From Raja brachyura (lineage: Eukaryota): a stretch of DNA of 64,000 bases. Location: NCBI GenBank assembly GCA_963514005.1, contig OY740781.1:113584001-113648000 (forward strand). Reading direction: 5' to 3'. This document shows, piece by piece, positions 1 to 64,000 of the stretch (position 1 is its first letter; the number at the start of each line of letters is the position of its first letter). Below the pieces are notes generated by a model that did not search any database, had not been told where the DNA came from, and saw only the letters and a program-made list of their open reading frames with translations. The position numbers and the translations under genes are program-made.

Positions 1-935
1 AAGTTTGCGGATGACACGAAGCTGGGGGCAGTGTTAGCTGTGAGGAGGATTCTAGGAGGCTGCAAGGTGACTTGGATATGTTGGGCAAATGCATGGCAGA
101 AGCAGTATAATGTGGATAAATGTGAGGTTATCCACTTTGGCGGCAAAAACAGGAGGGTAGACTATTATCTGAACGGTGGCCGATTAGGAAAGGGGGAGAT
201 GCAACGAGACCTGGGTGTCATGATATACCAGTCATTGAAAGTAGGCATGCAGGTGCAGCAGGCAGTGAAGAAAGCGAATGGTTTGTTGGCATTCATAGCA
301 AAAGGACTTGAGTACAAGAGCAGGGAGGTTCTACTGCAGTTGTACAGGGTCTTGGTGAGGCCACACCTGGAGTATTGCGTACAGTTTTGGTCTCCTAATC
401 TGAGGAAAGACATTCTTGCCTCTCTGAGTACAGAGAGGGTTCACCAGACTGATTCCTGGGATGGCAGGACTTCCATATGAAGAAAGACTGGATAGACTCA
501 GCTTGTACTCACTGGAATTTAGGAGGTTGAGGGGGGATCTTATCGAGACTTCCAAAAAATCTTAAGGGGTTGGACAGGCTAGATGCATGAAGATTGTTCC
601 CGATGTTGGGGAACTCCAGAACAAGGGGTCACAGTCTAAGGATAAGGGGGAAGTCTTTTGGGACCGAGATGAGAAGATCATTTTTCACACAGAGAGTGGT
701 GAATCTGTGGAATTCTCTGCCACAGAAGGTAGTTGAGGCCAGTTCATTGGCTATATTTAAGAGGGAGTTAGATGTGGCCCTTGTGGCTAAAGGGATCAGG
801 GGGTATGGAGAGACGGCAGGTACAGGATACTGATTTGGATGTTCAGCCATGATCATATTGAATGGCGGTGCAGGCTCGAAGGGCCGAATGGCCTACTCCT
901 GCATCTATTTTCTATGATTCTATGATTCTTTCTAT
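1..935 (+). mobile_element. CR1-clade LINE 3' fragment (RT C-terminus + 3'UTR), degenerate
   Basis: KFADDTKLGG, RPHLEYCVQFWSP and RTRGHSLRI motifs with frameshifts; (TTCTATGA)n-type tail at ~910-930. Confidence 0.95.
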
Positions 936-1241
936 CTTCGATTTAAACCAGCATCTGCAGTTCTTTCCTACATTGTATATTGTTACCCCTAATTCTCTTC
1001 CAAATGGGAGTAAACCTACCTCGAAGAATTCTCTCCAATAGTTTCCCACCACTGATGTGAGGCTAAACAGCCTACGGTTCTCTCCATTTCCTCCACTTCC
1101 TTTCTTAAACAAAAGTACAATATTGGCCACTCTTCAGGCCTCCGGGACCGCGTCTGTGGCTAGAGAAGAAATATAGATCCTAGTCAAGGCCCCACAATGT
1201 CTTCTCTTGCCTCCCTCAATAACCTGGGATAGATCCACCGA

Positions 1242-2230
1242 TGCACAGTGGGGCAGAGGTAGAGTTGCTGCCTTACAGCGATTGAAGTGCCGGAGAATCG
1301 GATTCGACCCCGACTACGGGTGCTGTCTGTACAGAGTTTGTACGTTCTCCCCGTGACCTGCGTGTTTTTTCTCTGTGATAATAGACAATAGACAATAGGT
1401 GCACGAGTAGGCCATTTGGCCCTTCGAGCCAGCACCGCCATTCAATGTGATCATGGCTGACCATCCCCAATCAGTACCCCGTTCCTGCTTTCTCCTCATA
1501 TACTCTGACTCTGCCATTTTTAAGAGCCCTATCTAGCTCTCTCTTGAAAGCATCCAGAGAACCTGCCTCCACCGCCCTCTGAGGCAGAGAATTCCACAGA
1601 CTCACCACTTTCTGTGAGAAAAAGTGTTTCTTCGTCTCCGTTCTAAATGGCTTACTCCTTATTCTTAAACTGTGGCCCCTGGTTCTGAACTCCCCCAACA
1701 TCGGGAACATGTTTCCTGCCTCTAGCGTATCCAAGCCCTTAACAATCTTATATGTTTCAATCAGATGCCCTCTCATCCTTCTAAACTCCAGAGTGTACAA
1801 GCCCAGCTGCTCCATTCTCTCAGCATGTGACAGTCTCGCCATCCCGGGAATTAATCTTGTAAACCTACGCTGCACTCCCTCAATAACAAGAATGTCCTTC
1901 CACAAATTAGGGGACCATAACTGCACACAATACTCCAGGTGTGGTCTCACTAGGGCTCTGTACAACTGCAGAAGGGCCACTTTGCTCCTATATTTGATTC
2001 CTCTTGTTATAAAGGCCAACATGCCATTTGCTTTCTTCACCGGACCAGTGATCTTCGGTTTCCTCGCACACGCCAAAGACATACAGGTTTATTGGCTAAT
2101 TGGCTTGGTAAATGTGAAAAATGTCTCTGGTGCATCCAGGATAGTGTTAATATGCGGGAATCACTGGTCGGCGCGGACTCGGTGGGCGGAAGGGCTTGTT
2201 TCCGCCGTGTATCTCTAAACCCAACTAAAA
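1242..2230 (+). mobile_element. tRNA-derived HE1/V-SINE-like SINE split by a CR1 insertion (SINE parts ~1242-1375 and ~2040-2230)
   Basis: Head with degenerate A box and B box (gattcgaccc); body tgctgtctgtacagagtttgtacgttctcc; tail resumes after the CR1; matches intact copy at 43577. Confidence 0.8.
1378..2040 (-). mobile_element. CR1 LINE 3' fragment
   Basis: ORF 1471-2082 (RPHLEYCVQLWSP...RTRGHSLRI...GTGY); (TATTGTC)n tail at 1378-1397. Confidence 0.95.
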
Positions 2231-2234
2231 ATCC

Positions 2235-2860
2235 TGTCACACCCTGGGGACTGTTCCTCCTTAATGTTCTTCAGGAGCCTCAGCACCACCACCTTCTCGA
2301 TCTCAAACTGCCCGAGCATATTAGTATTCTCCACACTGACCTCACTGTCCTCCAAGTCCTTCACATCTGTGAATACAGATGCAAAGTACTCATTTAGTTC
2401 CTCACCTACACCCTTCGACTCCAAGATAGATTCCCATCATTAGCTTTGAGTGCCCCTACTTTCTCCCTGATCGCTCTCTTATTTTTAACGCACGTATAAA
2501 AAATCTTGAGATTTTCTTTAATCAGATTGGCCAATAATATTTCATTGCTTGTTTTGGCCCTTCTAATTGACTGCTTAAGTTATTTCCTACTCACTTTATA
2601 TTCTTTATAAGCCCTGTTTGATGCAACAACTGCTCACCCTCCCTTGCTCCTGCCTAATGACCGTGTAATAGCCCTGCCCCAAGTAAGCACCTTCCCCTAA
2701 CAATCAGACCTGTCTGTTTTCAAAACAATCTTAACATTTATAGGGTTGTGATCATTATCTCCAAGTTCTTCTTGCACCGCAAAATCAGTCACGTGGCCAG
2801 GCTTGTTTCCCAAGACAAGGTTCAATTTGGTCCCTTCATGTTCCTTCACCACTTTTTGTT
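2235..2860 (-). mobile_element. Old CR1 ORF2 fragments (EN-RT linker)
   Basis: LNEYFASVFT, KSPG-like and LNLVLGNKPG/LGDNDHN motifs. Confidence 0.75.
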
Positions 2861-2871
2861 TTGCTGTAAAC

Positions 2872-4563
2872 TCTGTGAGGTAAGGGGAAAAAGTAGAGTA
2901 GCTATGGAAACTATGAGATTCAAAGAGGAGGAAGTACTGACACTTTTGAAAAATATAAAAGTGGATAAGTCTCCAGGTCCTGACAGGATATTCCCTAGGA
3001 CATTGAGGGAAGTTAGTGTAGAAATAGCAGGGGCTTTGACAGAAATATTTCAAATGTCATTAGAAACGGGAATTATGCCGGAGGATTGGCGTACTGCGCA
3101 TGTTGTTCCATTGTTTAAAAAGGGTTCAAAGAAAAAACCTAGTAATTATAGACCTGTTAGTTTGACGTCAGTGGTGGGCAAATTAATAGAAAGGATACTT
3201 AGAGATAATATATATAAGCATTTGGATAAACAGAGTCTGATCAGGAACAGTCAACATGGATTTGTGCCTGGAAGGTAATGTTTGACAAACCTTCTTGAAT
3301 TTTTTGAAGAGGTTACTAGGGAAATTGATGAGGGTAAAGCAGTGGATGTTGTCTATATGGATTTCAGTAAGGCCTTTGACAAGGTTCCCCATGGAAGGTT
3401 GGTTAAGAAGGTTCAATCTTTGGGTGTTAATGGCGGAGTAGCAAGATGGATTCAACAGTGGCTGAATGGGAGATGCCACAGAGTAATGGTGGATGGCTGT
3501 TTGTCAGGTTGGAAGCCAGTGACCAGTGGGGTGCCTCAGGGATCTGTGTTGGGTCCACTGTTGTTTATCATGTACATCAATGATCTGGATGATGGGGTGG
3601 AAATTTGGATAAGTAATGGATAATGAAAATTGGATAAGCAGATGATACTAAGATAGGTGGTGTTGTGGATAAAGAAGTAGATTCACAAAGTCTACAGAGA
3701 GATTTGGGCCATTTGGAAGAGTGGGCTGAAAGATGGCAGATGGAGTTTAATACTGATAAGTGTGAGGTGCTACATCTTGGCAGGACAAATCAAAATAGGA
3801 CATACATGGTAAATGGTAGGGAATTGAGGAATACTGTGGAACAGAGGGATCTAGGAATAACTGTGCATAGTTCCCTGAAGGTGGAATCGCATGTAGATAG
3901 GGTGGTAAAGAAAGCTTTTGGTGTGCTGGCCTTTATAAATCAGTGCATTGAATATAGGAGTAGGCAAGTAATGTTAAAATTGTACAAGGCATTGGTGAGA
4001 TCAATTCTGGAGTATGGTGTACAATTTTGGTTGCCTAATTATAGGAAGGATGTCAACAAAATAGAGAGAGGGCAGAGGAGATTTACTAGAATGTTGCCTG
4101 GGTTCCAGCAACTAAGTCACAGAGAAAGGTCGAACAAGTTAGGTCTTTATTCTTTGGAGTGCATAAGGTTAAGGGGGGACTTGATTCAGGTCTTTAAAAT
4201 GATGAAAGGGATAGACAGAGTTGACGTGGATAAGCTTTTCCCATTGAGGGTAGGGAAGATTCAAACAAGAGGGCATGACATGAGAATTAAGGGACAGAAG
4301 TTTAGGGGTAACGTGAGGGGGAACTTCTTTACTCAGAGAGTGGTGGCTGTGTGGAATGAGCTTCCAGCAGAAGTGGTGGAGGCAGGATCGATTTTAACAT
4401 TTAAAAGTAAAGTGGATAGGTATATGGACGGGAAGGGAATGGAGGGGTATGGTCTGAGTGCAGGTAGATGGGACTAGGGGAAAATAAATGTTCGGCACGG
4501 ACTGGAAGGGCCGAGAGGGCCTGTTTCCGTGTTATAATTGTTATATGGTTATATGGTTATATG
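2872..4563 (+). mobile_element. CR1 LINE, 5'-truncated, RT domain largely present
   Basis: NYRPVSLTSVVGK, QHGF, DFSKAFD, GVPQGSVLGP, INDL motifs; (GTTATATG)n tail. Confidence 0.96.
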
Positions 4564-4709
4564 ATAAACCTACTGAACTACATGCAGAAAAGAAACTTAT
4601 TATCAGAACAAAAACATGTGGAAACATTCAATAAGCCAGAGAAGATCAATGTGGGCAGAAAGAGTTAAAGTTCTAGATTAGAGAGTTATTCTCGTGAAAC
4701 ATTTAACCT

Positions 4710-5057
4710 AGAGTGGATGTGGAGAGGATGTTTCCAGTAGTTGGGGAGTCCAGGACCAGAGACTACAGCCTCAGGATAAAAGGACGTACCTTTAGAATGG
4801 AGAGAAGGGGGAATTTATTTAGCCAGAGGGTGGTGAATCTGTGGAATTCATTGCCACAGACGCCGATGAAGACATGACAGTGGGTATTTTTAAAGTGGAA
4901 ATTGATAGGTTCTTGATTATTAAGGGTGTCAAAGGTTACGGGGAGAATGCAGGAGAATGGTGTTGAGAAGGACCAATAGATCAGCCACAATGCAATGGCA
5001 GAGCAGACGTGATGGGATGAATGGCCTTATTCTGCTCCTCTGTCTTATGATCTTATG
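4710..5057 (+). mobile_element. CR1 3' end fragment
   Basis: Degenerate FP..GESRTR / FSQRVVNLWNSLP and CR1 3'UTR. Confidence 0.85.
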
Positions 5058-5314
5058 AATTATTTTTCTCCTTAACATTGAAAAGTCTTTTGATTTTTAG
5101 TTTGGAATCTCTAAAACTGGATTTTCTTTGTCCTGCTGCTTACAACTTCAATCTGCATCTACTCTAGCTATGCAAGATACTCATTGTCACAAGATTAAAA
5201 AATGCCAGGCAAACTAATGTGACTAAAGACTGACAAATCCTCTGGACCTGATGGCCTGCGTATTAATGCTTTAATGAAAGTGGCAGATGAATAATTGTTC
5301 GTTTTTTTCATTTT

Positions 5315-5596
5315 ATTTAAATATACAGCTCGGAAACAGGCCTTTCGGCCCACTGATTCCACGGTGACCAGCGATCCCTGTACACTTACACTATCCTAAA
5401 CACACTAGGGACAATTTACAATCATACCAAGCCAATGAACCTACAAACCTGTACACTTTTGGTGTGTGGGAGTAAAACGGAGGTCCTGGAAACAACCCAT
5501 GCAGGTCAAGGGGAGAACGTACAAACTCCGTACAGACAGCACCCATAGTCAGGATTGAACCCGGGTCTCTGGTGCTGTATGCCACCGTGCTGCCCT
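5315..5596 (-). mobile_element. HE1/V-SINE-like SINE
   Basis: Reverse complement of the SINE head, body and tail seen at 43577. Confidence 0.8.
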
Positions 5597-6312
5597 TGTG
5601 CACTGATTGTGATTTTCCATAATGCACTATATTCTAGGAAGGTCCCCGCAATTTGCATCCCAAACATAACAGTATTATTCAGTAAAAGAGAGATCGAAAG
5701 GAAACTTAACTCATTAGCCTAACATCTGTCATTGAAAAAGTATTGGAATCCATTATTAAGGAAGTAGTATCGGAATATTTAGAAATCATAATATAATTAA
5801 ATAGAGCCAACATTATTTTATGAAAGGAAAATCATGTTTTTTTTTAAGTGTCAAATTTTATTTGGCACTTAAAAAAACTTTGTGGGCTTTATGGTTTTAT
5901 TAAGTAGGGTGATTAAAGGTGTAATGTTGTCATAGATGTAATGTTTTTGGACATTGAAAAATAACTAAATAATTTGCCACTTAAAAGGGTACAGCACAGA
6001 AGCTTGTAGTGTGGTACTAATGGCACACGGCTTCAACTACCAACAAATTTACAAATGATACAAAGTTAGGCAGTTAAAAGGATGCAAAGATGGAAAAACG
6101 GCAAATCTGTATATTCTGTGGATATGTTCAGCATTTATAAAATCAAGCACAGATTAAATTCAACTTAATTCCAGCTGCTTTTCCATTCCACTCTTAGAAA
6201 AATTACACAATTTTCAAGCAGATTAAAATATTAAAATTAATAAATACATTTGTTTTGTCAGTTTAGACACTTTCATGCATGTGGAAAACATTTGGCACTG
6301 ATCCCTGCCTAC

Positions 6313-6380
6313 CTAGAAATGCTGTCATATTCATGATTTGGCTAAAAATGCAGCTTTCAGGCGGGGTATCACCTGCAACA
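6313..6380 (-). CDS. TMEM150C: TMEM150C (Tentonin-3) coding exon 4, 68 nt: (S)VAGDTPPESCIFSQIMNMTAFL
   Basis: ctttttaag acceptor and gtaggc donor; peptide matches human [22 protein letters not shown]; frame continuous with the preceding exon. Confidence 0.93.
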
Positions 6381-6499
6381 CTTAAAAAGAAAAAGGTTAC
6401 TACATTTGCAATCCAAGTGAATCCAAAACCCCAAGTGAATATGTGTGGAACAGAACCAGGTCACAGTGTGTATAATGGATAGATAAATTCCAACAATAC

Positions 6500-6529
6500 C
6501 TTATAAATGGAGGGCGTAATTTGCACATC
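6500..6529 (-). CDS. TMEM150C: TMEM150C coding exon 3, 30 nt: (K)MCKLRPPFI(S)
   Basis: AG/GT boundaries, phase 2-2; matches the conserved PYIS motif of the TMEM150/DRAM family. Confidence 0.85.
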
Positions 6530-6682
6530 CTTTAACTAGAAATAAGTCAGAAATTATCATTTTAGAAATAATAAAAAATGTACAAGGTGTTTTGTAAACA
6601 AAATTTACACATTCGGTTATTTTTTTTACCATTGGTTCCATTCATTTGCCACTCCGATAAGTAACATTACATGAATGGTAAT

Positions 6683-6955
6683 CTGTAGAAAAAAGGAATT
6701 GCAGATGCTGGTTTACAAAAAAAATGACACAATGTGTTGGAGTAAATCAGCGGGTCAGGCAGCATCCCTGGAGAACATGGGCAGGTGAGGTTTCAGACGG
6801 GACCATTTCTTCAGACTATTTGTAGTTGGGGAGGGGGTGGGGAAAATAAGAAGAGAGGAGGGACAGGGCAAAGGTGAATGCATGCGAGGGGGTTTTGATA
6901 GGCAGATGGTTGGACAAGGGCCAGAGATAAAAGAAAAGGGTGTGAGACAAAACAA
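6683..6955 (-). mobile_element. Penelope-type terminal-repeat fragment with degenerate hammerhead motif
   Basis: Same repeat as the tail of the GIY-YIG fragment at 14176-14962. Confidence 0.7.
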
Positions 6956-7239
6956 TCTCTCCAGCATCTTGCCAGAGAGACAATAAACTATTGAAAATCT
7001 TGTACAAATTTACCCAAATGATTAAGGAGTACTTACACAAGCAACTCTCCTCTCTTAGGACATAGTTTTGAGCATTTAATTTTCCATTGGAATAAACAGG
7101 GTGGTAAAATACAATTGTTAAAGTGTTTGAAATGGGGATTGTTCAATTCTGAATGAATCTTAAATAGATTAAAAATTGTTTCTTTAAAACAGTGACAGGA
7201 ACAGACACAGAATTAAAGTGCTGGGTGTGAGGAACTAGA

Positions 7240-7955
7240 TACTACAGCACCCAGCACTGTCAACGATGGTTGTTGTTTTCCTCTTCTCGCCTCCAAGCCC
7301 TCCCAAAATGAAGTCTCCCCTCTCACCCTAGTCCAATCAGTACACTCTGCCCTCTTCGAGTGCACTCCCTGGAGGAACAATGGCACTCGATCTGGCCCAT
7401 CAGTTGCATTGTGGCCGAACACAGACTTCCCCTAGTCACTCCCATAAATCGCAGCAGAGCCTTGTCGTCCACCTCACGCTGCCAAATGCTCCTCTGCAGG
7501 CAGGTCGATGCGTCTCAGTGTGCAGCTGGAAGTTCCGACGCCCGCGGCTGGAAGCTCCGCAGACCACAGCTCCACGGTCAAAGTCGGCAGTCCCAGTACT
7601 CCGGATCTCCAACACGCAACCCCAGTAAGGCATCACCCGCTCCGCGATGGAATCCAGTGCTGCGTCGCTGCTGAAGCTGAAGCTCTGGCCGGTCTCCGGC
7701 AGGAAAGACCGCGCCAATCCAGATGTTTGGCCTCGAGGAGGGGGCGAAGATGCAGCTCGGAGGAAAGACGCATCCTCGACCAGGTAGTGACTAAGAAAAA
7801 CAGTTTCCCCCTTCCCCCACCCCCCTCCCCCCACATAAAAGAAGACTAAAAGACCTCTAAAAACAAACTTTAAGACAGACTAAAAATAACAAAAAGGACG
7901 AAAGTACAGACAGCTGCTGGCGAGGCTGCCACACTCGATGGCGCCACCACTCGGA
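7240..7955 (-). mobile_element. Non-coding retroposon-like repeat, related to 31750-32450
   Basis: Shared 5' segment GGTGGC..GGCAGCCTCGCCA(G/A)CAG.TGTC, T-rich tract and G-run. Confidence 0.5.
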
Positions 7956-9501
7956 GATGTATGTCATTTGGAGTGTGGGAGGAAACTGGAGCTTCTGGAG
8001 AAAACTAACCCAGGTCACAGAACGTACAATCTCTATACAGTCAGGATCGAACCCAGGTCTCTGGCAGTGTAACGCAGCAACTCTAGCGCTGCACCACCGT
8101 GCCGCCCTTACTGCAGTCTTCCAGAATATGAGTCGTTGTCACTCAAGATATACAGAAGACTCTGAACCCACAGGGCTTCTGTCTCCCACTAGCCCTATAT
8201 CCATTGGCCACGTGTCTCCCAGACTGTCCCCCGCTCATGGGCCTTTCTTCCACTGCCCCTCAATTCATAGACCATTGTCTCTCACGCTCCGATTAAAGGC
8301 ATTGAGACAGTGAGAATTGAGCAACAGCGCGAGAGACAGAGTCCCCCAATCTTCATGGCACCGCACCTGTGGCTATCGATGATTAAAAAAAATCTCCGGC
8401 AGTGGCCTTCAGGCAGTCTGGAGCAGGATCTCAACCCGAAACATCACCAATTCCATCTCTCCGGAGATGCTGCCTGACCCGCTGAGTTACTCCAGGATTT
8501 TGTGTCTATCACCGGCAGTAGCCAAGGAATGTCTCTTCCATAGCTTCCCACAATGTTCTAGGATACATTTGATCAGATCCTTGTGATTTATTTACCTTAA
8601 TATGTCTTAAGATCTGTTGCATTCCTCGTCTTCAAGAAATCACTATTAACATTCCCGGGTTTCCTAGCATCCACAAATTGGTCCACGGTAAATACATACG
8701 AGAAATGTTAATTTAATAATGTCCATTTCCTGTGCCTTCGTATGTAAACAACCACATTGATCTTTGCAGGGCCTGTTCTCCCTCTAGTAACTCTTTTGCC
8801 TTGCCCAGATGGCACCCAACACAGGCGACTATTTGCCTGCTGGCCACAGAAGCACATCGACAACCTCATATTACAATCGCTCCACCACTTTTAAATCTCC
8901 ATTCCTACAAAGCATTTCTTATCATAACTATGATCCTTGATCGGACTTTGCTAGATTTACCTTGCACTAAATGTTATTCCCTTATCATGTATCTCTACAC
9001 TGTAAATGGATCAATTGTAATCATGTATTGTCTTTCTGCTGACTGGTTCGCACGCAACAAAAGCTTTTCACTGTACCTCGGTACACGTGACAATAAACTA
9101 AACTTAATATAGAATCATTGTGGATTCTTCTTCACCTCATCTGCCAAAGCTAGTTCGTGTCCCCTTTTTGGCTTCCTAATTTCCTTCTAAAGTGTGCTCC
9201 TATACCTCCTATACTCCTCAAGGAATTCACTTGATAGCAACTGCCTACACCAGAGGCATCTTTCCTTTTCTTGACTTGAGCTTCAATGTCTCTTGTCATC
9301 TAAACAATTTTTGTTTAAGGTACATTTTCCTTATAAGTTGACACATTGAAATAAGTCAACATTCATATATAGTTATACTTTCCAGTGCCATTTTTGCAGT
9401 TCATCCACAATAATGCAATTTCTTATTTATTGTATGTACGATCTACTTTCGATTCTGCATTCAGTGAACTAACGTTCAGTGAAATCAGAAAAGGTACTTA
9501 C

Positions 9502-9555
9502 TTTTCGAATGAATCATTACGACAAATCTTTTTGTTTACCAGTGCAAGTTCATAT
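9502..9555 (-). CDS. TMEM150C: TMEM150C coding exon 2, 54 nt: (V)YELALVNKKICRNDSFE(K)
   Basis: tttaatag acceptor and gtaagt donor, phase 2-2; aligns to human YFIAVEDDKILPLNSAE. Confidence 0.85.
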
Positions 9556-9779
9556 CTATTAAACATAAAAATTATTTTATGAATGCTCAAAATATATATC
9601 AAACATGCAATTCAAAACACACAAACATAATAGCACACCAGTAGTTTACTCATCAGTTTGGAATGAGCATTTTCACTATAGAATCCAGAGTTTATAGCCC
9701 TGGTTGAATGAATGGAAGTTGCCTCTCTTGCAAACTAGGAAGAACCATCGTGAAGCATGACCACATGACACTTAATTGT

Positions 9780-10484
9780 GGAGTCTCTAGCATAATGACG
9801 GATGATCTCAGTGAAACATAAGATACTTAGGGGAAGACATGGCAGGGTAGTTGTTGAGATATTTCTATTCAGAAGAAGCTCGAACAATAGGGACATGGTT
9901 ACAAGACAAGGGGGCAGTTGTTTAAAACTGAGTTGTGCAGAAACTTCTCGCAGATGGTGGTGAATCTCTAGAATTCTTTGTTTTGAAGGATTGTGAATGC
10001 TTTGTGGTATTTAAAGGGGATATAGATAACTTGATGAAAGATTCAAAAGTAGATGGAGTGGTGAAGAAGGTGTCTGGTCTGCTTGTATTCATTATTCAAG
10101 GCATTGAGTTTAAGAGGAAGTCATGTTGTAGCTTTCTAAAACTTTGGTTAGGCTGCATTTGGAGTATTGTGTGCAATTCTGGTCGCCCCCATTACCGAAA
10201 GGATGTAGGGGTTTTGCAGAGAGTGCAGTAGAGCGTCACCAGAATGCTGCCTGGATTAAAGGGCATTAGCTGTAAGCAAAGGTTGGACAAACATAGAAAC
10301 ATAGAAAATAGGTGCAGGAGTAGGCCTTTCGGCCCTTCGAGCCTGCACTAACATTCAATATGATCATGGCTAATTATCCAACTCAGTATCCCGTACCTGC
10401 CTTCTCTCCATACCCCCTGATCCCTTTAGCCACAAGGGCCACATCTAACTCCCTCTTAAATATATCCAATGAACTGGCCTCAAC
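9780..10484. mobile_element. Cluster of CR1 fragments (+ strand 9780-10290; - strand 3' end 10290-10484)
   Basis: Degenerate CR1 RT C-terminus and (TTTCTATG)n tail. Confidence 0.8.
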
Positions 10485-12940
10485 TGGAGGCCCTAGGGGT
10501 CACCACGCCAGTCTCTGAATCCACGGATTGGGTATCCTTGATGGTAGCTGCCACTAAAACAAACCATGACGGACGCAGAGATCGAGGTACGCGCAGATCG
10601 AGAAGGAGTTACTCGCAGTGGTATTCGCATGTGTGATGTTCAATGACTATATCTTTGGTAAAGCTGTGACAATCGAAACGGACCATCAACCACTGGTTTC
10701 CATCCTGACTAAACCGATACACGCTGCACCAGCCAGGCTGCAAAGAATGATGCTGCAGCTCCAGAAGTACAACATCACCCTAATCTACTAACATGGCAAG
10801 GACATGTAGCTGGCAGACACCCTGCCCCGTGCGCCCAGGAAAACCGACGACAGGCATGCAGCCAAGAAGGACACATTTGATATTATGATGATTGACCACA
10901 GTTACCTCTCGGGTTTGGATACGTTGATTGCCCACATGGCTGAAGATAACACCCTACAGATACTCGCATCGATCATTAAATGCAGAAGGTCTAACAAGCA
11001 GCTCTCACTTCCACTTTCAGTGCAGCCATTTTTTACCGTCAGGGACGAACTGGTAATAGAGAATGGAGTTATTATGAAGGGCCACAAAGCAGTGGTCCCA
11101 GCTTCACTACAGCAGGAGTACTTTCATGCCGTACATAGAGGGCACCCTGGTTCAGAAGCAACGGTACAATGGGCCAAAAACATGTTCTTCTGGCTTGCCA
11201 TGTGGGACTATGTGCGCCAGAGGTTGCAGTAGTGTGGATGTAACAGTATGTAACAATCTAGCACCACACCAGCAGAAGGAACCTGCATCACCGGGTTCCT
11301 GATCTACCGTGGACAACCCTGGTGACTGACATTTTCGATTAGAATGGCAATCAGTACCTGGTTCTAGTGGACTCCTACTCCGGTTGGTTTGAGATTGATT
11401 TGCTCCGCACTGCCTCATCGGCGGTAGTTATTCAGAAACTTGCAAGACACTTCTCAGTTCATGGGGCCCCTCTTTCCCTCATGTCGGACAATGCAGGACA
11501 ATTTACAAGCCATAGCTTCAAAGACTACCCAACACTGGGACTTCAAACATGTCACCAGCAGCAGTCGAACGGGTTAGCAGAAAGAGCCGTTCGCAGTGCA
11601 AAACAGGTGATAGAAACATCTAAAAGAGCGGAGTCTGATGTCTTCCTGAACCTTCTTAACTTACGCAACGTTTCGCGGGACGCAGTGTTAAGTTCACCTG
11701 CACAGCGCTTGATGTCCAGACAAACCAGCACTACCCATCCAGTAGCTAAGCAACTGCTACAACCTCAGGTTCATGGTCCACATGCAATCCAAGCCCAACT
11801 ACAACACAAATGGCAAGTTCAAAAAACTTAATAAGATCAAACCAGCTGCCCCCTCTCGCCTTTGTCTCCCGGACTAACGGTCCGTCTACAAACACAGAAA
11901 GGACATGACCGCATAGGCATAGTGGCAGAAATCTGTCTGGAGCCACTTTCCTAATTAGTTCGTTCTGAAGGAGGAAATTACAGGCGTAATATGAAAAAGA
12001 ACATGTGATTCTGTTTGTAGTTTGTTTGTTTGTTAGTTTTTTGCACAAAGTCCGCGGGCACTGGCACTTTTCATTTCACTGCACATCCCATATGTGTATG
12101 TGACAAATAAACTTGACTTGACTTGACTTGAGGAAACATATCCTGCTGGTGAGTGAACCAATCTCAGCAGTTCTCGTATGGCTACGTCAGTGTCCCGGAC
12201 TTTGTGCCAAAAACTAATAGAGAGACTGTGGATTCAAACCGTAATGGCTTCACAAAGGTCAAAGAGCCACCGGCACTATTGGCGAAATCACCTATTAGAC
12301 TGCCGGTGATGTCACCCGTGAAGTCTCCCACAAAGACTACTGAACCACCACCTGAAATGATGTCACCCGCCCCTCCAGCAGAGGGCCTGTAACATACGCT
12401 TATAGGACGGGTTTGTCGGCCTAACCCTAAATACAAAGACTGTATTAGATACTAATTACAGGTTTCCATTACCTGGGCCACATTGTATTCCTCCTTATTC
12501 ATATCTTTCACGGCTTGGTCGCAATTTATAAAGCACTGTATCTTCCTACTATACATTGGAAGTTTTAGTTGTATGCTTATTTAGTTGCATGATTTATTAT
12601 ACTTAAGGAGGAGGTTGTAGATCAGTCAGTACTAGTTGACCTAATCCATATGCATACCACTGCACACTCAAACAGCTATCTGGTTGACCGTCTCATATTA
12701 TCTAGCCTGCTAGTCCAGCCTCTAGTGGATTTGTCGAGTTTGGGTTTACAGCACCTATGTATTTGAGCTCTGTGTGCTTTCTTAATAAACAACTTATACT
12801 CATGTATGGAGTCTGAAGAGGGGTCTCAACCCGAAACGTCGCCTATCTCCTTCGCTCCGTAGATGCTGCTGCACCCGCCGAGTTTCTCCAGCCTTTTGTG
12901 TACTATGGATTCTGAGTTATTTGACATTCTCACACACATG
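10485..12940 (+). mobile_element. Degenerate Gypsy LTR retrotransposon: RT remnant, RNase H, integrase, PPT and probable 3' LTR (from ~12616)
   Basis: RYAQIEKELLAV, ETDHQPL, HRGHPG, VDSYSGWFE, SDN, SNGLAERAV motifs; purine tract aaggaggagg followed by TGTAG; AATAAA at ~12784; short Rex-tail and Penelope inserts. Confidence 0.85.
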
Positions 12941-12987
12941 GCTTCAAAGGTGTTTGTAATTGCTCAGGTGTGTTTAAATGGCTCCTT

Positions 12988-13335
12988 AATTCTTAAGGGG
13001 TTGGACAGGCTAGATGCAGGAAGATTGTTCCCGATGTTGGGGAGGTCCAGGACAAGGGGTCACAGCTTAAGGATAAGGGGGAAATCCTTTAGGACCGAGA
13101 TGAGAAGGACTTTTTTCACACAGAGAGTGGTGGGTCTCTGGAACTCTCTGCCACAGAGGGTAGTTGAGGCCAGTTCATTGGCTATATTTAAGGGAGTTAG
13201 ATGTGGCCCTTGTGGCTAAGGGGATCAGAGGATATGGAGAGAAGGCAGGTACAGGATACTGAGTTGGATGATCAGCCATGATCATATTGAATGGCGGTGC
13301 AGGCTCGAAAGGCCGAATGGCCTACTTTGTTTCTA
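12988..13335 (+). mobile_element. CR1 3' end fragment
   Basis: GLDRLDAGRLFPMLGRSRTRGHSL motif. Confidence 0.9.
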
Positions 13336-13339
13336 TCTT

Positions 13340-14070
13340 AATGCAGGTATAAGAGAGCTCTCAGCACCTAGTCTTTCCTCCAGTCTTTCCATCACCATTG
13401 GAAACTTTTATTGCTGTTCATCAACATGACGACCAAAGTTGTGGCAATGAAAGTCAAAGAAACTATTATGAGGCTGAGAAACAAGAATAAATCTGTTAGC
13501 GACATCAGCCAAACAGGCTTACCAAAATCAACTGTTTGGAACATCATTAAGAAGAAAGAGAGCACTGGTGAGCTTACTAATCGCAAAGGGACTGGCAGGC
13601 TAAGGAAGGCCTCCACAGCTGATGACAGAAGAATTCCCTCTATAATAAAGAAAAATTCCCAAACACCTGTCCGACAGATCAGAAACACTCTTCAGGAGTC
13701 AGGTGTGAATTTGTCAATGACCACTGTCCGCACAAGACTTCATGAACAGAAATACAGAGATGCAAACCACTGGTTAGCCGCAAAAATAGGATGGACAGGT
13801 TAGTTTGCCAAGAAGTACTTAAAAGAGCAACCACAGTTCTGGAAAAAGGTCTTGTGGACCTTATGAGGTCTTGTGGCGGTGGTGCATTCTACAGCAAGAC
13901 AATGATCCTCAACATACTGCTAAAGCAACAAAGGAGTTTTTCAAAGCTAAAAATTGGTCAATTCTTGAATGCACAAGTCAATCACTCGAGCTGAACCCAA
14001 TTGAGCATGCCTTTTATACACTGAAGAGAAAACTGAAGGGGACTAGCCCCCAAAACAAGCATAAGCTAAA
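13340..14070 (+). mobile_element. Tc1-family transposase fragment, internally deleted
   Basis: HTH (KSVSDISQTGLPKSTVWNIIKK), GR..K AT-hook, QQDNDPQHT and S.ELNPIE (DD34E region). Confidence 0.92.
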
Positions 14071-14175
14071 GATACAAAGATACAAATGACATTTATTATC
14101 ACATACACCAATTGGTGTAGTGGAATTTGACTTGCCATTGCAGCACACAAATAAAATAAGACACAACAATAAGTT

Positions 14176-14962
14176 GTGGTCCTCATCTGGTCCTCACCTT
14201 TCACCCCACCAGCTGGCACATACAACACATAGTCCTCTGCCAGTTTCGCCACCTCCAACGTGACCCCACCACTCGCCACATCTTTCCAATATCCCCCCCT
14301 GTCTGCCTTCCGCAAAGACCGCTCCCTCCGCAACTCCCTTGTCAATTCTTCCCTTCCCTCCCGCTCCACCCCTTCCTCGGGCACTTTCCCTTGCAACCGC
14401 AAGAGATGCTACACTTGTCCCTTTACCTCCCCCCTCCACTCCTTTCAAGGACCCAAGCAGTCCTTCCAGGTCTGACAGAGGTTCACCTGCACCTCCTCCA
14501 ACCTCATCTATTGCATCCGCTGCTCTAGATGCCAGCTGATCTATATCAGCTTGGCGATCGTTTTACCGAACACCTCCGCTCGGTCCGCAATAACCAAACA
14601 GACCTCCCAATACGTATCCAGCACTTCAATTCCCCCTCCCATTCCGTATCCAACCTCTCTGTCCTGGGCCTCCTCCACGGCCAGAGTGAGCAACACCGCA
14701 AATTGGAGGAACAGCACCTCATATTCCGCTTGGGGAGTCTGCATCCTCTTGGCATGAACAATGAATTTTCTCAATTCTGTTGACCCTTGCTGTCTCCTCC
14801 CCTTCCTACCTCTCCCTCAGCCCTCGGGCTCCTCCTCCTTTTTCCTTTCTTCCCCCCGCCTCCCATCAGTCTGAACAAGGGTTTCGGCCCGAAATGTTGC
14901 CTATCTCCTTCGCTCGATAGATGCTGCTGCACCTGCTGAGTTTCTCCAACATTTTTGTACCA
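14176..14962 (+). mobile_element. Penelope-like element (GIY-YIG endonuclease) 3' part plus terminal repeat with hammerhead motif
   Basis: FRKDRSLRNSLV, PCNRKRCYTC, NLIYCIRCSRC..YI, RFTEHLRS, G.N.EF; ctgaacaagggtttcggcccgaaa at ~14871. Confidence 0.9.
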
Positions 14963-17747
14963 CCAAATAAATAAATGATGGGTCTTTATTAATTATGGAG
15001 TGCACTGTATGTACAATCTTGGAGAAAGCTGCCAATAAACATACACTAAACAAGACATACAATAAACAGGAAAATATACCAAATGCATAATACTTCAAAC
15101 ATTATAAATACTTTTAAATGTTAATATACTGTAATTGCAGGCAAACCTTGCACAAAGTGCACCCAAGATAAGAAATGAACCTGAATCTCTGAACTCAGGA
15201 ACTGCAGATGCAGATTCAGTATCTAAAATAGATACTGTAAGCATGACAATAAAGTCACCTTCCTGCAGCACTTCACATAAGAGGTTCATATAAACTGTGA
15301 AAATAACATATTTTTTAATAAATGAGTGGTGTTGTCCTTGCCCACTGCCTCCACCTAGTGGTCATTCTGTCCAATACAGCCAAAATCCGGTCCGGATATA
15401 AAGAGGTCCGTAATAATGAGGGTAGACAGTGTATAAAACTCTGAGAGGCATGGTAAGGGTAGACAGCCAGAATCTTTTTCACAGGATGGGAAATGTCAAA
15501 GACCCGAGGGCATAGCTGTAAGTCTAGAGTAGGAAACTTTAAAGGAGATGTGCAGGCAAGTTTTTTTCTCATACAGAAAAAGTGGGTACTAGGAATGGTG
15601 ATGTTAGCAGATATGAAAGTTGCTTTGAAGGGGCTTTTCGATAGGCACATGGATATGCAGGTAATGGGTGGTTATAGAACATTTCCCAGGCATGAATCGC
15701 TGGCAGGAAATTAACTTGGCATCATGTTCGAACAGACATTGTGGGCCGAAAGACCTGTTCCTGTGCTGTACTCTTCGATGTTTCATTTGGGGGGTTAAGA
15801 TCTCCAGGGCACCGGCCAAGTAATGGAGATTAGCCCTTGTTCATATTGATTAGTGAACCAAGCATAGTGGACAAGTCACTCCTGCTTCTTTTTTTCTAAT
15901 ATGATCCGTCCTGTATAGATTTAATAAACAATTTGAATTTAATGCATCATAGGTTGGTTGGTCATGACAAAAATAATGTATTATATAATGTAGTTGAGTT
16001 GGTTTGTGTTGTTGAATTAAAGATTAGTAAGCCTTACTGTAAAGGGGGAGTTTCTATGACATGGCACTTCTGGCAGAGAGCATGTCAGGCAGCCCATGAC
16101 ATTTGGCAGAAACGTTTCCAGAAGTAATTCTCCATAAGTAAAGCTCCAATAATCTAATGTTCAACCATTCAGAAATTCCTGCAGGTTGGCATGTGGCTCA
16201 CGTTCCAAAAGATGGGAAAAGTAATTTGGGGGACATAAGCAGCCAGACTTGACAAGCCTCTGGCTTGACAATCCCTGCACTTGCCAAAAGCAGGCAGGTG
16301 GGACTGGTATAGATGTGACATGTTGGTTGGTGTGGGCATGCTGGGCTCGTTTCCATGCTGTACGACTCTATGACTGCCCTGTAATCATGTCTGGTGTGGA
16401 CCCATTGGTTGATACCACGGTTTACATGTTATAATGTAACAAATGTAAGATATGGATGCATTTCTGAAGACAGACAAATTTGAGAAGTGCTCCAGGAAAA
16501 GTTACTGGTGATATTTACTTCAAGGAATTTGAACAAATCAACCATCTCTACTTTGGTGCCTTCAATGCAATGTGGGTATGTTTACCACATCATAAATTAC
16601 ACATGCTATCTGATTTCTTTATCTTATTTTGGGCCTGTGATAAAACAGTACATTTAAATAATCTGTCAAATTTTAATTAATCTCAGCACTAAGTTATGGA
16701 AAAAACCCAAATTGCAACAGCAGGAATGACAGCAATCTCTAAGTTAGGTATTTTGTACTTATTTACAGGCTTTTCAAAATAATGGCGAGTCCAGTTTAAG
16801 CAAATGAAGAATGTATCAGTTAAACCAAATTACTCCCTCCACAAATAATATAGAATACATGATTAGTTTATGACATTTAAATTTATTTCCCAAAATAAAC
16901 TGGTCTGCTGCAATTTGTTCATAATCAGTCAAAAAACAATAGCAATTGATATTCATATGGAACACAGAACAGTGCAGACAGGAACAGGCCTTTTGACCCA
17001 CAAAGTTTGTGCTGAACATGATTGCCAAGTCAAACAAACTGATTTGCCTGTTCATGATCAAAATCCTTCTATTCCCTGCACTTCCATGTCCCTATCTGAA
17101 AGCCTCTTAACACCACGACTGTATCTGCTTCCACCACCGCCCCTGGAAATCCATTCCATCCCACCACTAATCTCTGTGTAAATAACTTGCCTTACACATA
17201 TCCATTAAACTTTCTCCCCTTACCTTATAGCTCATGCCAGCTGACAACGTTGTTTGATCTAATTATAAACCAACAATAAATGTTGAATATTAAAGAGGAC
17301 TTCTTTCTCATCTGACTGAGAAGTCTTTCTCAATCCTGGAAATGCAGCCTGCAGTTTGGCAGGTTGTAAACATGTCAGTAGAGTATGGTGGGCAAACATT
17401 CCTTGATGTGCCACTACCTCTTAGTGTTAGAAAAATACTTAGATTACAATAAAAAAAACTAAGTACTTAATTGAGTTAGACCCACAACACCAGTTGGTCA
17501 CCAGTAGGTCACTGTAGATTAACCCTTATTAATCCATGCCATTTATAATCTCTACTACACATATATGCATGCCACTCTTTACATGGTATTACGGTACTAC
17601 ACAGCTTTACACTGGCAAGGTCAGCCGGCTCTCACAAGCCACACCGAGGTGGAAGTGTATGGCTGGCAGTTTAAATGTTCCTGATTGCGTATGGAATAAA
17701 GATTGATCTTTCACTATGTGTGTTTTGTTGTGGATCATTCACAAACA

Positions 17748-17765
17748 TGGTGTCAGGAATGGGAT
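17748..17765 (+). promoter_or_regulatory. Primer-binding site, tRNA-Leu-like (tggtgtcaggaatgggat)
   Basis: Immediately follows the 5' LTR, begins TGG; resembles the complement of the tRNA-Leu 3' end. Confidence 0.8.
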
Positions 17766-19371
17766 ATGAACCCATGCCTCCAAAGGAGACTGCGATGTCC
17801 ATGCCTTCTATAGGTCCCCGTGACAAATATTAACAACCCCTTGACAACCGCATTCAGCCGCAGGGAGGGTAACCGACCCTCTGGTCCATAACTGTGGTAA
17901 TTGCGGTGGCTCATACCCGAAATTTCGTGCGCACTGCCTCGCTTATGGCAAAACTTGCCACTACTGTAAAAAGAAAGGCCACTTTGTCCGGTGCTGCCGC
18001 GCTCGTGGCAACAGGGCCCAGCCACAACAATCTCTCTAGTTGCTTGAGCCCACACTTTCCCATGAGGAACTAACTGAAACAGCAGTTCCAGCAGAACCAC
18101 GACCGCAGCACCTGCAAGAAGACAGCCAAAACATACATTCCTGTGTACCCAACTCACCGTTTTACTACAGTGATCCCATGACAACGTTCAGTATCAACAA
18201 TACCAAAGTCGCTGCAAAGATAGATACTGGGGCACGATGCAATGTCCTGTCTTTATCAGACTCCCAAAGAATTCATAACAAAGAAACTGTTATGAAAACA
18301 AACTCCAAATTACATCCATTTGGTGGGGGGGAGTTGCAACCGGTGGTAAGGTCACATTACAATGTTATCTAGTGTCTCAAGTTTACAATCTGGATTTTTT
18401 CATCGTTAGAGGGGAAGTGCCCCTCCTTCTGGGCATTGATGCATGCTGTGATATGAACCTAGTCTCTTTCGGCAAAACTGTGTACCAGCTATCTACCTCT
18501 CAAAGTCCCACCCAACAACTACTCGAACAATACAAAGGACTTTTTGAGAATCAGCTTCCCACAGAATACAGCATTGTAACCGACAAGGAAGTCATACCTG
18601 TCGTTCGTTCTCCTCACCGAATCCCGCATGCAATGAAGGACCAGGCCAAAACTGAACTTGACAGAATGGAAATACTGGGCATGATAGCCCCTGTCAACAA
18701 CCCCTCCTCCTGGGTCTCCACCATGGTCGCAGCAGTCAAGAAGAACAAAAACGAAATAAGGATTTGTATCAACCCTAAATATTTAAGCACTGCCATCAAA
18801 CAACCACACCATCTGATGTGGGTGGTGGAAGAGGTCGCAACCAGGCTGGGTAAAGCCAGTCTTCTCTGTCCTAGATGCAAATAACTAATTTTGTCAAATA
18901 CCGCTAGACCATGCTTCCTCCATGTTAACCACATTCGCGACGCCCTTTTCGGACGCTACCGATTCTTACGAATGCCATTTGGCATCAATTCAGCCAGTGA
19001 AGGTTTTCAACGTACTATGGAACAACTCTTTACTGGCGACATAATCGTGGATGACATCCTGATCGCCGGGCGCAACACACAAGAACATGACTCAAACCTG
19101 AAGCATGTCCTGGATCGTGCCAGAGAGGTAAATCTCAAACTCAACCCTCTCAAGTGCAGGTTTCGGGTCGACGAAGTGATGTACGTGGGCCACATGTTTA
19201 CCAACAACGGACTCAGGGCAGACCCGTCTAAAACCATTGCCATCAATGAAATGCCAGCACTGACGGATGTGACAGTTCTACAATGATTTCTAGGCATGGT
19301 AAACTACCTGGGAAAATTCATCCCAAGCATCAGGGAGCTGTTATCCCCTCTGCGACAACTGACCCACCCTC

Positions 19372-19720
19372 TGCTGGAAGATTGTTCCCGATGTTGGGGG
19401 AGTCCAGAACAAGGGGTCACAGTCTAAGGATAAGGGGGAATTCCTTTAGGACCGAAATGAGGAAAACATTCTTTACACAGAGAGTGGTGAGTCTCTGGAA
19501 TTCTCTGCCACAGAAGGTAGTTGAGGCCAGTTCATTGGCTATATTTAAGAGGGCGTTAGATGTGGCACTTGTGGCTAAAGGGATCAGGGGGTATGGAGAG
19601 AAGGCAGGTACGGGATACTGAGTTGGATGATCAGCCATGATCACATTGAATGGCGGTGCAGGCTCGAAGGGCCGAATGGCCTACTCCTGCACCTATTTTC
19701 TATGTTTCTATGTTTCTATG
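19372..19720 (+). mobile_element. CR1 3' fragment inserted in Gypsy pol
   Basis: RLFPMLGESRTRGHSL...GTGY and (TTTCTATG)3 tail; Gypsy frame resumes (DTPWSW). Confidence 0.93.
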
Positions 19721-22077
19721 ATACACCCTGGTCCTGGCACCAACACCAGCAGAGGGCATTTGAAACCCTCAAACAATTAATGTCTTGCGCTCCAACCCTC
19801 ACATACCCGTCACCCTCACCTGTGATGCCTCCCAGTATGGACTGGGTGCTGCTTGCCTACAAGACAATGGGAAGGGTCCCAAACCAGTTGCCTATGCCTC
19901 CCGCACCATGACCGACACTGAACAGCGCTATGCCCAAATCGAGAAGGAGCTACTCGCAGTAACTTTTGCCTGCAAGAAATTCAAGAACTTTATCTTTGGC
20001 AACCTGATCACGGTTGAAACCGATCACCAACCCCTGGTCAGTATCCTCATTAAACCGATCCACACGGTACCAGCATGTTTACAACGCATGATGATGGAAC
20101 TACTGAGGTATGACAAACGCGATAAGGACATGCACTTAGCTGACACCCTCTCACAGGCACCTCGCCCCACCTGCGAAAAACACCTGTCTGATGGTGAGCA
20201 TGAGGGGTGCACGGTTATGATGGTCTCCTGCTTTCCATCGCGGGCTTAGATATCCTAGTGCACAAACAGCTGCAGACGAAACGCAACATTCGCTTACCAC
20301 CATCATCCGCCGCGGTGGCCAGATAAACAGCACCATCTGGCACTGGCTATCCGCCCATTCTACCCTCTCCGCGACGAACTGGTCATTCAAGACTGCATTA
20401 TAATGAAAGGACATAAGGCAGTTATCCCGACGTCTCTTCACAGCAAGTACTTTGATATTATCCATGTGGGCCATCCCGCTGCAGAAATAACCCCCCAACA
20501 TGCAAAAGGAATGCTTTTCTGGCCTGACATCGCTGACTACATTCTTGAGAAAGTTGCTGCCTGCCCGATTTGCAACAGCCTGACCCCGCACCAGCAGAAT
20601 CAACCACTTCTCCTGCACCCCACACCGGACTTACCCTGGTCCACAGTAGCAGCCGACATCTTTGAGTGGCACAGCAAACAATACCTGGTTCTAGTCGATT
20701 CCTACTCAGGATGGTTCAAACTCGGCCTGCTCAGTATCCCGACCTCAGCCATGGTCATCCAAAAACTCACTCGCCACTTCTCTGTCCACGGAGCACCCCT
20801 CAAGCTACTCTCAGACAATGGAACTCAATTCTCCAGTCAGCTCTTCAGGGATTTTGCAAACGTTGGGACTTTCACCACACCACCAGCAGCCCCGAGTACC
20901 CGCAGTCCAACGAGCGCGCGGTAAGAGGTGCTAAACAACGAATGGAATGCTCACACAGGGCCGGCTCTGATGTTTATCTCGACCTACTCAACCTACGGAA
21001 CATCATCCGCGACCCTCTCCTGGGATCTTCGACCAAACAGCTCATGTCATGGCGAACCCGCTCCACCCTGCCTATGACCAAGTATTAGAACCACAAGTTC
21101 ATGCACTGTCGGTGATCCAATCCCAGCTCCAACGCTGCCGCGACATACAAAGAAAATACTATTGATAAAACCAATTCTCTGCTTCAACCACTCAACAAGG
21201 CACAGGTTGTCTGCTTACGACGTTACAACCGCCTTGGAGTTATTTTGAGGTCAACCGCAGAGCCATGCTCGTACCTGGTCAGTATTGACAATGGCATTTA
21301 TCGATGCACTCCTCACGGTTGATGAACCGGCACCTTCCCGTCCTTACCTCCACTTCCGGCCTGCCGGTCTTCCCACACACTCCTTGAATGCCACTCCAGT
21401 GATACCTCTACCGGTGCCAGCACCATCCCTGCCTTCCCTGGTGCCCCCATAACTGGTGTCTTCTCCTACGCGTTCACCCGATAAGGGACTTACTCCCTCA
21501 GAGAAGGGTGAGGCGCACGGGGGGGGGGGGGGGGGGGGGAGATGGGGGGGGGGGGGGGGGTTACTACAGTACACATGCAGGTCATGTCTGCAAGCCGAAC
21601 CCGCTGATTGGAAAATTCACCGGCTATACTTGAACTGTGCAAGGCCCGTTTCGTTTTATGTGCTCACATATGCACAAGCATGTACACGTAAAATAATAAT
21701 GCCCACATCTTATACTGGTGTTTTACAATATGCTCCACTAACCATTCTATATATGCTTTGCTTCTTTAAGAGGAAGGATGTACATTAACCCTTATTAATC
21801 CATGTAATTTAAAATCTCTACTACACATATATGGGTGCCACCCTTTACATGGTATTACGGTACTACACAGCTTTACACTCGCAAGGTCAGCCTGTTCTCA
21901 CAAGCCACGCCGAGCTGGAAGTGTATGGCTGGCAGTTTAAATGTTCCTGATTGCTTATGGAATAAAGATTGATCTTTCACTATGTGTGTTGTTGTGGATC
22001 ATTCACAAACAGTCACCAGTTGGTCACCAGTTGGTTCTGGCATACCAAAACATTTTAGTGATCTTTAAAGTAAACAA

Positions 22078-24892
22078 GACTTCCGGTGGCGTCAATGGTG
22101 GGGTGAGAGACGCTGCTGTTTTGCTCTGCTCCCAAAGAATGTTTTAATGTGCTAAAATACGAGTTGGAAGACGGGGGAGTTCTAAAAATAACTACCGGAG
22201 CTGTTATTTAATTGTGTGTTATCAGAAATCCTGCTGATAACAGAGAATAACGGCAGTTTAAAATGAAAAAAGCGAAACCTCTGGAAAAGCCAGAAGCCTG
22301 CAAAAGCTGCTGCAAGACCTGCTACAAGAACTTATTTGAAAAAACCTGGAAAGACTCCTCAATCCCCTCAAACATCAGCTGGAAGCTCAGAAGAAGAAGC
22401 TGACTTTCGAAATCCTTCTACGGAAATGACTTCAATGGAGGAACAAAGGGAACAAATGGAACAACTGGAAAAGTCAGTAACAGCTTCAGTCACTGAAACA
22501 TTTCTAAAGTGATTTGAGAGGGGAATGTCGCGCTGAACAAAAGCCTCTCTGAAAAAATTAAACAAGGTAATGATAGGCTGATGGGGAAAATTGACGAATT
22601 AACCAAACATGTGGTTGAGATTGAGGAGGATTTAAACAATAAAATTAAGCGGGTTGATAAGGACTGTAAGCTGGACGCGATGTTTAAGCCCACAGATGCG
22701 ATTGTTCCCCTTATAATATAGGAGCGATCCTTCTTTCTCCGATGAAACTGAACAATATAATATATAAGAAGAATCCAATTATTCACAGTATAATACGAAT
22801 TGGGAATCAAATAAAATTAACTTTAAAATTAAGAAAATTATCGCTTCTATATAATTCCAATAGCTAATAATCCCTCATTCATACCATCCATTATTGATAA
22901 AACGTTTATCCATTGGGAAAGATTAGGAATTAAAACAATGGGAGATATGTATGAAATGGGAAAACTTTTATCATCCCAACAATTACAACTAAAATATAAT
23001 TTGAAAAGTAATCAATATTTCAAATATCTTTCAAGATTAAATTCAAGATTATTTGAAGAAATATATACAAGGATATCAAACTCTAACCCCAGATTTATTG
23101 GAGGAAGGAATGAATAGAAAGGCAGAATCAAGCAATTTAATATCTTACTTATATAATATAATTTTAGATATAGAAACACCAACGACAGAGACAATTAGAA
23201 GGGACTGGGAACGAGAGTTATTGATAAAAATTCCTAACGATAGATGGGATAAAAATTTACTATATGTAAACAAATGTTCAATTAATGTAAGACATAACCT
23301 AATTCAATTTAAAATTTTACATAGATTATATTATTCGAAAACTAGACTGAATAAAATATTTTCAAATGTTTCCCCCATCTGTGAGGACAAATTAAAATAG
23401 GACATACATGGTAAATGGTAGGGAATTGAAGAATGCTGTGGAACAGAGGGATCTAGGAATAACTGTGCATAGTTCCCTGAAGGTGGAATCGCATGTAGAT
23501 AGGGTGGTAAAGAAAGCTTTTGGTGTGCTGGCCTTTATAAATCAGAGCATTGAATATAGGAGTCGGGAAGTAATGTTAAAATTGTACAAGGCATTGGTAA
23601 GCCCAATTCTGGAGTATGGTGTACAATTTTGGTCGCCTAATTATAGGAAGGATGTCGACAAAATAGAGAGAGTACAGAGGAGATTTACTAGAATGTTGCC
23701 TGGGTTCCAGCAACTAAGTTACAGAGAAAGGTTGAACAAGTTAGGTCTTTATTCTTTGGAGCGCAGAAGGTTAAGTGGGGACTTGATTGAGGTCTTTAAA
23801 ATGATGAAAGGGATAGACAGAGTTAACGTGGATAAGCTTTTCCCATTGAGGATAGGAAAGATTCAAACAAGAGGGCATGACATGAGAATTAAGGGACAGA
23901 AGTTTAGGGGTAACATGAGGGGGAACTTCTTTACTCAGAGAGTGGTGGCTGTGTGGAATGATCTTCCTGCAGAAGTGGTGGAGGCAGGATCGATTTTAAC
24001 ATTTAAAAGTAAAGTGGATAGGTATATGGACGGGAAGGGAATGGAGGGATATGGTCTGAGTGCAGGTAGATGGGACTAGGGGAAAATAAACGGTCGGCAC
24101 GGACTGGAAGGGCCGAGAAGGCCTGTTTCCGTGCTGTAATTGTTATATGGTTATATGGTTAAATGTCTAACTCAAAATGCCACTATAGCACATTCCTTTG
24201 TCTCTTGTACAAAACTGTATAAATTTTGGAATGAAATTTTCGGAATTTTTACAAAACTATTTAACACAAATTTGAACCCCAATACAGAACTGATTATCTT
24301 TGGATCAATGGAAGAGGGAAATAAACTAACTATATTCCAAAAAGCTTTTCTTAATTACAGTCCAATAACAGCAAAAAAACATACTCAAATTTTGGAAAAA
24401 CGCAACCACGCCAACATACAAAATGTGGATGTCAAACATGAGTGAAACGCTACATCTTGAAGAAATGAGATTCCTCCGACTAGGCAAAGTAGACCAATTC
24501 TTAAAGACTTGGTCTCCTTTTATCAACTTTTTACAAGCATATGGCGCAATATAACATAACCTCAGAAATTAAATGGTTTAAAACCTGGTGACGGATGGGC
24601 AAAAATACGAAATAGGTAGATCTCTCCTAATGTCTCTTTTCTTTACTTTCTCCTTCTATTTCAATCTTTTTAGATTCTCATCTCTGTCCTCTATTTCTTT
24701 TGCTATCTGTTTCTACTCGCTTGTCTATCTATTCCGACACTCTTTATTTATTTTTTCTCTCACTGTTCTTTTATTATTAAATCAAAAATACGAAGTTGTA
24801 CAAGAATGGAAATATATATGTATGTATTAGGTACTCAAGTACCACACTATTGTACTTACTTCTAACAAAAATAAACAAATAAATAAATAAAT
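22078..24892 (+). mobile_element. L1/Tx1-clade LINE with 5' end, ORF1 start, large internal deletion and ORF2 C-terminus
   Basis: GACTTCCGG 5' end; coiled-coil ORF1 remnant; QFKILHRLYY..C..C..H..C zinc knuckle; (AAAT)n tail; near-TSD aaagt[a/g]aacaa at 22067-22077 and 24893-24903. Confidence 0.85.
23385..24160 (+). mobile_element. CR1 3' fragment inserted in the L1 zinc knuckle
   Basis: ORF 23408-24079 nearly identical to 3665-4477; (GTTATATG)n tail; L1 reads SPIC|KCLTQ across it. Confidence 0.95.
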
Positions 24893-25399
24893 AAAGTGAA
24901 CAAAATTCCTGGAAATATTCAGAGACTTTAACCTGAACTCCATTTCTCTTTCTATATACGTTGATTAAATGAATGAATGAATGATACTGTATTATCACAT
25001 ATGACATGTCACAGTGAAATTCTTTGTTTTACATACCATATACACAGTATGCAAAGAGTCGCCACAAAGAGGATGCCACCTGACAAAGGTTGCCTGACAT
25101 GCTAAGTATTTCCAGCATTTTATCTTTCATTTAAGGGGCTAGTGCAGGTTCAGGTGTAAAAGCTAACTGCCTTTCTGCTGCTTCCAGTACCCACCACTAC
25201 ATGATGAAGCTGAGCTTCTCAGAAGCCATCTGCTGCCTGAAAATTAGGCATAACACTGGGAAATTTCTAAGCAAAAATGCTAAAGAGTCTTTAATGTCAT
25301 GCATCCTTTCAGTAAAGGAAAAGGAGAAATCCACGTTGATTATCTAAGAAGCATCCTTTTTACACAATAATATTTCACAAATTAGTGTGGTAGACTTAC

Positions 25400-25473
25400 A
25401 CAACAATGAATCCGACTGCTGCAAGGACACTAACTGTAATAGGTATTATCATCCAGTACCTGCAACTCTTCAT
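25400..25473 (-). CDS. TMEM150C: TMEM150C first coding exon: MKSCRYWMIIPITVSVLAAVGFIV(V); whole exon 25400-25501
   Basis: tctttcag acceptor at 25502-25504 and gtaagt donor; aligns to human [27 protein letters not shown]; in frame with the next three exons; TMEM150C lies downstream of SCD5 in vertebrates. Confidence 0.88.
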
Positions 25474-25919
25474 TCTCAAGCTAATAATTTGTTTCTTCCT
25501 TCTGAAAGATAGAGATATGAATAAACTAGTTATTATATATAGCTAACTCATCGTCTTAGAGTCATACATCATGGAAAAATGATCTTTGGCCCAACTCCTC
25601 AATGCTGATCAATGTGCCCCATCTAAATTAGTTCCCTTTGCCTGAGTTTGGCACACATACCTCTAAACCTTTCTACCCATCTAGGTGTCTTTTAAATGCT
25701 ACTAGACCAAGTGGGACCCGTTGGGTCCTGTCCCCTTAACGCGCAGTTGTGGGGGGTGGTGGCCTGCGGCATCACACACACACACTAACCACCCCCCCCC
25801 CCCCCCACACACACACACACTAACACTCCCTTGATATTATAATAATATTATTCATTCGCTCTTATTCCCCCATCCTCCGCCCTATCCATTCACGCATAGC
25901 CCCCAACTGAGCAGGCGTG

Positions 25920-26706
25920 GCTAAAGAGGGAGAGGGAGAGGATAGAGTGAGGGGAGTGGGTAGAGAGGGAGAGGGACGGGAGTAGAGATTGAGGCGTGGT
26001 GGGGGGGGTGCGGCATCACAGGGGAGGGCTGGTCCCCGAACGCAATACACAGCACTCACCTATAGATCCCAATACTCACCACTCCCTAGAGAGTGATGGG
26101 GGTAGAGAGGGAGCGGTGTTGGAGAGGGTGGGGAAGCGAGGGGGCAGAGAGGGGCAGAGAGGGAGGTGGAGGGGATAGATAGAGAGTGGGGAAGAGAGGG
26201 AGGGGAGGGGGTAGAGAGGGAGGGTAGAGGGAGATGGAGAGAGGCAGAGGGGAATGGGGTAGAGACCTGGAGTCAGAGAGAGAGGCAGAGTGAGAGGGCA
26301 GCAAGAGAACGGGCAGATACAGATAGGACAGAGAGGGCAGAGAGAGAGTGAGGTCAGAGAGAGGGAGAGGGCAGAGAGTGAGAGAGGGCAGAGAGTGAGA
26401 GAGGGCAGAGAGTGAGAGAGGGCAGAAAATGAGAGAGGGCAGAGAGTGAGAGAGGGCAGAGAGAAGGCAGAGAGGGCGGGCTGAGAGAGGGCAGAGAGGG
26501 CGGGCAGAGAGGTAGAGGAAATGGGGGGGTAGAGATGGAGGGGAGGGGGTAGAGATGGAAGGGATGGGGAGATGGAGAGGGGCAGAGAGAGAGGGGGCAG
26601 AGAGAGTGAAAGGGCAGAAAGAGAGGGGCAGAGACAGAGGGCAGGAAGGGGCAGAGAGGGAGAGGGAGAGGGAGAGGGGGAGGGAGAGGGAGAGGGAGAG
26701 GGAGGC
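25920..26706 (+). repeat. GA-rich low-complexity/minisatellite tract (gagagggcagagagt units)
   Basis: Directly visible purine-rich tandem units. Confidence 0.9.
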
Positions 26707-26709
26707 AAA

Positions 26710-27060
26710 GGTGCACAGTAGAGAGCTTGCTGACCGGTTGCATTGTGGCTTGGTTCGGCAACTTGAGCGCACTGGAGAGGTAAAGACTACAAAATGTAGT
26801 AAGCACTGCCCAGTCCATCATCGGCTCTGACCTTCCTTCCATCAAGAGGATTTATCGCAGTCGCTGCCTCAAAAAGGCTGGCGGTATCATCAAAGACCCA
26901 CACCATCCTGGCCACGCACTCATCTCCCTGCTACCTTCGGGGAGAAGGTACAGGAACCTGAAGATTGCAACGGGCAGATTCAGGAATAGCTACTTCCCCA
27001 CAGCCCTCAGGCTATTAAACCTGACTCAGACAAAACTCGAATCGACTCGACTCGACGCCT
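26710..27060 (+). mobile_element. Rex1/Babar-like LINE 3' fragment inside the Helitron
   Basis: Encodes IIKDPHHPGH.L.SLLPSGRRYR...T.RFRNSYFP; short-repeat tail. Confidence 0.75.
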
Positions 27061-27089
27061 AACGGACACAAGCTCCGTCCTGCGCTGAG

Positions 27090-27159
27090 CTTGCTGCGGG
27101 CCGGATAACATCTCGTGGCGGGCCGGATGTGGCCCGCAGGCCATAGTTTGGAGACCCCC
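27090..27159 (+). mobile_element. hAT (Charlie-like) terminal remnant
   Basis: gcgggccggatgtggcccgcaggccatagtttggagacccc, similar to the end of the hAT MITE at 38180-38248. Confidence 0.6.
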
Positions 27160-27700
27160 GTCCTGGACGCAGAGCTTGCCGCTGCTGTCACCCAGAAACT
27201 CGTAAAGGCCGACCTGGACTTCAAAGGAGGGGCCTTTCCACTTGATGTACAGGTTCTTGTCGTTATCCTCCCGGAAGGTGAGGGTCTCCTTCAGGGTGTA
27301 GTAGGCCACTGCCAGCACATTACCGAGCGAGACGTTTTTAAACCTCACCATCTGACGAATGTTGTCGTAGTTGGGGATATTGATGCCGTCTGGGATGCCA
27401 CTCTCAGCGAAGGTGAGCACGTCTACGGAGGTGAAGTCGAGCTTGAGGAATCGGTCCTTCTCAAAGGGCTGGGGCCAGGGTAGCTGGGGCATCAGCCACT
27501 CAGCAGAGGCCACCAGCCGGGTGAACTTGGCACATGTCCTTGTTCAACACCGCCTCACAAACCCTTCAAACTTCCCTCTGGAGCCATAGGGGTCACGGTA
27601 ATGAAGCCGATGTTACTCTCCACCATGGGCACCTCATCCCGAATCCAGTGCTTGGAGCCCTCCTTGTGTGCGCGGAGCTGAACGTGCGTGGCCGAGCTGG
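27160..27700 (-). pseudogene. DPP3: Processed dipeptidyl peptidase 3 fragment (intronless, frameshifted, zinc motif degenerate)
   Basis: [96 protein letters not shown]; HELLGH is replaced by YEFLGD (27187-27204). Confidence 0.95.
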
Positions 27701-28174
27701 TTGGAGTGCTGGGGGGGGGGGGGGGGGGAGCGGGTAGAGAGGGAGAGGGAGGTGAGGTGGGTAGAGAGGGAGAGAGGGAGAGGGGCAGAGAGGGAGGGGG
27801 TTAGAGAGAGGAGGTAGAGTGGGGGGGAGGGAGGGTAGAGATGGAGAGGGCGAGGGATGGAATAGGTTGGAATGCTGGAGTGTCCCTCGCACCTGGATCA
27901 TGCGAATGTATTGCGACATCAGTTGGCATTTTTTCCTTCAAAATTAGAGCGTTGAAAACTTTTAATATTTTGAAGCTGTTTTTAGAAGGTTAATAACAGA
28001 AGAAATATAGGTTGAAATGCGACGGGAAGATATGTATCCGGTCAGGGTAGAAAATTTAAGTAGCATGTGTGCAAATGGGAAGGCTGTGGCCTAGCATTTG
28101 GAAGAAGATACAAATTAAGGAGATTAAAAGAAAGTCAACACAACCCTGGCCCACACAGACATTTAGAATATAAA

Positions 28175-28650
28175 GTCCCACCAGCATGGGATTGCATGCG
28201 TCTAGCGCGACCAAACGTGGGTGCTTGAGGCGTACAGCTGCGTGGGGCCGGTTCCACTTCGAACTGCAGAGGCGTATAGAGTTGTGCAGGGTTGGTCCCG
28301 ACATTATACTCATTAATCGAGCAGGAGGCGGGCTGGCTGAATTTGGACGTCGCACGCTGTTGGGCGGTGACATCATCACGCAACTGCATGCCGGGTGGTG
28401 ATGTCATCGCTCAACGCCACGCGCTAGGCATACGCCATCAAGACGCTGCGTACGACGTCAAGACGCCTGCGGGCCGACAGGCCTTTGGCACGCGGAATTT
28501 TCAAACAGTGCGATGTCGGGAACAGCCCTGCACAACTCCATACGCCTCCGCGGTTCGAAGTGGGACCGGCCCCGCGCGGCCCATACGCCTCAAGCGACCA
28601 CGTTTGGTCACGCAAGACACATGCAATCGCATGCGGGTGGGACAGGCCCT
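28175..28650. mobile_element. Palindromic PIF/Harbinger-type MITE inside the Helitron
   Basis: Long inverted arms; GTGGGACAGGCCCT terminus followed by TAA; left TIR partly lost. Confidence 0.75.
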
Positions 28651-28954
28651 TAAAGAATAATGGGAAGAGTTTTAGTACAATAGAGATAGATAGATTATAG
28701 TACCTGCATCAACAGCCTCCTCTGAGTGAAATGTTGCCTCTCAGGTTCCTTTGAAATCTGTCCCCTCTCACTTTAAATCTATGCAAAGTAAAATAATCAT
28801 TATAGAGAGCAAGAATATCAATGCATCTATAATGCATAGTTTTAAATGTAGTGCATAATCTACTCAGTCAGGTAATGAAAATGAAAACAATGTGCAACAA
28901 CTCGAGGTTCATTTTTCCAATATGCTTTATGTCTACACAGATCCCCTGCAGTCA

Positions 28955-31735
28955 CTGTCTGACGGTCGGAAGACAGCTATTATCGATGACAAACTCACAG
29001 ACTCGGCATCGATATTGCTGCACTCCAAGAAACAAGACTCCCGACAAAGGATCCATCCCTGAGACCAACTATACTTTCTCCTCACACTGGAAGAGCACTG
29101 ATGATCGTAGGGCACAAGGTGTAGATTTTGCTGGTTCCAACAGCCAACTGCAGTCACTGGAGATCCCTTCAGCAAAAACTGAGCGCCTCACATCTCTCCA
29201 CCTTTCTTCAAAGGAAGGATTCATCAACATCATCAGTGCATATGCACCGACTCTTTGTCTGCAGACAAGGACCAATTACATGAAATTTGACGACGCTCAC
29301 ACGCGTATCCCAAGTGAAGAGAAGATATTCCTTCTCGGTGATTTCAATGCTCGCGTAGGCGCAAACAGATAAACGCGGATAAACTTCCTTGGCCATCACG
29401 GCGTTGGAAAGATAAAATGAGAAGGGACAGCGATTGCTGGAATTATGTACACAAAATGAATTCTGGATCACAAGCATGTTTCCAGGGCGGGCACCGCCAC
29501 AATGTGTCATGGCATCAACCCTGCTCTGGCACCAACTCAATCTACTCATCATTGGCAGGAAGGATCGGCCTTGTGTTGTCCACACTCGAACTTATCACAG
29601 TGCAGATTGCGACACTGACCACTCACTCAGCAAGAGCAAGGTGAAGATACTCCCACGAAAGTTACATATGTGTAAACAGAAATCCTATCAACATCTCCAA
29701 TAATGTGGGTAAACATCAATATTCTCAGAACTGCTCACCCAAGCACTTTCAACTCGAGGAATGCCAACATAGCTTGGAAATCTCTGAAAATGGTATTCTA
29801 TGACGCAGCCACTTGGAAAATGAAAGTGCAAAGAGCTTGTCCCACAGGCGACTTTTTAGGTGACCTATGCAGTCGCCACATAGTCGCCACATGTTCGCGG
29901 GTGATTGCCGGGGAGTCGCCTTTCATGGTTGTGAGGCGTTCCCGCATTCTGGGAACTAGTCGGGGCTTCATTATGGTCAACGTGAATTTTTCAACATGTT
30001 GAAAAATTAGCGGCGACTAGAATGAAGCCGCCATGGAGAATGGCAAGAATTCTCGAGCCGTAGGTGGGTCACCAGAAGGTCCTAATGGGTTGCCAGGAGG
30101 CCGAAGGTTCTTGGAGGCTCTCATAGGTTGTAGCTGGTGCTGACTGGTAACAAAAAAAGGTAAGCAGTAGTTTTCAGAACCAAGGATAACCGACCGGTAA
30201 TGTTAAATGTCTGCCGAGCTCCACAGCCGTGTATCTCTGGCTTCTTAAAAGTTGTTCACACTCCTTCTCCCCCCCTCTCCTGCCCTCTTTTAAAGGACTT
30301 ACCGTACGCTGTGCTTTAACTGTCTTTTTTGCAGCGCAACTTTCCTGTTCATCGTGGTGTGTGTCTGTTTCAACTTGGCTTTGCACGTGTGAATTTTTTA
30401 GACAGCGCTTCCCCCGCCTGCATAACGGGCTGGTGAAGGAAGCGATGTGTTTGTATATGTGTTCCACTCTGACAGTCGCCGTTTCAGTTGCCAGTTTTTC
30501 AGTCGCCAGCAGTCCGCTAAAAAGTCGCCTAAATGGGACAGGCCCATAAGATTACTGAATGCTTCAATATATACTTGGATGAAATGTCACCCATCATTGA
30601 AACTAAAGGATCTGCTCACCTTGTACATGATGTACAACCGATCCTCTACGCAGACTTGCTGGCGGGATATACCCTGAAACACAATGCAGATTCTGCGGTG
30701 GTAGATCTACGATAGACATGAACTTCTCCCTACGTCAATCCAAGTAAAATGCAGAGAGTAGCAAACCCCATTATACATCGCCTTTGTGGATCTTTCAAAA
30801 GATTACGATTCTATCAGCAGACACAACCTTTATCAGGTACTGGAGAAGATTGATGTCCATCATGTCTCTTAAACCTAATTCAGCTCGTCCAGGAGAATAT
30901 GCATGGGACAGTGCAATTTGATGCCGCTACATCGAACAATTTACCCTTGAGAAGTGTAGTAGAGCAAGACTGCATCCTAGTTGCCACTCTTTTTAGCATC
31001 TTCTTATCTGCCTTCTATCCTTTGCCTTCCCGACACACACAAATGGAGGGTATCATCACACCAGAAGCGACGGGCTCTTCAATCTAGTACGGTTGAAAGC
31101 CAAGACTAAGGTGAGAACTGTAGTTATAAAGGATGCTGCTGCACACTCATCATCCCAATAGAAGGTCTTCAGGAGCTGATGGACAGACTGCCTCATACTT
31201 GCAATGAATACTGACTGATAATCAGTGTGAGGAAGAGTGTTGTCATGGCTCAGGATACTCCACTCCGCCCTGAAATCACCCTAAACACCACCCCATTGAA
31301 AACTGTCCACATTTTCACCTACCTAGGATATATGGTGTCAATTAGCCTCTCTCTGAATGTGGAGGTCAATTCACATTTAGGAAAGGCAGCAACCACCATC
31401 AGAAGGCTAACCAAGCGGGCACGGAAGAACAGGAAACTTGCAATCAAAATGAAGATCACTGTCTACAAAGTGTGCATCTTGAACACATTACTGTTCAGCT
31501 GTGAAGCCCAGATGACTTACCTACATCAAGAGTGGAAATTTAATGATTTTCATTTTGGCTGTCTTTGTCGTAACCTGGGAATTTCTTGACAGAACAAAAT
31601 CACCAATGAATCTATCCTCTCCCTGCCAACAGGTCGAGCATCCCTGTGATCCTCAAGCAGAACCGTCAATGGACAATGGATACATCACCAAAGATGTGCT
31701 ACACGGGGAGATCACCAATGTACCGAGAGGTCAAG
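28955..31735 (+). mobile_element. Degenerate RTE-clade LINE (EN + RT), interrupted by a Harbinger MITE
   Basis: IISAYAPTL, LLGDFNARVG, TYHSADCDTDHSL, YIAFVDL, FTYLG motifs. Confidence 0.88.
29832..30546. mobile_element. PIF/Harbinger-type MITE
   Basis: TIR AG(A)GC(T)TGTCCCA...TGGGACAGGCCC; CAA/TAA flanks; shares ttttcaacatgttgaaaa core with 45861-46204. Confidence 0.78.
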
Positions 31736-31749
31736 AGAAAGACAAAAGC

Positions 31750-32450
31750 TTCAAAGGTTTCAAAGGTCTTTTATTGTCACGTGTACCAATTAAGGTACAG
31801 CGATATTCGTATATCATACAACCATACTAAAACAAACAACAAGACACACAACTACATAAAAGTTAACATAAGCATCCACCACAGCGGATTCCCTACCTTC
31901 CTCACTGTGATGGAAGGCAATAAAATCTAATCTTCTTCCTCATTTTTCTCCCACGCAGTCGAACCATCCGTTGGGGCGATCGAAGCTCCCGCTTCAGGCG
32001 GTCGAAGCTCCCGCTTCAGGCGGTCGAAGCTCCTGCGGCTTGGAACTCCTGAAGTTGGTCTCCCACCATGGACAGCGAGCTCCACGATGTTAAAGTCCGC
32101 AGGCACCCGCAGTTGGAGCTCAGAAGTCGATCCTTGGCAAAAAGATCGCAAGCTCCCCGATGTTAAAGACCTGCAGACTCTCACAGTTGGAGCTCCAGAA
32201 GTCGGTCTTCAGCAGCAGCCGCCAACTCCTCGTGTTAGGCCACAGTTTGGACGGAGGTACGATACGGAAAAAAATGCATCTCCATCAAGGTAAGAGATTT
32301 TTTTTTTAATTTCCCCCAACCCCCCCCCCCCCCCACCACATAAAACACGCTAAAGAACACTAAAAACATACATTTAATACATACTAAAGAAACAACACTG
32401 AAGGAAGGGACAGACTGTTGGCGAGTTAGCCATTTCTGATGCCACCCGGC
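31750..32450 (-). mobile_element. Non-coding retroposon with (CCTTTGAAA)n tail inserted at the RTE 3' part
   Basis: GTGACAATAAA followed by a short tandem tail; 5' part related to 7240-7955. Confidence 0.55.
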
Positions 32451-33224
32451 TTTGCTTGATAATACTTTACTGGTCCATATATACAGCTACAGCACTGCCC
32501 TCATAAGCCTTTTTGGTAAAGTCTTCAAAAGCCTCAATCAGATTTGTGAGACACGATCTCCCACGTACAAAACCATGCTGACTATTCCTAATCAGCCCTG
32601 GTCCATCTAAATCAGGGGTCGGCAACCTTGTTCTGCATAGGAGCCAGGACCATGTCTGTGAGCGGATGGCAGGCCATATATATCGTCATAAATGGAGGTA
32701 ATAATAATACATACTAACTAAATTAGTAATTAGTAATAGTACATATTAATAGTAAGATTAAACGAGAACTTACCAGTTTGAAGTTTGATCTTTATTTTAT
32801 GAGGCGTTGCGATGAGGGATTTCATGAAGACCCCGCCAGCACGCATGCGCGACATTCTTCAAAGCAGCAGTGTGGAATCACAGATTAACAACAATGACTA
32901 AATATGGTAAGATTGAAGAGACTCTATTTACCAGTTGACCTTATAGTAGAGGGTTGGGAGCGGAGGGCACGAATCCCTCATCGTAACTCCTCATAAAATA
33001 AAGAACAAACTTCAAACTGGTAAGTTCTCGTTTAATCTTACTATTTCATTTCGGAGTCAGGTGAATGACTTCATGAAGATTTCAAAGCTCTGTGATTTCA
33101 TGCCCTGGATCACGTCCATGCTCACACACTGCCGCAATTCTGATGGAAGAAGTATGTTAATGTATTTCAGACTTGAACAAGCCGAAAAATAATATAGCAT
33201 TTATTAATACAAATCAAAAACCCC

Positions 33225-33950
33225 TCACTCATGAATAAACGTTTCTTGGGGACCAGTACTTAAAACTGTCTCTGCAAACGTTGCGGGAGCGGCCACAGGT
33301 TTATTATAAAACTGCTGGAACGTTGCTTCGCTGGCCCAGCCTGCTGTTGCGAGGATATGGTCCATGGGAACCTCCATGGTCCTCGCCGCTGATGTGGATG
33401 CAGCCCTGGTAGAATGGGATTGAAAGATATTAGTATTAATACCTGCTGCATCCAATACCACCCTGAGCCACCTGGAGATAGTCTGCACCGTCACCCAGTG
33501 ATGAGGTTTCTTATGGCTGATCAGTAGGCCTTTCTCCATTTTCCTCATGGTATGCGTCACTTTGATATAGTAACGTATGTAGGTGGCTATGCAGAGCCTC
33601 ACATCAACGGGGTATGCCGGAAATATTAATTGCAGCCCTGGAGTCCCAGGTCTGTGCTGCTTGAGTAACTCGTCAATGAAGAAAGTTACTCTCTCAGGGG
33701 TTGAGACCATGTTATCCAATTTGATCTTTTGCAAGGTCTGAACCCGTTGTGCCGAGGTTAGCGCCATGAACATCACTATCTTCAGGGTGAGTTTATCCAG
33801 CGGTAGTCCAATCATAGGCGACCAACTCCTGAGTAGGGTCAGTACTACCCCTATATCCCAGGTGATGTTGTATCGTGGTTGGGGAGGGTCGAATTGAAGA
33901 TACCCCTCATCAATTTGGACACGAGCTGGTGAGACCCTACTCCTATACAA
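33225..33950 (-). CDS. DIRS tyrosine recombinase catalytic domain (open 241 aa; N-terminus frameshifted)
   Basis: TSAQR...HSTR...AGW..ATF..FY catalytic residues. Confidence 0.9.
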   Translation of the reverse strand: MYRSRVSPARVQIDEGYLQFDPPQPRYNITWDIGVVLTLLRSWSPMIGLPLDKLTLKIVMFMALTSAQRVQTLQKIKLDNMVSTPERVTFFIDELLKQHRPGTPGLQLIFPAYPVDVRLCIATYIRYYIKVTHTMRKMEKGLLISHKKPHHWVTVQTISRWLRVVLDAAGINTNIFQSHSTRAASTSAARTMEVPMDHILATAGWASEATFQQFYNKPVAAPATFAETVLSTGPQETFIHE

Positions 33951-34188
33951 AGGTAGGATGACAGTGCGCTTCTGGCACTGTAGCTGAGGCCCTCATCATG
34001 ATGTAGCCCTGCAAGGAATTCCAGCTCATGGGGAATCGTGGCAGAGTCACAAGTGATGTTGATCCAGCTGCAGTAGGCCTCTCATTTCCTGATTTGGGTG
34101 AGGTACTGTCGTTTTGTGGATACTCTGCACGATGTTGCAATGGTGTCCATGGTCCTTCGTGTTAGCCAATTTTGCAGGAGTGGCCTCT

Positions 34189-34643
34189 TCAGAACCTGTA
34201 AGCCAACAGGTTCAGATGACCATGGCACAGATGATTTTCCCCTGTTGTGGGGTTAGTTACCAAATCCGGGCATTTATTAATATGTGCCCATGGTTCTTTA
34301 ATCATCTCAAGGACCACCGGATACCATGGTTGTGTAGGCCAGTCAGGTATTATTAAGATGCCTGTTGCAGAAACTGACTTTATTTTCTGCAATACCCGAC
34401 TGTTAAGGCAGAATGGAGGACATGCATAGAAAAACCATTTCCCCAGTGCAGCAAGAAAGCGTCCATCACTACTGCCCCAGGATCTGGTTCCCAAGATACA
34501 TATGTTGGTATCTGGTGGTTCAAAATGGACGCAAAAAGGTTGATATCTGGTGTTCCATATTTGGCTATAATTTTAGCAAATATTTGGGGATTTAACATCC
34601 ACTCGGTGTTATCATTGAATACGTGTGATCTGGTGTCCGCCAC
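34189..34643 (-). pseudogene. DIRS DNA N6-adenine methyltransferase-like domain, frameshifted
   Basis: EWMLN..PDINLFAS..N; MDAF..W; FYACPPF..ILIIPDWPTQPWYP. Confidence 0.85.
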
Positions 34644-36000
34644 TGAGCTTACCAGGAAGGTAGGTAGCTGATATCCAAATATTTCTTTCTATACACCAGA
34701 ACCAGATTGAGTTTGCCAATTCATCACAAGATATTGACTTGATACCACCCATATGATTCAAATATGCCACCACAGTGGTGTTATCTATTTGAACACGGAC
34801 ATGCGTATGATGTAAATTCATGCAATAAGCTTCCAGCCCGTTAAATGCTCCTAGCATTTCCAAATAGTTTATTCCTTGTGATAATAGAAGGGTAGATTCA
34901 TGTAAATCCCATCTACTGCCACGACTGGAGGTGGTGTCGGTAGCTCCCCAGCCTTGGGCACTTGCGTCGGTTTGTACCACGACTGACGGATTCGGTACAA
35001 TAATAGGATTCAATGAGTCACGAATATTATCAATCCATCATTGTAACTCAACTTTTGCCTTGATTGGCAGCTGCATAGGCTTATCAAAATGTCCAGCATT
35101 AGCTACTAGTTTTCCAATTACCTTAGCAGCATGTCTGATTGTTGGTTTCCTGGCGCAAGCAAGGTTGTTACATGCTTCAACAATATTCATTGCCTTGTTA
35201 TCTGCGATGGTAACAATCATCTGATTGGTGTTAATTGTGAATCCCAGGTAGTTCATGACCTGTGAAGGGTAGAATTTTTGATTTGTCTGGATGGATGAAT
35301 AACTTTAATTTTGGAAACAATGTTTTAGTAGCTGTCACTGCTAAATTTGTCGATTCCATAGTCTTTCCCCCAATCAAGATGTCATCTAAATATGCCATGA
35401 CAACATGGTTTTGTTTTCTCAGGGATGCCAATACTGGTTTCAAAATTTTAGTAAATAACCAAGGGGCTGTTGTAAGCCCATTGGGTAGGGCTCTATATTG
35501 CCATAGTTAGTCCATCCAGCCAAATTTCAAGAACTTTCGGTGATGTTTCCGTATGGATACTGAATAGTATGCATCTTTTAAATCGATGCATGCCATGAAG
35601 CACCCCTTGGAAATCAGTGATTTAGCTGTTTCGAATATGTCCATTTTAAAATGGGTATATTTTACAAAAGTATTCAAAGGTTAAGTCAATAATAATCTGA
35701 CATCCACCATCTTTTTTGGTTTTGGTAAAGATGTTGGATACAAACTCAAGAGGTTCGTGTATCGTTTTCTCTATCACCCCCTTGGCATGTAGCCTTAAAA
35801 TTTTCTCATGTCCTTCTGCTTCCTACATATGGGAAAGTGCAAATTTTCGGTTTGGTACATGTTGAGGCGGGGGAAGTTGTTCATCTATGAATTCAATTTC
35901 ATACCCTTTATTACTTTGTAATATAAATGAGTCTGAAGTTATAAAGCTCCATGCATCCCAGATTAAACGTAATCTCCCACCAATTTGTGAGGTTAAACAT
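34612..36000 (-). pseudogene. DIRS RT/RNase H, frameshifted
   Basis: GGRLRL..AW, GYEIEF, DLKDAYY, MAYLDDIL, YLGFTIN, TDASAQGWG. Confidence 0.9.
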
Positions 36001-36040
36001 GCAGCACTCGTATGAGAACCAGACCGCCTTACTTCCATGG

Positions 36041-37745
36041 TTACCGGCGGGGCCTGATGTTCTGGGTTCTGGCGCTCCGTTGTGTTGCTGGGGTGTGGGG
36101 TTGGCACATCTTCCGCGCCGGTCGCTGTTGGCCCTGCCCTAAAAAAGGCTTTTGTTGTTGGGGTGCGGCCGGCGTGTAGGTCCTTGATGTTCCATCAGCT
36201 AACCCCCGAGGTCTTACGTATGGATTTTGTCTGCGAGATGCCGGCCTGCTGGAGGAAGGTGGTTTCATGAAACCGACTGCCTTCGCCTCCTCGTCCAGGT
36301 CCTTGACCTGTTTGGACAGGTCCTCACTGAACAGCTGTCTCGGTCGCGGCATCGCAAATGCCTTGCACAACCCCGCAAAGTTGTGTATTACACAGTAGCG
36401 CAAGAGCATCTTTCTGCTCCTCCGTCATCTCAGTGCCGTCAATCGACCTGGCAAGGCAGTGATTCCCGACGTCAACAGTTCAGAATTTTTTGAAGTTTGA
36501 GCTCCTGAGCCCTAATTCCTGGACTGATGTTGCCCCAGATGGGCATGTTAACTGTCGGTACGTTCAACAAAACACAGTTGTTCGGGGCCTTGTATTTATG
36601 CATTGCCTCGGCCAAAACATGATCCTGCAGCTGGTGTGTTGTGAGGAAGTCAATGCTCGCCGCTAGTTTTGGCTGCAATGGCTGTCCTGTATGCCCTGGC
36701 TGGGCAAATTTGGAAACCACTTGGAGAAGTTCCTCTTGAGGTATTTCCCGCAGGTTCCTAGGCCAACCCCTCTTCCAAGTCAGCCAGCTGCTGACTCCTG
36801 GCATTCCCCACCGATGAAGGGGATATGCTGGGTGGCCCAGATGCATGTCTCCCGGAACTTAAGGACATCCGATCCTGCTGCAGGAGATCGCGCTCAAGGA
36901 GTCGCTCCATCATGCGCTCCATTCGGGCCATGCAATCGCCGCCGCTATCTGCGGACAGCAAGTCAACTTCCTCAGGTTCCCCTGAACGACTGAGGCTTCT
37001 ACCGTAGGCCCGCACCTCATCGAGGTGATGTCTAGGGTGCCTAGGTAGGATGTCGCTGCCTGCCGCTCCTGCGGGGCTCTGCGACTCCCGCGCGGATATG
37101 CCACTAGTCCGCGGTCTTCTGGACTGGAGCGGCCCGCCTGTCTGGAAAGACATAAGCGGTGAGGAGTTTGTTCCAGCCGCCGAAGAGGGGTTCACCGATA
37201 TCCGCGTGGGCTTGCCGCCTGTCCTCCCCCGGGACAAAGGCGACGCATGGTCATGTCCAGCCACTAACGCGGGGTTTGGTGACCGAAATATGTTGCCACC
37301 GGCCTGCGATCCTGGTGAGTCTGCGCCAGCCGCGCCTGCGGGGCTCCCGGACTCAGATCTCGATCCCTCACGAGTCCGCGATCTGGCGGACTGCTCCGGC
37401 GGCAAGTCGATGCCGGCCGCTGCAGCGGGGCTCCTCGACCATAGTGCGGTTCTTCCCCAGGTCCGCCCTCTGGTGACCTGCAATGGAGGGGAGACAGAAC
37501 GTGCCGTACTGCTGGGAACACGCTTACGCACCTTCTTGCCACTGTCCCTGTGTTTAGATGACAGTGGTAGGGAGTCAGGGTCTTGCCTACCCTGCTCCCG
37601 CGCGGTGCTCCTACCACTATGTGGCTCCATAGACAGCCATGGTTCTCTTCCCGGCCCGACAAGCGGGTGCTGCCGTTATAGCAGGCAGCTCTGGGGAATG
37701 CAGCCGCTGACTCCTATCGGACGTCCCGCGGCTGGAGGCATGTTT
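36041..37745 (-). pseudogene. DIRS gag (ORF1), disrupted
   Basis: Ser/Arg-rich N-terminus, then P.NC..L.VP.VN..IW and LF..DL.KQVK DIRS gag-like motifs. Confidence 0.75.
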
Positions 37746-37959
37746 TGCCATGCTCCTTTTTTCCATCGTCCCTGTGAACACAAAAACTATCCACAGGAAC
37801 TAACCAACTCAAGGTTAGTTTCACTTACCTGAGCGTGCTGGTGGGGTCTTCACGAAGTCACTCATATGACTCCAAAATGAAATAATACATACTAACTAGT
37901 GTGACACTTGGTGTTGATTTTCGCATTAGTTTTCACGTATTTTTCAATTCGTTTTCTGC

Positions 37960-38155
37960 AGTCCCCAGATCCCTCGCGTCCCCGGGACTTTCAGCAGTTC
38001 CCAGGTCACATGAGTGCCCCGGGACTGGCTGTAGCACCCAGGTCGCCTGCGTGCCCCAGGTCTAGCAACAGTTCCCAGGTCGCCTGCGAGCACCGGGACT
38101 GGCTGTAGCGGCCGGCTCGCCTGCGAGCCCCGGGACTGGCTGCAGTTCCCAGGTT
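37960..38155 (+). repeat. Imperfect ~39-bp minisatellite inside the hAT MITE
   Basis: Recurring ccgggactggctgtagc / tcgcctgcgagc / cagttcccagg units. Confidence 0.75.
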
Positions 38156-39282
38156 GCGAAAAATAAATGAAAAAAAAACGCCTGCGGGCCGGATGATTTC
38201 GGGTTATGGGCCGGATCCGGTCGGTGGGCAGTAGGTTGCCGACCCCTGATCTAAATGCATGTATATCTTTTCCCTTGGAATACGGTCTGGTAACTTTCCA
38301 ACTACAGATGTTAAGCTCACTAACCTACAGGGAGGGTGCACGGCAGTTGAGGTCACGACCCGTGACCCGTACTGTTGCCATGCAACGCCTTCTCGAGTAC
38401 AAGCAGTGAACGTCAGGTAAGCACTTACTACCGCTGTCAGTGCAGCAGGCCCATCTTCTGTCCCAGCATCCAGACTCCACGCTGACTGGTTCCACACTCA
38501 CAGACCCCAAGCCATCTGTCCCCCCGTGTGGGGGTCGGGGGTGAATCATTCCGTGTGTCGTGTGTGGGTCGGGGTCTGGGGGTCAGTGAATCACCCCAGT
38601 GTGTGGGTCGGGGTCCGGTGCCGTTGCAGCGCGGTCAGTGACTCTGGGTGGGCGGAGGGACCAGACTGTCCCCAACTTTGCTGTAGCTGACGGGGACATC
38701 GGCGGGTTTATGGCCCCATGTGTCCGGGGCCCGGAGCCGCGGCCCCGCTCCTTGGCCCTGTGCGTGGGCGCTGTCGACCCACAGCCAGAGACAGAGCGGC
38801 CGCACAGGGGGGCTATCCGGAGGTATCTGCTCCATCAGGCGCTTACACCTTGATGCTGCATTGTACTACCCTGTGCATCACGCCCTTTGACCTTACGTGC
38901 AACCCACCTATAGTTCCCAGTATTTTCCCTGCAGTCTTTCATTTGCTGCCCTCCAGTCTTCGGGCACCTCTCCCTGTAAATTTCAACCAATTTCCTCTCT
39001 AGTTTCCCACAATGTCCTTATCTGTGATAATCTCATGTATGTTGCGCCGAATTACATTCATTCATTTCCACAGCACACGATTCATGTGTGCATTCGACTC
39101 AAAATATTTATCGTAGTTTGATTCTCCTCGGTTTGTAATTCCTCACAAAATTACGTTTGTCTTTCAAAATAAGGGTAATGAATGTACACTGTTTAATGTA
39201 GTTATGCACTGTAAAGACGCTTGTTATTGTCACAACGATGATATACAAATAAATAAGCTGTGTAGAAAAGAACTGCAGATGC

Positions 39283-40318
39283 TAGGTATGTTACAAAACT
39301 TACCTTTAGCGGTGCTGCAGTTCTGCCGCTGACCGTGTGCGCGACTTTGGGGCCTTACGGGGGGGGGGGGGGGGGGGGGGGGGGAGGGGGGGGGCAGGGT
39401 TAAAATGCGGTTTTCCCTTGCCATCCGGAGCTTTATTTTCTCGGAATGCGAGCTATTTCTGGAGATTTGTTCCGACTGCCGGTAAGTCAGTTTTTTTTAT
39501 AAATAGCCCGACTATTTCATCGCTGCAGTAAAATAAAAATTAGCTCCTAATGCCGTGAACGCCGACAACGGGGACGGATTTTACGTAGGGGACAGGTAAG
39601 TGAAAGCTGTTTATTTTTACATATAAATTTGCTTTTTTAGCGGACTTTAATCAATATTTCATGGTGCGAAATGGTGATTTAGCCCCCATATGAACTGGCA
39701 GAATTTTTCCTGACGATGTGGGGTTTAAATTCACTGCAACCGCAACGTTCTAATCCATCGCGTTCCAGAAAATCCCACTCGCAAGCTGTTTAAAATGCCC
39801 ATTAATTTACAGGCATTAAACACTGAATTCCTTCAATTTGGCCTATAAGTTAATGACAATTAGATTTAAAAATCATGTTATATTGTGAATTATTGTGTGA
39901 CTGTTAATTTCTTAAGAAATTGATAAATGTTTAGATCTAGTAATTGAATTTTGTAATTGGCTACAATTGGGTAACTAACTAATTATATGCTTTAATTTCA
40001 GGTCATCCAAGTAAGATTGTTTCATATTTGTTTCAGAATACTTCTATCTATAATAACTGAAAATTTCTTTCAGTTCTCTTAAATTTTAAGGAAGTTATGG
40101 GCTTTTGACTGTCGTTGATCAAAACCTTTGTGTTAAGTCAATAGAAAAGCAATAGGAAGCAAGTTGCTAATTTCCGAGTATGAAAATGGCCCTAACTTTT
40201 TTAATACTGAAGATATGAAAGTGAATTAGGTGTCAAATTAAACTTATTTTTATGCTTTATCTGATGGGATAAATTGCAGACTTGATTTTTAAAATCCCAA
40301 CATTTTGTAACATTGCTA
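39283..40318. mobile_element. Unclassified TIR DNA transposon (TAG...CTA), copy 1, 7-bp TSD CAGATGC
   Basis: TIR TAG(GT/CA)ATGTTACAAAA; TSD at 39276-39282 and 40319-40325; splits a Penelope terminal repeat. Confidence 0.88.
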
Positions 40319-40445
40319 CAGATGCTGGTTTAAATCGGAGGTGGACACAAAAAGCTGGAGTAACTCGCGGTACAAGCAGCATCTATAAAGTCAGCGTGCT
40401 TTGGTGAATGCAGCGGCAGACACGGCTTGCAAGCGCTGCCCTTAC

Positions 40446-40545
40446 CTGCAGCGACAAGTCCCAGGGCACGGAGCATGTGGCGCCCGCGTGCGGCGCCGAC
40501 GATGCCTCTGTCTAGTCCATGCCGCGCCTACCGAACAATGCACTA
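40446..40545 (-). other. TMEM150C: Putative first (5'UTR) exon of TMEM150C; TSS end approximate
   Basis: Strong donor CAG|GTAAGG at 40446/40445 inside a CpG-rich non-repeat island between SCD5 and TMEM150C. Confidence 0.6.
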
Positions 40546-40680
40546 TTGAGGGCGTCACCCGGCGCCAGCCAATCGGAGCGACTGGGAGCAAGGGGGCGGG
40601 TCCTGTGGGCAGCGCCCGTTGCCCGGCAACCCCGGGCCTGCAGGTTTGCAGGACGCCAGTCCCAGGCCGTGCACCAAGAT
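40546..40680 (-). promoter_or_regulatory. CpG-island promoter: half-CRE (40553-57), CCAAT (40569-73), GC box (40592-600), RFX X-box GTTGCCCGGCAAC (40618-30)
   Basis: Motifs read directly, clustered just upstream of the donor-bearing exon. Confidence 0.7.
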
Positions 40681-40689
40681 TAAATACCC

Positions 40690-41048
40690 TGGGTTACACA
40701 AAAAGCTGGAGAAACTCAGCGGGTGCAGCAGCATCTAAGGAGCGAAGGAGATAGGCGACATTTCGGGTCGAGACCCTTCTTCCTGTCCAAGTATATTTGA
40801 GTGACGGATGGAAGTTGGTGGTGAAATGGATGAAGTCAGTCAGTTGTGCGTGGGTGCAGAAGGTGACACCAAAGCAGTCGTCAATGTAACGGAGGTTACA
40901 TACCCTGTCTGTCTGTCTGAAGAAGGGTCTCGACCCGAAACGTCACCCACTCCTTCTCTCCCAAGATGCTGTCCATCCCGCTGAGTTACTCCAGCTTTTT
41001 GTGTCCACCTCCGGTTTAAACCAGCATCCGCGGTTCCTTCCTACACGT
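40690..41048. mobile_element. Penelope terminal repeats in inverted orientation with hammerhead motifs
   Basis: ctgaagaagggtctcgacccgaaacgtc at ~40917 and a partial reverse complement at ~40755-40782. Confidence 0.8.
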
Positions 41049-41519
41049 TGAATAGCCTTTTACTGCAACGGGAACGTCCCGCATTTCGCTGAAGATGGTG
41101 GTGAGCACGGCAATGCTTGGGCTGAAGGTGCACTCACTGGGCTGCTGGTGCCAGGGTTCTGACCCAGTAATGTTGATAACTGCACAACTCCTCATCCTTC
41201 TTTCGTGGGGTAGACTGACTCCCCTTCCCACCACCCCCAATCCCAACCTCCCCCCCCCATCCCCAATCCTTTCCACTTGTCACTTTAATTTCATTTCATG
41301 CATTTTGTTTGATGTTATGACCGTTGGCAGATTAATTTCCTTCTGGATAAATAAAGTTCTATTGTATCGTAAAACCGACATAGAATCAGATACCTTCTAT
41401 CTGAATTATATATCTTCATTTCGTCCATAATTTTAGATTGTATCTTCTTCCTAACTTCTCAATGCTGAACGAATGACTTTTTGATGTGATTTTGATCTCC
41501 TCCAGGCAGTGAGTGGTTT

Positions 41520-42770
41520 AGGTTTACGTTAAGTCAGGTATACTGAGGTCCAGTGAAAATCTTTGTTTTGCATGCAATCCAATTAAAATACGTAAATACA
41601 ATCAAGCTAAACTCAAGTGTAATAGGTAAAAGGAAAGATGCAGAGTGCAGAATTTAGTTGTGAAAACAACTAAACTAAACTAACATTCTGATTCAATGCT
41701 GAGAACTATAATTCTCAGCATTATAACAGAACAGTTCCAGAGACAAAGTCCAATGTCCGCAATGAGGTCGAAGAGAATTGAACTGTACCATAGCTTCTGG
41801 AAGAACCATTCAGAAGTTCAGTAACGGAGAAGAGAAAACTGTTCCCGAGTCTGATGGTGCACAATTCAAAGTTCTTGTATCTTTTACCGGACAGGAATGG
41901 GAGAAGGAATGACTGGGACGAATGAATGGGGAGAAGGTGAGAAAGATCTTTGATTATGTTGGCTGCCTTCCAGAGGCTGTGTGAAGTGTATAAGGAGTCG
42001 ACCACAGAAAATCTGGTCTGTGTGACTGACTGGGCTACATCCACAACTCTGCAATATCATGCAATCTTGGGTAGAGCTGTTGCCATACCAAACTGTAATG
42101 CAACCCGACAGTATGCTTTCTAAGGGTCTCGACCCGAAACGTCGCCTATATAAGTCTGAAGAAGGGTCTCGACCCGAAACGTCGCCTATCTCCTTCGCTC
42201 CTTAGATGCTGCTGCACCCGCTGAGTTTCTCCAGCCTTTTGTGTACCCCCAGTATACTTTCTATGTTGATGTGCCTTCTTGGCTGTCGCTTCAACTGTGA
42301 TCATTGGTGGTAATAATGCCAAGGAACTTAAAGCTCTCAACCATTTCCACATCATTGATGCCCATTGGGGCATGTACTTCACCATGGTTCCTCAAGTCGA
42401 CAACTAGCTCCTTCACCTTGTTGACATTGAGGGAGAGGTTGTTGGCCTTAAGCCATATTACTAAATTATCTTTCTCCTTTCTGTACTCATCTTGTCATTG
42501 TTCGTGATCCAGCCCATTGAAGTGGTGTAATGTGCAAACTTGTAGATGGAGTTGGAGCCAAATTTGGCCACACAGTTACGTGTGTATAGAGGGTGCAGTA
42601 GGAGACTGAGAACATATTCTTGCAGGGTACCAGTGTTGAAAGTTAATGTGGAGGAGGTGTTGTCGCCTATCCTTTCTGTGGTCTGTGGGTTAGAAAGTTG
42701 AGGATACAGTGGCAGAGGGGGTGCTGACTTCTTGTTCCAGGAATTTGGAGATTAATTTAAATAGGAAGGA
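41520..42770 (-). mobile_element. Rex1/Babar-like LINE 3' part, interrupted by a Penelope repeat (42121-42250)
   Basis: KAANIIKDLSH..LSGKRYK...RLGNSF C-terminus; KFAHYTT/ELVVDLR/FKFLG RT remnants. Confidence 0.8.
42156..42186 (+). ncRNA. Minimal type I hammerhead ribozyme motif (Penelope-associated)
   Basis: CTGAAGA-A-GGGTC-TC-GACCC-GAAA-CG-TC; a partial tandem copy lies at 42123-42147. Confidence 0.65.
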
Positions 42771-42788
42771 AGAGGAGCAGTATCTTTT

Positions 42789-42911
42789 ATGATACTGCTG
42801 TCTAAGGCCAATACACTGTCTAATGATACTGCTGTCTAAGGCCAATACACTGTCTAATGATACTGCTGTCTAAGGCCAATACACTGTCTAATGATACTGC
42901 TGTCTAAGGCC
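42789..42911 (+). repeat. 34-bp tandem repeat x3.6 (atgatactgctgtctaaggccaatacactgtcta)
   Basis: Units start at 42789, 42823, 42857 and 42891. Confidence 0.95.
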
Positions 42912-43226
42912 AGCAGTATCATAAAAGACCCCACACGTCTCCATCACGGACTGTTCACTCTGCTGCCCTCGGGAAAGAGATATCGCAGCATAAGAAGCAG
43001 AACATCAAGGTTCTGCAACAGCTTCTTCCCACGAGCCATCAGACTCCTGAATGCCATGTAATGGGCTGCCACCATTGTCTATTTATCCTTTTCATCCATG
43101 CCTATCCTTTGGTTAATTTATCGTGTTGCACAGGGAGCCAAATGCAACGTAATTTCGTTTGGAACTGCATATATCAATGTATTTCTAAATGACAATAAAG
43201 TTTGTTTGACTTGACTTTTGACTTGA
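42900..43226 (+). mobile_element. Rex1/Babar-like 3' fragment with (CTTGA)n tail
   Basis: ASSIIKDPT..HHGLFTLLPSGKRYRSIRSRTSRFCNSFFP. Confidence 0.8.
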
Positions 43227-43576
43227 GGAGGAATAATTGATAAATAGGACGCTAATGCTATGGGTGTCCTTGTGGTCTGAGTGTTCGAGAGATGAGTTTA
43301 GGGCCAGGGTGATGGCATCGGCTGTGGACCAGTGACGGCGGTAGGTAAATTGCAATGGATCAATGCTTCGGGGCACACTATTTTGAGTGGTTGTTCAGTG
43401 AAACAATTTTTCCACCTCAACCCCCATGTACTCTTTCCACCAATTAAGTTACTGCTTCTCTGACAAAGAAAATACCTCCATATTGTTGCCCTGTGTAGGC
43501 CTGTCATAATTTTATAAATTTCAGTTAAATCTCATTCAACCTCATTTGGTCTCTCAGAACAATAATTCTCACACTT

Positions 43577-43880
43577 GGGCGGCCACGGTGGCACAGTGGC
43601 AGAGTTGTTGCCTTACAGCTCTTGCAGCGCCGGAGACCCGGGTTCGACCCCGACTACGGGTGCTGTCTGTACAGAGTTTGTACATTCTCCCTGTGACCAG
43701 CGTGGGTTTTCTCCAAGATCTTCGGTTTCCTCCCACACTCCAGACATACAGGTATGTAGGTTAATTGGTTTAGTGTATGTGTAAATTATCTCTAGTGTGT
43801 GTAGGATAGTGTTAATGTGCGGGGATCGCTGGTCGCTACGGACTTGTAGGCCTGTTTACGCACTATCTCTAAAACGAAAA
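43577..43880 (+). mobile_element. HE1/V-SINE-like tRNA-derived SINE, near full length
   Basis: A box TGGCACAGTGG, B box GGTTCGACCC, central conserved body, CR1-like tail. Confidence 0.88.
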
Positions 43881-44051
43881 ACCTCAATTTCTTTAGAATT
43901 TTCTTCTGCACCTTCATTGCACTTCGTCCTACAGTACTGTAGCTATGACTCAACAAAGATACTGTACAGTTCTTGTATTCTATACCTTGGTTAATAAAAT
44001 CTTACATCTTATCAACCTGTCCATTTATGTCCGGGGAACCTGTAAATATAA

Positions 44052-44240
44052 TTGTTTAAGGAGGAACTGCAGATGCTGGAAAATCCAAGGTAGACAAAAA
44101 TGCTGGAGAAATGCTGTTTCGGGTCAAAACCCTTCTTCAGACTCAGATGTCTGAAGAAGGGTTTCGACCTGAAACGTTGCCTATTTCATTCGTTCCATAG
44201 ATGCTGCCTCACCCGCTGAGTTTCTCCAGCATTTTTGTCT
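44052..44240. mobile_element. Fold-back pair of Penelope terminal repeats with 14-bp flanking duplication
   Basis: acctgtaaatataa at 44038-44051 and 44241-44254; inverted hammerhead cores around 44150. Confidence 0.8.
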
Positions 44241-45104
44241 ACCTGTAAATATAACCTTGTTTTCTAGCTATCCTACCATTTAATGTGTATTCTTTGCCAT
44301 TCCAAATGCATTTCCTCACTCCTCTCCGATTTAAATCCTACTGCCACCAATATGCCTATGTAGCCAGTGTATTGATAATTTCTTGTACTTTCTCCACACC
44401 TTTCTCCCATGGGTCCCAAGGGCTTTTATTTCCTTCATCAAACTTCCACGTGGAACTGTATCAAAATATTGTTAAAATACGTGTATACCGCATCAAATAA
44501 TTTTGTCTGTCAGTAGTTCTTATTATTTCTAAAAATTCAATGGTTAGATTTGAACTTCCCTTTAACAAATCTATGCAAACTCACCTTGTTTGTCTTGTCT
44601 TTAAATGTTTTAACATTGAATGTCATATTCACCTTCCTTTGTGCTATCAATTTTTTTTCACTGATCATTGATTATCCACCACCACTGCCAACTTGAGCAG
44701 ATTATTGATCTCATAAAATGCTAAATGAACCTATTTTTAACTTAAAAAGGAATATGAAAAGAAACAATCAGGATGGGATAGAGCTGCTAAGAATGCGATA
44801 GATATAGCAGGACTGCAGAGCTTTTGATCTAGTCTATTGTGGGCCAGTCCTTATGATCTTGGGCCAAATGTGTGCTGAATAGGCCCCTTATCTGGATGAT
44901 TGCAGCTCCAACAGGATTCGAGAAACTCCCATAGTAATGGAGGGATCTGCACAATGTTCTCCAAGTGTAGTGCTAAAGAATATAGGATCTTCCTATGCAA
45001 CCAATCACATTAGAGTAAATGAATGGTGGGCTCAATTGTATGCGATTAGCTTAATGCTGATAAATGTGTTTGTGCATTAAATAAAACTGCTGTACCTTGT
45101 CTTT

Positions 45105-45685
45105 AGGGTAGACAAAAATGCTGGAGAAATTCAGCGGGTGAGCAGCATCTATGGAGCGAAGGAAATAGGCAACGTTTTGGGTCGAAACCCTTCTTCAGAC
45201 AGATGTGGGGGTGGAGGGGTGGGCGGGAAGAAGAAAGGAAGAGGTGGAGCCAGTAGGCAGAGAGAGAGAGAGCTGAGAAGGGGAGGGGAAAGTAGGGACT
45301 ACGTGAAATTGGAGAAGTCAGTGTTCATACCGCTGGGGTGCAAACTGCCCAAGTGAAATATGAGGTGCTGTTCCTCCAATTTACGGTGATCCTCACTCTG
45401 GCCATGGAGGAGGCCCACGATAGAAAGGTCGGATTCTGAATGTGAGGGGGAGTTGCAGTGCTGAGCCACCGGGAGATTGAGTTGGTTATTGCGAACCGAG
45501 CGGAGGTGTTCGGCGAAGTCTCACCGATATAGAGCATCTGACATCTAGAGCAGCGGATGCAATAGATGAGGTTCGAGGAGGTGCAGGTGAACCTCTGCTG
45601 CACCTGGAAAGACTGCTTGGGTCCTTGAAAGGAGTCAAGGGGGGAGGTAAAGCGACAAGTGTAGCATTTCCTGCAGTTGCAAAAC
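45105..45685 (-). mobile_element. Penelope-like GIY-YIG fragment plus terminal repeat
   Basis: CNCRKCYTC..NLIYCIRCSRCQMLYIGET; close to the 14176-14962 copy. Confidence 0.9.
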
Positions 45686-46360
45686 GTTCCTGATGTTGGG
45701 GGAGTCCAGAACCAGGGGTCACAGTTTAAGAATAAGGGGTAGGCCATTTAGGACTGAGATGACGAAAAACTTTTTCACCCAGAGAGTTGTGAATCTGTGG
45801 AATTCTCTGCCACAGAAGGCAGTGGAGGCCAATTCACTGGATGTTTTCAAGAGAGAGTTAAGGGCCTGTTTCACCTTCGCAACCTTTACAGGCGACTGCC
45901 AGCACCCGTGATAGGTCGCTGAAATTTTCAACATGTTGAAAATTCAGTGGCGACCAGAAAGATGCTACGACTCTTTGGAGATCTCTCACGACCATACAGG
46001 CTGCATGTTCGTGAGAGGCCTCCTATGGTCGTGAGAGGTCACCCACGACATGTTGCCAGGGGCGCCTGTATGGTCGTGAGAGGACTCCAAAGAGTCGTAG
46101 CATCTTTCTGGTCGCCACTGAATTCTCAACATGTTGAAAATTTCGGCTACCTATCACGGGTGCCGGCAGTAGCCTATAAAGGTTGCATAAGTGGGACAGG
46201 CCCTTTAGATTTATCTCCGTGGGCTAGCGGAATCAAGGGATATGGAGAAAAAGCAGGAATGGGGTACTGATTTTGGATGAACAGCCACGATCATATTGCA
46301 TGACGGTGCTGGCTCGAAGGGCTAAATGGCCTACTCCTGCACCAATTTTCTATGTTTCTA
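45686..46360 (+). mobile_element. CR1 3' fragment split by a Harbinger MITE
   Basis: MLGESRTRGHSL...FKREL | DLSPWASGIKGYGEK. Confidence 0.9.
45861..46204. mobile_element. Palindromic PIF/Harbinger MITE, TTA TSD
   Basis: AGGGCCTGT...ACAGGCCCT; TTA at 45858-60 and 46205-07. Confidence 0.88.
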
Positions 46361-47142
46361 AATAACTGGTTCAAGGACTGATCTCTTTGGTGTCTACTGA
46401 TTACAGGTTGCCAACCTGAAACATAACTCCTCCCTGTTATCCCTAATCACTGCTTCCAGCTAGTTGGCCTACACTAGATAGTATGATTAGTATCGAGTCA
46501 TACTAATATATCACCTCTGACACCATGAGCTTTTACCTTGCTATGTGACTTTTTTACGTGGTACCTTGTCAAATGCTTTTTGAAAATCCAAATATGCTCC
46601 ATTTGCTGACCATGTCAGTGACCTCCCTGCCATCAGAAACAAACATTATATTGCAACTTCTTGCAAATTGCAAAGATTATTGGGTGATCACGGAAAAAGA
46701 TTCAAGAATTTACTCAAGGACTCTGGAGAAATAAAGGGACACAATGGGTCAAGGCAGACAATGGGTTAAAGTGGACAGTAGGCAAAGGTAGATAAGCCCA
46801 AGATGTACTGTAAGATGATCCTCAAGGCTCAGTGAGTTGCCTCTCTGAAACGTGCTTCAAACTGTATTATACCAGTCTTGGTGACTAGTTGCAAGTAAAG
46901 TGACTTTAAGTGAGCCAAGGAGAAGGCAGACATGGGTTAGAGATTGTGGACGATCAGCCATGATCACAATGAATGGCGGTGCTGGCTAGGGCCAAATGGC
47001 CTTCTCCTGCACCTATTTTCTATGGAGATAAATTTACATCTTCATGAAGATGCTGCCTACAATGAAGGAGCATTGTAAGCAATGTAGATGGGTGTATTAA
47101 ATTACAGAGATATTAATAGATTTAATATATATAAGCCAGAGG

Positions 47143-47145
<3 letters not shown>

Positions 47146-47190
<45 letters not shown>
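47146..47190. repeat. (TA)n microsatellite
   Basis: Directly visible. Confidence 0.98.
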
Positions 47191-47192
<2 letters not shown>

Positions 47193-49649
47193 AACCAATA
47201 CAAGAAAGTCTCATCACAGAGAGATTAAATTTAGCAGTAAAATTCAGAGACTTAGATGATCTTAGATCTATCCATGTAGAAAGATCAGTAGAATGCCTTA
47301 GATAGGATAAACAAAAATGCAGACATCATTGAGGTTTAAAACAGAGCACCACGGCTACACAAAAAAACTGCTGGGCTACACTACAGGCATCAGATGTTGG
47401 GAAGAATATTTTGGCCTTGGAAAAAGTGCAAAATATGATTTTTTGATGGAAAAAAGAATGATGTTTGGCTCCAAATTACAAAGTGAGATTGCAAAAACGA
47501 GAATAATTTGCCCCGAATGTAGAGACGTTGGAGATGATCAGATTCCAGTTATCACATTCATGGAAGATGATGAGGTAGATAGTGTTGACAATTTCTATTG
47601 CAATTGGATGTCTTTCTTATTGAAGATGGTTACATCCTAGATGAACGGCCATAAATTTGTGCCAGCAGTACTTTGCTGCTATTTTATCACTTCAACACAC
47701 GTTTTGTCTGGTCTGAAGTATGTGGTGTTGTGTGGCATATTCAATCTCTCGTAGCAATTACAGAGTCTGAGAGCTGTACAGCATTGAAACAGGCCCTTGG
47801 CCCAACTCATCCACGCTGACCAAGTTGCCTAACTGAGATAGTCCTACATACTTGCATGTGGCCCAGATCCCTCCAAACCTTTTGTTGCAATGTACCTGTC
47901 CAAGTATCTTTTAACTGTTCCGATTGAACCCATTTCTACCACTTCTCTGATTCCCGGGTTTTTTTGTTTTATTTATTCAGGATATCAGAACAATGCTGGC
48001 AATGCCAGTATTTATTTTTCATCCCACATTGTTCCTGAACTGGGACAGCAGTTAAAAGTCACATAAAGGCACACTGGATATGGATGGCACATTTCCTTCC
48101 CAGAAAGACATGGCAGAATAACAACAATCCAACGTTTAGTCATTGTTACAGAGACTAGTTTTTGTTTATTCTAGATTTTATTTAATTAGTTGAATTTAAA
48201 TTCCCCAGCACCAAGATAAATGTTTTTCAGTGTACAATAAATCCAAGACAAATCTAGAGTAGTACCAATTAGTGTACCTGTCTTTTTGTGACCTCTCAAA
48301 ACTCACTGGCCCTGTTAACAGAGAAAGGTTTTGGGGGAAAAAGATGAACATTTGCAGCTAAATAGGAAAAACGAAACAGAAAATTATGAAACTATTCAGA
48401 TCAGCCACATCTGATGTGGAGAAAGGAAGAGTATTAACTTTTCCCAGTTCTGGCAAAAGGTCCACGACCTGCAATGCTAATTATGTTTCTTTCTTCACAG
48501 AAATTACCTGATATGCTAAGTATTTCTAGAACTTTCCTGGGATTATGAAGTCTCCTTTTCAAATTTGACTCACTTGTACTATTTTACATCTACTATGCCA
48601 TAACCTCCATGCTAGTCAACAGGTCCTTTACAAACCCAGATCCAATCCCAGTGCAGCCTGGTATCAAGCAAGGCTGTGTCACACTCCTCACGTTTTCCTT
48701 GCTGCAGTGCAACATCCCACCTCCAACTGGCTTCCACAATGAATTAATTCAATCTGCAGGATGAGGAAGAAATGTAAACTTTTATCTTCATCACTCCAGA
48801 ACAAAGATTACTGCCCAGGTGACACTTGCATACCTAAACTAAACATTGTTGTCCCTTCATTAAAGAGACATTCCCTACATTGAATATACGAGAAGGCAAA
48901 CAACTGCATCCCTCTGACAATCAAAGTCCATTGCAAGACCCAAGTAACTCAAGGTCACTTGCCATACAATGTATTTGGGGAGCCACTTTTCAGCAAAGGC
49001 AGATGTCAGTAAACAAATTCATCTCTGCCTCCAATGACTGCATCAGTGAAAACTATGGTCAACTGCACCACATTCATGGATAATAGAGAAGCAACGATCC
49101 TTGCTCTGAAAACTGTTGTGGGAAAAACTGAGTTGGCACTCATAAAGCAATAAAACAATAATTCTACTGTGGGCTTAGTCACAAGCAAGCGAGGATATTC
49201 CCAAAGTCTTCTTGGAAAAAAATGAAATATCCTCACTGACCTGTGGGAATCCCTAGCTCATAACCATTCAGAACACAGGACAATCCAAGAAGCCACACAA
49301 TACCCGGGTTTCCACAACAGGATTATGCTGAAGGCGAGCATGTCATAATTTTGCACTTAAATACAAGATAATTCTCACACATCTGAAATGCCCAATCAAA
49401 CTACATCTGAACATTAGAATAATAGGAACAGAGTCATCCGCCTGGCACAGCATTTGCAGATTGCAACACACAACTGGCCCTAACAATGCTGCATAGTCCT
49501 TTCTTGGTGAATGTCTGAGGATGCACCTTCATTTGGATAGCTGCCCAGAAACACCTTTGAACTTTTTCCATCAGAAAAATATGAATATTCAGTCATTTAT
49601 ATTAAAGGCTGAGATTCATACATTTTTGAACACAATGTTAATCAGAGGA

Positions 49650-51520
49650 TATTCTGGATTTAGTGTTGTCCAATGAACCAGATATGATAAGAGAACTCGA
49701 GGTAAAGGAACCGCTTGGAGGTAGTGATCAATCTGCAATTTGAGAAGGAGAAAGTTAAATCGGAAGTGTCAGTGATGCAGTTGAACAATGGGGACTATGA
49801 AGTCATGAGAGAGGAGCTGGCCAAGGTAGACTGGAAAGGGATCCTAGCAGAAATGATGGTGGAACAGCAATGGCTGGATTTTCTGGGCATATTCCGGAAG
49901 ACGCAGGATTATTTAATTCCACAAAGGAAGAAAGATTCTAAGGGGAGTAGGGGACAACCGTGGCTGACAAGAGAAGTTAGATAGAATAAAAGTAAAAGAA
50001 AAGATGTATAACACAGCAAAGAGTAGCCGGAAGCCAGATGATTGGGGAAACTTTAATAGGACAACAGAAGGAGACAAAACAGGCAATATGGGCTGAAAAG
50101 ATGAAGTACGAAGGGAAGCTGGCCAGGAATATAAAGAAGGACAGTAAAAGCTTCTTTAGATACGTTAAGGGAAAAAGAGTAGCAAAGCCGAATATGGGTC
50201 CCTTGAAGGCAGGCACGGGTGAACTTATTATGGGCAACAAGGAAATGGCAGAAGAGTTGAATAGTATACAAACTTAAAGCATACGGCATTAGTATACAAA
50301 CTTAAAGCATACGGCATTGGGGGTTCAGTATTGCTGTGGATAGAGAACTGGCTGGCAAACAGGAAGCAAAAGAGTAGGAGTAAACGGGTCCTTTTTACAA
50401 TGGCAGGCAGTGACTAGTAGGGTTCCGCAAGGCTCAGTGCTGGGACCCCAGCTATTTACAATATACATTAAAGATCTGGATGAGGGAATTGAAGGCAAGT
50501 TTGCGGATGACACTAAGCTGGGGGGCAGTGTTAGTTGTGAGGTGGATGCTAGGAGACTGCAAGGTGACTTGGATAGGCTGGGTGAGTGGGCAAATGTTTG
50601 GCAGATGCAGTATAATGTGGATAAATGTGAGGTTATCCACTTTGGTGGCAAAAACAGGAAAGCAGACTATTATCTAAATGTGGACAGATGCGTGGCAGTT
50701 GCATTATCATATAGATAAATGTGAGGTCATCCAGTTTACCGGCAAAAACGGGGGCAGATTATTATCTCAATGGAGTTGGGTTAGGTAAGGGGGAGGTGCA
50801 GCGAGACCTGGGTGTCCTTGTACACCGGTCACTGAAAGTTGGCTTACAGGTACAGCAGGCAGTGAAGAAAGCTAATGGAATGTTGGCCTTCATAACAAGA
50901 GGATTTCAGTATAGGAGTAAAGAGGTTCTTCTGCAGTTGTATCGGACTCTGGTGAGACCACATCTGGAGTATTGCGTACAGTTTTGGTCTCCAAATTTGA
51001 AGAAGGACAACTTTGTGATTGAGGCAGTGCAGCGTAGGTTCACGAGATTGATCCCTGGAATGGCGGGACTGTCATATGAGGAACGGTTGAAAAGACTAGG
51101 CTTGTATTCACTGGAGTTTAGAAGGATGAGGGGGATCTTAGAAACATATAAAATTATAAAAGGACTGTCTAGCTAGATGCAGGAAAAATGTTCCCAATGT
51201 TGGGCGAGTCTAGAACCAGGGGCCACAGTCTTAGAATAAAGGGGAGGTCATTTAAGACTGAGGTGAGAAAAAACTTTTTCACCCAGAGAGTTGTGAATTT
51301 GTGGAATTTCCTGCCACAGACAGCAGTGGAGGCCAAGTCACTGGATGGATTTAAGAGAGAGTTAGATAGAGCTCTAGGGGCTAGTGGGGTCAAGGGATAT
51401 GGGGAGAAGGCAGGCACGGGTTATTGATAGGGGATGATCAGCCATGATCACAATGAATGGCGGTGCTGGCTCAAAGGGCTGAATGGCCTCCATTTGCACC
51501 TATTTTCTATATTTCTATGA
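49650..51520 (+). mobile_element. CR1 LINE(s), ORF2 with internal deletion and duplications
   Basis: PWLTREV, KSFFRYVK, VPQGSVLGP, KFADDTKL, RPHLEYCVQFWSP; 3' tail. Confidence 0.93.
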
Positions 51521-52369
51521 TATGGGAATGCAGCAGACTCATGCCCAACTTGTCTATCCAACCAGCTTTTATAATTGAACTAGTTCCATTTGCCTGCTTT
51601 TGGCCAATCACCCTCTAAACTTTTCCCATCCATGTATTTATCTAAATCTCTTTTACCTCTAAAACGTCCTCTGGCAGCTCTTTCCAAATACCCACCACCC
51701 TGTGTGTGAAGAAATTACCCATCAGGTCTATTGTAATTCATTTCTCTCTCACTTTAAACCTATGCCCTCCAATTCTTGGAAAAAGATTGACCATTCACCT
51801 TATCTTTGCCGCTCATAACTTTGTGTACCTCCGTAAGGTCATCCCTCAGACTACAAACAAAATAAAATAAATGCAGGGCATAAAATTAGCTGTAAACTAA
51901 TTGAATGTAGAATACGCTAGAGAAGGTCTGTCAGCTACTCCTGCTTCTAATGTTCACATAATGGGTCAACAATAATCCAGAAACATACCTTCCAACCAAT
52001 GTCTCAAGACTCCATCATGATTCCCAATTACATCCTCTTCCACCCGCAAACCAAACCAATCAGGGTGTTTGGCACATTGATGCAGGTCATTATAATCTGC
52101 AATTTTAGGTGGCATCAGGTCAAAGTTTCTACTGATAACCACCCTTCAGCCTCTCTTGCTCAATAATTGCATCTGAATAGTTAATGGAGGAAGCACTGAG
52201 AAAACCAAGGGCACTGAGTACACTCTGAATGGGAGATCTTAATGTACATCCACCATTAGCATTTCAACAGCATCACCAATTGCCAAGCTGGCAGATTTTT
52301 TTAAGAAATTAGTGGCAAGACTAGGTGGTGAGAGAGGCAACCCTGCTGTAGTTCTACATCTACGTCTAC

Positions 52370-52705
52370 ACTTCACAATGTCTTGGCAATGCCACCAGTA
52401 TAATCAAGGACCAGTCCTTCCCGGGTCACTCTCTCTTCACCCCTCTACATCAGGCAAGAGGTACAGAGGTTTGAAAATGCATACCTCCAGATTCAGGGAC
52501 AGTTTCTTCCCAGCTGTTATCAGGCAACTGAACGGTCTTCACATCAGCTAGAGTACAGTCCTGACCTCCTATCTACCTCGTTAGAGATCTTTGAACTATC
52601 TTTAATCAGACTTTATCAATCTCCAACATTATATCTTGCATTGAGTGTTGTATTCTTTATCCTTTATCTGTGCGTTGTGGAAGACTTGATCGCATTCATG
52701 TACAG
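52370..52705 (+). mobile_element. Rex1/Babar-like 3' fragment
   Basis: SGKRYRGLKMHTSRFRDSFFPAVIRQLN. Confidence 0.75.
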
Positions 52706-54179
52706 ATGCTCCCGACTTATGATATTTTGACTTTACAATGGTGCAAACGCTCGGCAACGGCAGCGAGCCACACGTCATGTTGTATGGTACTTCCATCATA
52801 GGATAGCTTGAGAACAGATATCATAGGCTTAAAGATCTATTCCCAACCTCCTTTTAGATGATTGTTTAGTACATATTCTCAGTGAATGAAGAAACCATTT
52901 TAATTTAAGGAATATATAATTTTTCATTGTGTAAAGTTCCATCCTTTTTTATGAAACTCACAGAAATTTAAAATTTAATCTCCTAATGCTTCTTATAGTC
53001 TGATGTTATGTCATGGAAAGCTCAAATTATTTCAATGGAGAAAGGTCGTTTAAGATATATCAGCTGAGTAGTTTAATATTTTAAAAAGCACAGAATAATT
53101 TATATATATATATGTACATCAATCAATGATGCAGTTTATGTGCTGAAGATGCATTGCCAGTGGCACTGGAACCATAACATTTCATAAATTTTGTTATGTG
53201 CAATATAATTTATGATTACATTATTGAATTTTTGTTTCAAAAAGAGACATGCAGTAATTTACAAAGCACCAATTGCAGGTCTGTGTTTTAGTGCACATTA
53301 CTTTCCTTGTTACTACTATGACATTCTTTGCATGCTTTATCTGCTCAGCATGTGATTTGTGGGAAGCACAAACTACACAATGCTTAATTTCAATGACATT
53401 TGAAGTTGTGTTTAGAGTGAAATATTTAAAGGAAAATAATATATTTCAAACTGCCCTTTTGCAGTGGGCATCTCCAAGCAGATACCCTGCCCTGACATGC
53501 AGATATGTACACGTATATGCATAAATCAGTGCAGATATGCTGTTTTCGCACAGATCTATAATTTTGTAATTGAACAGTATCATTGCAAATACACACAAAT
53601 GCACAATCATACATTGTGTGAAGAATAATTTTCTTTAGAAACATCTTAGAATTTACAAATTCGCTGCTTTTTTCATCTCTAATTATGGTATTGAATTGCT
53701 TGTACTGCCCCCCCCCCGCTTTCCCCCTTGGCCACAACAGGAATATATTCACAAACAGATGTTTATGGTTGTTTCGTGCTGAGCTTCTCTCTGAACATCC
53801 CCCGCATTTCAATAAAATATTGAAAATCTTGAACTAATTGCTGAAAAATACTGATATTCACATTGTAGTAATACTGAGTGAGTAATGCTGAGTATTATGG
53901 TTACATTGAGTGCAGAGTAATATTGATAGATGGTTGCTGCATGGTAACACTGAATACAGAATAACATTGTGTTGTTAGCATAGTACAATTGAGTGGAATA
54001 GTCATTGAGTATGGCAGCATGGTAGGAGTAGAATAACAATGTGTCACATTATGGCAATACTAGGTACCAAAGCAAATAACCCAATAATAGTGAGTGCTGA
54101 GGTAACTTCATCATTGTGGCATTGTGCTGGCAAGGATCAGATCAAGACTGACGCCTTAAGACACATGAAATAGGAGCAG

Positions 54180-54490
54180 GTTTTGTTTAGTTTAGAGATA
54201 CAGCGTGGAAACAGGCCATTCGGCCCACCGACCAGCGATCCCCACACGTTAACATTATCCTGCACACACTAGGGTCAATTTTACATTTATACCAAGCCAA
54301 TCAACCTATAAAACCTGTACATCGTTGGAGTGTGGGCGGAAACCGAAGATCTCGGAGAAAACCCATGCGGTCACAGGGAGAACGTACAAACTCCATACAG
54401 ACAGCACCAGTAATCAGGATTGAACCTGGCTCTCTTGCACTGTAAATGTTGTGAGGCAGCAACTCTACTGCTGCACCATCGTGCTGCCAA
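54180..54490 (-). mobile_element. HE1/V-SINE-like SINE
   Basis: Reverse complement of the SINE at 43577; (CTAAA)n tail. Confidence 0.85.
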
Positions 54491-55044
54491 ACCAGGTGTA
54501 AGATTTTCTGGACCTCCAAGCCTGCTCTCACATTCATCAGTGTCACAGCTGATCTTCTACTTCACCACCTCACTCTTTTTTTCCATTCACCATCCATATA
54601 TCACTAGATTCTTTTAAGATCTGGATTTTTTAAAATCTCAGTCTTGAATGAGCTCAATCATTGAAGATATCCAGCCTGTTGGAGCATACATTTCTAAACA
54701 TTCATAACCCTCTGCATGAAGAAATTCTCACCCATTAGACTTATCCCATATCCTACAATAGTGAGCCCCTGGTTCTAGATTCCATATCATCATTGCATAC
54801 AGCTTGTCAAGTTCTGTAAGAATTTAGTAGGTTTCCCCACATCCTTCTAAAGTCTAGTGAGTACAGGGCCAGTCAATAATCTTCCCTCATACCCAAACTT
54901 GTCACCAGTCTAGTGAAATTTCATTGCACTTTGAGTGGCACAGATTTCCTTCTTGGATAAGGATCCCAAAACTACAGTATGTCCAATGCTCTACATGCAG
55001 TGTCATCAAGGCTGTGTGTAATTACAATAAGACAATTATATACA

Positions 55045-57070
55045 AAATATTTGCCTTTGTTAGCCAGAGCATAGAATGCAAGAGCAGGGAGGTTATAGTA
55101 CAACTATTGAAACATTAATTAGGTTACAACTGGAGTTCTTGGTGCCACACTATAGGAAGGATGTGATTTCTCTGGAAAAAATGCAAATATTCACCAGGCT
55201 GATACCTGGGCTGGAGAGAGTGGATTTGTTGTGACTGGAGCAGAGGAGCCTGTAGAGAGACCTGATAGCGGTATACAAAATTATGAAGTAGCGATGTTAC
55301 AAAACTTACCTTCAGCAGCGCTGCAGTTCTGCCACTGGCCGTTTGCGCGATTTTGGTGCCTTTGAGGGGGGGGGGGCGGGATTAAAATCCAGTTTTCTCC
55401 TGCCTGTCGGAGGTGGATTTCCTCGGGTTGCTAGCTGCTGAAGAATAATCGATCCGACTTCCGTTCCCGATTTTTTTTTAAAATCGCGGGACAATTTAAT
55501 AATTTGATTAAAATAAAAAGCGACTTCTAAGATCCTCAACGCCTACAACGTGACGGATTGCAAGAACGGGACAAAACAAAGGGTAAGTCGTCTATTTTAC
55601 ATATAAACTTGCTTCTTGGGATGGCTTTAATCTAATTTTACATTGCGAAAATGTGATTTGGGCCCCATACGAACCGGCAGTGTCTTTCCTGCCGATATGG
55701 TGTTCAAATTCACCGCAAATGCAACGTTCCAATCAATTGTGCTCCAGAAACACCCACTCGCAAAATGATTTCAATGCCATGTCATAAGAACATCTAAATC
55801 GTCTATATGTTGTGTTATTGTCTACCCATAGTCAATATTTTTATACTAAATATCATGTATTGTGCAAAAAAATTTAAATTTTGATTATATCGAGTGGATG
55901 TTTCTAGATTAATTTATGGGAATTCAACATTAAATTCCTTCCATATGGCAAATAAATTCATGACAGTGAGATTTAAAAATCATGTTATATTGTGAATTCT
56001 TGTGTGAATGGGATAAGTTTGTTATTTGGATACTTAGGCTATTTAAAAAATATATCCTTTTCTTAAGAAATGGAATCTACAGGACATTCTTAATGGGAAA
56101 GTACTGGGCAGAAAGGCATGTCATGCGTGGTTTGAAGAGCGAAAACTTGTAGTTTACAATGCCAAAATTGAAAAGGTGAGGAGAAACAAGGTGTACAGAG
56201 TTGCTTATTAGTTACAATCTGAGGAGTATGATGATGCTACTGATTATGATATGCCAATGTACCAGCTAGCAACAGATCTTCTCCATAAAGACTTGGTCTA
56301 TTGGCTAGAAATTCTAATTTATTTACCTATCTGTTACGGACTTACAGCATATAATACAATAATATTAAAGTTCTGATCTTGAGAATATCACATTTTTGAA
56401 TTTTCAAGGTAGTCTGGGTGTTTATTACTATTTCCGTCACAACGGTCAATTTTGTAATTGACTACAATTAGGTAATTAACTAATTATATGCTTTAATTTC
56501 AGGTCATCCAAGAAAGATGTTTTATATCTGTTTAAGAATGCTTCAATCTATAATAACGGAAAATTTAATTCAGTTCTCTTAATTTTTAAGAAAGGTATGG
56601 GCTTTTGACTGTCCTAGATCACAGCTTTTGTGATAAGTCGATGGAAAAGCAATAGGGAACAAGATGCTAATTTCCGAGTATGAAAATGGCCATAACTTTT
56701 TTAATACTGAAGATATGAAAGTGAATTAGGCGTCACATTAAACTTCTTTTTATGATTTATCTGATGGGATAAATTGCAGACTTGATTTTTAATATCTCAA
56801 AATTTTGTAACATTGCTATATGAAGGGCATAGATAGGAGGAAACGTTTCCACATAAGGTGTCTGAAACAAGAGGGCATTGGTTTACAGTAAGGGTTAAAG
56901 GTTTTAGAGGTGATCTAAAACGAACTTCTTCACCCAGAGGGTGGTTGAAATCTGGACCATATTTCCCGTGGATAATGGAAGCTGTCATATTTGAGAAGTA
57001 TTCAAATAAATACTTAAATTGCCGTGGCACCGATGGTTGCAGAGTCCTGATGAATTGGATTAGTATAGAT
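55045..57070 (+). mobile_element. Old CR1 fragment split by the TAG-TIR transposon
   Basis: DLIAVYKIMK | GIDR..SETRGH is continuous across the insertion. Confidence 0.75.
55289..56818. mobile_element. Unclassified TIR DNA transposon (TAG...CTA), copy 2, 7-bp TSD TATGAAG
   Basis: TIR TAGC(G/A)ATGTTACAAAA; TSD at 55282-55288 and 56819-56825; homologous to 39283-40318 with extra internal sequence. Confidence 0.9.
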
Positions 57071-60000
57071 AGGTCCCCATGTTGTAGTTCTAGCATTACT
57101 TACAGGTTATCCCCAATTCTTTCCAAATCTGTTTATCACTGAACCCTACCCTGTTATCTGGAGTGACATAACATCTTGCACTCTGCAAGAATGAAATGGA
57201 GGTTAAAAAATATCTTTCTATATATACTTGTGCATATATTTATTTGTATATATTTAAATTAAAAAAAACTATTTTCTACTTCAGATGTTATTTTAGTACC
57301 GTCACAAGAAAGTGGAGTGGCTGCTGGCTCAATCAACTAGTAGGTATTCAACCTATGTAAATCTATAAGAAAAGGGGAAATCCCTGATTTAGTCATCCAT
57401 TCTGTGCAGAGTTGGCTATTTCATCTTGAGTTGCTACATGAGGGAATGCCCCAAAGTAGAACAGGAAAAAAGAGTCAGGATTCCTATTCATCCGTCTCTG
57501 CTGAGCAATTAATGCACGTGGACATCAAATTGATTGTAACATCTTCACAGTCAAATATTAACATCAATAGTCAATGTTCAACTCAGGACTGAAGATTTGC
57601 TACTTAGATTAAGTACAGGTGGCATGGTGGGGACATGATGTTGGTGTTGTCTGTGGAACCAACCTTTAAATATTAGGCATTTCCTGGACTCCACATGAGA
57701 ATGTTACGAGTAAAGCAAACCTCTATTACAAAAGTCATAAAGTTAACGCAATTACAAGGTACACATGAGACAAGGCAAACTTAGCAGCATTTTATTTTAA
57801 ATTGTTTCAACTCTACAATTAATTTAATGAGAAAGCAATGAACTCCATAAAATGCAAACAACATTTGCTTCAATAAATGGGTTAACATTTCTGATCAGTT
57901 TAACTTCTGGCCATTTTACCCTCTTTACATTTTTGTATTCAGAGGCCAAATTCAAAATTTCCATTAACATTGACCTCAAACGTTCACTATTCGCCCCACA
58001 AGTGAGGAGGAGAATTGTGAGCCTATTGCAGCGATGATGTCGACATTACACAAAATTTAGATCTGGTTTTCTGGTTATGCAAGTAGCTGCTTCAGATTTT
58101 ATGAGGTGTTTTCTCAGGCTTTTCTCCAAATGAGATAATGCCTTAGTATTTTGTTTAGGCAAGATGCTCAACAGTTCAACGTTACTTAAGGGAGATAATT
58201 CAGAAACATGGTATAAACACTAGCTGGGCACTGTTTCAATTTTAAATTGGGCTTGGCATTATTTTACAAAATGGGTTAACCCAGCCCTTGCAGATTCCTT
58301 TTATTTTCCACCTATTTGAATCAGAAATTACACATGACTGGTATTGAAACAGCTCTAGATCGCAACTAAAAATCAATCAAATCTGTCACCTATATCTAAT
58401 GATATTGGTGTATGGTTATTCCAACGGACCATGCACAGTAGTGCTTTAGAGTCAGATTCACATTTTACTAAGGTGACATTTATTTTCATTCATCTTTGCC
58501 TTCCCTGTTATATTGGCAAATGTTGCTTAGGAGCAGGTGGATTGAAATGCTGAATACACCAAGAAGCTCTAGCTTTTTGCCGAGATCTAATATTAGGAGT
58601 ACACAAGTTTAAAATTGAATTGCATCTCCTTACAGAATTAATTGTGCACAATGCACAATTATTTATGGGCTGCTGCAAACAGGAGTTGGATATAAGTCCC
58701 AGGATTGAGTCTGCTTGGGATTCTTTTCCAAAATGAATGTGGCACATTACTCATGAGGCCAGTAACTAATCATAAACAAAATAGAACCAGATACCACAAT
58801 GTTCAAATATTCACTGTTCATAAAATACTCAAAATAATGATACAGCATCAACCTTTCTCAGAATATACTGTACAATTCAGCATTAGTTGCCAAAGCTTTA
58901 AAGAAATACATTTGAAAATTGCATTTAAAAAACTTTCTACAATTAATTATCACTCATACCACCAGCAGAAGTTATGTCCCATATTCTGAGGATGGCCCGC
59001 AATAGTGAACAGACAGAAAACGTGACAAACATGTCAGGTTAAAGGTAAAATTACAACAGAAGTGATTGCCATTTATACTGGCTAGCATGTCCATTCCCTA
59101 TTAGGTCATAGCTCTTCAAGTGCACTTCCAGGTAGCTTTAAACTATCATAGTGGTTCCTGGTTCCACAACCTCGTGGGCAATGATTTCCAGACCCCCATT
59201 TTCTTTGGGTGCCCTCCAATTATTTAACCACTTAAATCTATATCCTCTTGTTGACCACAACCAAATGAAATAGGTCTTTCCTATACACCCTTGTCTAGGT
59301 GTCTCATAACTTGTGCCCCTCAATTTGATCTTTCCTCAATCCCGTATGTTCCACAAATACGTCCCCAACGTAGTCAGTCTTTTCTCCCAACTATAATTCT
59401 TCAGCTCTGGCAACTTCCTCAAATCTCTAGCACACTTTCTCTGGGTGCCTTTAGATCTTTTCTGTAGTCTGGTGTATAACTATATACAATATTTTACTGT
59501 TGTAGCCTAATTAGTGTTTTATACAATGCTGGTGTAACTTCTGGTTTCATTTTCCATAACTCGGCTGGTAACAATAAGCGTTGTATGCCTTCTTAATCAA
59601 TCATCTATAGTCTAGAGCTTTCTTCCTCACATTGGAAATGATGCCAAAGTTGGCAATATGTTCATGATAGCTTTGATATTTAAATCTGAGCTATCCCAAA
59701 ATGCAATTATTGATGTTTTATCCCACAATAGGAGCCTTATTCTGAGCTCTACAGAAACCCTTTGAATTCTGCTTTCCTCACTAAAACTAGTTTTCTCCCA
59801 GTGAGAAACCTTAACATTTAATTTTCCACTTTTCTGTGCTTAGCATATGCTATTTCATCCTCATTAATTTACCAAAACTGGAATTTGGCAATGGGCTTTC
59901 TAAAAGTCTGTGTAGACTGCATCAATTCTGAGCCTTCATTGACCCTCCTGGTCACAACTTTAAACGTTACAATTCAATGATTCAGCCACACCTTAACCTA

Positions 60001-60706
60001 TCCATGCCACCTGCCCTGTGTTAACTTATGGTGATGTATTGACATTTTCCAATACTTTGACAATAATTGACTGCATCTGCTAGGTCTATCCTTTTCTCTT
60101 TACAAACATTGCCATTATATTATCAGTTTTTCATCCTCCAGCACAATACCTGTAACCAGAGGATCGGAAAATGGTAGACTCTGTGCTAAAGGGAACTGTG
60201 TCGCAAAGCTAAAATGTACATAGGGCACCCGACTGAAAAAGGCATTAAAGGAATTTTCAGAATTTGCTGCCGGTAATATTAATTTGTTGTCACCTTGTTA
60301 GTGAACTCCGTGGGTTATTTGATCATTAGACCATTAACTTTTCCACTTACTTGTCCTTTAACAGGGTGTGCAGATTGGCAATTCTGAGTGGAAACCATGT
60401 GCCAATTTCCTCCTCGGTATTGGATAGGCACCAAGTTCAACTGGAGCCTTCATTTTTGGTTACGCCTGTAAACTAAAATTTATATCTGTGTTGTATTGTT
60501 TGCAGGATGCACATACTAAGCCACTACGATAAATGGTATAGTATTGGTTCAATTTATTTTCTTCTTGATTTCCCATGTACTAGGTTCACAGGTCACCTCA
60601 AACATACAAGGAAAAACAAGGCTTCCATTTAATGTCCAGCACACACATGCCCCTATTCCCATGGATAGATATTTAATCCCCAGTAGGAGGCAGGCAACTT
60701 TATTTT

Positions 60707-61220
60707 GGAGAAAGACACAAAATGCTGGAGTAAATCAGCGGGTCAGGCAGCATCTCTGGAGAAAAAGAATAGGTGATGTTTTGGGTCAGGACCTTTTTTC
60801 AGACTGAAAGTAGAGAGGAGAGAACTGGAGGTAAGAAAACCCGAACAACGCAATGCTGCCACAGATGACCAAGGAAGGGTGGAGCCCATATTGACCCATT
60901 GCTGGCTGGGAAAGAGGTGATAACAAAGGAATACAAGGATGCGAACAGTGTAACTAGTAGGACGACTGGGGGGGGGGGGGGGGGGAACAGAAGAGAGGGA
61001 GTGCAAGGGGTTGGGCTCCACCCTTGGTCATCTATTGCTGGCCCTACTTTGCTCAGGCCTTGCCATACCTTCAATTCCCTTCTCTCTACTTTCAATCTGA
61101 AGAAGGGTCCTGACTCAAAACCTCACCCATCCTTTTCCTGCAGAGATGCTGCCTGATCCAGTTACTCCAGCAATTTGTGTCCCTCTTCAGTATAAGCCAG
61201 CATCTGCAGTTCCTTTCTAC
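60707..61220. mobile_element. Fold-back pair of Penelope terminal repeats with 13-bp flanking duplication
   Basis: gcaactttatttt at 60694-60706 and 61221-61233; inverted arms with degenerate hammerhead cores. Confidence 0.78.
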
Positions 61221-63078
61221 GCAACTTTATTTTTGTGTTTACTAGTGCTGACACACACAACTGCTTAATCTGTCTTCACACAGTATTGCCTTTAATGGTA
61301 CTTTTAAAGTCTCATTTACTTGGCATTCTAATTATAAGCTCTTACAATGTATTTCATTAGTATTGGTTCTTAATTTACTAAACTCAAATTGATACATGAT
61401 GGCAAAGTCAGACTTTGGTTTATTTGGATGCAAGAAAAAATATTTGGTGTAATATGCTGTTTTATGATGAATAAAATAGAAATAGTGGATACATCACAAC
61501 CTATTAAAGAGACAATTTAACTCATGAACAAGGAACAGCTGATTATCCTGGAGTAGTTCACAATCTAGTGGGCAAATGGATTACACAAGAACAGCTATTG
61601 GATGAACCCAATCTCATTGATTGCATTGCATCCATCAGAGATTTTGTTATTCTAATTTTTATATTCAATTAAATAATACAATGCTTTATGGTCACCAGAA
61701 AAGAGACAAATGGATATTTTCAAAGTTGTTATAAAGTGTGACATGTCTTACTCCATAACTATCCCTGTATCTCTTCCTTATCTCAATCTCCATGTCTCTC
61801 TCACGCATATACACATGTGTGCACACACACACCTGAAAAGCAGCTAGCTCACTGGTACCAAAACCACTGCAATTTCCTTTCAATAGTTTTTAAATAGTAG
61901 TTTCAGAAGTTAGTTCTTATTTGCACTGATTAAATGTCATTTTTGTATGCAAGTGTCTCTTAATTCTTTCTGGGGGTTTTAAGAAAGCAACATCAAGTAC
62001 ACCCAGACAGGCCTTGTCTTGGAATTGTAGTTATTTTGATTTTCAAATTTCTAAAATTTAACATATAAGCAACAAATGATAATGGAGCCAAAAGGTTTAA
62101 TTTTAAGTCCGAAAAGTTCAAAAACATGAACTCAAGTTTTTTGGAATGTTTCTCATATATTCTGTTGTTTTGTCACTTCTGTGGTAATTCCTTACCACTG
62201 AGCAAAGTATTTTCCTGCCCAATTCATATGTCTCTACATGCAAGAGATCCAACCCCAAGCACAAAGTTAATATCCTCAAATTAAAATGCAAACCATATAA
62301 TTGTTGCATGGTTTGGTTTCAAAAAAGATTAAAAAGCTATTAGTATAATCTTCCCAAAACACAATATGTGCCACATCTGATGAACCTTAGAAAAAGATTC
62401 CTATTTGTACCTCTAAAATCTCCTCATCACAGATATCTAAAAAGGACAGTTTTCCAATTCATCATCATACCAGAATTAAATAAACTCGTTTCAAATTAGA
62501 CAAAAATTGTTTACAATCACTTACACTAGGACATCACAATACCAAGACCACTCTTTTTCTTCTCAATAACTACTTCCTATTACAAAGTTTACAGTTTCAA
62601 ATAAACTAAAATACAAAATATCAACATCATCAGCACGAACATTAAAACAATATCTTGTTAGCTTAAATCACTTCAAGCCCAAAACATTAAAGTTGATTTT
62701 ATTGCAAGAGCATTGCTTTAGCTTGCTAGAGTAGGAAACATTTCACAAGCCTGCTTGATGAATTCATTATACTGATAGTTTACTGATGCAAACTTGATTG
62801 ATATACAGTTTATTGATTAGACAATGTATAGGATATTTCTGCCACTTAATACACAAGACCACTGATGGCAGACTAAGCAGGGCTTATGCTGTCGGTAGAA
62901 TATAGTCGACATACTCAGGGACTGGAAGGAGTTAAATTGAGAGAAAATTGAACAGGCCATAAAGCAAAATGCACTATCATTTTTCACAAGCTTGAAATGC
63001 AATGACATTTCCAAGTCAAAATAACAACAAATTTAAACGTACGGACACTCTGCTTGGAATTTTGAGACTTGTTTCTTT

Positions 63079-63269
63079 TCAAGCACTTTCATCCCCAGTC
63101 CTCAATTTGCGTGCTTCAATCATTTGCTTTGAGGCTTGTTTTCGATCACTTGCCAAACCTAGCCAACACATGAAATCGATAAAGCACGTTGTTGGGTTCA
63201 GCCGCAACCCAAATTCACTTGTTGAGTAGTCGAATGGAAACGTATGGTGATAGTTGTGGAATCCTTCTC
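63079..63269 (-). CDS. SCD5: Stearoyl-CoA desaturase 5, last coding exon
   Basis: GEGFHNYHHTFPFDYSTSEFGLRLNPTTCFIDFMCWLGLASDRK...EARKLRTGDESA*; third His box; SCD5-type FPFDYS.SEFG and short C-terminus; tacag acceptor, phase 1. Confidence 0.95.
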
Positions 63270-64000
63270 CTGTATGTAGGAAATACAGCAAGTTTATTAT
63301 TAATCTAAAATATTACGTGGAAATGTTTTCAGGGCTGTAACATGGGCTGCTACTGTGCCTAATTTGCTATCACATTTTAATCTGGTTTTATCATTCCCCT
63401 GGCCCATCTTTTTCCTCGTAGTCCATAATTCCTTTCCATATTTATCAGTACGATTAAACAGTTTCTGCATTTTTTTAATCCTTTTATATTAAATCTCTAA
63501 CATGGATAACTGTTAATCAGCAATGGTGCCTAGTTCTGTTATTCACAGATTACAAACAAAATCAATTCTGAATATATTGTGATTTACAATTTGAAACAAA
63601 CGGCAAAATGTGAACACTTTGTTATTGTGGCACTGCAGACAACATCAAAAACATCTCACGTCACCCAAATACATCTGCAATAAAAGCTTCTGACAAAGTA
63701 TACTGTAATGAGTGGAAGACAACAACAGAACATCTTTGACACTGAAAAATTCCCAAGACACTCCAAAGAAGAATTTGTCACCGAGTCACATAAGGACAGA
63801 TGGGCAAAACCTCAGTGAAGAGGAAGGTTTAAGGAATGCCTTAAAAGAACAGAGTAAGCAACTTAGGATGGGAACTCCAGAGTGTGGGGTTTGGGCAATA
63901 GAAGAGTCATTTCTACCAATAGTAAAATAATTAACATCATAAATGTTCACAAGATGAAAATTTGAGAAGCACCTATCTTTGACAGTCAAAGATCTAGATG

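Follow-up and report, generated by a model that had tools for sequence, protein, structure and literature searches.

A divergent, probably hAT-type transposon family with 7-bp target site duplications and a Spindlin-like transposase domain in the genome of Raja brachyura

The stretch of the Raja brachyura genome analyzed here (64 kb, hereinafter the window) harbors two elements with TAG...CTA termini that an initial annotation had placed at positions 39283-40318 (copy 1, 1036 bp, plus strand) and 55289-56818 (copy 2, 1530 bp, plus strand), and both are confirmed. When the window was searched with a 16-bp pattern of the terminal inverted repeats (TIRs), with at most 2 mismatches allowed, 4 matches were obtained, which are exactly the four element ends, namely 39283-39298 (plus strand) and 40303-40318 (minus strand) in copy 1, and 55289-55304 (plus strand) and 56803-56818 (minus strand) in copy 2; the number of matches expected by chance in the window is 0.12, and none of 100 shuffles reached 4. 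The two copies had been said to share a common TIR, and this is accurate for three of the four ends, which read TAGCRATGTTACAAAA exactly, but not for the left end of copy 1, a TAGGT variant (TAGGTATGTTACAAAA) that differs at 2 of the 16 bases. Over the 16 bp, this variant is identical to the right TIR of a relative, L001, from a metagenome locus.

Each of the elements is flanked by an exact target site duplication (TSD), CAGATGC at 39276-39282 and 40319-40325 for copy 1, and TATGAAG at 55282-55288 and 56819-56825 for copy 2 (all on the plus strand). Among the lengths from 2 to 15, only 7 yields an exact duplication in both copies, as originally reported, and the chance of encountering two exact 7-mers is roughly 4e-9. 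Taken by itself, copy 1 is also compatible with an 8-bp duplication combined with asymmetric ends, a possibility that is excluded by copy 2. Thus, the ends and the exact duplications support the original proposal of a cut-and-paste family with TAG...CTA termini and a 7-bp TSD. It had further been proposed that each insertion cleanly splits a host repeat. For copy 1, this is borne out: the empty site restores the host repeat, and 3 other copies of that repeat align to it with no gap where the element had been (3 of the 10 matches in the empty-site search span the junction). For copy 2, the left TSD of which lies within the 3' part of a LINE that we take to be CR1-like, the split is seen under looser settings, where the emptied site aligns to other LINE copies ungapped and in frame, but not under the strict ones, where the single match does not span the junction; tblastx at this site does not distinguish between TSD lengths from 5 to 9.

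Both copies are non-autonomous deletion derivatives. In copy 1, no transposase remnant was detected, whereas copy 2 retains, at 56062-56304 (plus strand), an 81-codon remnant that was overlooked in the initial annotation. This remnant corresponds to the last ~80 codons of a transposase gene, which encode a Spindlin-like Tudor domain, and is interrupted by one in-frame stop (56209-56211); the stop is private to this copy because nearly all aligned contigs from the sequencing runs described below differ at that codon. The remnant aligns with 68% identity to the C-terminal end of P0004, a 960-aa protein (E 5e-27), which is one of the six longer proteins, among 15 candidates, that it matches with 61-75% identity. 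Pfam detects no families in the remnant, the rest of the 64-kb window contains no other match to the P0004 family, and Rfam gives no matches across the 64-kb window.

Similarity between the two copies is uneven along their length, at 91% identity over the last 372 bp (the conserved right subterminal region, 56448-56818 on the plus strand in copy 2), 84% over 103 internal bp and 71% over ~500 bp of the left end. With right ends that are 91% identical and left ends that are 71% identical, the copies belong to different subfamilies, or else one of them is a mosaic. Such a contrast could come from swapping of ends between subfamilies or from a tighter constraint on the right end.

Abundance, insertion ends and related loci

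Part of copy 2 was found in at least 20 public sequencing runs, from 11 studies and 8 organisms, with a small share of it in four of these runs; no RNA run is among those listed. In four runs, the aligned contigs number 38,538, 32,264, 20,434 and 1,127. In one of the runs (X1), the summed depth climbs about 700-fold, from ~3,500 to 2.45 million, in the bin with position 55289; past the bin with 56818, it drops from 3.2 million to 55. Loose contig ends accumulate at 56818, where 178 contigs of X1, 293 of X5 and 21 of X15 diverge into unrelated sequence (agreement 0.35-0.41), which indicates that many independent insertions end at this same base. Thus, the transposon family is abundant in the four runs examined, with ends that are sharp at the window coordinates. 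The flanks at 56818 show a weak consensus in X1, X5 and X15, with C in the first and G in the seventh position, which hints at a preference for 7-bp palindromic targets; neither of the window copies fits this consensus fully.

In the 12 of 87 rows listed, three contigs have a right end followed head-to-tail by a left end, with spacers of 7, 7 and 1 base, a 7-base spacer being what is expected of a tandem insertion at one target. The 7-bp length of the TSD accordingly rests on the two window copies together with two tandem joints. Four contigs span junctions of copy 2 but contain 21-25 bases of the element itself, which is below the 31-base standard; there is no more than a hint of an insertion common to different organisms.

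Two relatives link these ends to an enzyme. Among 79 related metagenome loci, L009 is a complete element of 4208 bp in which TIRs starting with TAG surround an intact 928-aa open reading frame, 38% identical to P0004; in L001 (62% identity), the right TIR lies 734 bp past the open reading frame. Inverted pairs starting with TAG were detected in 3 of 49 loci, of which L009 is convincing, L077 plausible and L010 probably due to chance. In 39 of the 79 loci, no TIR pair flanked by a duplication of 7 or 8 bp was seen, and the ends proposed by visual inspection for L006, L010 and L015 carry no matching duplication. The flanks of L009 do not match each other, perhaps as a result of several copies being collapsed into one contig. 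The parent element is probably ~4 kb or longer and encodes a DDE transposase of ~930-990 aa.

Four loci from one metagenome set (L010, L004, L013 and L020) contain long subterminal tandem repeats and are larger elements, perhaps near 10 kb. In viral contigs, there is no relative among 47 candidate stretches; the TIR pattern occurs in at least 119 viral stretches, and the 80 listed contain one match each, which we attribute to chance.

The transposase and its relation to hAT elements

So where does the transposase of these elements belong? At E<=0.001, P0004 has relatives in 1930 clusters, and those with names, which come from Hydra, molluscs, echinoderms, a priapulid, a brachiopod, a sea spider, a sponge and teleosts, are all labeled 'uncharacterized' or 'hypothetical' or are plainly misnamed. 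The ESM Atlas clusters nearest to residues 330-860 of P0004 include proteins from Basidiomycota (0.94, 0.91). The family may extend to fungi. Pfam gives no credible match in 6 proteins, nor in the 6 members of the family that are part of a set of 11 proteins; a sequence search of solved structures returns no matches for P0004 and nothing except coiled-coil noise for the full profile. The 30 nearest ESM Atlas clusters have no Pfam family in common, and the nearest named ones contain DUF659, hAT-dimerisation and FAM200-type proteins, with scores of 0.77-0.79 that give no more than a lead. In the sense that Pfam gives no credible match for the transposase and that no solved structure matches its sequence, the lineage is indeed poorly described, as the initial annotation put it. 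The same findings, along with the uninformative or wrong names of the relatives and the lack of a Pfam family shared by the nearest clusters, speak for the possibility that the lineage is absent from Repbase and Dfam and is a sister group of hAT deserving a name of its own, as proposed originally; we consider this unlikely in view of the database records discussed below.

In the AlphaFold model of the transposase (pLDDT 86.9), the first core strand carries D412, D489 comes after a strand further along, and E766 sits on the helix that follows a large helical insertion; in the aligned relatives, D412 is conserved in 92 of 93 rows, D489 in 93 of 94 and E766 in 89 of 90. C514 and H517, which form a CxxH motif after the second aspartate, are retained in all 94 rows, and a C/DxxH motif after the second aspartate is a feature of the hAT superfamily. 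Where another hallmark of hAT, the RW motif, would be expected, the family has R590 followed by L or F at position 591. In a Foldseek search with the model, Hermes comes first (E 1.5e-6), the P transposase being the second family (E 3e-4). In the VIA-align comparison against 48,161 chains, Hermes scores Z 17.3 over 336 residues at 4.3 A, the next best Z is 10.3, and RAG/Transib scores 6.6-7.0; re-alignment to Hermes gives Z 18.5, with 336-342 residues aligned over both runs.

The rank of the P transposase in the Foldseek search raises the question whether the family might belong to the P superfamily, in which Galileo makes 7-bp duplications and the proteins also have a CxxH-type motif. This assignment appears very improbable given that the P transposase reaches Z 7.7 at 8.3 A compared to a Z of 17-18.5 and about 4 A with Hermes, that no THAP or P-transposase match is found with Pfam, and that the ends are TAG rather than CA. 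Tc1, Harbinger and Academ are disfavored by the ranking of folds and by the TSD lengths known for these groups. The exclusion of hAT itself, which the initial annotation had based on the 8-bp duplications and CAG ends of that superfamily, is not supported: no other fold comes near Hermes as a match for the transposase model, and 8 bp is merely the usual length for hAT.

The likeness to Hermes (PDB 6dwz, 4d1q, 8edg, 2bw3) extends from the RNase H-like DDE core, with its large helical insertion and CxxH motif, to the short TIRs and the existence of non-autonomous deletion derivatives. Unlike Hermes, however, the family makes 7-bp rather than 8-bp TSDs, lacks Pfam matches to the BED and hAT-dimerisation domains as well as the RW motif, and adds a long coiled-coil N-terminal part and the C-terminal Spindlin-like domain; the sequence identity between the two is ~10%. 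In terms of the broad definition of hAT, the Hermes-like fold with the helical insertion, the C/DxxH motif, the short TIRs and a TSD in the range of 5-8 bp are all found in the family; in terms of canonical hAT elements (Ac, Buster/Charlie, Tip100), the 8-bp TSD, the Pfam dimerisation domain and the RW motif are all missing, and it is because these canonical tests fail that we file the family only in the broad hAT superfamily.

With the ends, the 7-bp TSD, the high copy number, the descent from this transposase family, and the DDE and CxxH residues established, and a Hermes-like fold predicted, we conclude with considerable confidence that the window copies are internally deleted, non-autonomous members of a divergent hAT-type cut-and-paste family of an animal branch, most likely hATw. 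It is a new family within a kind already known, not a new superfamily. The name hATw appears to denote a divergent group of animal hAT elements with a 7-bp TSD, first described from Hydra and amphioxus. The window family probably fits the hATw of Repbase and Dfam.

Several records bear on this assignment. Groups of hAT elements with TSDs of 5, 6 and 7 bp have been published (PMC12730594), '7-bp TSD' was used by Repbase as a keyword for hAT families in 2015 (PMC4455052), and the small divergent hAT classes of Dfam include hAT-hATw, with 9 families in 2021, listed there without a description (PMC7805219). Elements annotated as hATw are reported in amphioxus (PMC12905397), in molluscs (PMC6128900) and in Hydra (PMC13465017), and Hydra and molluscs are prominent among the named relatives of P0004. 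These Dfam classes, Repbase entries and hATw annotations argue against an uncatalogued lineage. A literature search found no paper that defines hATw, and the accessible part of PMC12730594 names hAT5, hAT6 and hAT7 and makes no mention of hATw, which weakens the link to hATw.

Could the window family then belong to hAT7, described from rust fungi? In the accessible part of the same source (PMC12730594), hAT7 is likewise a hAT group with a 7-bp TSD but is fungal and groups with Ac/Tam3-like canonical hATs of fungi and plants. The window family, in contrast, is unrecognizable to the Pfam models of hAT, which argues against membership in hAT7. Probably, the shift to 7 bp occurred independently in the two. 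As a transposon family, then, the one in the window is ordinary, an abundant and probably catalogued hAT-type lineage. It does provide, however, a natural enzyme with a predicted hAT fold and a 7-base stagger, along with intact relatives (L009, P0004), and so bears on the question of what sets the length of the TSD.

The C-terminal domain and a proposed mechanism of transposition

The part of the transposase that survives in copy 2, modelled on L001, is predicted to form a small barrel (pLDDT 93.4). Foldseek has Spindlin1 in the top rows for this C-terminal domain (best E 0.024), and with VIA-align, the RDM15 Tudor domain and Spindlin-4 score Z 7.2 and 7.1, respectively, both short of the 8 from which a VIA-align score is considered comfortable. 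With a profile made from 21 sequences, Spindlins occupy the first 17 places among 20 PDB matches (best E 0.0013); the Pfam family Spin-Ssty matches none of the 21 family members. The domain is present in 62 of the 69 relatives of at least 780 aa, nearly always at the very end of the protein.

The cage of Spindlin1 that holds H3K4me3 consists of F141, W151, Y170 and Y177 (PMC3967050). In the profile alignment, numbered by way of the chain offsets, W902, Y911 and Y928 of the transposase face F141, W151 and Y170, the alignment with repeat 2 alone being not significant; the three positions are aromatic in ~99% of 103-104 rows, and the counterpart of Y177 is unaligned. Other well-conserved positions of the domain include the acidic residues E933, D940, D951 and D956. 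Thus, the likeness to the Spin/Ssty repeats of Spindlin1 and Spindlin4 consists in the Tudor-like barrel and three aligned cage positions, at 14-18% identity, whereas the Spindlins have three repeats in a stand-alone protein and here one repeat is fused to a transposase.

Reading of methylated histones is the function that we prefer for the domain, and we would give it about an even chance. The main alternative, which has a fair claim to attention even if we hold it to be somewhat improbable, is a generic SH3/Tudor-like barrel that serves in DNA binding or oligomerisation and does not read histones. Values of Z below 8 are common, the barrels of TraI, CarD and Tn7 TnsB match as well, and the non-significant alignment with repeat 2 points in the same direction. 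Against a generic barrel stand the sequence profile, the Foldseek ranking and the ESM features, which agree in indicating Spindlin, as well as the almost invariably aromatic cage positions and the conserved acidic residues. Less likely than histone reading, and in our estimate rather doubtful, is that the domain steers insertion. If one goes further, a Spindlin-type reader of methylated histones might guide or regulate integration according to chromatin state in many animal phyla, and the Spin/Ssty repeat of vertebrate Spindlins might perhaps share a common origin with this domain of the transposon; we put this forward as a tentative idea. Should the Spindlin-like domain be a histone reader, it would represent a chromatin-targeting module built into a eukaryotic cut-and-paste transposase, and such a module, if real, would be of interest for the design of vectors and for the question of how Spindlins arose.

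For the reaction itself, a scenario can be outlined after the biochemistry of Hermes as we understand it. A multimer of transposase, supplied in trans, would bind the TAG-ended TIRs of the copies that have no gene of their own; excision would leave hairpins on the flanking DNA; the 3' ends would then join target strands that are staggered by 7 bases, not 8; and repair of the gaps of this 7-base stagger would produce the 7-bp duplication. The C-terminal Tudor domain, as a putative reader of methyl-lysine or methyl-arginine, might tether the enzyme to chromatin, a step for which the moderate resemblance in fold is the guide.

Other elements in the window

Several further elements and remnants lie in the window, the repeats of which would suit a vertebrate host, probably a cartilaginous fish. 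Pieces of a broken Gypsy-like LTR retrotransposon are found at 10810-11831 and 18040-21088 (plus strand; reverse transcriptase match E 4e-12), the latter interrupted by a LINE fragment, and at 13372-13803 (plus strand), there is an N-terminal remnant of a Tc1-like transposase (HTH_Tnp_Tc3_2, E 2e-6). On the minus strand, a tyrosine-recombinase frame (Phage_integrase, E 5e-5) lies downstream of frames similar to reverse transcriptase and RNase H at 33225-36200, which we take to be a broken DIRS-like retrotransposon. At 27007-27543, also on the minus strand, an uninterrupted frame of 177 aa matches peptidase M49 (E 1e-46); presumably, it is a processed pseudogene of dipeptidyl peptidase 3, with a decayed zinc motif. 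Finally, positions 28175-28643 are occupied by a MITE-like element of ~470 bp with inverted arms of 131 bp that are 86% identical.
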